A stretch of DNA of 55,227 bases from Gemmatimonadota bacterium (lineage in GTDB: Bacteria > Gemmatimonadota > Gemmatimonadetes > Gemmatimonadales > Gemmatimonadaceae). This document shows, piece after piece, positions 1-55,227 of this stretch; the first letter of the stretch is position 1; every line of letters begins with the position of its first letter. The notes below the pieces were generated by a model. That model searched no databases. It had not been told where the DNA came from and worked only from the letters and a program-made list of their open reading frames with translations. The stretch lies in assembly GCA_040389905.1 (NCBI GenBank), contig JAZJZK010000051.1:1-55227 (forward strand), read 5' to 3'. The translations under genes were made by a program, and so were the position numbers.

Positions 1-55
<55 letters not shown>

Positions 56-67
56 CCAAGTCTTTCA

Positions 68-95
68 ATACTAGTCACCCGCACTCACAAGTCAA
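68..95 (-). promoter_or_regulatory. Putative sigma70 promoter of the tRNA gene
   Basis: Minus strand TTGACT (95-90), 16-nt spacer, TAGTAT (73-68), just upstream of the tRNA 5' end at 55. Confidence 0.55.
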
Positions 96-216
96 GATTT
101 TCGCTGAGACGACAACCGCATTATTCATATGCGTTCTCGACGCAGAGAACATTTAGCACCCGCGTACGTTATCGTGCGCGGCGCGTTTCGCCTTCGAATC
201 CAACCGAGGTGAGCCG

Positions 217-1602
217 ATGGCGCAGCCCGCCAGAATGATCTCCCACCACGACGCGCCCGCGCCGGACCCTCAGCGCTCCCGCGACCCCGGGCTCGCCCGC
301 ACGCGTGAAATCCTCGGCCTCGTCTTCGGCCCATCGGACGAACGCACCTTCGACATCCATCTCTGGGATGGCAGTGTCGATCGGTCCACGTCGCAGACGC
401 GCGCGGATTTCGCCCTGCACGTGTGCCGTCGCGGCGCCTTGCGACGCATGTTGATTCGCCCCTCTGAACTGTCCATCGTCGAAGCGTTCATCTCCCGAGA
501 TCTCGACGTCAGCGGCAATCTCGAAAGTGCAATGTCGCTCGGCGACGCCGTCGGCTCGCGCATTCAGTCGGTCAGCGGCGCGGTGAAACTGCTCCCGAAG
601 ATTCTCGCGCTTCCGGCCGACGATGTTGACCCCGCACTCGATGCGCACCGCTTCCAACGCCCTCGGCTCGCGCGCGCCAGTGGGCGCCGCGCCACGGCGG
701 ATGAAATCGAGTTCCACTACGGCGTCGGCAACGATTTCTATGCGTTGTGGCTCGACGAACGCATGATCTATAGCTGCGCCTATTACAAGTCCGAGACGGA
801 TGATCTCGCCTCAGCGCAGACTGCAAAGCTGGATCACATCTGCCGAAAGTTGCGGCTCATGCCGGGCGAGCGGTTGCTCGACATCGGATGCGGGTGGGGA
901 GGCCTCATTCAGCACGCGGCGGAACACTACGGCGTGCAGGCGCTGGGGATCACGCTCAGCGAGTCGCAGGCCGCAGGTGCAAGGAAATCCATCGAAGCGC
1001 GTGGCCTCACGGATCGGTGTCGCGTCGAGATCGTGGATTTTCGCGACCTCCCAACCTCCCAGAAGTTCGACAAGATGTCGTCGGTCGGTGTCATGGAGCA
1101 CGTCCCGGAAGCGGAGCAACCCGCGTACTTCGCGCGCGCGCACGCGTTGCTCGAGCCGGGCGGTCTCTTCATGAACCATTGCATCGTGAGCCTGAGCGTC
1201 GCTCGCTCGCGCAACACCCTGGCCGAGCGCTTCAATCGGTGGCTGTGGAAACGCGACCAGTTCATCGACAAGTACGTCTTTCCCGATGGACGAATCGTCT
1301 CGTTCGGCAGCTTGATCAAGAGTGCCGAGCTCGCGGGCTTCGAGACGCGCGACGTCGAAAGCCTCCGGGAGCATTACACGCGGACGCTTCGTGCGTGGGT
1401 CGCCACGCTCCAGCGGCGCAAGGAGGAGGCTGTTGCGATCGTCGGCGAACGGACGTATCGCGTCTGGCACCTCTACATGTCCGCCTCCGCGCACGGATTC
1501 GACAGTGGGTCACTCGGGCTCGTGCAAACACTGCTCTCCAAGCCGAGCGCGAGCGGGCGGTCCAATCTTCCGCTCACGCGCGAGGATCTCTATCGGTCGT
1601 AA
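217..1602 (+). CDS. cfa: Cyclopropane-fatty-acyl-phospholipid synthase (class I SAM methyltransferase)
   Basis: HYGVGNDFYALWLD, YSCAY, LLDIGCGWGG SAM motif, KYVFP, ESLREHYTRTL; GAGGTG RBS before the ATG. Confidence 0.93.
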   Translation: MAQPARMISHHDAPAPDPQRSRDPGLARTREILGLVFGPSDERTFDIHLWDGSVDRSTSQTRADFALHVCRRGALRRMLIRPSELSIVEAFISRDLDVSGNLESAMSLGDAVGSRIQSVSGAVKLLPKILALPADDVDPALDAHRFQRPRLARASGRRATADEIEFHYGVGNDFYALWLDERMIYSCAYYKSETDDLASAQTAKLDHICRKLRLMPGERLLDIGCGWGGLIQHAAEHYGVQALGITLSESQAAGARKSIEARGLTDRCRVEIVDFRDLPTSQKFDKMSSVGVMEHVPEAEQPAYFARAHALLEPGGLFMNHCIVSLSVARSRNTLAERFNRWLWKRDQFIDKYVFPDGRIVSFGSLIKSAELAGFETRDVESLREHYTRTLRAWVATLQRRKEEAVAIVGERTYRVWHLYMSASAHGFDSGSLGLVQTLLSKPSASGRSNLPLTREDLYRS

Positions 1603-1919
1603 CGTGGCGGTCACATTCACGTCGGCCGCGCCGATCCCGGATAAACGATGCCCGCCAACGGCTCGGACCGTTGACGGGCTCGCTTCCCTTGCCTTCTCCT
1701 CTGCAAACCGACTTTCTCCCGAAGCGGCCTGCATTTCGTACGTCCGCAGTATTGCCAGCCGCGTGCCGCGGCGAAACTGAATTGGGACGAATCGCCCCGC
1801 GTTTGACACTAACCGGACAATTCGCGGGACGAGATCCGCCGCAAGAATGTCAGTGTCGGACTGACCCAGAATGCGGTGTTCGTATCCAATATGCAATATC
1901 CCGTTCACCTTGCGTGAGC

Positions 1920-1992
1920 TACGAGCGCGAGCATGAGCACGAGAGCTCTGTTTCCTCAAGGCTCGAAGCGCACGCTCACGCTCGGGCTCGTA
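1920..1992. repeat. Imperfect inverted repeat built from GAGC-type short units
   Basis: TACGAGCGCGAGCATGAGC (1920-1938) versus GCTCACGCTCGGGCTCGTA (1974-1992): 17/19 complementary. Confidence 0.6.
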
Positions 1993-2228
1993 ATGCAGTC
2001 TCGTTCGATAGCGTCCCGGACGGTTGCAACCCCCATGGGCAGGCTCGTGCTAACCGCTTGTTGCGCAATACGTTGAGGACGCTCGCACGAGTGCCCGTCG
2101 CAGTTGAGGTGCGAGCGCGGCTTGTCATGCACACATAGCCCGAGCGACCGCGGCGATCGGCTTCGATACTGGCACGTCGCGCTGGAGAAACGCACATTCG
2201 TTTCACGACCCCCTCGAACTTATCGGAT

Positions 2229-4499
2229 ATGCGCCAGCTCTCCATCGCTTCCCTCGCCCTCGCGTGCCTTGCCGCTTCGGCGCAGGCGCAGGCGAACCGT
2301 GCTCCCGCGACCACCATCGCGTCGTCCAAGGCGACCGACGTCAACTTCACTGCCGACGACGCCATCGGTATCACGACCATCGCCGCGGCCGACCTGACCG
2401 ACGATGGGCGATACATCGCCGCAACCGCCACGCTGCGCCGCGATGGCTTCGGCACCGATTACCGCCACGACGGCGATCCGACCTACCTCCGCGTTGCGCC
2501 GGCTCGGGTGATGATCATCGACACCAAGTCGGGCACGTCCACGGATGTGTTCAAGGAGAAGCGACCCGTCCGCAGCCTCCGCTGGGCGCCGGACGGACGT
2601 AGGCTCGCGATGTTGATCTTCAACGGCGACGTGCTCGAACCAGCGATCTGGGACAAGAGCTCCAGCAAGCTCACGACGCTGAAGCTGCCCGCCGGCAGCT
2701 ACGTCGCCGAGAATAGCGACATCCGCTGGAGTGCAGATGGCAAGAGCGTGCTGGTCGCCTCGCACACGCTCGATTGGCGAAAGAGCGCGCGCGAGACCTT
2801 CGCGAACATGACCGCCGGCCCCGTCTTCGTGCAGTCGAGCAAGGATCCCTTCCTCGCCTGGGATGACGTTCGTCGCCTCGCGAATATGCGGAGTGTCGTT
2901 GCGATCGACGTGGCGACCGGACTGGCACGCGAACGCCTGCCCGCATCGATGATTGCGAACTACACCGTCGCGGAAGATGGCAGCGCCGTCTCCTTCAACG
3001 CGGACATCGCGAAGAAGACCGACTACGACAGCTTCAATGCCGAGACGGCGCTGCGCGTTCGCGATTCGAGCGGCACCGAGCGGACGATCAAGGCAACGAC
3101 GAAAGGCTTGCAGTTCACCTGGGCTGACGACGGGAAGCGCTACGCGTACTCGAACAACGGCCGCGTCTATATCGGGACGATCGCTGACTCCTCGGCGAAG
3201 ATGATCCTCGGTGCGCCCGAGCCGAAGCGTGGCGAGACCCCCGATACGAGCAAGGCCGCCCGCGACAAGGCCGCCCTCGAGCGCTTCAGCGTCGTCCGCT
3301 ACAGCCCCGCGGGCGATGCGCTGCTCGTCAGCAACAAGGAAGGCATGTGGCTCGCCGACATCGCGTCTGGCGCGCGCGAGAAGGTTGCCGAGTCGAGCGA
3401 TTCGAGTGAGACGCTGCCGCGTGTCGCATTCGCCGGGTGGACCCCAGACGGCCAGCATATCTACCTGACCTCGACGTCGCGGCAGAAGTGGGAGCGCGGC
3501 ATCCTGCGCTACGACCGGCCGACGAAACAACTGAAAGAGCTCGTAAAGGACGGCAGAAACTACAGCAACTTCCGTCTGTCGAAGGACGGGAGCACGATCG
3601 TACTTGGTATCGCTGCCGGAAACCGGCCGGCGGACCTCTATGCCGCGAATCCTGACTTGAGCAACCTTCGCCGGCTCGCGGAATCCAATCCGCAACTCTC
3701 GGCGAAGCGGATTGGACCGACCGACCTCGTATCATTTATCGATGCCGACGGGCATTCCAAGAAGGCGGTCGTGTACTTCCCTGCGGACTATGAAAAGGGG
3801 AAGACGTATCCCACCGTGTTCGAGATTTACGAGGACTATTTCGACGACACCTTCGATGTGCGCGCGAACGTCTTGACCGGACATGGCTATGTGGTCGTGA
3901 AGCCCGCCGTGGACTTCGACATCGGCTACCCCGGCGAAGCGTGGATCAAGGGCGTGTCCGCCGCGGCCAACAAGCTGATCGAGATGGGTATCGCCGATTC
4001 GGCGCGGCTCGGCGTGCAAGGACAGAGTTACGGTGGGTACGCGACGAACCTGCTCATCACCCAGACCAATCGGTTCAAGGCAGCGGTGAACATTTCGGGC
4101 AAGGTCGACATGATTTCCTTCTACACCGACAGTCCGAGACTCGGCGTGCGCAACGTGAACGCGGCGGAGAAGACGCAGGACCGGCTCGGTGCCACCCTTT
4201 GGGCGCAACCGCAGAAATACGTCGCCCACTCGGCGATCATGTTCGCTGATCGCATCACGACGCCGTTGTTGCTGGTCACCGGCGGACTCGATTCCAACGT
4301 GCCGGCCGATAACACACGCGAGATGTACTACGCCCTCCGGCGCCTCGGGAAGGAGGTAGTGTGGGTGAACTACATGAACGGCGGGCATGGTGGCGGGACG
4401 GCGACGGCAGAAGATTTCCTGGACATGCACAAGCGAGTGTTGGAGTTCTACGATTCCAAGTTGAAGGCGCCGAAATCCAAATTGGCGACGAACAATTAG
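2229..4499 (+). CDS. Secreted S9-family (prolyl oligopeptidase/acylaminoacyl) peptidase with beta-propeller
   Basis: Sec signal (…LAASAQA); PD40-like repeats (WAPDG, WSADG, WTPDG); GQSYGG nucleophile; Asp (GGLDSNV) and His (NGGHG) of the triad. Confidence 0.9.
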   Translation: MRQLSIASLALACLAASAQAQANRAPATTIASSKATDVNFTADDAIGITTIAAADLTDDGRYIAATATLRRDGFGTDYRHDGDPTYLRVAPARVMIIDTKSGTSTDVFKEKRPVRSLRWAPDGRRLAMLIFNGDVLEPAIWDKSSSKLTTLKLPAGSYVAENSDIRWSADGKSVLVASHTLDWRKSARETFANMTAGPVFVQSSKDPFLAWDDVRRLANMRSVVAIDVATGLARERLPASMIANYTVAEDGSAVSFNADIAKKTDYDSFNAETALRVRDSSGTERTIKATTKGLQFTWADDGKRYAYSNNGRVYIGTIADSSAKMILGAPEPKRGETPDTSKAARDKAALERFSVVRYSPAGDALLVSNKEGMWLADIASGAREKVAESSDSSETLPRVAFAGWTPDGQHIYLTSTSRQKWERGILRYDRPTKQLKELVKDGRNYSNFRLSKDGSTIVLGIAAGNRPADLYAANPDLSNLRRLAESNPQLSAKRIGPTDLVSFIDADGHSKKAVVYFPADYEKGKTYPTVFEIYEDYFDDTFDVRANVLTGHGYVVVKPAVDFDIGYPGEAWIKGVSAAANKLIEMGIADSARLGVQGQSYGGYATNLLITQTNRFKAAVNISGKVDMISFYTDSPRLGVRNVNAAEKTQDRLGATLWAQPQKYVAHSAIMFADRITTPLLLVTGGLDSNVPADNTREMYYALRRLGKEVVWVNYMNGGHGGGTATAEDFLDMHKRVLEFYDSKLKAPKSKLATNN

Positions 4500-4520
4500 T
4501 GCAAATTCGGTTCAGTCAGG

Positions 4521-4643
4521 GATGTCATCCCGCACGAGCCGCGAAGCAAGCGAGTGTCGGGATCTACTGTCACTGAGAGAAAGCTGGCCACGGTGTGTGG
4601 ATGATAGATCCCGACACTCGCTTTGCTCGTGCGGGATGACATC
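4521..4643. repeat. REP-like long palindrome (GTCATCCCG…GGATCT / AGATCC…CGGGATGAC type)
   Basis: GATGTCATCCCGCACGAGC…AAGCGAGTGTCGGGATCTA pairs with TAGATCCCGACACTCGCTT…GCTCGTGCGGGATGACATC; intergenic, after a stop codon. Confidence 0.85.
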
Positions 4644-4695
4644 ACCACCGTCTTAATGCCTATGTACAATCAACCATCAACGACGGATGTAACAT

Positions 4696-5463
4696 ATGAA
4701 GCGCACAACCTATCTTGCGATCGCCCTGCTGGCCCCGGTGCTTGCCAACGCCCAGACGCCGGCGAGGGCGCCAAAGCCCGAGGACACTGAGTACTACACG
4801 CCCGAGCCGAAGGTAATCGTTCCGGGAGCGATGAACGCCGACGCGCCCTCTGATGCCATTCGTCTCTTCGATGGCAAGAACCTCGATGAGTGGGTGGGTC
4901 CGAACAACAAGCCCGCCGGCTGGACGGTCGCAAATGGGATCATGACCGTCGACAAGAAGGCGGGCGACATTACGACCAAGCGCAACTTCGACAACTATCA
5001 ACTGCATCTCGAGTGGCGCATTCCCGCCGATATCAGTGGTTCCGGCCAGGCCCGCGGGAACAGTGGTCTCTTTCTCGGCACTGGGCCCGAAGGTGGGTAC
5101 GAGCTCCAGATCCTCGATTCCTACGTCAACAAGACGTACGTGAACGGCCAGGCCGGGAGCATCTACAAGCAGAGCCCTCCGCTCGTCAACGCGATGCGGA
5201 AGCCTGGCGAGTGGCAGGTCTACGATGTCATCTGGACTCGCCCAACCTTCAATGCCGACGGGTCACTCAAGACTCCGGGGCGCGTGACCGCTTTTCACAA
5301 TGGTGTGCTCGTGCAGAACGACTATGCACTCAAGGGCACGACGCCGTACATCGGCCCGCCGAAGTACGCCGCGCACGGCGCGTCGCCGATCAGCTTACAG
5401 GCGCACGGCGATCCCAGTGCGCCGATCAGCTTCCGGAACATCTGGCTGCGGGAGCTGCAGTAG
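4696..5463 (+). CDS. DUF1080 / 3-keto-disaccharide hydrolase family secreted protein
   Basis: Signal peptide; LFDGKNLDEW, LHLEWR, GNSG, YELQILD, LQAHG…ISFRNIW motifs. Confidence 0.9.
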   Translation: MKRTTYLAIALLAPVLANAQTPARAPKPEDTEYYTPEPKVIVPGAMNADAPSDAIRLFDGKNLDEWVGPNNKPAGWTVANGIMTVDKKAGDITTKRNFDNYQLHLEWRIPADISGSGQARGNSGLFLGTGPEGGYELQILDSYVNKTYVNGQAGSIYKQSPPLVNAMRKPGEWQVYDVIWTRPTFNADGSLKTPGRVTAFHNGVLVQNDYALKGTTPYIGPPKYAAHGASPISLQAHGDPSAPISFRNIWLRELQ

Positions 5464-5477
5464 CCTCGTAAGTGCGG

Positions 5478-5554
5478 AGGTGCAGACCCCTCGACTTCGT
5501 TCGGGGTGACAAGGCTCGTTTTGTCGCCCTGAGCAACGCGAAGGGCCTGCACCT
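5478..5554. repeat. REP-like inverted pair, family A (AGGTGCAG…GTGACAA / TTGTCGCCCTGAG…CTGCACCT)
   Basis: AGGTGCAGACCCCTCGACTTCGTTCGGGGTGACAA and TTGTCGCCCTGAGCAACGCGAAGGGCCTGCACCT are inverted copies; related copies at 13487-13546, 16164-16185, 16545-16571, 43519-43539. Confidence 0.8.
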
Positions 5555-5588
5555 TCGCAGATTTCGCGTCACTTCTCCTCGGTAAGAG

Positions 5589-5657
5589 CTCACCGCAGAG
5601 GACGCAAAGAAACTGATACAGCCGTTTCCTCTGCGACCTCTGCGTTCAAAATGCGGT
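5589..5657. repeat. GCAGAG/CTCTGC palindromic repeat, family B
   Basis: CTCACCGCAGAGGACGC (5589-5605) is identical to 54270-54286, followed by CCTCTGCGACCTCTGCG…GCGGT; lies between convergent genes. Confidence 0.75.
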
Positions 5658-5685
5658 TACGCAGTTCATGCCTGTGCCACCAACC

Positions 5686-7305
5686 CTATCGCGCGATTTC
5701 CTCCGCCGACCGCAGCGCGAGCGCGGAAAAGGTAAGCGTCGAGTTCGCGCACCCTCCGCTCACGCACGTCGGCGCGCCGACGATGAAGAGATTCTCATGG
5801 TCGTGTGAGCGACCCCACGCGTCGACGACCGAGGTCGCCGGGTCAGCACCCATGCGACATCCGCCCGCCGGGTGATCCTGCCAACCCGGCCCATCATCCT
5901 CCTCCGTTGTCAGGAGCGTCCCACCGCCGGCACGCGCCATCCGCGCAAACAATTCCTTGAGCGTCGCGTCGGAATACGCGCGTAGCGCAGCGCTCTCCGG
6001 CGCATCGCGGAATGCGAGGCGAGGGAGTGGATCTCCCCACACATTGCGACGCGATGCATCGAGCGCGAGCTCACTCGACCGGTCAGGAATGACGTCGTAG
6101 TACGCACGCACTCGTGCGACTCCGGTCTGTGTCCGTTCGCGCCAATCCTGCAAGATCGCGTCTCCCAGCAGTGGTGTTCCCCGATCGTCGCGCAACCGGG
6201 GACCGCGCGCATACGCCGACTCCCAGACACGAAGATCGTGACGCAGATATTTGCCACTCGCCGGCGCGCGCATGAATTGCTTTGTCACCAGCGAGTGCTG
6301 CGTGTTGATGCCAGGGTACAACCGGTGCGGCAGGGCGATGAAGCCTTGCTGATTGCGATGTCCGTTGAGGTACTTCCCCACGTTGCCCGAACGATTCGCG
6401 ACGCCGTCCGGTGTGCGCGAATTCCGCGAGACCAGGAGGAGATGCGAGCTCCACACGTATCCGCCGGCAACGATGAACTGCTGCGCGCGGAATTCAACCG
6501 GCGTGCCCTTCCCTTCCTTCTCTCCAGGTACTCGCCGCACGCCCTCGGCGGACGCGATTCGCATCGAACCGTCTGCGAGCGTCAATCGCCGAATGAGCGT
6601 GCGAGGGTACAGCGTCACCCGCTTCGCCGCTCGAAGCCGATCCCAGGTGAAATCCGGAGAGTACTTCGCGCCGGTTGGACAGATGGGCGTGCAGGTATCA
6701 TTGCGGCAACACTCGGCGCGGCCGTCGTATGGACGTGAATTCTTCGCCGACGGTTGACTCCACATGGCGATGCCCGCCTGCCCCGCCCACTCCTTGAGCA
6801 ATCCGAGATTGTAGGTCAGCGGCAACGGGGGAAGGGGAAACGGTTTACCGCGGGGATCCATCGCCACGGGACCTTGCTCACCCGACACACCCATCAGCGT
6901 TTCCGCTTCCTGGTAGTATGGATCGAGCTCGTCATACGAAAGCGGCCAATCCGTGCCGAGACCGAACAGCGTCCGTGTCTTGAAATCCTCCGGCGACCAG
7001 CGCGGCGTAACGGCACCCCAATGCATCGCCAGCCCACCCACCTGCATCGATCGCGATTGAAGTGGCCCCTCGATCTCATAGCCGTTCAGATGATCGCGCA
7101 ACCACGGACTCTCGCCGTACGCGAGAAACCGGTCACGCAACGCTGCTCGCTGCGAGAGCGGCGGATTGTCCTCTCCTGCTTCGACCACGACAATCGTCTT
7201 GCGAGTCGTTCTCGCCAGCTTGTCTGCCACCATCGCCGCGCTGATACCCGACCCGATGATGCACACGTCGCTTTCGATTACGCGAGTCTTCGCGAAGCGC
7301 ATCAT
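5686..7305 (-). CDS. GMC-family FAD oxidoreductase (sugar/glycoside dehydrogenase large subunit)
   Basis: IIGSGISA Rossmann motif, GGLAMHW, Cys cluster CCRNDTCTPICP, C-terminal HPAGGCRMG and ANSTLT; ATGA overlap with the upstream small subunit. Confidence 0.9.
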   Translation of the reverse strand: MMRFAKTRVIESDVCIIGSGISAAMVADKLARTTRKTIVVVEAGEDNPPLSQRAALRDRFLAYGESPWLRDHLNGYEIEGPLQSRSMQVGGLAMHWGAVTPRWSPEDFKTRTLFGLGTDWPLSYDELDPYYQEAETLMGVSGEQGPVAMDPRGKPFPLPPLPLTYNLGLLKEWAGQAGIAMWSQPSAKNSRPYDGRAECCRNDTCTPICPTGAKYSPDFTWDRLRAAKRVTLYPRTLIRRLTLADGSMRIASAEGVRRVPGEKEGKGTPVEFRAQQFIVAGGYVWSSHLLLVSRNSRTPDGVANRSGNVGKYLNGHRNQQGFIALPHRLYPGINTQHSLVTKQFMRAPASGKYLRHDLRVWESAYARGPRLRDDRGTPLLGDAILQDWRERTQTGVARVRAYYDVIPDRSSELALDASRRNVWGDPLPRLAFRDAPESAALRAYSDATLKELFARMARAGGGTLLTTEEDDGPGWQDHPAGGCRMGADPATSVVDAWGRSHDHENLFIVGAPTCVSGGCANSTLTFSALALRSAEEIAR

Positions 7306-7901
7306 GCTCGGCGTACCGGTGCGAGAGGCAGCGGCCTTCGGCTCGCTGCCGCCAACGGGCGACAGTTCTGCTTGAGGATCGCCGCCTCATAGCAGAGATC
7401 CGTCGCCTCGGGACTCGCGTAGAAATGTGCGAGCAGCGCCAATGCGACATGCGGCGCTTTCCCGAGCGCCGGAATGCGCTCGGCCTTCAGCAATGCAAGG
7501 TCCGCCTGAACAAGGTTGCGACGCTCCTCGACCGCGAGCGCGGAGAATGCCCGCTTGTGTGTGCGTCGAGCTGCCTCGTCGAGCGCGACAAGCTGCGCGG
7601 CCCAGCGCGTCGCCGGCGTGGGACCCGAGTGCTCGATGGCCGACGTGCCGTATCCATGCAGGAGCTCCGCATTCTCACGATACCCGGCGATCCAGCGCTG
7701 AAAACGGTGCACGCTCGCCGCGTTGCCGTGCGCGCCGAGTGCGGAGGGCAGGATGGCTTCACCGAGTGCGCGCAGCGTTCGTTCGTCGCTCTCGATCGCG
7801 TCGACGGCCGTCGCATGCGCCGCGCGAACGACCCACGCGAATGGCACCGTCGCGGCGAGCGCACCAAGAAAGGTGCGCCTCGAGAATGGGAACGCGTTCA
7901 T
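7302..7901 (-). CDS. Gluconate 2-dehydrogenase subunit 3-like Tat-exported small subunit
   Basis: Start re-assigned to 7901 (MNAFPFSRRTFLG, twin-arginine motif); ATGA overlaps with GH2 and GMC; family-like FSALAVEERR and HFYASP. Confidence 0.8.
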   Translation of the reverse strand: MNAFPFSRRTFLGALAATVPFAWVVRAAHATAVDAIESDERTLRALGEAILPSALGAHGNAASVHRFQRWIAGYRENAELLHGYGTSAIEHSGPTPATRWAAQLVALDEAARRTHKRAFSALAVEERRNLVQADLALLKAERIPALGKAPHVALALLAHFYASPEATDLCYEAAILKQNCRPLAAASRRPLPLAPVRRA

Positions 7902-10759
7902 TTCAGGATGAACGCCACCGTGGGATCGACTGGGTACCGCCCGAATTTCGATCCGTAGATCGCGAGCCCTCCGGGCGTCGCGGCATCGACTTCGAGCCGG
8001 ATGATCACTTCGCCAGAAGATGCCGCCTTCGCCAGTGCGCTGCTCGGGAACGGCACTTTGAGCAACTCGCCGTATGAACCCGCCTCGCGTAGGAAGCGAT
8101 CGCGCTTCTGCGAGAACCACGAAAGAATGCCACGATGATCGGCAGGGTCATCGGCAAGTTCGTAGCGTCCCGCGAGCTCACCATTCACGCGAACGGTCAC
8201 CGCGCTCGGATACTTGGTCACGCCGGTCATCGGGTACGCATTGCGGTTGCGGCTCGGATCCTGGAGACCACCGCCGCGCATGTAATCGCCATTGTCGCGC
8301 GCCGTCGTGTCGCGGTCCTTCCCGAGCAGCCGCTTCGCCGACGCCTCGACAATGAACGACGCCCCCACAACATCGGACGCGCGAAGATCGCTCGGCCACG
8401 CGATCCGATACTCGAAGAAGCCAGAGCCGGCTCCGTTGACCTTGAGGCTGTCCATCACGTTCCACGTCTTCTTCGACCACTTCGCACTGCGATACGACGC
8501 CGGGCTCACGTGCGCAAGCCGAGCACGTCGGCCGTCGGCAAGCTGGACATCGCGGGGCGCGGGACCTTCGACAATGAATGTCGTGAAGTTGCGCTGAAGT
8601 ACGCTGCCGGCAGCGTCCTCGAGCCGAGTGGAGAACACCAGCACCGACGGTTCGTTGGGCATGGTGACCGACTGCGGAGCGAGTGCCTGTGTCATCCACG
8701 GGCGGTACGGCACGCGTCGCGACGACGATGCATACGTCTTCTTCTCTCCGAGCGTGTTCCAACCAGAAAGCTCGAAGCGGAGCGTGAGCGAATCGCCGTA
8801 GGCACGGCTGTCCGAGAGGAATGACGCGAAGAGCGGAACCTGAACGGTCTCGCCCGGGCGAGCCGCGGTACTCATCGCGGACCCGACGGCGACGTACAGT
8901 GGCGAGTGCCAGTCACGCAGCGACATGCCCTCGACGAGTTCGCCAACGCCGGTCTCTTTCGCGGTCCGGTCTGCACGCCAGTAGCCGTTCCATTCGTTGA
9001 TCACGTCGTCCAGCTCCGTGTACAGCCAGCCAGACAACTTCGGATGACGACGGAACGCGTCGACGGCGAGGTGGTAGTCCCAACTCCAGTCGACGTCGCC
9101 GGTGGAGCCGTTGTAGCCCCACACGTTGCCGAACTCCGAATTGAACATGGGCGCCTGCGTCTGCGTGTATCCCTTCTCGTAGTTCCACGGCGAACCGGCG
9201 CGCGTGCTGTCGTCGATCGTGCTGAGGTGCTTCTCCCATTCCCAACCGGGGAGATAGCTGTGCCAGCTGTTCAAGTCCGTCTCGGTGTGTCCTCGTCCGC
9301 AGCAGGGCGAGTTGTCCTCCACGAGCCGCGTTGGGTCGAGTTGCTTCGCGAGGCGTACGCTCTCGATGACCCGCTTCATCGTGGCCGGAAGGTACGTGTC
9401 GCGATTGTTGACTTTCGTGAGGAGCCCCCACGCCTCGTTATACGCGATCCAGGAGAAAACGGACGGATGGTTGTAGTCACGCTCGATCATCTGGCGCATC
9501 GCGTAGTCATGCTCGGCGAATGCAATGGAATCGGGTGGCCCCCACCAGTTCGGGACGTCCGCCATGATGAGAACGCCGAGCCGATCGGCCCAGTAGAGCT
9601 TGCGAGGAGATTCGATCTTGATGTGCTCGCGAAGTCCGTTCAAGCCGATCTGTCGCGCCTTGAGGATTTCGTTGCGCAGAATGGAGTCCGTCGGGAAGGT
9701 GTAAAAACCCGTCGGATGATACGCCTGATCGAGCGAGAGCTGCATGTAGATCGGCTTGCCGTTGAGCGCGACGTACGGAATCGTCGTCCCGGGTAAGTTC
9801 ACCACGGAGATCTCGCGCATCCCGAAATACGTGTCCACGCTGTCGGTCATCATCGCGCCGCCGCGCAACGTGGCCGAGGCGTGATAGAGGTAGGGATCCT
9901 CCAGCGACCAGAGTCGCGCATTCGGAATGGGAATGTCGAAGCGAACGTTCCGCTCTCCTCGTGCGATGCGACGCTCGACGGCAGTGGGCAGTGCCACCTG
10001 GGTCGACGTCTCTGCGTCGTCTCCGCTCCGGAAGCCTACGCGCAGCGTAACGTCGGCTGGTGCTGGTTCACGCAGTCGTGCGTCTACGGATACGCGACCC
10101 GACTTGATATCCGGCGTGAAGTGTACGTATTCGAGGGGATCGCTTCCGCGCGCTTCCAGGTACACCGTCTGCCATAGGCCGCGTGCCTTTCCGTACCCCT
10201 GCTTTCCTTCGAGCTTGAACGCGTGCGTCGTATCGTCGACGCGAAGTGCGAGCCGTTGTTCCGATCCGAACTTGAGCTGTGCTGTCAGCTCGACCGAGAA
10301 TGGGGTATACCCCCCCTGGTGCGTGCCGACGGCCGTACCATCGAGCCAGACCGAGGTCTTCCAATCGGACGCGCCCACCACGAGAAACACACGCTTGCCG
10401 CGCCAGCTTGCCGGCACCGTGATGGAGCGCTGGTACCAACCGATGTCTGCGCTGTCCGGGACGCCGGACAGTGGTGCACCCCACGAGAAGGGCACCAGGA
10501 TGGGACGCGTGTCGCGCAGGGGGGACCGGAACCAGCCCGCGCGTTCTCCAGCATTCGCCTTATCGAACTTGAACTGCCAGTAGCCGTTCAGGTTGATCCA
10601 GTCGGGACGTTGGAAGTCGGGGCGTGGGTGCTCAGGTAGGGGTATTTGCGCCGTGTTGCGGGCGGCTGGCTGCGCGTTGAGCGAACCAGATGCGGCCAGC
10701 GCGACGGACGCCCCGACCATGAGTGCCGTTCGGCGGACGATTATCGAAGTGAGAGACAT
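7898..10759 (-). CDS. Secreted glycoside hydrolase family 2
   Basis: Signal peptide; EHPRPDF, WINLNGYWQF, HQGGYTPF, YFGMREI, RDYNHPSVFSWIAYNEAWG (acid/base NE), NSEFG nucleophile; start could be 10774. Confidence 0.9.
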   Translation of the reverse strand: MSLTSIIVRRTALMVGASVALAASGSLNAQPAARNTAQIPLPEHPRPDFQRPDWINLNGYWQFKFDKANAGERAGWFRSPLRDTRPILVPFSWGAPLSGVPDSADIGWYQRSITVPASWRGKRVFLVVGASDWKTSVWLDGTAVGTHQGGYTPFSVELTAQLKFGSEQRLALRVDDTTHAFKLEGKQGYGKARGLWQTVYLEARGSDPLEYVHFTPDIKSGRVSVDARLREPAPADVTLRVGFRSGDDAETSTQVALPTAVERRIARGERNVRFDIPIPNARLWSLEDPYLYHASATLRGGAMMTDSVDTYFGMREISVVNLPGTTIPYVALNGKPIYMQLSLDQAYHPTGFYTFPTDSILRNEILKARQIGLNGLREHIKIESPRKLYWADRLGVLIMADVPNWWGPPDSIAFAEHDYAMRQMIERDYNHPSVFSWIAYNEAWGLLTKVNNRDTYLPATMKRVIESVRLAKQLDPTRLVEDNSPCCGRGHTETDLNSWHSYLPGWEWEKHLSTIDDSTRAGSPWNYEKGYTQTQAPMFNSEFGNVWGYNGSTGDVDWSWDYHLAVDAFRRHPKLSGWLYTELDDVINEWNGYWRADRTAKETGVGELVEGMSLRDWHSPLYVAVGSAMSTAARPGETVQVPLFASFLSDSRAYGDSLTLRFELSGWNTLGEKKTYASSSRRVPYRPWMTQALAPQSVTMPNEPSVLVFSTRLEDAAGSVLQRNFTTFIVEGPAPRDVQLADGRRARLAHVSPASYRSAKWSKKTWNVMDSLKVNGAGSGFFEYRIAWPSDLRASDVVGASFIVEASAKRLLGKDRDTTARDNGDYMRGGGLQDPSRNRNAYPMTGVTKYPSAVTVRVNGELAGRYELADDPADHRGILSWFSQKRDRFLREAGSYGELLKVPFPSSALAKAASSGEVIIRLEVDAATPGGLAIYGSKFGRYPVDPTVAFILK

Positions 10760-10836
10760 GACACAGCATCGCACTTCCGGCGTGCGGTTGACAAGGGCTG
10801 TCGCTCAGGTGAGCGCGGCGCGCGGTGGCCAGTTGC

Positions 10837-10875
10837 TTGCGTATGGAATATGTACGTATTAGGATTATGTACATA
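10837..10875 (+). promoter_or_regulatory. vapBC promoter with two palindromic operators
   Basis: TTGCGT (10837-42), N17, TAGGAT (10860-65); TATGTACGTA (10849-58) and perfect palindrome TATGTACATA (10866-75) flank the -10 box. Confidence 0.65.
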
Positions 10876-10894
10876 CTTCTAGAGGGTTACAGGC

Positions 10895-11152
10895 ATGGCG
10901 AAGAAGCGAGCGGCCACGGACGGTCGCGCGACGGTCAGAGAGCCAGACGTCGTGTACGGCGCGGGCAAGGTGCCGAAGTCCTATCGCCTTTCCGAGGCGA
11001 CGATCTCGGCCGCGCAGACGATCCTTGGCGTCCCCACCGCGACGGCCGCCATCGAGGTTGCGCTCGACATGGTCGTGTTCAGGGAAGAGCTTCTGCGTGG
11101 AACGCGCGCGATGCGTGGGACGGTGATCCTCCCATACGACGACGAGAGCTAG
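10895..11152 (+). CDS. vapB: Type II antitoxin, VapB-like
   Basis: 85 aa; VREPDVVY and RHH-like KSYRLSEATISAAQTILG…TAAIEVAL; immediately upstream of a PIN gene. Confidence 0.7.
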   Translation: MAKKRAATDGRATVREPDVVYGAGKVPKSYRLSEATISAAQTILGVPTATAAIEVALDMVVFREELLRGTRAMRGTVILPYDDES

Positions 11153-11155
11153 ATC

Positions 11156-11623
11156 GTGGCGCGGGCATCGCGACGCTTCACGCTCGACACCAACCTGTAC
11201 ATTCGCGGATTTCGCGACGCCGATGGCGCGCGCGCGCTGGAGCGATTCCACGCGGCGTTCGCGCCATTCGAGTACCTGAGCGCCATCGTAATGCAGGAAC
11301 TTCGGTCCGGGGCATTGACGTCCGATGCAGCGCGAGCGTTGGAAAGCAACGTGTTTGCCCCCTTCGACCGCCGGAAACGTCTGGTGGCGCCCTCCGCAGA
11401 GTCATGGAAGCTCGGAGGGAAGGTCATGAGTCAGCTTGCCGCGCAGAACGGCATTCCGGTCGCGAGTATGTCACGGAGTTTCGTGAACGACGTGCTACTC
11501 GCTGCGACCTGCCGCGAGCATGATCTCGTACTGGTGACCGACAACGCGCGCGATTTCACGGCGATTCGTAAGCGTCTCGTGTTCGATTGGGTTCAGCCGT
11601 GGCCACCCACGGACTATCGATAG
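11156..11623 (+). CDS. vapC: PIN-domain ribonuclease toxin
   Basis: LDTN, IVMQELRSG, NDVLLAAT, LVTDNARDF: acidic PIN catalytic residues. Confidence 0.9.
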   Translation: MARASRRFTLDTNLYIRGFRDADGARALERFHAAFAPFEYLSAIVMQELRSGALTSDAARALESNVFAPFDRRKRLVAPSAESWKLGGKVMSQLAAQNGIPVASMSRSFVNDVLLAATCREHDLVLVTDNARDFTAIRKRLVFDWVQPWPPTDYR

Positions 11624-11720
11624 ACCGCTGGCTCCCGACGCTTGACAAGGGATGTTTCAACGTCGTACTCAGTCAAGAACTCGTAGCGTTTCGAGATGTC
11701 TATCCTCTTTGCCTGACGCC

Positions 11721-12665
11721 ATGCGACCCGCGATTCGATCGACGCTGGTACTCTGCGCCCTGCTCGCCCTGTCCGGATGCGAACGGAAGAAATCCACGGA
11801 ATTCGTCGTCGGATTCTCGCAGATGGAAAGCGACAACCCATGGCGGCTCGCAGAGACGAAGAGTCTCAAGGACGAGGCGGCGAAGCGGGGCATCACGCTC
11901 GTCGTCACTGACGCACAGGGCCAGACAGCCAAGCAGGTGTCCGACGTCGAGGACCTCATCGCGCGTCGCGTCAGCGTGATCCTCCTGGCGCCCCGCGTGT
12001 TCGACGGGTTGGCTCCGGCACTCGCCGCGGCGAAGGCGGCGAAGATTCCCGTCATCCTCATCGACCGCGCGGCTGCGGGCACCGCGGGCGACGACTACCT
12101 GACGCTGCTCGTGTCCGACCAGGTCGAGGAAGGGCGTCGCGCGGCGCGGTGGCTCGCGGAGCAGACGAAGGGGACGGCGGGAATCGTCGAGCTCACAGGT
12201 ACGCCGGGTTCGTCCGTCGCGGACGATCGCGCCGCCGGCTTTCGCGAAGAGCTCGCGAAGTTTCCAAACATGAAGATCCTCGCGTCACAGACGGGAAGCT
12301 TCTCTCGCGCCACCGGCCAAGGCGTCATGCAGAACATCGCGCAGTCGCTCGGCAAGAAGATCACTGCCATCTACGCGCACAACGATGAAATGGCGCTCGG
12401 TGCGATCGAGGCATTGACGGCGTCCGGCCGCAAGCCGGGAACGGACGTGACGCTCGTGTCAGTCGACGGCGAGCGCGCTGCGCTCGAGGCGATCGAACGG
12501 GGCGAGCTCGGAGCCACGGTCGAGTGCAATCCGCGCTTTGGCCCCCTGGCGTTCGATACGATCGAGAAGTGGCGGAAGGGCGAGAAGCTTCCGCCTAAGG
12601 TGATTGTCCCGGATCGTTTTTTCGACAAGGCGAACGCCAAGCAGTTTATTGCGGACGCCTACTGA
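11721..12665 (+). CDS. Sugar ABC transporter substrate-binding lipoprotein (YtfQ/RbsB-like)
   Basis: Lipobox LSGC; VGFSQMESDNPWRLAET, PVILIDR, AHNDEMALGA, SVDG; start re-assigned to ATG 11721. Confidence 0.9.
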   Translation: MRPAIRSTLVLCALLALSGCERKKSTEFVVGFSQMESDNPWRLAETKSLKDEAAKRGITLVVTDAQGQTAKQVSDVEDLIARRVSVILLAPRVFDGLAPALAAAKAAKIPVILIDRAAAGTAGDDYLTLLVSDQVEEGRRAARWLAEQTKGTAGIVELTGTPGSSVADDRAAGFREELAKFPNMKILASQTGSFSRATGQGVMQNIAQSLGKKITAIYAHNDEMALGAIEALTASGRKPGTDVTLVSVDGERAALEAIERGELGATVECNPRFGPLAFDTIEKWRKGEKLPPKVIVPDRFFDKANAKQFIADAY

Positions 12666-12673
12666 CACGTGCG

Positions 12674-14278
12674 TTGATGAGCTCGCGGAGCGCGCTCGCG
12701 CGGGATGACATAGCCACGAGTGCGCGGCCTGCGCTGCTGCGCATGGAGCGAATCACCAAGCGTTTCGGCGCGGCGGTCGCGCTGAACGCCGTCGACTTCG
12801 AGCTGCGCGCCGGTGAAGTCCACGCGCTCGTCGGCGAGAATGGCGCCGGCAAGTCGACGCTCGTGAAGATCATGACGGGCGCCTATCATCGCGACGCCGG
12901 TGACGTGTGGCTCGACGGTGCGCCTGTCGACTTCGACACGCCCGCAGAGGCGCAGGCCACCGGCGTCTACGCGGTGCACCAGGAAATTCATCTCCTCGGC
13001 AAGCGCACCGTTGCCGAAAATGTCTTCCTCGGGCGCGAGCCCCGGCGGTGGGGATTCATCGATTGGAGTCGCATGCACGCCGATGCGACAACCCTGTTCG
13101 CCGACCTCGGTCTCGAGATCGACCCACGTGTCGTGCTCTCGACGCTCAGCCTCGCGCGGCAACAGATGGTTGCGATCGCGCGCGGTGTATCGCTCGGCGC
13201 GCGCGTTCTGGTGCTCGATGAACCGACCAGTTCCCTGTCGGATCGCGAAACGGAGATTCTCTTCGAACTGATTCGGCTCCTCAAGGCTCAAGGCACGGCG
13301 ATCGTCTACATCTCTCACCGTTTCAGCGAGCTGTACGCGGTGTGCGACCGAGTGACAGTGCTTCGCGACGGTGCCCTGGTGACGACGTGCGCGTTGAAGG
13401 GACTGGAGCGGCTCGACCTTGTCTGTCTGATGCTCGGCAAGTCGCGCGAGGCGCTGCGCGCCGGCACAACTGGATTCGCGAGCGTCGTCACTCCGAGCGA
13501 AGCCCGCTCGTTTAGTCGCCCTGAGGGGAGCGAAGGGCCCGCACCTGCTGAGCCCCTGCTCCGCGCCGAGTCGCTCGGTCGCGGCACCTACCTCCGCGAC
13601 GTGAGTTTCGACGTCCGCCGCGGCGAAATCCTCGGCCTGGCCGGCCTGCTCGGCTCTGGTCGCACCGAAACAGCGCGCGCAGTCTTCGGCTCGACACCAG
13701 CGGACTCGGGGACGATGCGACTCGAGGGTGCCCGATTCTCACCGCACAGTCCTGTTGACGCCATACGAGCAGGCGTCGGGTATCTATCGGAAGATCGCAA
13801 GGCCGACGGCATCATTCCAGACCTTTCGGTACGCGAGAACCTCACGCTCGCCGCGCTGCCGCTCCTCACGAAATACGGCGTTGTGTCGCGCCGACGGCAG
13901 ATGGAAGTCGTCGATCGCTTCATGGCGCGGCTCGGCATCAAGGCGACCAGCGCCGAACAGCGTATTCGCGATCTCTCGGGAGGCAACCAGCAAAAGGTGC
14001 TTCTCGCGCGGTGGCTCTGCATGACGCCGAAGCTTCTCATTCTCGATGAACCCACGCGCGGCATCGACATCGGAGCCAAAGGAGAGATCCAGCACCTCGT
14101 GCAGGAACTCACGGCCTCGGGGCTCGGCGTCATCATGATCTCGTCCGAGATCGAGGAGCTGGTCGAGGGCTGCGCACGTGTCGTCGTGTTGCGCGAGGGC
14201 CGAGACGTCGCCGAGCTGCGAGGCAGCGAAATCTCCGAGCGCGCCATCATTCATGCGATGGCGGAGAGCTCCGCGTGA
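12674..14278 (+). CDS. Sugar ABC transporter ATPase, two NBDs (YtfR/RbsA-like)
   Basis: GENGAGKST Walker A, LVLDEPT, LSGGNQQK signature, ILDEPTRGIDIGAK. Confidence 0.93.
   Translation: MMSSRSALARDDIATSARPALLRMERITKRFGAAVALNAVDFELRAGEVHALVGENGAGKSTLVKIMTGAYHRDAGDVWLDGAPVDFDTPAEAQATGVYAVHQEIHLLGKRTVAENVFLGREPRRWGFIDWSRMHADATTLFADLGLEIDPRVVLSTLSLARQQMVAIARGVSLGARVLVLDEPTSSLSDRETEILFELIRLLKAQGTAIVYISHRFSELYAVCDRVTVLRDGALVTTCALKGLERLDLVCLMLGKSREALRAGTTGFASVVTPSEARSFSRPEGSEGPAPAEPLLRAESLGRGTYLRDVSFDVRRGEILGLAGLLGSGRTETARAVFGSTPADSGTMRLEGARFSPHSPVDAIRAGVGYLSEDRKADGIIPDLSVRENLTLAALPLLTKYGVVSRRRQMEVVDRFMARLGIKATSAEQRIRDLSGGNQQKVLLARWLCMTPKLLILDEPTRGIDIGAKGEIQHLVQELTASGLGVIMISSEIEELVEGCARVVVLREGRDVAELRGSEISERAIIHAMAESSA
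13487..13546 (+). repeat. Family A REP-like element lying in frame in the ATPase inter-domain linker
   Basis: 13506-13546 matches 5514-5554 at 35/41 nt; 13487-13504 is a partial second unit; encodes VTPSEARSFSRPEGSEGPAP. Confidence 0.75.
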
Positions 14279-15207
14279 ACTGGCGGCGTGTGGTTCCTGG
14301 ACCCGAGTACGCGGTTGTAGCAAGCCTCGTTTTTCTCGTCGTCGCCAACTCGGTCTTCACACCGAACTTCGCGTCGACGGGAAATCTGTGGAACGTGTTG
14401 CTCCAGGTGTCGCCGGTGATGCTCTGTGCACTTGGCATGACCTTGGTCATCGCGACCGGCGGCGTTGATCTTTCCGTCGGATCCACGATGGCGATCGCCG
14501 GCGCGATTGCCGGAGTCCTCGTGGAACGCAGCATGGCGTTGGCGCTCGTGGCAGCCGCGATCGGCGCAACGTTCGTCGGTGTGCTCAACGGAACGCTCAT
14601 TGCGGCGCTCCGCGTACAACCGATCGTCGTCACTCTGGCGACGCTGATCGCGGGAAGGGGCCTCGCACAGATCATCAGTCACGATGGCCAACTCGTCACC
14701 ATCGACGTGCCCGCATTCATGACGATCGGACGCGGGCATGTCGGTCCTATTCCGTTGCCCGTCCTGATTGCCCTTGCAGCAGTAGTCGCTTCGATGTTCG
14801 TGGTACGATCAACGGCACTTGGCCGCCACGTACTCGCTGTTGGTGGAAATCCAGCGGCCGCGCGACTCGCCGGTGTCCCCGTGCGACTGACGATCGCGAC
14901 GGTCTATGCCGCGAGCGCCGCGCTGTCCGCAATCGCCGGAGTGATCATCGCCGCCCGACTCGGTGCGAGTGACGCCGCGAAGCTCGGCCAGAACATGGAA
15001 CTCGACGCGATCGCCGCGGTGGTGGTTGGCGGAACCGCGTTGGCGGGCGGCCGCGCGTCCATTGGCGGCACCGTGGCGGGCGCGCTGCTCATGCAGGTCA
15101 TCGCGACGAGCTTCAACATGCTGCTCGTGCCGTACGCATGGTCGCTGGCGCTCAAGGCGGGGATCATTCTCGTTGCGGTGTACCTCCAGCGTCCGAGGCG
15201 CGTATGA
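14275..15207 (+). CDS. Sugar ABC transporter permease (YtfT/RbsC-like)
   Basis: GMTLVIATGGVDLSVG, QPIVVTL, AVGGNPAAARLAG, ELDAIAAVVVGGT; GTGA overlap. Confidence 0.92.
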   Translation: MNWRRVVPGPEYAVVASLVFLVVANSVFTPNFASTGNLWNVLLQVSPVMLCALGMTLVIATGGVDLSVGSTMAIAGAIAGVLVERSMALALVAAAIGATFVGVLNGTLIAALRVQPIVVTLATLIAGRGLAQIISHDGQLVTIDVPAFMTIGRGHVGPIPLPVLIALAAVVASMFVVRSTALGRHVLAVGGNPAAARLAGVPVRLTIATVYAASAALSAIAGVIIAARLGASDAAKLGQNMELDAIAAVVVGGTALAGGRASIGGTVAGALLMQVIATSFNMLLVPYAWSLALKAGIILVAVYLQRPRRV

Positions 15208-16148
15208 GAACGCGCGCCCTCGCGCTCCTTCGCGGCAGCGGCGCTCTCGTCGCGTTGATCGCCGCGTGCATCTTCGGCGTGGCGCGCTACGAAGCATTCC
15301 TCACGCCGGAAAACGTGCTGAATCTGCTGCGACAGAACAGCATGCTCGGCCTCGTTGCGCTTGGCATGACCTTCGTGATTATCAGTGGCGGGATCGATCT
15401 GTCCGTCGGCGCATTGCTCGCCATCGCGGGTGTCGTCGCGGCGATGGTCTCCTCGCGCGGTTCTTTCGTCGCCGTCGTTGCGGGGGTAGGGGTTGCAGCC
15501 CTGCTCGGCACCACGAACGGGTTACTCATCGCAAGAGCGCGCATTCAGCCATTCATCGTCACGCTGACAATGCTCATCGCAGTACGCGGCGCCACACTCG
15601 CCATATCCGCCGAGCAGAGCATCAACGTCGACGTGGGCGCGTCGCGATTGGTCTGGCTCGGACGGGGTGATGTCGCGGGCTTGCCGTCGCCGATCGTGCT
15701 GCTCCTTCTTGCCTATGCCTTCGGCGCCGTACTTCTTCGATTCACACGCTTCGGGCGCTACGTCTACGCCATCGGCGACGATGCGGAAGCGGCGCGGCTC
15801 ATGGGTCTCGCGACGGATCGCATCGTGATTACGACATACGCGTTGAGTGGTGCGTTGGCCGGCCTCGCGGGCGTCGTTCTCGCGGGCCGACTCGGCTCCG
15901 GTCAGCCGGTGGCAGGCGGGGGTTGGGAGCTCGACGCGATCGCTGCGGTCGTCGTCGGCGGAACGATGCTCACCGGTGGGCACGGGGGCGCCGGATCAAC
16001 GCTGATCGGTGTCTTGCTGCTCGGTGTGATCTTCAACCTCTTCAATCTCGAGGGGACGATCAGCCCGTGGTGGCAATGGGTGCTGCGCGGTGGCTTTCTG
16101 CTCGGCGTCGTCGTGGTGCAGAGCCGTTTTCAGCGAAAGACGCCGTAG
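15204..16148 (+). CDS. Sugar ABC transporter permease (YjfF-like)
   Basis: GMTFVIISGGIDLSVG, RFGRYVYAIG, WELDAIAAVVVGGT; start ATG 15204 overlaps the upstream stop. Confidence 0.92.
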   Translation: MRTRALALLRGSGALVALIAACIFGVARYEAFLTPENVLNLLRQNSMLGLVALGMTFVIISGGIDLSVGALLAIAGVVAAMVSSRGSFVAVVAGVGVAALLGTTNGLLIARARIQPFIVTLTMLIAVRGATLAISAEQSINVDVGASRLVWLGRGDVAGLPSPIVLLLLAYAFGAVLLRFTRFGRYVYAIGDDAEAARLMGLATDRIVITTYALSGALAGLAGVVLAGRLGSGQPVAGGGWELDAIAAVVVGGTMLTGGHGGAGSTLIGVLLLGVIFNLFNLEGTISPWWQWVLRGGFLLGVVVVQSRFQRKTP

Positions 16149-16163
16149 GCGTCACCACGTTCC

Positions 16164-16185
16164 GCTCGTTTTGTCGCCTGCACCT
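16164..16185 (+). repeat. Internally deleted family A REP remnant
   Basis: GCTCGTTTTGTCGCC|TGCACCT equals 5514-5554 with the central 19 nt removed between GCC microhomologies. Confidence 0.6.
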
Positions 16186-16211
16186 CCGCCAGGGAAAGGT
16201 AGCGTCGCCCC

Positions 16212-16526
16212 TCACGGCTCCGAAAACCGATACAGCACCTCTTTCTCCCCCCGCACCATCCCGAACTCTTCGCGGGCAATCCGTTCCTGAAGCGCCGGGT
16301 CGGTCTCGATCCGGTGCTTGTATTTCTTGAGCGAGTCGATGATGTGCGAGAGCGAGTCGTTGGTATGGAGCAGCACAGCTCGGCGCGATTTCTGTCGCAT
16401 CAAGTCACGCGTTCCGAACTCGCCCCCCTGCACCGCGAACACCAACGCCGCAACGACTCCGACAGCGATCAACGCGTACTTGATCCGCTGCGGAGTCGTC
16501 GAAGTGGTTTTACGTGATTTGGCCAC
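16212..16526 (-). CDS. ftsB: Septum formation initiator FtsB/DivIC
   Basis: GTG start 16526; single TM, coiled coil, ERIAREEFGMVRGEKEVLY; conserved position after eno. Confidence 0.88.
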   Translation of the reverse strand: MAKSRKTTSTTPQRIKYALIAVGVVAALVFAVQGGEFGTRDLMRQKSRRAVLLHTNDSLSHIIDSLKKYKHRIETDPALQERIAREEFGMVRGEKEVLYRFSEP

Positions 16527-16544
16527 GAAGTCAGGCAGAGTGAA

Positions 16545-16571
16545 AGGTGCAGATCCCTCGACTCCCTTCGG
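16545..16571 (+). repeat. Family A REP half-copy between eno and ftsB
   Basis: AGGTGCAGATCCCTCGACTCCCTTCGG resembles 5478-5504. Confidence 0.6.
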
Positions 16572-16588
16572 TCTGTACTCTCGCTCTC

Positions 16589-17914
<1,326 letters not shown>

Positions 17915-17934
17915 CTAATGCGCTTCTTCCTATT

Positions 17935-18459
17935 TCAGCGCGGCCACTCCGGCTCCACATTCGAGATGTCATTCGGCCGCCCCGCGGACGCCGGATACCG
18001 CCAACCGAGCGTGTCCGTCCCGGTCGGGCATTCCCTTGGGATCGGCCCGCGCCAGCCGCTGGCCCGGTAGTATCCATAGGTGGGGCCATACAGCTCCGTG
18101 AACGGATACGTCGCCGACCGCACCTGGTTCTCGGCGCCGAAGGCAACGATGGGCACGGCACCCGGCGAACAGATGAGCCACGATGCGCGCCGACGCTCAC
18201 GCGCGTCGAGTGGCAGAGTGAACCGACCCGCCGAGTCGGTCACAAACCGCTCGATCGCAAAGCCGCCTCGATCGAGGAAGACCGGTACCTTCGCCTTGGG
18301 CATCTTGTCGATCCCCAGGACGACGCCCGAGAATTCCTTCGACGAGCGCTCGGTGACGAACTTCGTCGCGGCAGAGCCGACGGTCATGATGCCGATGGTG
18401 GCGAAACCAACGAGGAGGAATCGGCCGAGGATTTCCGCAACTTCTTTTCCCGTCAACAT
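17935..18459 (-). CDS. Hypothetical membrane-anchored protein (carboxypeptidase-regulatory/prealbumin-like beta domain possible)
   Basis: N-terminal hydrophobic helix, then FSGVVLG…AKVPV…TDSAGRFTL pattern; two Cys. Confidence 0.55.
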   Translation of the reverse strand: MLTGKEVAEILGRFLLVGFATIGIMTVGSAATKFVTERSSKEFSGVVLGIDKMPKAKVPVFLDRGGFAIERFVTDSAGRFTLPLDARERRRASWLICSPGAVPIVAFGAENQVRSATYPFTELYGPTYGYYRASGWRGPIPRECPTGTDTLGWRYPASAGRPNDISNVEPEWPR

Positions 18460-18563
18460 GCGGTGCTACGCTCCACCCTTTGGCTGAATTGACTCGACCG
18501 ACCAGTCGCGGTCGCGGACAAGCCGAAATTATGCGGCCAGTGCGTGAGCGGGCAATTGGCGAG

Positions 18564-18866
18564 CTACGTCGTCCGCGGGAGCTCGCGAATCTCGACCGTT
18601 CCGCCCGCCTCGTAGACTGGATTCCCCACGACCAACTCCCGTGCGGCCGCGAGGTCCGCTGCCCGAACGCGGATATAGCCGCCAAGGTGCCGAGTTACCG
18701 GTGCGGTCGCACCAGCTTTCGAGATGCACATGCCGTCACCAATCGCGCTGCCGCCAAGAAACGCACCCACGGCGCGCAGGCTCGCGAAGTAGGCCTCCCA
18801 TTCGTCAACCGGCCGGCGGCGGCCGTCTGGGACATCGTCGTGCATGAAGAAGATGTAGTCGTTCAC
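18564..18866 (-). CDS. YciI/DGPF-like protein
   Basis: GTG start 18866; YIFFMH, LGGYIRVRAADLAAARE, NPVYEAGGTVEIREL. Confidence 0.78.
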   Translation of the reverse strand: MNDYIFFMHDDVPDGRRRPVDEWEAYFASLRAVGAFLGGSAIGDGMCISKAGATAPVTRHLGGYIRVRAADLAAARELVVGNPVYEAGGTVEIRELPRTT

Positions 18867-18973
18867 CGATGACCCCCTTTTGCCCGAAATGTCGTTCTTC
18901 GAATGTGGCGAGGAACTGCCGCGCACCGCCGTCCGCCGTTTTGCTCGTTTGCCGCCCTGATCAGCCCCAGGAG

Positions 18974-21529
18974 TCAATAGTGCCCATAGCTGGTTGCTGC
19001 AATGTCATTTCGTGGAAGACCGTCTCGACTCTGTAGTTTCGTAGCCGTGCCAGGCACGTGGCCCTCGGCGCGAGAGCGTTCGCGTTTCACGTCGAATGAC
19101 GTTGGCGCCCCTTTTCCCGCCTCCAGCATGAGACCAAACGCTCGTCGATAGGCTGCGTCAGCCGCCGCGTCTTGTTTCGCCGCGACTGACGCGGCGCCGA
19201 AGTCGTTTAGCATACCGGCGAGAAGGACGCGATTCACCAGGAACACGGAGTCCGACGTCACGAGTCCATCCATGCCGGCGATGGCAGAGCGCAGGTGCTC
19301 GATCCCATCCTGTAAATCGCCGCGGGCGACCAGGATGTTCCCCAGGTGCTGGTGCGCCTCGGCGAGGTCGCGCACCGATGTCGCGTTCCCATCGGCAACA
19401 TTGGCTGTCGCGGCTGTGAACTCGATGCTCGCGGCGGCCAGTGCCTTGTCGATGAGCGCGGGACGATGACTTGCCCACAGTGCTCGCGCCACCAACCCGT
19501 GCACGCGAGCGAACATTCGCTGATCTGATGGGCCGCCAAGCCCCTCGCCCTTCGATTGCGCAAACAGCGCGCGAGCCTTCTCGGCATTCGCGATGGCGTC
19601 GTCCACGCGCCCTATGTCGAGCAGCGTTTCAGTGCGAGCAAACTCCGCGAGACCCGTATCGAAGAGGTTCTGGCTGCGGTCCAGCCAGGTACCAAACATC
19701 GGACGCGGTGCGTTGTCGGTGCGGCTCAGCGGCAATGCCTTGCGATCGGCAGCCAACGCGACGTCGAACTGCTCAAGCGCGCTATCGAATTGACCCATCG
19801 CGCGCAGTGCGCGACCAAGGCCCATGTGTACGAGTTCCGCCGCCTGAAGCGGTGGGGATGCCGTGTTTCGTCGCACCCAGGCGTCGACCTCCGTCGCGTA
19901 TCGTCGTGCGAACTCCGCGCCGTCGGCGGGGTTGCTGATCATCATCGAGAGATTGTAGACGGCGGCGAAACGTGCAGCCCCAATCCACTCGTCGGTCGGA
20001 TGAATGAGCCACAGACTATCGAGGATGTTCAGTGCCGCCCGATAGTTCTTCATCGACGCAGCAGTGTTGCCGAGGTTCGTCCCAGCGAGCCCGCCCTGGC
20101 TGTAGCCCACGCGGATATACGCCTGCGCGATCTCCTTGCGCAGTGCGTCGTCCGCACCGTGCTCCGCACTCAACTGATCGAGGTATTCAACCGCCTTCGC
20201 CAGGAGATCTCGTCGAACCGCCACCGTCCCCGGAATGCGACGAATCGCGTCGTGCGCGTCGAAGATCACCCAATGCGCGAGAGTCCGGACCTCCTCGAAG
20301 CGCTTCTCCGCAACGACCTGCGCTCGTCTCGCTTCGCGCGCATTCCAGACAGCGACGCCAGCACCGACAATCAGTGCGACGGTCGCGACGAGCGCCAGCG
20401 AGAGCGCCAGCACATTACGCTGCACGAACTTCTGCGCCAGGTACACGCGACTCGGCGGTCGCGCTTCGATCGGATGTCCGGATCGAAAGCGCTGGATGTC
20501 CGCGAGCAACCGCTCGACGGATGGATATCGGCTCTCTGGATCTGGTTCGAGCGCGTGGAGGACGATGCGATCCAGATCGCCGTGAATCGCGACGCGCGAG
20601 ATACTCGGCAACGTCGCTCGCGCACTCGGTGCGGTGACGGGCCGGTCCTGTGTGCGGCGAAGTAGATCCTCAACGGTTCCGCTCGCGTGCGGAACGGTGC
20701 CGGCAAGGAGCTCATACAGAATCAGCCCCAGCGCATAGACGTCCGTCGCGGCGGTGATCGGCTCGCCCTTGATCTGTTCCGGACTGGCGTACGCTGGCGT
20801 GAATTGCCGCAGGCCAGTGCTCGTCACCGTGGCGTCTTCGACACGCTTCGAAATGCCGAAATCGAGCAGCTTCGCGACGCCGGCGTGCGTGACGATGATG
20901 TTGCCGGGCTTGAGATCACGGTGGACGACCAGATGGCGATGTGCGTACTGCACCGCTTCGCAGACCTGCTCGAACACGTCGAGCGTCTGCGACACATCGA
21001 GGCCGTGCGTGTGGCAGTATCGATCGATCGGCATTCCGTCGACGAACTCCATCGCGAGCCACGGCGTACTGTCTGCCGCGGTGCTCCAATCGATCAACGC
21101 GGCGATGTTGGCGTGCTGGAGCTGCGAGAGCACGGCGCGCTCGCCCGTCAGTAATTCCTGCGTGCGCCGGTCCCAGGACACATAGCGAAGCACCTTCAGC
21201 GCCACCTGGCGGTGAAACTGGTCATCGCGCCGTTCGGCGAGGAATACGATACCCGAGCCTCCGCGACCGAGCTCACGGATGATGCGATAGGGGCCGACTT
21301 CGCCGCCGACGGGAGTGTCGAGGAGCGGCCCGCTCGTCGACGCCGCGTGCACCCGCACGGCCTTGGTATCGAGAAGTGGAGCAGCGTGCTCGCGCAGCAG
21401 CGACCGCAGTTCCTCGGCCAGCTCGGGCGACCGCCGCTCGGCCTCGGCCATGATTCCGTCGATGTCTTCCGGCGTGTCCAGCGCAGCCCCGAACCAATCC
21501 TTGAGCTGTGCCCAGTCCGCTGCGTTCAC
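18974..21529 (-). CDS. Hanks-type Ser/Thr protein kinase with TM helix and C-terminal TPR-like region
   Basis: GRGGSG, VALK, HRDLKPGN, DFG, YASPE, DVYALG; GTG start 21529 overlaps the ECF stop (GTGA). Confidence 0.92.
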   Translation of the reverse strand: MNAADWAQLKDWFGAALDTPEDIDGIMAEAERRSPELAEELRSLLREHAAPLLDTKAVRVHAASTSGPLLDTPVGGEVGPYRIIRELGRGGSGIVFLAERRDDQFHRQVALKVLRYVSWDRRTQELLTGERAVLSQLQHANIAALIDWSTAADSTPWLAMEFVDGMPIDRYCHTHGLDVSQTLDVFEQVCEAVQYAHRHLVVHRDLKPGNIIVTHAGVAKLLDFGISKRVEDATVTSTGLRQFTPAYASPEQIKGEPITAATDVYALGLILYELLAGTVPHASGTVEDLLRRTQDRPVTAPSARATLPSISRVAIHGDLDRIVLHALEPDPESRYPSVERLLADIQRFRSGHPIEARPPSRVYLAQKFVQRNVLALSLALVATVALIVGAGVAVWNAREARRAQVVAEKRFEEVRTLAHWVIFDAHDAIRRIPGTVAVRRDLLAKAVEYLDQLSAEHGADDALRKEIAQAYIRVGYSQGGLAGTNLGNTAASMKNYRAALNILDSLWLIHPTDEWIGAARFAAVYNLSMMISNPADGAEFARRYATEVDAWVRRNTASPPLQAAELVHMGLGRALRAMGQFDSALEQFDVALAADRKALPLSRTDNAPRPMFGTWLDRSQNLFDTGLAEFARTETLLDIGRVDDAIANAEKARALFAQSKGEGLGGPSDQRMFARVHGLVARALWASHRPALIDKALAAASIEFTAATANVADGNATSVRDLAEAHQHLGNILVARGDLQDGIEHLRSAIAGMDGLVTSDSVFLVNRVLLAGMLNDFGAASVAAKQDAAADAAYRRAFGLMLEAGKGAPTSFDVKRERSRAEGHVPGTATKLQSRDGLPRNDIAATSYGHY

Positions 21530-22059
21530 GCAGCGGGCCCGAGCTCGCGTTGCAGCCACGCGCGCGCCATCGCCCAATCTCGCTTCACCGTTTTCTCCGA
21601 GATGGACAGGACTTCCGCCGCCTCCTCCACGGTGAGCCCAACGAAGAATCGGAGCTCGACGATCTGCGCTTGCCTCGCGTCCCATTCGGCGAGTCGCACG
21701 AGCGCGTCGTCGAGCATGAGTACATCGAGTTCACCTGTGGTCGTCGCCGGATCGGCGATGTCGAAGCCGCCAAGCGTGATGCGCGAGAGCTCTCCTCCAT
21801 GTTTCACGCGCTGGCGGGCTCGCGCGTGGTCCACGAGGATGTGACGCATGGCCTTGGCCGCGGTGCGGATGAAGTGCGCTCGATCCGCGAAGCGCGCCGA
21901 CCCCTTTGCGAGCTTGAGGTAGACTTCGTGCACGAGCGCCGTTGCCTGGAGGCTGTCGGAGTCGGAGAACCGCCGCACATACGCTCCGGCGAGCGCGCGG
22001 AGTTCCTGATAACCGTCCTCGAAATCGGCAGGGGTCGATGACTCGGGGCTCGTCGGCAT
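21526..22059 (-). CDS. ECF sigma factor, kinase-associated type (TIGR02999-like)
   Basis: YQELRALA, LQATALVHEVYLKL, MRHILVDHAR, VELRFFVGLTVEEAAEVL…TVKRDW; start 22059. Confidence 0.92.
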   Translation of the reverse strand: MPTSPESSTPADFEDGYQELRALAGAYVRRFSDSDSLQATALVHEVYLKLAKGSARFADRAHFIRTAAKAMRHILVDHARARQRVKHGGELSRITLGGFDIADPATTTGELDVLMLDDALVRLAEWDARQAQIVELRFFVGLTVEEAAEVLSISEKTVKRDWAMARAWLQRELGPAA

Positions 22060-22195
22060 GACTCCTGGACCACGGGTTGAATGCATGCCTGCTGGCGTGT
22101 CGAGTATGCGACAGCGGTGTCCGGCAACGCAAGGCACGCGCGTTGACAGCGAACGGACCCCGCACCGCACCAGCCCAGGTGTCAGCCGTACTGTT

Positions 22196-22213
22196 TATAT
22201 CGGTACCGATATA
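22196..22213. promoter_or_regulatory. Perfect 18-bp palindrome, probable MarR operator
   Basis: TATATCGGTACCGATATA, 11 bp upstream of the marR ATG, AT-rich in a high-GC background. Confidence 0.75.
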
Positions 22214-22224
22214 TATTTCACCAC

Positions 22225-22746
22225 ATGACTCCGACCCCAAAACCAGACAGCGTCGTCTCGATTGACGACACCGCGAGCCGGCGCGCGATGGATGCCCTCC
22301 GACGTGTGGTCCGCGTGTTGTCGGCGTCGGCGCGCGGATTGCCCGGTGGAGGAAAAGTGTCAGGCGCTCAGCTGTTCGTCCTCCGCCAGATCGCGCACGC
22401 ACCGGGTCTCACCGTCGGCGACGTCGCGGCACGAACGCTGGCGCGCCAGAGCGCCGTCTCCGAAGTCGTGGCGCGTCTCGCCGATGCGGGACTCGTCACG
22501 CGCTCGTCGAGCGTGGAAGACGGACGGCAAACCTTGCTGTCGCTCACGGCCAAGGGACGACGCGCAGTTGCCGCCGCCGAGCCAACAGCCCAGGAGCGTC
22601 TCGCCGACGCGTTGCAGGCCATGAGGCCCGCGGAGCGGAAAGCGCTGGCGGAGCTGCTCGAGCGTTGGCTGACGGCGGCGGGAATGACAGACGTGCCCGC
22701 CACGATGTTCCTCGAGAACGATCCAGGCGGACGGGGTGGATCATGA
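22225..22746 (+). CDS. MarR-family transcriptional regulator
   Basis: SGAQLFVLRQI, SAVSEVVARLADAGLVTR, DGRQTLLSLTAKGR winged HTH. Confidence 0.9.
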   Translation: MTPTPKPDSVVSIDDTASRRAMDALRRVVRVLSASARGLPGGGKVSGAQLFVLRQIAHAPGLTVGDVAARTLARQSAVSEVVARLADAGLVTRSSSVEDGRQTLLSLTAKGRRAVAAAEPTAQERLADALQAMRPAERKALAELLERWLTAAGMTDVPATMFLENDPGGRGGS

Positions 22747-24563
22747 GCAACCCTGCCCTCGCCTACGCGCATGACAGCGTGCGAGCGCCGCGCGACTACA
22801 CGCCCATCGACCGGCGAACGATCCTGATCGCCGGATTGTCGATGGCCGTCGCGTTCGCCGCGTCGCTCGCCGCCCAGTTGCTGACGCGACTGATCGGACT
22901 CGTCACGAACGTCGCCTTCTACGGCCGCATCTCCACTGCCTTCGTTTCGCCGGCGGGTGGGCATCGCCAGCCCTTCGTTTTGATTCTCACGCCGATCGCC
23001 GGCGCGCTGCTTGTCGGTCTCATGGCGCGGTATGGCTCTGCCGCCATTCGCGGGCACGGTATTCCTGAGGTGATGGAGAAAGTCCTGTTTGGAGAAAGCC
23101 GGATCCCGGCGCGGGTACTCTTCCTCAAGCCGCTTTCTGCGGCCGTGGCGATCGGAACGGGCGGCCCATTCGGCGCAGAAGGCCCGATCATCGCGACGGG
23201 TGGCGCACTCGGCTCGCTTGCCGGCCAGTTTCTGCACGTCACGTCGGACGAGCGCAAGACATTGCTGGCCGCTGGAGCCGCCGCCGGCATGACGGCGACC
23301 TTCGGCAGTCCGGTCAGCGCCGTGCTGCTGGCGGTCGAACTCCTCTTGTTCGAGTACCGCCCTCGGTCGCTCATCCCCGTTGCCCTGGCGGCCGCGGTCG
23401 CCGCAGGGGTCCGCGCATTCTTCGAGGGCACGGCGCCGGTGTTCGCGATCACGGCGCTCACACAGCCCAGCGGAAAGGCACTGGCCTTTTATGCCATACT
23501 CGGCCTGTTGATTGGCGCGCTCGCGGCCGGCATCACGCGCGTGTCGTACCTGCTCGAGGATGCCTTCGAGCACTTTGGTGAGCGCTTCGGCATTCATTGG
23601 ATGTGGTGGCCGCTGGCGGGCGCGCTCGTGGTCGGTGTCGTCGGACTGGTGGAGCCGCGAACGCTTGGGGTGGGGTACGAGAACATCACCGGTGCGCTCA
23701 GTGGAACGATTGCCGGTCGAGCGTTGCTCGTCCTCATCGTACTCAAGTTCATCTCGTGGTCGGTCTACCTCGGTAGCGGAACCTCAGGTGGTACCCTCGC
23801 ACCGCTGTTCACCATTGGAGGAGGGTTCGGCGCGCTCATTGGCGCGCAGGTGTCGCGCTTCGCACCGGCGCTCGGCGTCGACGCGCGTGTGGCGGGGCTC
23901 GTCGGCATGGCGGCGATCTTTTCCGGCGCCTCGCACGCGTTGTTGACGTCGGTTGTCTTTGCATTCGAGACCACACGGCAGCCGGTAGGCCTGCTGCCAC
24001 TCCTCACCGGCTGCGCGGCCGCGTACCTCGTCTCACTGTTGATCAGCCGAAACTCCATCATGACGGAAAAGCTGGCGCGCCGAGGAATCGCGGTGCGGCC
24101 GGAGTATTCGGCGGATCATCTGTCGCACGTGATGGTGCGCGACGCCGCGAGCACCGACGTCGTGACCATTGCTGCGGACGACGAGGTGGGCGTGGTGCGC
24201 TCGTGGCTCACCTCCGGTGCCGGCGACAGCACGCATCAGGGCTTTCCCGTGCTCGATGCGGATGATTCCCTCATCGGCGTCGTCACGCGTCGTGATCTCA
24301 CCAATGCGTTGCACGATCCGCGGACACCGGTGCGCCAACTCATTCGTCGCGCACCGGTGGTCGTATTCGAGGATAGCACGCTTCGCGATGCGGCGGATCA
24401 GATGGTCGAGGAACACGTTGGACGCTTGCCGGTGGTGCAACGCTCCTCCACGCGTACGCTGGTGGGGATCGTTTCGCGCAGCGACCTGCTCGCCGCGCAT
24501 GCACCTCGCCTCGATGCGCAGCATCGCCCGCACCGTGTGCGTCGCTTCGGCGGGCTGGGGTAG
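22743..24563 (+). CDS. ClC chloride channel/H+ antiporter with CBS domains
   Basis: GHGIPE, GAEGP, GGTLAP ClC signatures; C-terminal CBS pair; ATG 22743 overlaps the marR stop. Confidence 0.92.
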   Translation: MSNPALAYAHDSVRAPRDYTPIDRRTILIAGLSMAVAFAASLAAQLLTRLIGLVTNVAFYGRISTAFVSPAGGHRQPFVLILTPIAGALLVGLMARYGSAAIRGHGIPEVMEKVLFGESRIPARVLFLKPLSAAVAIGTGGPFGAEGPIIATGGALGSLAGQFLHVTSDERKTLLAAGAAAGMTATFGSPVSAVLLAVELLLFEYRPRSLIPVALAAAVAAGVRAFFEGTAPVFAITALTQPSGKALAFYAILGLLIGALAAGITRVSYLLEDAFEHFGERFGIHWMWWPLAGALVVGVVGLVEPRTLGVGYENITGALSGTIAGRALLVLIVLKFISWSVYLGSGTSGGTLAPLFTIGGGFGALIGAQVSRFAPALGVDARVAGLVGMAAIFSGASHALLTSVVFAFETTRQPVGLLPLLTGCAAAYLVSLLISRNSIMTEKLARRGIAVRPEYSADHLSHVMVRDAASTDVVTIAADDEVGVVRSWLTSGAGDSTHQGFPVLDADDSLIGVVTRRDLTNALHDPRTPVRQLIRRAPVVVFEDSTLRDAADQMVEEHVGRLPVVQRSSTRTLVGIVSRSDLLAAHAPRLDAQHRPHRVRRFGGLG

Positions 24564-24672
24564 GCGTTCATCGGCTGAATTCTACGCTTCGTCGATCTCG
24601 AGTTGCCTTGATCGTTCCGCGCCATATGCTTGGCCACGATAGATCAATCCACGCGTCCTCGAGAGACCAGCA

Positions 24673-25920
24673 ATGCACACATCCCGCTTGTTCTGTCGCA
24701 CTGCGCAGCGCGAAGGGCCTGCGTTTTCGATGGTAGTCAGTGTCGCGTTTGCGCTGACGCTTACAGCGTGCGGCGCCAGCGCTCCCTCGCAGCAATACGG
24801 CTACCTCGCACTCCTCGGCAACGACACCGTTTCGATCGAGCGAGTCACGCGGTCCGGCAACACCGTTGTGAGCGACGGAGTCGACCGATTCCCACGCGTC
24901 CGGCGCCGGCACACGACAATCACGCTCGGCGCCGATGGCGGAATCCAGCATCTCGAAATGGACATCACCACACCGAGCGAGCCGCCGGCGCAGCGCCTGC
25001 GCCACGTCGTGGCCGATGTCACGAAGGATTCGGTGAAAATCTCGAAGCGCGATAGCACCGGTGTCGTGAGGATCAACTTCGCGACGGGAGGCGTGCTCAC
25101 GATGGCGCACCTGCCGCAGGTGTACAGCCTCACGGATCTGTACTTCAGCGCCGCGTTGGCGAAAGCCGCGGCCACAGGTGTTGGCGTGGGCGGCACCGTG
25201 ACGCTGCACCAGTTCTACATCGACCGCGAGTTCGACCGTTTTCCACTGCATGATGGCATCGTGAAGCCATTGGCCGGTCATAAGGCAGAGCTTCAGCACG
25301 ATTGGTTGTCAGGCGCCGGCGAGGCGACCTTCGATTCGACCAATCACATGCTCACGTATTCCGGCGCGCGCTCGACGTATAAGGTGAACGTGCGGCGCCT
25401 CACCGAGTTGCCAGATGTACAAGCCATCGGCGAACGATTCGCCGCGCTCGAGACGAGCACCGGTATGCATCAACTCAGCGTTCGCGACACGGCGCGTGGA
25501 TCGATTGGCAATGCAGCGTTCACCGTGGACTATGGTCGGCCACTCGCGCGCGGACGCGTTCTGGTTGGCGACGTTCTTCCCATCGATCGGGTGTGGAGAA
25601 CAGGTGCGAATGCCGCGACGCAATTCTCGACGTCGGTGCCCATTACGCTCGCGGGCCTGAAATTGCCGGCGGGCTTGTACACGCTCTGGACCGTACCGCG
25701 CGAGAAAGGCGCGGACCTCATCGTGAACAAACAGACCGGCCAATGGGGTACCGGCTACGACGACGCGCACGACCTCGGCATGGCGTCGATGGCGACGGAG
25801 GTGCTGACGACGCCAGTCGAGAAGTTCACCATCTCGATCGCTCCGACGGATGCGCATCAGGGTGCGCTCGTGCTGGAGTGGGGCACGTTCCGGTGGACGG
25901 CGCCGATCGTCGTGCCGTGA
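24673..25920 (+). CDS. DUF2911-domain lipoprotein
   Basis: Lipobox LTAC (start may be 24730); C-terminal VDYGRPLARGR…WRTGANAAT…QWG. Confidence 0.8.
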   Translation: MHTSRLFCRTAQREGPAFSMVVSVAFALTLTACGASAPSQQYGYLALLGNDTVSIERVTRSGNTVVSDGVDRFPRVRRRHTTITLGADGGIQHLEMDITTPSEPPAQRLRHVVADVTKDSVKISKRDSTGVVRINFATGGVLTMAHLPQVYSLTDLYFSAALAKAAATGVGVGGTVTLHQFYIDREFDRFPLHDGIVKPLAGHKAELQHDWLSGAGEATFDSTNHMLTYSGARSTYKVNVRRLTELPDVQAIGERFAALETSTGMHQLSVRDTARGSIGNAAFTVDYGRPLARGRVLVGDVLPIDRVWRTGANAATQFSTSVPITLAGLKLPAGLYTLWTVPREKGADLIVNKQTGQWGTGYDDAHDLGMASMATEVLTTPVEKFTISIAPTDAHQGALVLEWGTFRWTAPIVVP

Positions 25921-25995
25921 ATGCTCCAGGCGTGCTTCGATTGCGTCAGGCGTTGCCTATCAGCATCTTCAAGGCGGCTCGACAATCCTGCGCTC

Positions 25996-26017
25996 GAGCT
26001 AACCGAGAGCTAACCGA
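25996..26017 (+). promoter_or_regulatory. Perfect 11-bp tandem direct repeat upstream of an orphan gene
   Basis: GAGCTAACCGA twice, ending 23 bp before ATG 26041. Confidence 0.5.
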
Positions 26018-26040
26018 AGCAACCACCGGGAGAGAAGGCG

Positions 26041-26610
26041 ATGCGAACGTTTGATTGGTCGTGCGACGTCAGGCAAGGATACGACCTCACGCCGGGCGCA
26101 CAGACCGTTTTCGGCTACATCACGGCGATGACCATCGCCGACACCGAGCTGTTGCCCGACCAGACAATCGCCAAAGACCCGATGGGATCCAGCCCCGTCG
26201 GCGCAGTTGCCGTGCTCAGTGAAGTGATTTTGGTGACGGGTCCAACCGGCTCGCTCCGGTTCCAAGGCCGCGTTTCGTTGGCCAATCAGCAATCGATCGA
26301 TGCGCTGGCGGTCAGCATTCAGGGCGAGGTCCCAGTAGCATTCACCTTCGACGTGTACGACTACGACGCATTGACGAAGCGGTACTTCAAGTCCGCTACG
26401 TCGGTCGATGCGACGACGCTGCATGGCACGCTCGCGGAAAGCCAAGGCGTCCCCGCACTGTCCGTGGGGAGCGAGCCGTCTGATGACGTACAGTCGCCGC
26501 TGAACTACGTGTTCGCGATTGGGATCAACGCAAAACCAGAAGATCAGGCAGTGATCGTCGCCTTCACCGCCACGAATTCGGCCCCGTTTCCTTGGGGAGA
26601 TCAAAGCTGA
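26041..26610 (+). CDS. Hypothetical beta-rich cytoplasmic protein (189 aa)
   Basis: Purine-rich RBS (GGGAGAGAAGG); protein-like composition; motifs DVRQGY, YDYD…KRYFKS, VQSPLNY; no signal peptide. Confidence 0.75.
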   Translation: MRTFDWSCDVRQGYDLTPGAQTVFGYITAMTIADTELLPDQTIAKDPMGSSPVGAVAVLSEVILVTGPTGSLRFQGRVSLANQQSIDALAVSIQGEVPVAFTFDVYDYDALTKRYFKSATSVDATTLHGTLAESQGVPALSVGSEPSDDVQSPLNYVFAIGINAKPEDQAVIVAFTATNSAPFPWGDQS

Positions 26611-26629
26611 ACGAACGCCGCTGGTACCG

Positions 26630-26659
26630 TTGCGAGACCATGCTGTGCCTGTGTATGAT
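26630..26659 (+). promoter_or_regulatory. Putative sigma70 promoter for the structured leader RNA
   Basis: TTGCGA (26630-35), N18, TATGAT (26654-59); the first hairpin begins about 5 nt downstream. Confidence 0.5.
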
Positions 26660-26663
26660 ACCC

Positions 26664-26783
26664 GTGGCTTGAAGGAAGCCGCCGGGTCCGCGGGAAGAGT
26701 CTAACTCACCTTCGTGTCATCCCGACGCTGTTCGGGCCATGACCTCATGCAGCCTGATTGCGGACCCAGGCACTGCATGGAGG
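26664..26783 (+). ncRNA. Candidate structured cis-regulatory RNA with two possible pseudoknots
   Basis: Stems GTGGCTT/AAGCCGC, GAGT/ACTC, GTCAT-CCCGA/TCGGG-ATGAC, ATGCAG-CCTG/CAGG-CTGCAT; loop GAAGG complements CCTTC; loop TTGCGGACC complements GGTCCGCGG; last stem abuts the GGAGG RBS. Confidence 0.6.
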
Positions 26784-26786
26784 CGT

Positions 26787-27884
26787 ATGTCTCACGTCCT
26801 GCCCACCCGCCCCAACCTGGAGCACTTTCGCGGCCAGGCCAAAACGCTTCTCGCCGAGCTGCGCACTGGCGACCTCGCAGCCGCGCAAGCGTTCATCGAT
26901 CACCTGCCGAAAGCTCGCGACCTCTCAGCCGAGCAGGCGCGATCCGCGGGCTTCCGCCTCGCAGACGCGCAGTCCGTCGTCGCGCGTCGCAGCGGATTCC
27001 CGAGTTGGACCGCACTCACACGACATGTCGAACACCTGCGGTCGCTCGAGGGAGCATGGTCCTTCGACGCGCTCCAGGTCGACGGGAATGACATGGCGCC
27101 CGCGTTGATCGCGCAGTCGATGCTGCTCTTCGATGGCGATCGCTTCCGCATGGAATCGCCCGAAGGGAACTACGATGGTCGGTTTGCAATCGACACATCC
27201 AGCGCGCCGATGCAACTCGACATCGAGTTCGTCGAGGGCCCGGAGGCCGGGAATTCGTCGTACGGAATCTTCGAACTCGCCGACGACCGCCTGACCATTT
27301 GTCTCGGCTTGGTCGGTGCCCCGCGGCCGATCGCATTCGCGACACAGCCTATGAGCGGGCACGCGCTCGAGCGTCTCAGTCGCACGTCGGCGCAGCGGCC
27401 GTCAGGGGTGACGGGCGGCATCGCTGCTCCGAAAGCCGAGGAAGTGGACGCTCCTGACTCGCCGGTGAGCCCGCACGATTTCTCGGCGACGACGACTCCG
27501 ATGTTGCGGCGCCTCGAGGGAGCGTGGGCGTGTGTGCGCATGGTGACGAATGGCGAGGAGATGAAGGCGGACTGGTTGCCCTTCGGATCCCGGACCACGA
27601 GCGGCAACGAGGCCACGGTGGTGTTTGGCGGCCAGGTCATGCTCGATGTGAAGATGCGGATCGATGAGGCGCAACTCCCGATCGCGGTTGACTACCTCCA
27701 TCTCCGCGGGAAAGACAAAGGCAAGGTGAGCTTGGGCATCATGGACTGGGTCGGTGACGACTGTCGCTTTCACGTCGCGAAGCCCGGCCAGGCGCGACCA
27801 ACGGATTTCTCAGCGCCTGGAGCGGGCGAGACGCTGAGCCAGTGGAAGCGTGTGCCAGACGCGACTCACTTTACTCGCACGTAG
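26787..27884 (+). CDS. Protein with an N-terminal LPxRPNLE…QAK helical domain and two TIGR03067-like domains
   Basis: GGAGG RBS; LPTRPNLEHFRGQAKTLL…AQSVVARRSGFPSW; duplicated LEGAW…G…ID…D…G…GI…L/F…RP..F units. Confidence 0.82.
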   Translation: MSHVLPTRPNLEHFRGQAKTLLAELRTGDLAAAQAFIDHLPKARDLSAEQARSAGFRLADAQSVVARRSGFPSWTALTRHVEHLRSLEGAWSFDALQVDGNDMAPALIAQSMLLFDGDRFRMESPEGNYDGRFAIDTSSAPMQLDIEFVEGPEAGNSSYGIFELADDRLTICLGLVGAPRPIAFATQPMSGHALERLSRTSAQRPSGVTGGIAAPKAEEVDAPDSPVSPHDFSATTTPMLRRLEGAWACVRMVTNGEEMKADWLPFGSRTTSGNEATVVFGGQVMLDVKMRIDEAQLPIAVDYLHLRGKDKGKVSLGIMDWVGDDCRFHVAKPGQARPTDFSAPGAGETLSQWKRVPDATHFTRT

Positions 27885-27946
27885 TTCAGTTAGAGGTCTT
27901 GCTCCCAGGTGGATCACCCAGTCGGGAATTGTTTTATTCATGCCGG

Positions 27947-29152
27947 CTAACTCTGCGGCGCCTGGACCATACCGTTACCGACGTCGTGCACAGTCATCCC
28001 GCTCGCCATGCCGTCCATTGTCGCGCGACCGGTAAGATTATCGGACAACTGACGCGCGCCACGTGGCCCGCTCTTCGAGAGTTTCTCCGCCCACAGCGCG
28101 GCGACTCCGGCGACGTGCGGAGTGGCCATGCTCGTGCCGCTCATCGACGTGACGCCCCCGCCACGTCGTGCGGACACGATGTCAACGCCAGGGGCTGCGA
28201 GCCGCGCGCCGACATTCGAGAATGGTGCCACGATGTAACCCTGCGGGCTGTTACCGACGGCCGCGACCGAGATGAATCCATCGGCGACCGCGGGCGGGCT
28301 GACAGCAATCTGGAAGTCCGGATTCTCGTCGCGGCGGCTTTCGTTTCCGGCTGCCGCGACGAGTAACGCCGACCGCGCGAAGGCCTCCTGCGCGGCAATA
28401 AAGGACGCGAGTCGCTCGAAGAGCCGCAAGTTGGCGCGATAACCGTCGAGCGCCATGGACGTCGCGAGCTCCGTCGGAACGCCCTCCTCTTCGAGCTCCT
28501 TTACATAACCCGGAAAGTCCATGCCGAGTGACATGGAGATCACATTGGCGCCAGTGGACACGGCCCACTGGATCGCGTCGATGATGACGTCGCTACCCCC
28601 GCCCTTTCCTCCGAGCACTTTGCCCGCGAGCAATTTCGTGACACCGCGCGCGACGCCGATCCGTTTGCCCTCCACATCGCGACCGAGAATCGTTCCGGTG
28701 CAGTGTGTCCCGTGACCATCCTCGTCCTCGTCGCTCGCGTCCGTGAAGTTCCTGCGCACGACCTCCACACCAGCGAACGCGCGATGTGCTGCATCGACGC
28801 CGGTGTCGAGGACCGCGACCACGATGCCGTTTCCGGTGAATGGGGACGTATGCGCACCGACTGCTTCGACGCCCCACGCCGTCTGTGCCGCCGAGAGTTC
28901 ACCGGCTCCGGTCGCGAGCCGCAGCGGAGCGATGAGCTTCATCGGAAACACGGGTGCGATGCCCATGATCTCCGGCTTTCGCGCCAGTTCCGCCGCTGCA
29001 CGCGGCGCGAACTCGCCGACTTCGACTCGCGGGAGTGTCGCCGGAGGAGCCGCACCACGGACTGCACCGCGCATTCCCCGTCGGGTGGCCTTTGGCATGG
29101 CGAACTTCTGGTGTTCCTCGGGACCGCGGAGGATCACATACCGAAGCGACAT
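27947..29152 (-). CDS. S8 subtilisin-like serine protease, no signal peptide
   Basis: VAVLDTG, HGTH, AAAGNE, GTSMATPHVAG; start re-assigned to 29152 (GAGGA RBS). Confidence 0.92.
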   Translation of the reverse strand: MSLRYVILRGPEEHQKFAMPKATRRGMRGAVRGAAPPATLPRVEVGEFAPRAAAELARKPEIMGIAPVFPMKLIAPLRLATGAGELSAAQTAWGVEAVGAHTSPFTGNGIVVAVLDTGVDAAHRAFAGVEVVRRNFTDASDEDEDGHGTHCTGTILGRDVEGKRIGVARGVTKLLAGKVLGGKGGGSDVIIDAIQWAVSTGANVISMSLGMDFPGYVKELEEEGVPTELATSMALDGYRANLRLFERLASFIAAQEAFARSALLVAAAGNESRRDENPDFQIAVSPPAVADGFISVAAVGNSPQGYIVAPFSNVGARLAAPGVDIVSARRGGGVTSMSGTSMATPHVAGVAALWAEKLSKSGPRGARQLSDNLTGRATMDGMASGMTVHDVGNGMVQAPQS

Positions 29153-29375
29153 ACGTCCTCGATCGATGAAGTGGACAGCGACGGCGCACTCGCAGTGATG
29201 CTCGGCCGTGGAGGCTGCGTAAGATAGGCCCGAGCGATCGATGGGCAATGCGGATAACGCATGGCATCTCCACGCGACGGGCACCAACTTCGTTACCAAC
29301 GCGTCCGTCAGGTGCACGGCATGCTCACACCCGTAAGAGGCCTGACCAACAGCACGCTGCACATGGAGATCCCAA

Positions 29376-31772
29376 ATGAGCGACGACACGCCAGCTGACG
29401 AGCGTTTGGCCACACACCAGGAGGCTGTGGACCTTCTCCGGCAGCTCGGTCACACGTCTCACCCTGCGTACACGGTCGCGTTGCTGCTCCTGGCCGAGGA
29501 AAATGCACGATGCGGCCATTCCGCAATTGCCGAGGCCCAATCACGCATTGCCTTGGCCATCCGAGCGCACATCGGCGGCGGGGACGACCGCCACACGGCG
29601 CTTGCAACCACGCGATTGGCGATGACGGGGCGCCCGGCCGCGGAGTCCGACGCAATGGCGTCGTTCATGAACCTGCCCGGCGAGCACCTAACGCATCTGT
29701 ATCAGTACGCCAAACTGTCTTTGGCGAGCGAAATGTCAGAGTGGGCGACAGCTCTCTTGTTCGAGCTCCTCTACCATTCGCGAAATGACGCGGCTCACGC
29801 GCGCCTGCACGTTCAGGTTTCGCTGGAGCTTGCGCAGATTGGCATTCGCGGTGGCGTGGCTGCAGCGAGACATGGCATGCCCGCTGAAGCCATCTTTGAG
29901 AGTGCGGAGGGTCTCATCGACGAGGCACTGGACGCGCACCGCAAGGCCGGAGGCGCCGCTGCCTTGGAGCGCGCGTTGGGAGACAGAGGCGAAAACGCGC
30001 CGGATCGGTACTTGGAACGTGCGGCCGTGCTTCGGGCCGAGCTGGCCGGCGCGCGCGGACATCGCGAGGACTCCTATGAGGCCCATCGCGTGGCGTCGGG
30101 ACTGCGGGCGAGATGGCGTACCGCCACCTCGCCATTCGAGGGGTACGCCGTGCACAACGTCTCGATGTGCATTGCCACGGGGCGATGGCAGGAGGCGTCG
30201 GCAGCATTGGAGGAATGGTCGACGGCGGACGATGAACAGCTCGATCGCGTCCTCGGGGGCGAGACCGAAGAGCGATTGATGGAGTATCTCAATCATTATC
30301 GCATCCTTACGCTGATTGCGATCTCGGGAGCCGCGCGCCACGATGCGACTGCGCAGTTTCGCGTTCATGCAATGAATATGGTTTTGCGGCGAAAGATGAT
30401 CGTCGCGGATGCCTTGCGTATGCGACAGGCGTTGCGGACGACCCCGGGCCAGTCGGATACGCTCGACGGCGACACCCCTGATACGGCTGGATTTGGGCTG
30501 CGGGGTGTTGATTGTGGCCGCGTCGCGCGAGCGCTCCAACCAGGGCAAGCCCTCGTCGAGATCGTCCGTGCTCCCATCGCGGACTTCACCGCAACTCCGG
30601 CGCAGCGCTCCTTCTGGTCTGCCGCGCGCTATCTCGCCTTCGTACTTCAACCAGACCGCGCTGCGGATATCCTCGTCATGGATATCGGCGATGCGCGAGA
30701 GATCGAGATGGCTATCTGGGAATGGCTTCGGCACATGCCAGGCATGCTGGACAATGATGGACGCCTGGATGGTACAGCGGACCAGGATCTCCTGGACGCC
30801 CTGAACCCTGACACCAACCTCGGGCTTCTTTCAGTCACGTATTCTGGCGTGGCGCTTCGACAGCTGCTGGTTGATCCCATTTTGGAGCGCGTCGGCCCGG
30901 TGGACAAGCTGATCGTCGCGCCCGACGGCTTGATGTGCGCCGTGCCGTTGGGCGCACTTCCCGACGTCGTCGACACATGCGTTATCCAGTATCTCTCGAG
31001 CGGTCGTGATATCCTCCGGTCGTATGATCCCGACGTCCCTCGCAACCCGCCAGTCGTTATGGCGAACCCGGAGTACGGGCTGCCGGAGGACGTGCGAGGC
31101 AACGTCGCTGATCTGCGTGAAGACTGGCGTGTTCCCTTCGAGCCACTTCCAGCGACTCACGAGGAAGGGTTGGCTCTGTCTCACATGCTGCAGGTACCCC
31201 TGTGGTTCGGGAACAATGCGACAAAAGCGCGAGTGATGGCGCCGCCCGCTCCTCGAATACTCCACATTGCCACACACGGCTACTATCGGCCGCTGGACGA
31301 CCCGCGAAGTGCCACTCCCTTCGAGTTGCTGAGGCGGTGCGGCCTCGCCCTCGCTGGAGCGAACTGCACATCGTTCGATGAGCCATCCAGGGACGACGAC
31401 GGACTGCTCACCGCAGAGGATGTCACGCGTCTCGACCTACGCGGCACGGCGTTGGTCGTCCTGTCGGCATGTGAGACTGGTCTCGGTGCCATTCGCGCTG
31501 ATGAGGGTGTCTTCGGCCTGCGACGCGCCTTCATCATCGCAGGCGCGCGGGCGCTTGTCGTTAGCCTCTGGAGCGTCCCTGATTCCGAGACACGTGATCT
31601 CATGCTGTCGTTCTACGAGCACCTTACACGAGGGATGGGAGCCGCAACGGCCTTGTCGGTTGCACAGCAGGAAATGCGCAGGAAGAAAGAGCACCCGTAC
31701 TTCTGGGCGGCTTTCATCTGCATCGGCGACGATACGCCGCTCGATGATTGGGGTATTGCCTGCCGGAGCTAA
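29376..31772 (+). CDS. CHAT-domain (caspase-like) protein with N-terminal TPR-like helical region
   Basis: IVAPDG, HIATHG and VVLSACETGLG catalytic dyad, VSLWSV, HPYFWAAF. Confidence 0.9.
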   Translation: MSDDTPADERLATHQEAVDLLRQLGHTSHPAYTVALLLLAEENARCGHSAIAEAQSRIALAIRAHIGGGDDRHTALATTRLAMTGRPAAESDAMASFMNLPGEHLTHLYQYAKLSLASEMSEWATALLFELLYHSRNDAAHARLHVQVSLELAQIGIRGGVAAARHGMPAEAIFESAEGLIDEALDAHRKAGGAAALERALGDRGENAPDRYLERAAVLRAELAGARGHREDSYEAHRVASGLRARWRTATSPFEGYAVHNVSMCIATGRWQEASAALEEWSTADDEQLDRVLGGETEERLMEYLNHYRILTLIAISGAARHDATAQFRVHAMNMVLRRKMIVADALRMRQALRTTPGQSDTLDGDTPDTAGFGLRGVDCGRVARALQPGQALVEIVRAPIADFTATPAQRSFWSAARYLAFVLQPDRAADILVMDIGDAREIEMAIWEWLRHMPGMLDNDGRLDGTADQDLLDALNPDTNLGLLSVTYSGVALRQLLVDPILERVGPVDKLIVAPDGLMCAVPLGALPDVVDTCVIQYLSSGRDILRSYDPDVPRNPPVVMANPEYGLPEDVRGNVADLREDWRVPFEPLPATHEEGLALSHMLQVPLWFGNNATKARVMAPPAPRILHIATHGYYRPLDDPRSATPFELLRRCGLALAGANCTSFDEPSRDDDGLLTAEDVTRLDLRGTALVVLSACETGLGAIRADEGVFGLRRAFIIAGARALVVSLWSVPDSETRDLMLSFYEHLTRGMGAATALSVAQQEMRRKKEHPYFWAAFICIGDDTPLDDWGIACRS

Positions 31773-31870
31773 TCAGCGACGAAGCCGCGGCGGCCGCCAC
31801 GTGGAGCCCCTCGCGGAGTCCGTGGTGAGGAGGATTGCATCCGCGACACACGTCGCCTTGCTTTCCATGC

Positions 31871-33604
31871 ATGTCCTTCGTCGCACCCGCGGCCGCAATG
31901 TCGGAGCTGTATGCTGCCCTGCTTCAAGCGGTAATCACCGCTGGCCTCGCGCTCCTCTGTGCATTTCTCTATCGGCAATACCGCCGCCGGTACTTTTTTG
32001 CCTTCGGGATCGCGCTCGGCATTTACGCGGTGCGCATCGGAGCGATTGCCGGCTTCCTGACGACGGGCCGCGCCGAATTTCTCTATCTGCACCAGGTGCT
32101 CACGGGATGGACTGCGCTGGCACTCTTGTGGAGCGCGCTGCTCGTGTCCCAGCAGCCGCGGTGGCGGTGGGCGTATCTGTCGCTCGTGCTGTTTCCGCCA
32201 CTCTGGTCGTACGTCGCCATCTACCGGATGAAGAACTTTCTCCTGGCGGCGGGCCCGGCGGTGATCTTCCTCGCGCTCGCCACGTGGGCGACGGGAATCG
32301 TCTTCTTTCGCTATTGGCGGCGCAACGATGCACAGGGCGCCGGCGTCCTCGCAGCGGCCTTTCTCCTCTGGGGCGTGCATCACCTGGACTACCCGTTGCT
32401 CCGCGCGCGCGGAGCGTGGAGCCCATGGGGGTACTACCTCGACATCTGCTTCCTGCTGGCCATCGGCGTCGGGGTCATGTTGCTCGTGCAGGACGATCTG
32501 CGGCGCGGACTGTCCACACTCTCGGTCATGTCGGGCGAACTCCAGCGAGGCGAGGGAGATCGCGACTCCATCGGCGTGCTCCTCCAACGACCACTGGCTC
32601 TGGGCGGGGTACGCGGTAGTGCGCTCTTTCTGAGCGGTGCCGGCCGTTTCGTGCGCGCGATTGGCGCCTGCGCCGACTGGTCCGACACGGAGCCCGTGGG
32701 CGCGGTGCGCGACGCGATCGCGAACGGCGTGACGAGCGGACGGCCAGCGGTGACACGTCACCACGATGCGCACCGGTATGTCGCGGTGCTTCCCATCCTG
32801 CGCGGATCGCACGCGGCTGGAGCGCTCGTCATCGTCGGCGACGAGCGCGATCCATTCACCTCGTTGGGGGAATCGTTTCTCATCGCATTGGGACAACAGG
32901 TGGGCGCCGCACTGGAGAACGGAGATCTCTACGATCGGCTCGCCACGCGCACGCGCCAACTCGAACACCTCGGCGCGCGCATGGTGCGCCAGCACGAGGA
33001 GGAACGCCGGCAGCTCTCGCTCGAGTTGCACGACGAGACAGCGCAGGTCTTTTCGGCGCTGAAGATGCAGCTCGGCCTCGTCCGCGAGCGCGCGGAGCCT
33101 GAGCTCTCCGCCAGCCTGGATCACGCGCTCGCGCTCGTCGATGAAGGCATTCGCAGCATTCGAAGCGTGACGAGTCATCTCCGGCCGCCGCTACTCGACG
33201 ACCTCGGCCTGCTCCCTGCGCTCCGGGCACTCGCATCCGACTTCGCCGAACGAAGCGGGCTCGCCATCACGATTGAATCACCCGACATACTTCCCCCGTT
33301 GACCGACGACGCAGAGCTTGCGATGTTCCGCGCGTTGCAGGAGGCGTTGTCCAACGTCGCTCGGCACGCGTCTGCTCGCTTGGTGCATGCCGCCGTGACG
33401 CATGACAACGCATCGGTCTCCCTTCTCGTTCGGGATGACGGCCAAGGTCTCGACGCGGCAGATATGGCTCGCGAAGGCCACACGGGACTGGCAGGAATGC
33501 GGGAGCGCATGGCATCACTCGGCGGAACGATGACCGTTGCGAACGCGCCCACCGGCGGCGTCGAGGTCAGCGTTCGCGTTCCAGCGAAGGGGCTCACGTC
33601 ATGA
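31871..33604 (+). CDS. Membrane sensor histidine kinase (multi-TM, GAF-like, HisKA_3)
   Basis: About 7 hydrophobic helices; EERRQLSLELHDE H-box, QEALSNVARH N-box, DDGQG, GLAGMRER. Confidence 0.92.
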   Translation: MSFVAPAAAMSELYAALLQAVITAGLALLCAFLYRQYRRRYFFAFGIALGIYAVRIGAIAGFLTTGRAEFLYLHQVLTGWTALALLWSALLVSQQPRWRWAYLSLVLFPPLWSYVAIYRMKNFLLAAGPAVIFLALATWATGIVFFRYWRRNDAQGAGVLAAAFLLWGVHHLDYPLLRARGAWSPWGYYLDICFLLAIGVGVMLLVQDDLRRGLSTLSVMSGELQRGEGDRDSIGVLLQRPLALGGVRGSALFLSGAGRFVRAIGACADWSDTEPVGAVRDAIANGVTSGRPAVTRHHDAHRYVAVLPILRGSHAAGALVIVGDERDPFTSLGESFLIALGQQVGAALENGDLYDRLATRTRQLEHLGARMVRQHEEERRQLSLELHDETAQVFSALKMQLGLVRERAEPELSASLDHALALVDEGIRSIRSVTSHLRPPLLDDLGLLPALRALASDFAERSGLAITIESPDILPPLTDDAELAMFRALQEALSNVARHASARLVHAAVTHDNASVSLLVRDDGQGLDAADMAREGHTGLAGMRERMASLGGTMTVANAPTGGVEVSVRVPAKGLTS

Positions 33605-34302
33605 GCAGCGCGGAACGCGATTCGATCCGCGTCCTCATCGCCGATGATCACGCGCTCGTGCGCGAGGGACTCCGCCATGTGCTCTCGGTGACTCCCGGAT
33701 TCGACGTCGTCGGCGAAGCGGGCAGCGGCGCCGAGACCCTCGCGGAGGCGTCGCGACTCGCACCAGACGTCGTGGTGCTCGACATCTCGATGCCGCACGG
33801 CAGTGGCCTGGAAGTCGCCGCTGAATTGCGCGTGGTGCTTCCGGCGACGCGAATCCTTGTCCTGAGCATGCACGATCACGAGCAGTACGTACTCGAGAGC
33901 GTACGGGCGGGCGCGCACGGCTATCTGCGCAAGGACTCCTCGCCCGCGGAGCTGCGCGACGGCATCCGCGCAGTCGCGCGAGGTGACACGTTTTTCACGG
34001 CACCCGTCGCGAGTCAACTCAGCGCCGCAATTCGTGGCGAGGCATCGCGCGATGCCCGCACCAACAAACTCGCGTCGCTCACCGCGCGGGAAAAGGACGT
34101 TCTGCTCGGCGTTGTCGCCGGCGAAACCAACAAGGACATTGCCGCGCGGCTCCGTATCAGTCCTCGCACCGTGGAGTCGCACCGGGAGAATCTCATGCGC
34201 AAGCTGGAGATCCGCAGCGTCGCCGGCCTCACACGATTTGCGGTGGATGAAGGCCTGCTTGCCAGCGAGCCAGCGCGCGACCTGCGACCGCCGTCTCCGT
34301 AG
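33601..34302 (+). CDS. NarL/LuxR-family response regulator
   Basis: LIADDH, VLDISMP, LSMH, GYLRK; LTAREKDVL…ISPRTVESHR HTH. Confidence 0.95.
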   Translation: MSSAERDSIRVLIADDHALVREGLRHVLSVTPGFDVVGEAGSGAETLAEASRLAPDVVVLDISMPHGSGLEVAAELRVVLPATRILVLSMHDHEQYVLESVRAGAHGYLRKDSSPAELRDGIRAVARGDTFFTAPVASQLSAAIRGEASRDARTNKLASLTAREKDVLLGVVAGETNKDIAARLRISPRTVESHRENLMRKLEIRSVAGLTRFAVDEGLLASEPARDLRPPSP

Positions 34303-34334
34303 TTCTACGGATGCACGGTCCGTAGGCTCACGAA
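34296..34334. promoter_or_regulatory. Probable NarL-type binding sites upstream of the TonB receptor
   Basis: TCCGTAG-TT-CTACGGA inverted repeat (34296-34311) and degenerate copy TCCGTAG-GC-TCACGAA (34319-34334). Confidence 0.65.
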
Positions 34335-34366
34335 TGCCGGAGCAGATGCGGAGTTGGTAGAGTGCG

Positions 34367-36583
34367 ATGTCGCCTCACTCCCACTCGACTCCCGTGCATC
34401 GCATACATTCGCGCCACCTCGCAACGTCGTTCTTCGTGTTTGCCGCGTTTTTTGTACTGCCCGCCGCGGCGCACGCGCAAGATTCCTCCCGCGTCAGCGA
34501 TTCCACGCGCGCCCGCCGGCTCGGCGCCGTCACGGTCACCGCTACACGCACGCCAACCGACCTGTTCAACACGCCGGCGCCGGTCAACGTGATCGACAGC
34601 GCGTCCATCCGCGAACGACAGCCGAACACGGCGGCCGACCTCTTCCGCAACGAGCCAGGGCTCGACGTCAACGGTGTTGGTACGAATCAGATCCGTCCAA
34701 CGATTCGAGGACTGCGCGGCCAACGCATCCTCCTTCTCGAGGACGGGCTGCGCATGAACAACTCGCGCCGCCAACAAGATTTCGGCGAGCTCCCCGCGCT
34801 CGTGGACGTGAACGATCTCCAGCGCATCGAGGTTGTGCGCGGCCCGCTCTCCGTTCTCTATGGAACGGATGCAATCGGCGGTGTCGTCAATCTGATCACG
34901 AGCGACGCGCCCGGGGCAAATTCGACACCCGGAGTGCACGGACTCCTGGGCTACCGTCACGCCTCTGCCGACGACCAGAAGCGGCCCTACGGCATGCTCG
35001 AACAACACGTGGGCGCATTTGGGCTTCGCGTGAGCGGATCGTACCGCGACGCGGAGAGCTACAACGCGCCATCCGGCTCGTTCGGTGCGGTGAAGTTCGG
35101 CGGTCAGACGCGCGTGAATGACACGGGGGTGCGAGATCACAACCTCTCGGCGCAAGCCGCGTGGGACGTGAGCGCGCGGCAGCGCGTCTTCATGAAGGGT
35201 GAGACGTACCACGCGAACGACGCGGGATTCGGTTACGTCGATCCGGCGGTCTTCGGCGCCGACCAGCCGCTGATCCAGATTCGCTACCCCAAGCAGAACG
35301 TGGACAAGTACACGCTTGGCTATCGGGCGAGCGGACTGGGCTCCGTTTTCGCCGACCGGGCTGAAGTGACGACATTCTTCTCGCGCAACACCCGCGATCT
35401 CGACCAACACATCTTCGTTCCGTTCGGCCCGGGTACGCCGCCGGGAGCGGGTGTCGATATCACGACGCACAACTTTACGGACCTGGCGACATTGGGCGGT
35501 CGTGCCGAAGCGACGAAGGTACTGTCTGGAGGCCATGTGCTGACGTATGGCGCCGACGTCTATCGCGATCAGTCGGACAACACTGACACCAGCACCACGA
35601 GCGTCGTTGGTTTCGGCCCGCCGCATCCGAGTGGCGACGGCACCTCCAAGGTTCCGAATGCCACGTTCCGCACAGCCGGTGTTTTCGTCCAGACGCGGCT
35701 TGCCATCGCCGAACCCCTGACCGTCATCCTGGGCGCGCGTGCGCAGGATGTGCAAGCCGATACGCGCCCAACGGGCATGTCGACCGCGCCGCTGGTGTCG
35801 AGCCATGAGCGTCCCGTCGTCGGCACGGCGAGCGCGCTCTATCAGGTGATCCCGCAGTTGAATGTGATTGCATCGGTGGGCCGAGGCTTCCGCACGGCGA
35901 ACCTGATCGAGCGCTTCTTCGAGGGGCCGACGCCGGAGGGATCGGGTTATCAGCGCGCGAATCCCAATCTCGGGGCGGAGACGAGCCTCAATCTCGATTT
36001 CGGCGTGCGCGCGCGCTCCGGGCCGTTGTTCGCGGAGGCATTCGTTTTCCGCAACGACTTGCGTGACGGCATCGCCATCGCGCCAACGGGCGACAGCGTC
36101 AACAAGGTTCCGGCGTTCAGGAACGTGAACGTCGGCCAGCTACGCTATCAGGGCGGAGAGGGACAAGTCGGCGCGACAATCTTGAATCGGATCACGGCGG
36201 TCGCGAGCTTCTCGCGCCTCACGTCGACGAACGTGGAGAGCCCGCTCAGCCCCATCGGAGACAGCTATTCCAGGAAGGCGACGGGAGACATCACCTATCG
36301 TGACCCCGACAATCGCTTCTGGGCCGGCTATGTGGTGCGTCATAATGGCGAGCAGGGGAGTATCGCGGCGGGAAGCTCGCCAGTGGGGCTGGTGATTCCG
36401 TCGTTCACCGTCCACTCGCTGCGCGGTGGCGTGACCGTGCTGGAGGGCCACGGCATGCGCCATACGCTCACGCTCGCGGCGGATAACCTCACGAATACGC
36501 TCTACTCGGAGTTCTCGAACGCCAGCTTCTTCCGCCCCGAGACGGGCCGGAATCTCATCGTGTCGTACGCGATCGGGTTCTGA
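34367..36583 (+). CDS. TonB-dependent outer-membrane receptor (heme/hemoglobin-receptor-like)
   Basis: Signal peptide, VTVTATR, plug IEVVRGPLSVLYGTDAIGGVVNLIT, FRTA…NPNL motifs, C-terminal Phe. Confidence 0.92.
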   Translation: MSPHSHSTPVHRIHSRHLATSFFVFAAFFVLPAAAHAQDSSRVSDSTRARRLGAVTVTATRTPTDLFNTPAPVNVIDSASIRERQPNTAADLFRNEPGLDVNGVGTNQIRPTIRGLRGQRILLLEDGLRMNNSRRQQDFGELPALVDVNDLQRIEVVRGPLSVLYGTDAIGGVVNLITSDAPGANSTPGVHGLLGYRHASADDQKRPYGMLEQHVGAFGLRVSGSYRDAESYNAPSGSFGAVKFGGQTRVNDTGVRDHNLSAQAAWDVSARQRVFMKGETYHANDAGFGYVDPAVFGADQPLIQIRYPKQNVDKYTLGYRASGLGSVFADRAEVTTFFSRNTRDLDQHIFVPFGPGTPPGAGVDITTHNFTDLATLGGRAEATKVLSGGHVLTYGADVYRDQSDNTDTSTTSVVGFGPPHPSGDGTSKVPNATFRTAGVFVQTRLAIAEPLTVILGARAQDVQADTRPTGMSTAPLVSSHERPVVGTASALYQVIPQLNVIASVGRGFRTANLIERFFEGPTPEGSGYQRANPNLGAETSLNLDFGVRARSGPLFAEAFVFRNDLRDGIAIAPTGDSVNKVPAFRNVNVGQLRYQGGEGQVGATILNRITAVASFSRLTSTNVESPLSPIGDSYSRKATGDITYRDPDNRFWAGYVVRHNGEQGSIAAGSSPVGLVIPSFTVHSLRGGVTVLEGHGMRHTLTLAADNLTNTLYSEFSNASFFRPETGRNLIVSYAIGF

Positions 36584-36595
36584 CGCGCGCGACGC

Positions 36596-37351
36596 GTGAT
36601 TCCTGACCTAGCGATGCATACGCCCATCGAATACATCCCGATTCTCACGACGGTAGTCGCGTTGCTGTTTGCAACGGCCGTTCTCCGCCGGTATCGAACG
36701 CGCGGTGGCATCCACTTACTGTGGTGGGGCATCGGGATGCTCACGTATGCAGCGGGTACCATCACGGAATCCCTTACGACGCTGATGGGTTGGCATGAGT
36801 CGGTTTTCCGTATCTGGTACATCACCGGCGCGCTGCTCGGTGGCGCGCCATTGGCGCAGGGGTCCGTGTATCTGCTCTTGTCGCGACGAAAGGCCAACGC
36901 CCTGACCATTGCGCTGGTCTCGATGATCGCGATCGCCGCAACCTTTGTCCTGATTACCCCGATCAACTACGCGCTGGTCGAGCCGTTCCGGCCGTCAGGC
37001 AAGGTGATCGCCTGGCATTGGGTGCGGCTGTTCTCGCCCTTCATCAATTTGTACGCAGTGATCTTTCTCGTCGGCGGCGCGATTCTCTCCGCCTGGCGGT
37101 ATCGGACGAGCGTAGAAACGCGGCATCGGCTGATCGGGAACATCTACATCGCGATCGGCGCGATCCTGCCTGGGATCGGGGGCACGTTCACTCGTTTCGG
37201 TCACGTTGAGGTGCTTTACGTGACGGAGTTCATCGGCCTCGTCCTCATTTACACGGGCTACCGCTACAATATTGCGAAGCCGCGCGCTTTGGCTTCGACG
37301 GCTGCTTCGTCGTCCGGCCCGGTGGACTCGTTACACCAGCAGCGGCCGTAA
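36596..37351 (+). CDS. Multi-pass membrane protein, function unknown
   Basis: About 7 TM helices; directly after the receptor; start may be ATG 36614. Confidence 0.8.
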   Translation: MIPDLAMHTPIEYIPILTTVVALLFATAVLRRYRTRGGIHLLWWGIGMLTYAAGTITESLTTLMGWHESVFRIWYITGALLGGAPLAQGSVYLLLSRRKANALTIALVSMIAIAATFVLITPINYALVEPFRPSGKVIAWHWVRLFSPFINLYAVIFLVGGAILSAWRYRTSVETRHRLIGNIYIAIGAILPGIGGTFTRFGHVEVLYVTEFIGLVLIYTGYRYNIAKPRALASTAASSSGPVDSLHQQRP

Positions 37352-37564
37352 CCGGAACACCACCCGCCGGCCCCGCCCGGCGGCTCTGGTGCGCGCGACT
37401 GTCGGGATCTACCTGCGCTGCGAAGGGGCCGAACACGGTGCGCGGATGGTCCATCCTAACACTCGCTTCCGCTCGTGCGGGATGTCACCATTTTTCGCCG
37501 TGCGCGCTCCTGTCCGATTGGGCGAGGATACAGCGCGTACCGGTCCATCATCCCGTGCATCCCC

Positions 37565-38173
37565 ATGGCCCCTGTCATTCCCGATCCCACGAAAATCAAG
37601 AGCTTCAAGACCCAGGCCGCGTTCGAACGCTGGCTTGCAAAGAACCACGCGCGCGAAAGCGAAATCTGGGTGAAGATCTACAAGAAAGGCTCCGGTGTGC
37701 CGTCGGTCACGGCGGCCGAGGCGCTCGACGTGGCGCTGTGCTGGGGGTGGATCGATGCGATGGCCAAGGGACTCGACGAGGAATCGTACCTCCAACGCTA
37801 TACGCCACGCCGCGCGAAAAGCATCTGGAGCCAGGTCAATCGCGATAACATCGCTCGGTTGACTGCTGCCGGTCGCATGACGGAGCATGGCCAGCGGCAG
37901 GTGGATGCGGCAATCGCTGATGGCCGATGGGCGGCGGCGTATGCCCCGGTGCGCAATGCGAGCGCGGACACCATTCCGGCCGACTTGCGTTCTGCGATCG
38001 AGGCGAACCCCGCCGCACTCGCGATGTTCAAGACCCTCGACAAGATGAACCTCTTTTCGTTGATCTTTCGCACGAACAACATGAAGACGGAAGCGGGGCG
38101 CGCGAGGAAGATAGCGACGCTGGTCGCCATGCTCGCACGAGGGGAATCGATCGTGCCTGAGAGACGGCGCTGA
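37565..38173 (+). CDS. YdeI/OmpD-associated family protein
   Basis: FERWLAKNH, ALCWGWID, YTPRRAKSIWSQVN, IPADL, KTEAGRARKI; start re-assigned to 37565. Confidence 0.88.
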   Translation: MAPVIPDPTKIKSFKTQAAFERWLAKNHARESEIWVKIYKKGSGVPSVTAAEALDVALCWGWIDAMAKGLDEESYLQRYTPRRAKSIWSQVNRDNIARLTAAGRMTEHGQRQVDAAIADGRWAAAYAPVRNASADTIPADLRSAIEANPAALAMFKTLDKMNLFSLIFRTNNMKTEAGRARKIATLVAMLARGESIVPERRR

Positions 38174-38672
38174 GGACTCCGGATGGAGGCCGCATGTTCC
38201 GTCGCCGTGTTCATCTCCTTGCACTCATCGGGTCCCTCGTACCCCGTCGCGACGGTCTGCGGCCCTGAACCCGCGCGGGAGTGTTACGCAACCGGCTTCT
38301 GGTCCTCGCCCGTTCTTATCGGTGAAGGAGATTGCAGGCTCTTCATTCCCCTCGAAGAACAGCACCTGGGAGTTTCTGGATGCGTTCCTTGGCCGGCGGC
38401 GCCGCACGCCGCGCGCCGATGACACAGGGACACCTCCAGAGGGCCAGCACTGTCCCCGTCGCCGCGCGCCTCGTAAGGGGTGCCAGTGTTCACGCCGGGT
38501 CGCTCCACTAGTAGCGCCTGCTGTCCCGGCGTGTTCATTCCAAATCTGGAATGAGCGCTGCGGGAGGGAGGACGATTGCGGTGGGGCCGGCTTGCACGGA
38601 AACCAAGTCGCGGCGCAAAGATGCGCCGGTCACGGGCGGGTAGCGTTCGGCAGGCAGCGCTATACCACAGCC

Positions 38673-38930
38673 TTAGGGCTCGAACAACTCGGCGAGAATC
38701 TGGAGCACCGAGCGGAGGGTCGCTGGCGTGACGACGCCGAGCCGCTTGCGCAAGCGTTCCCGATCGACCGTGCGGAGCTGATCGACCACGATATGTCCTG
38801 ACTTGCCCTCGAAGCGGCGGGGAACACGAAACGGGTAAGGATGCGACCCGGTGGTCAGCGGGGCGACGATGGTTGTCGCGAGATGGTGGTTGAGCTCATT
38901 GGGCGAGATGACGACACAGGGGCGGGTCGC
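38673..38930 (-). pseudogene. mazF: 5'-truncated PemK/MazF toxin gene, no antitoxin
   Basis: TRPCVVISPNELN…IVAPLTT…DQLRTVDRERL; the usual N-terminal RG..LV.LDP…GSE segment is missing and a palindrome occupies 38931-38949. Confidence 0.72.
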
Positions 38931-39015
38931 GCCGCTCGACTCGAGCGGCAATTACCGATACGGACGATCTTGGAGCGCATACGAAGCTCGTGAGCCTCGC
39001 AAGACGCCGTTTGTG

Positions 39016-39110
39016 GTATAACGCCACAGTTCAGCTAAGGGCGAGTTCGGCGAGTTCATAAAATGCGAGCGAAGCGAGCTACCGCGCTGAAGCATGACGC
39101 GGTGTTACTC
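39016..39110. other. Degenerate attC-like imperfect hairpin
   Basis: GTATAAC GCCAC AGTTCAGC … GCGAGCGAAGCGAGC … GCATGAC GCGGT GTTACTC; AAC/GTT ends pair; minus strand ends GTTATAC. Confidence 0.4.
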
Positions 39111-39278
39111 TACAACGAGTCGGCGACGTCTCGCAACGATCGTCCTTGCGAGGCCGTCGTGATTCCGTTCTCGCGATTCGCACGTGACTGCCGCTGCCGC
39201 CCGCGGGCTCGTGCGGCCGCGCCGCCGGAGAGAACCCACCGCGGCGAAAAGCTCCCCGCCCTGCCCGCGGTCTGCGCC

Positions 39279-39776
39279 TCACGCAGATCGCACAATGCGG
39301 ACGTGCAGGTTGCTCCGTGTTGCCCGGCGATGCACGCGTTGCCCCGACACGGGGTCGACGAAGTGACTCGCGTACTCGCGCCCCGACGCATCGCGAATAA
39401 TGAAACGAACCGCGGCGACGCCGCTATCAACGACGGCCGCCGCAGTGTCGCACTCCAGATAGCGATGCGATTCCTCGCTGCGTAGGATCAACAGGGGAAA
39501 GGGTTGCTCACCGTACCTCGGCAGTAGTGGAATGCGCACACCACTGACCGGTTCGATCGCGGCGGCAACAAGTTGAATGGCACGGAATCCGCGATTGCGA
39601 ATCGTGACGACGAGCGCGGGCGGGCTTTCACCGTCACACAAATGCGACGGCATCACGCCGAGGTGCACGAGAACGTGCACTTGCGCTCGGCGACGCAAAA
39701 CGTCGCGGATCAGGAGGGCTGACGAGACTCCTGCGCCCCATGCTGCGAGAATGCTGGTGAGGGATCCGATGATCAT
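39279..39776 (-). CDS. Hypothetical protein with N-terminal TM helix
   Basis: AGGA RBS; hydrophobic N-terminus, then beta-rich LVVTIRNRG…FIIRDASGREY. Confidence 0.6.
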   Translation of the reverse strand: MIIGSLTSILAAWGAGVSSALLIRDVLRRRAQVHVLVHLGVMPSHLCDGESPPALVVTIRNRGFRAIQLVAAAIEPVSGVRIPLLPRYGEQPFPLLILRSEESHRYLECDTAAAVVDSGVAAVRFIIRDASGREYASHFVDPVSGQRVHRRATRSNLHVRIVRSA

Positions 39777-39873
39777 GTCCTGAGCGTGCGCGCTGCCGAA
39801 CCCTAGCCTATCCGGGCGCGGACTTCAACCGGCCCACTGCGTCATCGTCACGGACGTCCTCGAGTTGACACAC

Positions 39874-40248
39874 CTATGGTACGCGCAATGTGACCGTGGC
39901 CGAGCGGCAGGTCACGCCGCAACGTGGCCCGTTCGGATATGAATTGCTGTAGACCGGCGCGATACTCATCTGACGCGTCCCGGTACCAGTGGTCATCGTC
40001 GCGACCAACAGATCTGGTGTGTACTCCTCGAACCTCGGCGGTGCGCAGTTTCCCGCTGCGTCGGTACAGTTGAAGGTGCGCTTTCCGAACTCCGTACTGA
40101 GCAGTTCGAGCTGATACGGTCCGGACGGCGAAACGTCAAATGCGATCGCCAATACGCCGAGACAGCCGATCAGCGTGCAGTCGCCCCCACTGCAACCGGA
40201 CGTCGTCGACAGCACTACGGCGACCATGATCGCGTTCCTCACTCGCAT
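39874..40248 (-). CDS. Small Cys-rich lipoprotein
   Basis: MRVRNAIMVAVVLSTTSGC lipobox-like signal; CTLIGC and YPNGPRCGVTC. Confidence 0.7.
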   Translation of the reverse strand: MRVRNAIMVAVVLSTTSGCSGGDCTLIGCLGVLAIAFDVSPSGPYQLELLSTEFGKRTFNCTDAAGNCAPPRFEEYTPDLLVATMTTGTGTRQMSIAPVYSNSYPNGPRCGVTCRSATVTLRVP

Positions 40249-40249
40249 G

Positions 40250-40615
40250 TCATTTCCGCGGCTGCATGTAAATCTGTGACTGCGGAGGCAGGTCATTGCA
40301 CGGACGGGCCTTTACGACCCGATTCACGTCGATCCAGTCTTCGTAACCCGCAGTGATGACTCGGTAGTCGTAAATGCCCGGCTTTGTCCCGATTCCGATG
40401 CCGATCCCCGTAGACGGAACATCGATGATGGTGAGCGTGTCGTCGCCGTGCCGGCTGTACATGACGGTCGCGTGCGCGCCGTCCGGCCGGCGGATCGTAA
40501 CCATCATGGCCACGTTTGCCGCCACACAAGGCGCGCTTGCGTCTTCGCCTCTGCAGCCATTCGCCGCCGCGAATGCCGAAAGCCATAGCGCACGTGCCCA
40601 CCTGCTCCTCATCAT
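40250..40615 (-). CDS. Small lipoprotein (carboxypeptidase-regulatory-like beta domain)
   Basis: AANGC lipobox-like; PGIYDYRVITAGYEDW; two further Cys; ATGA overlap with the upstream gene. Confidence 0.65.
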   Translation of the reverse strand: MMRSRWARALWLSAFAAANGCRGEDASAPCVAANVAMMVTIRRPDGAHATVMYSRHGDDTLTIIDVPSTGIGIGIGTKPGIYDYRVITAGYEDWIDVNRVVKARPCNDLPPQSQIYMQPRK

Positions 40616-41052
40616 GGCACCGGCTGAAGAAACGCGTTCAAGTGAACCGTCCTCGGCTCACACCCTTCCTGTTCCACGACGACGTCGCGAATCAGCCAAT
40701 CGGCAAAGCCCGGCGTAATCGCACGCAGTTCGTATGTTCCGCGAAGGGATCCGATCGCTGTTGGCGCGCTGCCGGTAGAGCCCCGAATAACGACGAGCGA
40801 GTCGTCGCCCAGCCTTTCGAATACGATCGTGGTGTTGGCACTCACCGGCTTGGCATCTATCCCGCTGGCAAAGCTCAGTACGATCGCCGGCGTGGTCCCC
40901 CAGACGCACGCTGTCGCCGTCGTGGGGTCGGTGCATGCCGCAACTCCGCTAAAAGCACACAGCAGAACTCGGCAACATGGACGGCGCAGTTGCGCGAAAA
41001 CGAAGAATGCTCGCATCTCGAAGCCCATCGCGCGCGGAGACGTCCAGTTCAT
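40612..41052 (-). CDS. Small lipoprotein, paralogue-like to 40250-40615
   Basis: VAAC lipobox; GTYELRAITPGFADW…V.V…C; true start uncertain. Confidence 0.62.
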   Translation of the reverse strand: MNWTSPRAMGFEMRAFFVFAQLRRPCCRVLLCAFSGVAACTDPTTATACVWGTTPAIVLSFASGIDAKPVSANTTIVFERLGDDSLVVIRGSTGSAPTAIGSLRGTYELRAITPGFADWLIRDVVVEQEGCEPRTVHLNAFLQPVP

Positions 41053-41263
41053 GCTTTACCGTCGGAGGACACTCGTCGATGACTCGTAATCGCCGCCCGT
41101 TGACGTTACCTCGTCGATGCTGGCGTACGCAAGCGATCGTCGTCGCCAGTCACGTACTTGACCGCAAGCGAACACATTCATGAGTCGTTCCGTAGTTCGG
41201 ACTGGCGTTACCGCGGTTTTGCCATATTTTCGCCTTAGAGGCATTCACCAAGGACGACCCCGC

Positions 41264-41548
41264 ATGCAGGATTCAGAGGACGTCGCAGAACAAACCCATG
41301 CATTCTGTCACGCCTGCGTCGAGGCGGTGTGCCAGCGCCATTCGCTGCACGAACCCCGCCTCGCGGCCATGGCCGACGCACTCGTGACGGATGCACGCGT
41401 GAAAGGGGTGCCAATGGATGTTCTGGTGACGGAGTTCAGCACGTTCTGGAAGGCCGAACCGGACACCAAGAAGCTGCGTCCGGCAACCGATACTGCGGCA
41501 TATGAGCAATCCCTCGAGTTGCTCCTGGACCGCTACCTCTCGGATTGA
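41264..41548 (+). CDS. Hypothetical helical protein (94 aa)
   Basis: AAGGA RBS; protein-like composition; converges on ppk2. Confidence 0.5.
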   Translation: MQDSEDVAEQTHAFCHACVEAVCQRHSLHEPRLAAMADALVTDARVKGVPMDVLVTEFSTFWKAEPDTKKLRPATDTAAYEQSLELLLDRYLSD

Positions 41549-41551
41549 CGC

Positions 41552-42430
41552 TCAGCGGGACAGCAGCCGCTTCCGCATGGCTTGAAGTTCCTTCTCCCGC
41601 TTCGCGTCCGTTTCGGGATACGACATCTTGAGCGACCGGAAGGTGTCGAGCATGATCTCCGAGATGAGTAGCCGCGCGTTTTTCTTGTCGTCGGCCGGCA
41701 CGGCATACCACGGCGAGTCCTTCGTGCTCGTCGCGCTGAGGCACTTCTCATACGCCTTGCGGTAGTCGTCCCAGTACTCGCGCTCGTCCACGTCGGCGGC
41801 GCTGAACTTCCAGTTCTTCGCCGGATCGTCGATGCGAGCGACGAATCGCTTCAGCTGCTCTTCCTTGGAGATGTGGAGGAAGAACTTCACGGTCCGCGTA
41901 CCATTCACGTGCAGATGGTGCTCGTGATCGAGGATCGACTGGTATCTCTCCCGCCAGATACGCTTTCCCGTCGGCGAACCATTTGGCAGGTGCTCGCCGC
42001 GAAGCAGCTCCGGATGCACCCGAACGATCAGCACTTCCTCATAGTACGACCGATTGAAGATGCCGATGCGCCCCCGCTCGGGAAGACACTGTGACGTGCG
42101 CCAGAGAAAGTCGTGATCGAGCTCGGTCGCACTCGGATGCTTGAAGCTGAAGACCTGGCATCCCTGCGGATTGATACCCGACATCACGTGACGAATGGCA
42201 CCGTCCTTCCCCGCCGAGTCCATCGCCTGAAAGATGAACAACACCGAGTATGCATCGGACGCATACAACATCTCCTGCTGGCTGCTGAGCTTCTCCACCT
42301 GGGTCCGTAGCAGCGATTCGTAGGCCTCCTCCGAGTCGTACAGGGGCTCGACCATCGTTGGCCACTTTCGCAGGTCAACGCGTTGCTCGTGGCGTACCCG
42401 GTAGTCGTCGGTCTCGATCTGTGGCTTCAT
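41552..42430 (-). CDS. ppk2: Polyphosphate kinase 2 (class III-like polyP:nucleotide phosphotransferase)
   Basis: [11 protein letters not shown]alker [39 protein letters not shown]; start 42430. Confidence 0.93.
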
Positions 42431-42559
42431 GGGATCACTCACGTGCATGGACCGTGCTCGCTGGGTTGAACTGCGAAAGCGTTGAACGGGAAGGGCGCAG
42501 AGGAACAAAAGCAAAGCTTTGTCGTTTCCGCAGTTTTCTGCGACCTCCTGCACAACAAA

Positions 42560-43501
42560 TCAGTGCGTCCCGATGAACCACTCGACCGCGCTCCGAAACG
42601 CATCCGGCGCCTCGAGGAAGGTCCAGTGCGCCGCCTCGGGAATGCGAACGACTTTCGCGTTGGGCGCCGATTTCCACTCCAGAGTTCCAGCGATGGGAGC
42701 AGCATCCTCATCGCCATGGATGACGAGGATCGGAATGCGCAGTGCTGCGAGCGTGCCGCGCCAATCATATACCCCAAGGTCTGCGGCCGAACGCCCTGTC
42801 GATTGTGCCACCTTGTTTGGCCACTCGTTCGGCCAGTTGCATGGCTCGACCTTCGGGGCCACGACGAGCCCTCGGCCAGCCATATTCGCCGGAACGTGGA
42901 AAGCGTTGTTCGCACGACAATACTCGACGGTCGATGCTGAATCCGTCGCACGAACGCGAATACTGTCCAGGGCGCGGCGCGCGGCGGAATCAAGTCGCGC
43001 GTCGTAGCGCACACGCATCGAATCCGACCAGGGGGTCGAGCGCGGCGCCAATGGGCTTGCGAGGATGAGGCGGCGCGTCTGCGTGGGATGTTCGATTGCA
43101 TAGCGCGCCGCGACAAGCGAATAGAACGACCAGCCAAGTATCGTGGCGCGACGAATCTTGAAGTGCTTGGCGATGGTGTCGAGATCAGCGACGTCGCTCT
43201 TGAATGCTCGCCGCCGCAGATCGGCCGGCGCGATGGCGCTCGATCGTCCACGCCCGCGCGGATCGTAGGCGAGCACGGTGTGCGTCTCGGACAGCGCAGC
43301 AAGCTCAGGTACGAGAATGATGCCAAGTGGCACGAGGATCGTGTCGCGCCGAGCGTCGGTGACGTAATAGTGAAGACGCGTGCTGTCTGCGAGGAAGAGA
43401 TCACCTTCCGTTATCTCTACGACGTGTTTTTCGGCGAGAAAAACACGCGACAACGCGATGCACGCAAAGGTGCACTGGATAGCGAGACGAAACGCACGCA
43501 T
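42560..43501 (-). CDS. Alpha/beta-fold hydrolase
   Basis: YDPRGRGRS, GWSFY nucleophile elbow, VIHGDED, AAHW; start uncertain (43501 or 43543). Confidence 0.8.
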   Translation of the reverse strand: MRAFRLAIQCTFACIALSRVFLAEKHVVEITEGDLFLADSTRLHYYVTDARRDTILVPLGIILVPELAALSETHTVLAYDPRGRGRSSAIAPADLRRRAFKSDVADLDTIAKHFKIRRATILGWSFYSLVAARYAIEHPTQTRRLILASPLAPRSTPWSDSMRVRYDARLDSAARRALDSIRVRATDSASTVEYCRANNAFHVPANMAGRGLVVAPKVEPCNWPNEWPNKVAQSTGRSAADLGVYDWRGTLAALRIPILVIHGDEDAAPIAGTLEWKSAPNAKVVRIPEAAHWTFLEAPDAFRSAVEWFIGTH

Positions 43502-43518
43502 ACTGGATGATACAAAAC

Positions 43519-43539
43519 GTGCAGGCCCTTCGCTTCGCT
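43519..43539. repeat. Family A REP fragment in a divergent intergenic region
   Basis: GTGCAGGCCCTTCGCTTCGCT is the reverse complement of the GCGAAGGGCCTGCAC end of 5514-5554. Confidence 0.55.
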
Positions 43540-43568
43540 GCAACCCCCGTCGGCATCGTGCTTATCAC

Positions 43569-45854
43569 ATGACCAACACCATTCAGCAACTCCGCACACT
43601 GCGCATCGTCGGCGTCGCCGGCCTCTCGATCGTACTATCGACTGCGTCGGCTCGCGCACAGCAGCCCACGCCGATCGACACCAAGGCGTGGACGGCGCAG
43701 GACGACCACAAGAACATGATGCAGCAACTCGGCATCACCGCGCTGCGACCCGGGCCAAGCGGAAACGAAACCGCTCCGAACCATGCGAACTACGACGAAG
43801 CGACGGCGAATCCATTTCCGAAGCTGCCGGACGTCCTCACACTGAAGAACGGCAGGAAGGTCACGACCGCCGCGCAGTGGGCCCAGCGGCGCGCCGAGAT
43901 CGTCGAGGATTTCGAGCGAGAGGTCCTCGGGCGCATTCCGAAGAACGTCCCCAAGGTGACGTGGACGGTAGCGGCGACGGACTCGGGAACAGTCGGCGGC
44001 CGGCGCGTGATCGGCAAGCAGCTCGTCGGACACGTGGACAACTCGTCGTATCCCGATATCAACGTCGACATCTCGATGACGCTCGTGCTGCCGGCCGACT
44101 CGAAGACGCCGGTACCTGTTCAGATTCTCTTTGGCGGACGTGCGCTGCCGCAGGCCGTTGGTCGCCCTGCCCCGCCGCCACCGCCGGGAGGCCGCGGGTT
44201 CGCCTTCCCTCCTCCCGCTCCGGGAAGTGACGCACCGTCGACGGAGCAGCTCATCGTCGATGGGTGGGGCTTTGCGTTCGTCAATCCGGGCAGCATCCAG
44301 GCGGACAACGGAGCGGGTCTCACCAAAGGCATCATCGGGCTCGTCAACAAGGGCCAGCCGCGCAAGCCGGATGACTGGGGCGCGCTGCGCGCCTGGGGTT
44401 GGGGCGCCAGCCGAGCGCTCGATTACCTCGAGATGGAAAAGGGCGTCAACGCCAAGCAGGTCGGCATCGAGGGCGTCTCGCGATATGGCAAGGCCGCACT
44501 GGTGACCATGGCCTTCGACCCTCGATTCGCCGTCGTTCTCATTGGGTCGTCGGGTGAAGGCGGTGCGAAACTTCACCGCCGCAATTGGGGCGAGGCGGTC
44601 GAGAGCCTCACCGGCTCCGGCGAGTATCACTGGATGGCCGGGAACTTCATCAAGTACGGCGCGTCGGAAGCAACGTTTGGCAGCAAGAATGCCGGCGACA
44701 TTCCCGTCGATGCACACGAGTTGATCGCCCTCTGCGCGCCTCGGCTGGCGTTCGTGAGCTATGGCGTTCCGGAAAAGGGCGACGCGAAGTGGCTCGATCA
44801 TCAGGGCAGCTTCATGGCCGCCATCGCAGCGCAGCCCGTCTTCCGTCTCCTGGGCGCGAAGGATCTCGGCCGGTCGGACGACTATAACAGCGAGAAGATG
44901 CCGGCGGTGAACGTCTCGCTGATGGACGGCCAGCTCGCATGGCGTCAACACGATGGCGGTCACACGGACGCGCCGAATTGGAAGTACTACCTGCCGTGGG
45001 CGGACAGGTTCTTCAAGAAGCCGTACGTCGCGGCTCCGCCTGTTCCGGCTGCGGCTCCAGCAATCGCACCTGCGACTGCACCGGCGACGCAGGGGCCAGC
45101 CATGCTCCCGGCGGCGACCGCGCAGGGGCGCTGGCCTGCCGACAAGGCTACGCCGCGGACGGACGCCAATTCGAAGCTCGCGCACGAGCAACTCCTCGAG
45201 AAGCGCACGAAAGGCAAGATCGACGTCTACTTTCAGGGCAACTCCATTACCCGTCGCTGGGGCGCGTCCGATTATCCGGCCTTTCTCGAGAACTGGAAAT
45301 CCAACTTCTTCGGTTGGAACGCCGCGGACTTCGGCTGGGGCGCAGACCGCATCGAGCACATGCTCTGGCGCGTCGAGAACGGTGAACTCGATGGCGTGAA
45401 TCCCAAGGTGATCGTGATTCTCGCAGGAACGAACAACGTGGGCGGCCGGCCCGGCGATGACGAGAAAGTCGCCGACATCACGCGCGGCCTCAAGGCGCTA
45501 TTGGAGATCCATCAGAAGAAGGCGCCCAACGCGACGATCATCCTCACCGGGATCTTTCCGCGGGGCGATAGCCCCCCGCTCGTGCAGGAGATCAACAAGA
45601 TCAACGCCAATCTTGCGCGGCTCGCAGATGGCAAGAAGGTCCGCTACATCAACGTCAACGACAAGCTCGCTGATGCGAATGGGATTCTGTACGAGGGCAT
45701 GACGGTCGACAAGCTGCATCCTACCGTGAAAGGCTACCAGATCTGGGCCGATGCCCTGAAGCCGATCCTCACGGAGCTGCTTGGACCACCGGCGGCAACA
45801 GACCAGGCGCCTCCCCCAACGGGCGACCCGAGCGCGAAAAAGCCCGCGCTGTGA
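43569..45854 (+). CDS. Secreted CE15 (glucuronoyl esterase-like) + SGNH/GDSL esterase fusion
   Basis: Signal peptide; WGALRAWGWGASRALDYL, GVSRYGK (CE15 nucleophile), HELIALCAPR; Pro/Ala linker; QGNSIT, AGTNN, DKLHP (SGNH). Confidence 0.88.
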   Translation: MTNTIQQLRTLRIVGVAGLSIVLSTASARAQQPTPIDTKAWTAQDDHKNMMQQLGITALRPGPSGNETAPNHANYDEATANPFPKLPDVLTLKNGRKVTTAAQWAQRRAEIVEDFEREVLGRIPKNVPKVTWTVAATDSGTVGGRRVIGKQLVGHVDNSSYPDINVDISMTLVLPADSKTPVPVQILFGGRALPQAVGRPAPPPPPGGRGFAFPPPAPGSDAPSTEQLIVDGWGFAFVNPGSIQADNGAGLTKGIIGLVNKGQPRKPDDWGALRAWGWGASRALDYLEMEKGVNAKQVGIEGVSRYGKAALVTMAFDPRFAVVLIGSSGEGGAKLHRRNWGEAVESLTGSGEYHWMAGNFIKYGASEATFGSKNAGDIPVDAHELIALCAPRLAFVSYGVPEKGDAKWLDHQGSFMAAIAAQPVFRLLGAKDLGRSDDYNSEKMPAVNVSLMDGQLAWRQHDGGHTDAPNWKYYLPWADRFFKKPYVAAPPVPAAAPAIAPATAPATQGPAMLPAATAQGRWPADKATPRTDANSKLAHEQLLEKRTKGKIDVYFQGNSITRRWGASDYPAFLENWKSNFFGWNAADFGWGADRIEHMLWRVENGELDGVNPKVIVILAGTNNVGGRPGDDEKVADITRGLKALLEIHQKKAPNATIILTGIFPRGDSPPLVQEINKINANLARLADGKKVRYINVNDKLADANGILYEGMTVDKLHPTVKGYQIWADALKPILTELLGPPAATDQAPPPTGDPSAKKPAL

Positions 45855-47779
45855 CCGAGCCGCTGGAAGCGCCGAGGCGGCAGCCGCGTCGCCCGCTTCT
45901 TCTCGTTCTCGCGGTCGGAATCGTTGCGCAGTTCGTCTGGTGTGAGGCGGATGCCCTTCGTCACAATCCCTACTCGGTGTGGTCGCCGTCTCGCGTCGAG
46001 GCGGCGATGCTCGTGCTGTGCATCTACGGCGCAGCGTTCGCGCTGCTCGACGCGCACATCTGGAAACGGCTGCGGTCTGTCCGTTGGTTGATTGTCGCTG
46101 CCGCACTCGTTTTTGCCGCGCGATTCCACGTCGTACGAGCGCTCATGGCGAAAAACGCCGAGACGAGTGCGCTCACCGAAGCCTTGCCGAGTACGCAAGC
46201 GGCGCTGCTGACCGCCTTTCTCCGGGAGCTGTCGGCCGCGCAGGAGCAGTATCGGTTGCGGCAACACACGTACGCCGCATCGCTGGATTCTCTGCTGGAT
46301 TGGATGACGTTTCCAGCGGAACGCGTCACGGTATCCTTGTCGCGGCACGGCGACCTCGGTTGGTCCGGACGGGCATCCGTCGATACCACGCACTGTTCCA
46401 TATGGGTTCGCGATTCGACGCTCCGCAACGAATCCGCGGAATTGGAAGGAGCGCCGTACTGCGGAAAGACGCTGCGCGCAAAACAGCGCATGGTACGCAC
46501 GGTCACCGCTCAGCTCGACGCGCCCGAGCGCGGATTTCGGCCTGAGGACATACGCGACACGTGGCTTCAGCATCGCGCAGACCGAAGCCGCTCTGGTATT
46601 GGCAGTACCGCGGCAGGTCCGTATCGATGGACGACGCGCGTCGCCGGCGAGTTGCTCGGGAGCGTGGCGGTCGCGGGCAACCAGCTATTCGTCGGTGCGC
46701 ACGGGAACGGGGAATTCGTTGCACTGACGCTCGATTCCGGCCGCGTCGGATATCGACTTCGAACACCAAACTGGATTCATCACGAACCCGTCGTGACATC
46801 CGACGCGGTCATCGTGGGATTCGGCAACAACGAAATGCGCCCAACGGAGAATCAGTTCCTCGGCTCCGACCCCAGCGGCATTGTTGCGTACGATCGTCGC
46901 ACGGGGGTTGAACGTTGGCATCGGTACACGCGCGCCAGCATGATGACTTCTCCGGTCGTGCGCGACTCGATCGTTGCGAGCATCTCGGCGTCACAGGAGG
47001 CCACCGGGTGGCGCATATCGGACGGGAAGGAACTCTGGCGTACGATGCTTCCCGCGAGCGGGCCGATGGCGAATCCTCTGCTCATCGATACACTGATGGT
47101 CGTTGGCCTCGAAAAGTCGGTCATCTGCGTGCTCGATGTGCGAACGGGCGTGAGTGTCTATTGTCATCGAGCCGCCAGCGGCGTGTGGGGCGCCGGGCAT
47201 GCCTCAACGGCCGTCGCGGGCACCACGCTGCTCCACGCCTTCGACCAAGGGGTCTCGCTCGGTTCGCTGCTGCGAGCTCGGAGGTTTGGATTCGCCGCCG
47301 CCAAGATGCTGCGGTTGCCGGGCTGGTCGTACACACTCAGTGAGCAGGTGCTCGTTGGCTTCGAGCTGGCGACGGGGCGAGAACTCTGGCGCGTTCGTCT
47401 TGGGATCGGGCAATACGAACGGAATGGTCACGTCGCGGGCACGCCGACGGTGGCCGATGGAGTGGTGTACGTACCGTCCCCCATCAGCGGCCGAGTGACC
47501 GCTGTGAGGCCAGACTCGGGTCGCGTCATCTGGTCGACCGATGTGCGCACGGCGCGCGGATCCGTGGTCGTGACGCGTGGCGCCGTGTTGGTCTCGACGC
47601 TCGATACCGCGCTCGTCGTACTGGATGCCAGCACCGGCCGCGTGCGCTGCCGTCAGCATCTTCCAGGCTTGAGTGATCGGGCCGGTCCGACCCTCGCCGG
47701 CGAGACCGGCATCATGACGTTTCGCAATGGAATCGTTGCCGCTCGACCGGTCGCTGATTGGCTCTCCTGTCGAGTGTGA
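45851..47779 (+). CDS. TM-anchored pilin-like + PQQ-type beta-propeller protein, copy 1
   Basis: Three N-terminal hydrophobic segments; LRELSAAQEQY…GWS…HCSIWV; PQQ repeats (YDRRTGVERW, ELATGRELW, DSGRVIW); GTGA overlap with the CE15 gene. Confidence 0.85.
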   Translation: MTEPLEAPRRQPRRPLLLVLAVGIVAQFVWCEADALRHNPYSVWSPSRVEAAMLVLCIYGAAFALLDAHIWKRLRSVRWLIVAAALVFAARFHVVRALMAKNAETSALTEALPSTQAALLTAFLRELSAAQEQYRLRQHTYAASLDSLLDWMTFPAERVTVSLSRHGDLGWSGRASVDTTHCSIWVRDSTLRNESAELEGAPYCGKTLRAKQRMVRTVTAQLDAPERGFRPEDIRDTWLQHRADRSRSGIGSTAAGPYRWTTRVAGELLGSVAVAGNQLFVGAHGNGEFVALTLDSGRVGYRLRTPNWIHHEPVVTSDAVIVGFGNNEMRPTENQFLGSDPSGIVAYDRRTGVERWHRYTRASMMTSPVVRDSIVASISASQEATGWRISDGKELWRTMLPASGPMANPLLIDTLMVVGLEKSVICVLDVRTGVSVYCHRAASGVWGAGHASTAVAGTTLLHAFDQGVSLGSLLRARRFGFAAAKMLRLPGWSYTLSEQVLVGFELATGRELWRVRLGIGQYERNGHVAGTPTVADGVVYVPSPISGRVTAVRPDSGRVIWSTDVRTARGSVVVTRGAVLVSTLDTALVVLDASTGRVRCRQHLPGLSDRAGPTLAGETGIMTFRNGIVAARPVADWLSCRV

Positions 47780-47827
47780 AGGTTCACACGGAGTTGCGAT
47801 TGGATACCGTGACGTTATGATGACGCG

Positions 47828-49744
47828 GTGAAACTCGAACCCACTGCCCAGCGCCTGCGGATGCTCCTCGCGATCTGTCTCACGGGGCAGCTCATCTGCT
47901 GCACTGCGGATGCCCTGCGAGGCGATCCGTATTCCGTGTGGGCACAGGGACGCACGGGCGCGTTGCTCCTCGTGGCGTGCATCTATGGAGCGGCACTCGT
48001 GTTGCTTCTCCCCGCCATGCGTGCGCGGCAGCGGGTGTTCACGTGGCTCGCCGTCGGCGGCGCGCTGCTGTTCTCGGTGCGCTTCCACGCCGTGCGCGCG
48101 TGGGTCAGGAACGATGCACGTGAAGAGGCGGTTTGGAATTCGCCGCCGAGCAAACAGACGTCGGACCTCGTCGCACTGCTGCGCGAGGTATCGGCAGCGC
48201 AGGAGCAGTATCGGCTGGGAAACCACACATACGCTGGGTCGGTGGATTCCCTCAGCCGCTGGCTCCCTCCGCGCTCCGACTCGATCACGGTGCAGATGAT
48301 TCGTCGCGGCGATTCAGGATGGTCGGCCCGTGCATCCGTCAGCGATACGCACTGTTCGATCTGGGTTCGCGACTCGACGCTGCGCGTTGAACCGTGGGAA
48401 ACCGAAGGCGCGCCGGCTTGCGGCAACGTCGTTCGCACCAAACGCAGGCAAGTCCACACGGTGATGGCTGCGCCCGCGCGTGAGGTCGCGTTCGCGCCAC
48501 AGGACGTACGCGGCGTGTGGCTCCAGCATCGCGTCGACAGTGACCGCTCTGCGACCGCCGCTGCATCCTCGCGCCTGTCCGGCGGTCCGTATCGGTGGAC
48601 GACTCGCATTGGCGGCGAAATGCTGGCGAGCGTCGCGGTCGTCGGGAATCAGGTCTTCGCGGGCGCTCACGGGAATGGCGAGTTCGCGGTGCTCTCGCTC
48701 GATTCGGGGCGCGTGGCGTTTCGCATCCGCGCGCCCAACTGGATTCACCACGAGCCCGTGGTGACCTCCGATCTCGCCATCGTCACCTTCGGCAACAACG
48801 AGAAGAACCCGGCCGATCAACCGGTGGGGTCAGACCCCAGCGGTATTGCGGCATACGACCGGCGCACCGGTGTCGAACGTTGGCGGCGGTATTCGCCCGC
48901 GAGCATGATGACGTCTCCGGTCCTTTACGATTCCATCGTTGCCGCCGTGTCGACGTCGCGTGAAGCCGTCGGTCTGCGTGCAACGGACGGCAAGCAGTTG
49001 TGGCGCGCTGAGCTGCCGTCGGTGTCGCCGATGGGCAACCCACTGCTCATCGATACGTTGATGGTCGTGGGATTGGAGCGTGCGAGGCTGTGCGTTCTCG
49101 ACGTACGCACCGGCGCACGTCTCTATTGCCGCACGATCGACTCCCGTGGTTGGGGTGCGGGCCACGCTTCCGTCGCCAGCACCGGCACAACGCTGCTCTT
49201 TACCTTCGCGCCGGGAGTGGGACCCTTGGACGCGCTCCGCCTCGGCAATTGGCGGCCCGCGATCGGACACGTTCTGCGCTTGCCGAGCCCCAACTTTGAA
49301 GTGGAGGAGCAAGTGCTCCTCGGCCTCGACCTCGCCACGGGCCAGGAGCGGTGGCGCGTGCGTCTGGGGATCGGCAAGTACGCCAGTTCCGGTCACATCG
49401 CCGGAACACCCACCGTCGCCGATGGCATCGCGTACGTACCGTCTCCGCTCAGCGGCAAGGTGTTCGCCGTGCGGCCGGACTCCGGCACGGTGCTCTGGTC
49501 GGCCGACGTCAGCACCGTGCGCGGATCGCTCCTCGTGACCCATGGAGCGGTGTTGGCGGCGACGCGCGACACGGCGCTTGTCGTACTCGATGCAACGTCG
49601 GGTGCGGTGCGCTGTCGTCAGCGCCTTCCAGGGCTCAGCGATCGGGCGGGTCCGACACTCGCCGGCGAAACGGCGATCATGACCTTCCGCAACGGCGTCA
49701 TCGCCGCCAGACCAATCGCCGACTGGCTGAGCTGCCGAGTTTGA
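47828..49744 (+). CDS. TM-anchored pilin-like + PQQ-type beta-propeller protein, copy 2
   Basis: Colinear paralogue sharing GAHGNGEF, PNWIHHEP, LPGLSDRAGPTLAGET, ADWLSCRV. Confidence 0.85.
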   Translation: MKLEPTAQRLRMLLAICLTGQLICCTADALRGDPYSVWAQGRTGALLLVACIYGAALVLLLPAMRARQRVFTWLAVGGALLFSVRFHAVRAWVRNDAREEAVWNSPPSKQTSDLVALLREVSAAQEQYRLGNHTYAGSVDSLSRWLPPRSDSITVQMIRRGDSGWSARASVSDTHCSIWVRDSTLRVEPWETEGAPACGNVVRTKRRQVHTVMAAPAREVAFAPQDVRGVWLQHRVDSDRSATAAASSRLSGGPYRWTTRIGGEMLASVAVVGNQVFAGAHGNGEFAVLSLDSGRVAFRIRAPNWIHHEPVVTSDLAIVTFGNNEKNPADQPVGSDPSGIAAYDRRTGVERWRRYSPASMMTSPVLYDSIVAAVSTSREAVGLRATDGKQLWRAELPSVSPMGNPLLIDTLMVVGLERARLCVLDVRTGARLYCRTIDSRGWGAGHASVASTGTTLLFTFAPGVGPLDALRLGNWRPAIGHVLRLPSPNFEVEEQVLLGLDLATGQERWRVRLGIGKYASSGHIAGTPTVADGIAYVPSPLSGKVFAVRPDSGTVLWSADVSTVRGSLLVTHGAVLAATRDTALVVLDATSGAVRCRQRLPGLSDRAGPTLAGETAIMTFRNGVIAARPIADWLSCRV

Positions 49745-49864
49745 TCGCCGCGCGACCGCTGTTCTACGGCGAGGTCGCGGGAAACAACGCATGGATACCA
49801 GCATGGAACGAGTGCGCGAGAGCGCGGGGTTGCGGTTCGATGCAGGGCGCGCAATGATGCACCA

Positions 49865-51778
49865 GTGACGACGATCTACTTCCGGCGCTTGGCCCTGATG
49901 CTACTGGCAGCTGGCCTGGCCGTGCATTTCGTGTGGACCGCGGCGGACGCGCTCCGAAATGACATGTACACCGTGTGGGCACAGGGCCGTACGCACGCGG
50001 TCGTCTTGGTCGTGTGTATCTACGGTGCGGCTCTCCTGGCGCTCACGCCGTTTGTCCGACGTCGGGTGCGCGTGCTGCCGTGGTGTTTTGTGGTATTCGC
50101 CGGCGCCTTCTCCCTGAGATTCCACATCGTCCGCTCCCTCGCAGCCGCCAACGCCCGAGATGACCAGTTGCGCCACCGGCTGCCGGAGATGGCCCCGACG
50201 GTCATCGTCGCATTTCTTCGCGAGCTTTCTGCGGCGCAGGAGCAGTACCGCTTGCGCCAACACTCCTACGCTCCGTCGCTCGACTCGCTCGGCGATTGGT
50301 TGACGGTACCGGGTGCCGTAGCGATGGCGCGGATGTCGCGACATGGTGATGCCGGTTGGTCTGCACGCGCGTCACTCGACAACGCCCACTGTTCGATCTG
50401 GGTTCGCGATTCCACGCTGCGAACCGAATCGTGGCAAGTTGAAGGCGTTCCGAGTTGCGGACAGGCTGCTCGCGCCCAGAACCGAAGGGTGCACACGGTG
50501 CTGGTGCCGCCTGTCGCGCCGATCGCGTTCAAGGACGAGGATGTCCGCGGGACATGGCTCCAGCATCGCGCTGATCGTTCGCGCTCCGCCACTGCGTCCT
50601 CGAGTGTGATGGGCGAACCCTTTCGGTGGACAACCCGGATTGGCGGCGAACTGCTGGCGAGCGTGTCAGCCGCCGGCAATCAGGTGTTCGTCGGAGCTCA
50701 CGGGAATGGCGAGTTCGTTGCCCTTACGCTCGACTCGGGGCTCGTGGGCTTTCGCCTTCGCGCGCCCAACTGGATCCATCATGAACCTGTCATAACTGCC
50801 GATCTCGTGATTGTCGCCTTCGGCAACAACGAGTTGCGACCGAATCCTCCTCCGCGATTGGGGACCGAGCCGAGCGGAATTGCGGCGTATGATCGGCGCA
50901 CGGGTGTGGAACGCTGGCGCCGGTATACGCGCGCGAGCATGATGACCGCGCCGGTCGTTTCGGACTCGATCATCGCCGGTGTCTCGGCTGCGCCTGAGGC
51001 CATCGCATGGCGAGTGTCCGACGGTCATGAACTGTGGCGCACTCCGCTTCCCGACGCGTCGCCCATGGGGAACCCGCTGCTCGTGGATACGCTGATGATC
51101 GTCGGGACGGAACCGGCGACTCTGTGTGCCTTCGACGTTCGCACCGGAAGGCGAGTTTTTTGTGGCAGCTTTGCCCGTGCGGAGTGGGGCGGTGGTCACG
51201 AGTCCGTCTCGATTGCTGGAAGCACGTTGCTCTTTCTGTTCAACAGAAGGCTCACACTGAACGATATGCTCTCGGAGCGACGGTGGGGATTTGCCATGGC
51301 ACGAGCGCTCCGCCTGCCAGGTGACGCGTTCGAACTCAGCGAGCAATGGTTCGTGGGCGCGGACAGGAACACCGGTCGAGAGCGTTGGCGCGTCCACCTC
51401 GGTTCTGGTCAACACCAGCTCGCGGGTCACATCGCGGGCACCGCAACGATCGTCGATGGTGTCGCGTACGTCCCATCACCGGTCAGTGGCCGAGTGGTCG
51501 CCGTACGGCCGGAGTCGGGCCAGGTGGTGTGGTCGACGTATGTGCACACCACTCGCGGTTCTCTTCTTGTCACGCAGGGCGCAGTGCTTGCGGCGACACG
51601 GGACACGACGCTCGTCGTGCTCGATGCCGCGACGGGCTTCGTTCGGTGCCGACAGCGTCTTCCCGGGCTGAGCGACCGGGCCGGCCCCACGCTGGCCGGA
51701 GAAACAGCAATCATGACCTTCCGCAACGGCGTCGTCGCCGCGAGGCCAATCGCCGACTGGCTGAACTGTCGCGTTTGA
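49865..51778 (+). CDS. TM-anchored pilin-like + PQQ-type beta-propeller protein, copy 3
   Basis: Colinear paralogue with the same motifs, ends ADWLNCRV. Confidence 0.85.
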   Translation: MTTIYFRRLALMLLAAGLAVHFVWTAADALRNDMYTVWAQGRTHAVVLVVCIYGAALLALTPFVRRRVRVLPWCFVVFAGAFSLRFHIVRSLAAANARDDQLRHRLPEMAPTVIVAFLRELSAAQEQYRLRQHSYAPSLDSLGDWLTVPGAVAMARMSRHGDAGWSARASLDNAHCSIWVRDSTLRTESWQVEGVPSCGQAARAQNRRVHTVLVPPVAPIAFKDEDVRGTWLQHRADRSRSATASSSVMGEPFRWTTRIGGELLASVSAAGNQVFVGAHGNGEFVALTLDSGLVGFRLRAPNWIHHEPVITADLVIVAFGNNELRPNPPPRLGTEPSGIAAYDRRTGVERWRRYTRASMMTAPVVSDSIIAGVSAAPEAIAWRVSDGHELWRTPLPDASPMGNPLLVDTLMIVGTEPATLCAFDVRTGRRVFCGSFARAEWGGGHESVSIAGSTLLFLFNRRLTLNDMLSERRWGFAMARALRLPGDAFELSEQWFVGADRNTGRERWRVHLGSGQHQLAGHIAGTATIVDGVAYVPSPVSGRVVAVRPESGQVVWSTYVHTTRGSLLVTQGAVLAATRDTTLVVLDAATGFVRCRQRLPGLSDRAGPTLAGETAIMTFRNGVVAARPIADWLNCRV

Positions 51779-51796
51779 TCGCGACGCCCACCAGTC

Positions 51797-52834
51797 CTAC
51801 ACGAGACCCTGGCGCCCGGCCTCGTTCAGATATGGAAACCCTCGCTGATGCCAGACAGGATACGGCGCCGGCACCTCGCTCACGTTTTCGAGAAAGGCGA
51901 CCTGCGCCGGCGTCAGGTTCCAACCCACCGCGCCGACATTCTCCAGCAGCTGTTCCTCGGTGCGCGCGCCGATGATGACGGTCGACACGGTGGGTCGCTG
52001 CAGCAGCCAGTTCAGCGCGATCTGCGTGAGGCTCTTGCCTGTTTCCTCCACCAGCGCATCGAGCGCATCGATGATGCGAAAGAGCCGTTCCTCCTCGTAG
52101 TGCGGCCCGGTGCCGGCAATATCATGCGCGCGCGTGCCGGGCTGCGCGGGATGGCAACGGCGGATCTTGCCGGTGATCTTGCCCCACCCGAGCGGACTCC
52201 AGACGACGGCGCCGACGCCCTGGTCTCGACCAAGTGGCATCAACTCCCACTCGTAATCGCGATTGAGGAGCGAGTAGTACACCTGGTGCGCGACATGGCG
52301 CGGATAGCCGCGCCGTTCAGAGACGGCGAGTGACTTCATGAGGTGCCAGCCGGAAAAGTTCGAGCACCCGATGTACCGCACCTTGCCGTCGCGCACGAGC
52401 TGGTCGAGCGTCGAAAGGGTCTCCTCCACCGGCGTGTTGTAGTCCTGGCCGTGCAGTTGGAGCAGGTCGATGTGATCCACGCCAAGCCGTCGAAGCGATC
52501 CTTCAATGGTGCTCAGGAGATGCTGGCGTGATGATCCGTAATCGTTCGGACCATCGCCAATGCGGAAGGTCGCCTTCGTCGAAATGAGCACGCGACCGCG
52601 CTTCCCCGCGATCGCCTTCCCGAGGATCTCTTCAGCCAGCCCCATCGAGTACGCATCCGAGCTGTCGAACATGGACACACCATGGTCGAGGCAGATGTCG
52701 ATCAGGCGAGACGCGCCGCCGGCGTCCGTGGACCCCCACCCACGAAAGAAGTCGTTGCCGCCACCGAAGGTGGCCGTGCCGAAGCTGAGAGCGGGTACGC
52801 GCAACCCTGAGTGGCCGAGACGCCGATGTTCCAT
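51797..52834 (-). CDS. Aldo/keto reductase
   Basis: RRLGHSGLRV, FDSSDAYS, ISTK, IDLLQLH, GKVRYIGCSN, WSPLGWG, IIGART; start 52834. Confidence 0.93.
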   Translation of the reverse strand: MEHRRLGHSGLRVPALSFGTATFGGGNDFFRGWGSTDAGGASRLIDICLDHGVSMFDSSDAYSMGLAEEILGKAIAGKRGRVLISTKATFRIGDGPNDYGSSRQHLLSTIEGSLRRLGVDHIDLLQLHGQDYNTPVEETLSTLDQLVRDGKVRYIGCSNFSGWHLMKSLAVSERRGYPRHVAHQVYYSLLNRDYEWELMPLGRDQGVGAVVWSPLGWGKITGKIRRCHPAQPGTRAHDIAGTGPHYEEERLFRIIDALDALVEETGKSLTQIALNWLLQRPTVSTVIIGARTEEQLLENVGAVGWNLTPAQVAFLENVSEVPAPYPVWHQRGFPYLNEAGRQGLV

Positions 52835-52926
52835 GTGTGTCCGAGACGAGGTGAGTGTCATGACCGATGCCCGCTGCGTGCAAAGCGTTTACGGCTCCTT
52901 CTACGTTTGATGCCCGATCGCGCGTT

Positions 52927-54192
52927 TCACGGCGCGGACGAGCCGACGAGATCGCCCTCAGGCTCCGAGGAACGGCCTTCTCGTGTCGAGGACGACGACA
53001 AGACGATCAACGCCACAGCCGCACATCCGAGCCCGAACATCGACGTCCATGTGGTGAATGCACCAACGCGGTCGAGCAGGAAGGCGCCGAACCACGGACC
53101 AACAATCAGCGACAGCGAAATCGAGCTGCTGAACATTCCCATGTACTCCCCCGTCCGTCCAGGCGGCGCCAATTCAGCGACATACGCGACGCTCGTCGGG
53201 AAAAAGATCATCTCGCCGAACGTCCAGAGAATCACGCTGGCTGCGATCGGAATCGTGGTCGTGGCAAACGCCAGCGCGCCGAACCCCACGGCGATCAGCA
53301 TCGTCGCCACACCGACGGCGGAACGCGTCCGCCAATGCGACATGGCCAGGTTGAGCGGTACCTCGACGGCGACGATGATGAGCGTGTTGAGGACAAAGAG
53401 CGATCCGTAAAACGACTCCCGGTAGTGCAGGTCTCGCACAAGATAGAGTGGCATGGCACCCTGATGCTGCGAGAACACGATGTTGACCAGCAATGCAGTC
53501 GTCATGAAGAGCATGAGCGGTCGGTCACGCCATGTCGTCGAGAGCGCGAGTCGGCGCCGCGTTGCAGGGGCCGCCGCAAGTGCAGCAGTGTGCACGTGGT
53601 GCGCATGCGTCGTTCTCGCCAGCAACAGCGTGAGGAGCGCCGCCGCGGCAAGGGAGGTCACACCATCGACGATGAAGAGCAATGGAAACGACACGACGGC
53701 GAGGAATCCGCCGACCGCCGGCCCGATGCTCATGCCAAGATTGACGGCGAGGCGGTTGACGGCGATGGCCGCCTTGCGGCCCTCCGGCGATGTCGCATTC
53801 GTCAGTGCCGACATCGTGGCCGGCCGCGCCGCATCCGCCACGACAGCCCAGACAAACGTGAGCGCGAGAATCGCGAGAAAGTTCGTTGCCAGTGGGATCA
53901 CGAGCAACACGACCCCAGTGCACGCAAGCGAGGCACGCAGCACCGCGAATGGCCCGATGCGGTCGGCGAGCCGGCCTGCAATCGGTGCCGTGACAAATCC
54001 GCCGACACCGTACGCGCTGATCGCCAACCCAGCGACCGAGGCAGAAATCCCAAGGTGTCGCGTGAGGTAGAGCACGAGGAATGGGAGCGCCATCATCCCC
54101 GCGCGATTCACGAAGGTCGTCGCCGCGATGATCCAGACGTCAGCGGGCAATCCGCGGAGCCCGCGGTATGGGTTCGGGAACGTCAGCCGCAT
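52927..54192 (-). CDS. MFS transporter
   Basis: About 12 TM helices; GRLADRIG motif A, NLGMSIGPAVGG. Confidence 0.92.
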   Translation of the reverse strand: MRLTFPNPYRGLRGLPADVWIIAATTFVNRAGMMALPFLVLYLTRHLGISASVAGLAISAYGVGGFVTAPIAGRLADRIGPFAVLRASLACTGVVLLVIPLATNFLAILALTFVWAVVADAARPATMSALTNATSPEGRKAAIAVNRLAVNLGMSIGPAVGGFLAVVSFPLLFIVDGVTSLAAAALLTLLLARTTHAHHVHTAALAAAPATRRRLALSTTWRDRPLMLFMTTALLVNIVFSQHQGAMPLYLVRDLHYRESFYGSLFVLNTLIIVAVEVPLNLAMSHWRTRSAVGVATMLIAVGFGALAFATTTIPIAASVILWTFGEMIFFPTSVAYVAELAPPGRTGEYMGMFSSSISLSLIVGPWFGAFLLDRVGAFTTWTSMFGLGCAAVALIVLSSSSTREGRSSEPEGDLVGSSAP

Positions 54193-54269
54193 TCACGTCC
54201 GGCGTCTCGGTACTGCCTTGAGCCTGCGGCGCACTCCTTCATCTGAATTGGGACGGTTACGTGGTCAGT

Positions 54270-54408
54270 CTCACCGCAGAGGACGCGGAGGAGCGGAGGG
54301 CCGCAGAGGACTACGGAACTGGGGGAACGAAGCGAGTCGAGAGTGTCGTTGATCCTTGCAGCTTCAGTTTTCCTCTGCGTACCCCTGCTCCTCTGCGCCC
54401 TCTGCGGT
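54270..54408. repeat. GCAGAG/CTCTGC palindromic repeat, family B
   Basis: ACCGCAGAGGACGCGGAGGAGCGGAGGG…CGCAGAGGA pairs with TCCTCTGCG…CCCCTGCTCCTCTGCGCCCTCTGCGGT; 17-nt identity to 5589-5605. Confidence 0.8.
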
Positions 54409-54478
54409 AAATGGCACATCCAGCATGCCATGTGAGTGAGCCAGAACAGCCACGAAACACCTTGACTCGAGCCGGACG

Positions 54479-54991
54479 TTATTGACAGTTCACACTCCGC
54501 AACGCCGCGTCCGCACCGGCCACACCCTTGTTCGCCGCACGCAGGAAGTCCTCGCAGGCGGCCACGCGATCACCCTTGGTGAAATGCGCGAGTCCGCGAT
54601 TCAAATAGACGCGGGCGAGCGTCGAGTCGCCTCGAATTGCCGTGTCGTAGTCCTGAATGGCACCCACAAGGTCGCCCGCCTTCTTCCTGGCAATGCCGCG
54701 GTTGTTCCACGCGTCGGCGTTCGCGGGGTTCAGGCGAATAGCCTCTGACAGATCGGTGATGGCCGATTCGAACTCCTCGAGGTTGAGCTTCGCCTTGCCA
54801 CGATTGTAAAAGGGTTCGGCAAAGTCCGGTTCCAGGCCGATCGCTCGCGTGTAGAACACGACGGCGGCCGCCCAATCACCCGCGCGCGCGGTGTCGTTCC
54901 CCATGCGGTTCAACCGCGCGGCTGGGGACTGAGCCCCAGCCGCAACGCCGATCACCACCAACATGCCAACACATAGTACCGAACGTCGCAC
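54479..54991 (-). CDS. Secreted tetratricopeptide-repeat protein
   Basis: Signal peptide; TPR repeats FYNRGKAK, AWNNRGIAR, VYLNRGLAH. Confidence 0.88.
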   Translation of the reverse strand: MRRSVLCVGMLVVIGVAAGAQSPAARLNRMGNDTARAGDWAAAVVFYTRAIGLEPDFAEPFYNRGKAKLNLEEFESAITDLSEAIRLNPANADAWNNRGIARKKAGDLVGAIQDYDTAIRGDSTLARVYLNRGLAHFTKGDRVAACEDFLRAANKGVAGADAALRSVNCQ

Positions 54992-55076
54992 GGCTCCAAT
55001 CCTCTCGGTTCTGCCCGCCTACGGATAATTACCCCGGTGACCTAGTTCCGGTTGGCAAACTCGCATCTGCTGGCTT

Positions 55077-55170
55077 GAGGAACGGATTCCTCGGATGCCG
55101 CGGAACGAACCGGATCAAACCGTCTTGCAGTCTCCGGCTGATTCCGTCCCATCCGTCAAGTCCGCTCCTC
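55077..55170. repeat. CGGA/TCCG-unit imperfect palindrome, family C
   Basis: GAGGAACGGATT…CGGATG…CGGAAC versus TTCCGTCCCATCCGTCAAGTCCGCTCCTC. Confidence 0.5.
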
Positions 55171-55176
55171 AATCTC

Positions 55177-55227
55177 CTAAGAAACTACTGCCTCGATGAC
55201 CTCGCCGGACGCGAGATCGACGAGACC
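55177..55227 (-). CDS. Possible 3' end of a gene entering from beyond the window (…GLVDLASGEVIEAVVS*)
   Basis: Only 16 sense codons with high-GC third positions ending in TAG; too short to identify. Confidence 0.3.
   Translation of the reverse strand, partial: GLVDLASGEVIEAVVS

Follow-up and report, generated by a model that had tools for sequence, protein, structure and literature searches.

A widespread double-pseudoknot leader RNA found almost only before genes for a small basic N-terminal module, and its possible role in an autoregulatory cassette

Autogenous translational operators are known from ribosomal-protein mRNAs, such as those of S15 (the rpsO pseudoknot) and L20, and in these operators the leader mimics the functional RNA target of the protein. 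Pseudoknots that sequester the Shine-Dalgarno (SD) sequence are also found in the SAM-II and preQ1-II riboswitches. For the COG3860 RNA (Rfam RF02940), which Rfam types as Cis-reg, we know of no established function; the RNA is reportedly owed to Weinberg and colleagues. The name COG3860 is absent from the main text of Weinberg et al. 2017.

The locus described here lies in a stretch of 55,227 nucleotides of a Gemmatimonadota contig, called the window; close homologues carry names that suggest Gemmatimonadaceae. A double-pseudoknot leader RNA of ~120 nt, at about 26666-26786, constitutes the untranslated start of a gene that encodes a basic N-terminal module followed by other domains (the cargo). 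Like ribosomal-protein operators and the class of 'protein binding candidates' defined in the main text of PMC11109978, the locus combines a structured leader over the ribosome-binding site (RBS) with a basic, plausibly RNA-binding product, and the conserved leader in every case precedes, in cis, the gene whose product is the putative binder; in logic, the system may be said to resemble the ribosomal-protein operators. Unlike those operators, its module occurs in fusion with a wide range of unrelated cargoes, and several paralogues per genome are frequent. As in SAM-II and preQ1-II, a pseudoknot is coupled to the RBS, junction nucleotides are conserved, and a complex conserved fold is tied to an expression platform (the predicted SD stem); in contrast to these riboswitches, the gene association tracks a protein domain and not a pathway, there is no Rfam match, and the downstream genes lack a shared ligand-related function, whereas all evaluable ones share the module. 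The features of the locus are the following:

26630..26659, forward strand: predicted sigma-70-type promoter (-35 TTGCGA at 26630-35, 18-nt spacer, -10 TATGAT at 26654-59)
26664-70/26676-82, forward strand: P1 hairpin, 88.6% paired in the alignment, two of four pairs changed on both sides
26671-75, forward strand: P1 loop GAAGG, the 5′ strand of pseudoknot 1
26685-93, forward strand: 5′ strand of pseudoknot 2, GGTCCGCGG, with a core GTCCGC (26686-91) that shows no variation in pattern-selected rows
26694..26708, forward strand: purine linker, P2 hairpin (arms 26697-700/26704-07) and an A, all conserved
26709-13, forward strand: 3′ strand of pseudoknot 1, CCTTC, with changes on both sides in five of five pairs and the highest mutual-information pair
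26714..26742, forward strand: variable linker, with a possible hairpin of this locus (26716-25/26732-43) that is not a family feature
26743..26783, forward strand: final long hairpin, with anti-SD arm CCTC-ATGCAG-CCTG and inner stem 26747-56/26767-78
26757-66, forward strand: loop of the final hairpin, containing GCGGAC, the 3′ strand of pseudoknot 2
26779-83, forward strand: SD sequence GGAGG, part of the 3′ arm of the final hairpin
26787..27884, forward strand: open reading frame of 365 aa (ATG at 26787, stop at 27884)
26787..27041, forward strand: N-terminal module, residues about 1-85, basic, five predicted helices
27036..27884, forward strand: cargo of two TIGR03067 domains (E 1.2e-29, two stretches, the best being residues 84-185)

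Every element listed in the initial annotation could be located in the window sequence. The complementarity claimed for the P1 loop GAAGG and CCTTC (26709-13) is present and covaries in the family. The 9-bp pseudoknot 2 was also rightly proposed, except that its 5′ strand had been placed at 26684-92 and lies at 26685-93; terminal G-U pairs account for two of the nine. The statement that the final stem ends at the RBS proved wrong: CCTC (26743-46) pairs with GAGG (26780-83), so the final stem covers the RBS. The GTCAT-CCCGA hairpin exists in the window sequence but falls in the variable linker and is not shared by the family, being weak at one related locus (L277) and missing at another (L255). 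The fold energy of the isolated leader is unremarkable (z -1.63, with 10 of 200 shuffles equally good); the evidence that goes beyond chance is conservation and covariation.

The promoter TTGCGA-N18-TATGAT is present as originally described and is the sole promoter-like site in 26400-28200, where shuffled sequences average 0.2. Across 117 loci of the family, 105 TANNNT matches fall in one 10-nt bin, compared with 0-8 in each of 15 other bins, and this -10-like hexamer at one fixed distance places the putative transcription start at P1, presumably near 26666 in the window. The position of the promoter puts the putative start upstream of the stems. No terminator was found after the leader RNA.

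A DNA-only pattern scan of three of 64 parts yielded 120 loci, from which a total of ~3000 is estimated. By their record titles they belong to Acidobacteriota, Actinomycetota, Pseudomonadota, Verrucomicrobiota, Gemmatimonadota, Myxococcota, Planctomycetota and other phyla, with cultured hosts represented by records of Streptomyces, Burkholderia, Nonomuraea and Amycolatopsis. The covariation alignment (plain MAFFT) has 66 rows: the window, 58 of the 120 pattern loci and seven protein-led loci. In this alignment 87.0% of cells pair versus 78.5% when shuffled, and none of 500 shuffles, which leave the relatedness of the rows in place, reaches any of the measures; 22 of 34 pairs vary on both sides, slid controls drop to 40-50%, and the top four mutual-information column pairs are predicted base pairs. 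P2 is 97.3% paired with changes on both sides in three of four pairs; such changes are also seen in eight of eight pairs of the SD stem and three of five of the upper stem. The covarying upstream structure that had been predicted from the window alone is borne out, most strongly in pseudoknot 1 and the SD stem. Six pairs of pseudoknot 2 are invariant in the pattern-selected rows because the search pattern itself fixed them, and compensatory variants were recognized by eye in the protein-led loci L152, L171, L179, L182, L183 and L274. Partner-swap tests gave a mean of 3.73 versus 2.96 for pseudoknot 1 (110 of 120 loci, those with a detected P1) and 5.4 versus 4.8 for the SD stem.

Folding predictions for 116 loci give the SD sequence a mean unpaired probability of 0.06, versus 0.38 when the anti-SD arm is shuffled; values below 0.2 are obtained at 101 of these loci, and at 19 of 116 after shuffling. 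The SD sequence is predicted to be paired both with and without the pseudoknots, so that folding is silent on the ON state and activation is as compatible with it as repression. One minimal leader (L159, G063:C3:38957-39172, minus strand) has P1, pseudoknot 1 and P2 and lacks the last hairpin; here the SD region itself is a possible pairing partner of the single strand, and the cargo of its module gene is probably VOC-like (by eye).

The leader and the module are tightly linked, as had been proposed. The module lies within 600 nt downstream of the leader in 116 of the 120 pattern loci; three of the other four end within 72 nt, and in the fourth the module start halts after 21 codons. A covariance model found exactly four leader copies in the genome of the window, each before a module gene, so that four RNAs and four module genes lie side by side. 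In 61 related genomes it found 62 leaders, of which 44 adjoin a known module match, 14 more are followed by a module, one precedes a frameshifted module start and three lie at contig ends. Neither the 120 pattern loci nor the 62 model hits include a leader in front of an intact gene without the module, or any free-standing RNA copy; wherever the locus is intact, the start codon marks the end of the RNA. Searched from the protein side, residues 1-88 have four matches in the same genome and 57 in 22 of the 61 related genomes: 44 adjoin an RNA-model hit, two are internal second copies, three are at contig ends, one (L002) is a broken remnant, two (L024 and L263) have a degenerate leader, and five (L264-L268) are leaderless. 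By these comparisons the leader is a real, conserved and widespread predicted RNA that occurs almost only before genes of module proteins. Plain co-inheritance of adjacent elements also predicts a linkage between a leader and the first domain behind it.

Searches of phylum samples found the module in 9 of 151 genomes (centred on a Streptomyces genome), 9 of 201 (Burkholderia-centred; one of the nine, L184, is a false match) and 8 of 61 (Acidobacteriaceae-centred). A profile of the module matches 9,842 protein clusters at 50% identity with E up to 0.001; a metagenome search with a single protein as query returned one locus. Some proteins contain two or three copies of the module. Many module genes are frameshifted or truncated, with the leader kept or lost (L002, L059, L038, L163, L254, L255, L257), which suggests a fast turnover. 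A phage or mobile-element origin was rejected, with one viral-contig match and no recurring family of upstream neighbours (80 loci, the largest cluster comprising three). That sole match in the viral collection (L278, 7568-9539) consists of a leader and the first part of a module gene, cut off by the contig end, and may be host DNA.

The module is characterized by the conserved motifs LP..P.LE..[KR]..AK..L and L.DAQ..[IV]AR..GF.SW, and its structural model has five helices (pLDDT 93). Of 53 proteins, 49 have a basic module and one has a basic cargo. Against solved folds, Foldseek gave no E below 5 and VIA-align a best Z of 4.2 (rmsd 5.5, 66 aligned); there was no clear match to known RNA-binding folds in the PDB (ANTAR, HTH and others). 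The window protein has no Pfam match, and its TIGR03067 cargo has no solved relative by sequence.

The suggestion in the initial annotation that an ~80-aa module of this kind occurs on unrelated proteins, including ankyrin-repeat proteins, agrees with a survey of cargoes. Among 60 open reading frames of at least 200 aa from the first 80 pattern loci, 56 encode ankyrin repeats (one weakly), one a leucine-rich repeat (LRR) protein and one a Ser/Thr kinase, and two are unassigned; therefore, the TIGR03067 cargo is a minority swap. Two further loci combine it with the leader, one from a metagenome contig (L277) and one from an Opitutaceae genome (L152). Further cargoes are Clp_N, ClpX zinc finger and FliM-like domains (among 59 of the best 150 profile hits) and, among predicted-structure neighbours, VOC and methyltransferase clusters. 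The cargo is interchangeable, as had been suggested, in that all these types and TIGR03067 occur behind the module, but the strong predominance of ankyrin repeats restricts that description. Cargoes that serve in substrate recognition by proteases (Clp_N, ClpX zinc finger, Lon N-terminal) occur in P0147, P0151, P0172, P0224, P0239 and L197, and a protein-quality-control theme among the cargoes is possible.

Seven of 21 modules weakly match PF20066 (Glyoxalase_8; best E 2.4e-4), and hhalign aligns the module with the N-terminus of PF20066 (~55 residues) at a probability of 95.9 (E 5.4e-9, 51 columns). By profile comparison the module is a remote homologue of this N-terminus, from which the window module differs by an inserted helical segment; the window protein itself gives no PF20066 hit (Pfam threshold 23.7 bits). 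In a single phylum, 37 of 401 genomes contain PF20066 genes; the 46 matches over the cut-off include the latter half of one split gene. Inspection by eye of the 45 gene starts revealed a leader of the same topology at 41: P1, a six-base strand, P2, a linker resembling GGUGAA, the complement of the P1 loop, and lastly a hairpin that pairs through its loop with the six-base strand. Three starts are leaderless, two of them truncated, and one has a variant leader (L235, G369:C114:23200-24524) with a 9-bp second pseudoknot and no GGUGAA, before a borderline PF20066 gene. Under a rule that required at least five of six pseudoknot 2 pairs, 34 leaders were extracted; three mis-anchored rows and one near-copy were dropped, which left an alignment of 30 rows. 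Pseudoknot 2 is 99.4% paired, a figure that is partly circular since the rows were selected for these pairs; the variety of matched pairs, with changes on both sides in four of six, is not circular. Pseudoknot 1 scores 4.4 versus 2.9 when swapped (25 of 30). In contrast to the window leader, these leaders have the GGUGAA linker and a variable pseudoknot 2 sequence. They have no Rfam match, and the PF20066-type leader is uncatalogued. Cargoes of the PF20066 genes (L189-L233) include VOC, Lon substrate-binding and DUF3471-like domains, as well as a ClpX-type zinc finger recognized by eye.

Of the PF20066 matches below the threshold, three are DUF2087 genes with a COG3860 RNA leader. The N-termini of DUF2087 proteins match PF20066 with a profile probability of 96.9, and a direct comparison with the window-type module is weak (profile probability 10), so that the link between DUF2087 and the module is transitive, through PF20066. 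BtmL, a DUF2087 protein (PMC7113386), has a different predicted N-terminus. The COG3860 RNA resembles the window leader in its succession of P1, a GC-rich single strand, P2, a conserved short linker and a strand complementary to the P1 loop. In all seven loci over the RF02940 gathering threshold of 42.5 bits (L236-L242), a 6-7 bp complement of the single strand occurs in a downstream hairpin loop, located 96-116 nt from the model start and hence beyond the 54-nt model (shuffles give 17% per locus). L238 also shows a pyrimidine arm capable of pairing with the SD region. From these comparisons the RF02940 model appears to cover only the 5′ half of its RNA architecture; the window RNA family is about 120-130 nt long. 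RF02940 has no match in the window, none in 26600-26830 at E up to 10, and none in ankyrin-type or PF20066-type loci. The conserved letters of the two families differ (GUCCGCGG-AAAGGG and CCCA versus GCGUCGCC and GCUAAA), as does the gene context (the module with TIGR03067, versus DUF2087 (COG3860) genes). The window RNA is outside RF02940 by score and by gene, yet its predicted architecture is the same. The ankyrin, PF20066 and DUF2087/COG3860 types form three subfamilies, whose RNAs are distinct variants on a common topology.

Rfam scans of the window leader returned no family, only chance miRNA and snoRNA rows; the initial annotation was right that no named family matches, but a related family exists in RF02940. 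The Solibacter-1 RNA (PMC2864571) was rejected as a candidate: its supplement rows have a different sequence, its placement is non-cis-regulatory, and among the rows listed the core words are confined to unrelated ones. No description of the window RNA was found in the openly accessible literature. The RNA was not found in the main texts of PMC2864571, PMC5737381, PMC8632094, PMC11109978 and bioRxiv 10.64898/2026.10.21.760802; the supplements of PMC5737381, PMC11109978 and the preprint may list it, and the 1.5 million clusters reported in the preprint could contain it unremarked.

The fold, the SD pairing, the module linkage, the exchange of cargo and the parallel subfamilies were all established by comparing sequences. 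With about an even chance of being correct, they can be read as a portable autoregulatory RNA-protein cassette in which the module binds the leader and exerts negative feedback on its own translation. The last hairpin would cover the SD sequence, and the basic module would hold it shut by binding the 5′ pseudoknotted core, to which pseudoknot 2 would tie the SD hairpin. The contact would probably be made by basic residues of helix 1, such as R15 and K19, and the AR..GF.SW helix-turn with the conserved junction of P1, P2 and the pseudoknot. Translation would stay low until a partner of the cargo draws the protein away and releases repression; promoter, leader and module would travel as one portable 5′ unit that acquires different cargo domains by fusion.

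Genes that have lost the leader provide a natural test of such binding. The Lys/Arg of helix 1 (K19 in the window) is present in 65 of 66 leader-bearing genes versus 7 of 12 with a lost or degenerate leader. Together with most of the neighbouring basic residues, it is lost in all four members of the one long-branch leaderless clade (support 100/100) and in L266; this pattern fits binding in cis, with few events, namely one clade and L266. In the tree (86 columns) the leaderless label needs about nine changes. The basic residue is kept without an intact leader in L024, L180, L269, L270 and L173, and is absent from L183, in which the leader is present. In the four-member clade (L264, L265, L267, L268) helix 1 has acidic or neutral residues at the positions of the basic ones.

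A translational riboswitch or physical sensor of a metabolite, an ion or temperature, behind which the module is merely co-inherited, is an unlikely account, although by the criteria in the main text of PMC5737381 its two pseudoknots, invariant unpaired nucleotides, SD-covering stem and spread over many phyla are riboswitch-like, and the related RF02940 is typed as Cis-reg. It is countered by the failure to find the leader before any intact gene without the module, by the lack of a common metabolic theme among the cargoes, and by conserved single strands that vary among the three subfamilies in step with the module, unlike one ligand pocket. It is rather improbable that the module instead opens the leader (positive feedback), or that it remains bound to a processed leader and forms with it a stable ribonucleoprotein acting with the cargo. 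An SD sequence predicted to be closed by default would need an opener, and proteins with two or three modules and the minimal leader of L159 are in keeping with this account; against it, the RNA has neither free-standing copies nor a terminator and runs to the start codon in all intact loci. Least probable is a fixed dampener or 5′ stabilizer that sets a low constitutive output, with a module of unrelated function (protein-protein contact) in a hitch-hiking 5′ block: elements that lie side by side are inherited as one, most cargoes (56 of 60) are ankyrin proteins homologous to each other and several genes keep a normal module after leader loss, but a dampener needs the SD hairpin alone, whereas the two pseudoknots and the invariant junction bases persist in many phyla and in all three subfamilies, and basic residues decay in the old leaderless clade.

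The autoregulatory cassette, if the module does bind the leader, would be a widespread device of post-transcriptional control outside the ribosomal proteins. In its broadest form, to which somewhat less than an even chance is given, the ankyrin-associated module and the N-termini of PF20066 and DUF2087 would be an unrecognised RNA-binding superfamily which, with its cognate leaders, forms a portable feedback cassette in thousands of genes across many bacterial phyla and turns any cargo into a self-titrating sensor; the orphan COG3860 RNA would thereby receive its partner and its 3′ half, and the pairs of the subfamilies would be orthogonal. A 120-nt RNA and a domain of 55-85 residues could then be fused to any protein, the unnamed domain and the misnamed Glyoxalase_8 N-terminus would acquire a function, the COG3860 RNA would become testable with its own protein and with the full-length RNA in place of the 54-nt half, and small, possibly orthogonal RNA-protein pairs would be available for synthetic feedback circuits.

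No link was seen between the cassette and its neighbours in the window (24673-31772 and 1-55), which are a DUF2911 gene, an unassigned 189-aa open reading frame, a convergent subtilase gene (27947-29413), a CHAT-domain gene and, at 1-55, a cut tRNA. Elsewhere in the family, at L182:532-1036, five tRNA genes are immediately upstream of a divergent leader and module gene, and a partial tRNA is downstream.
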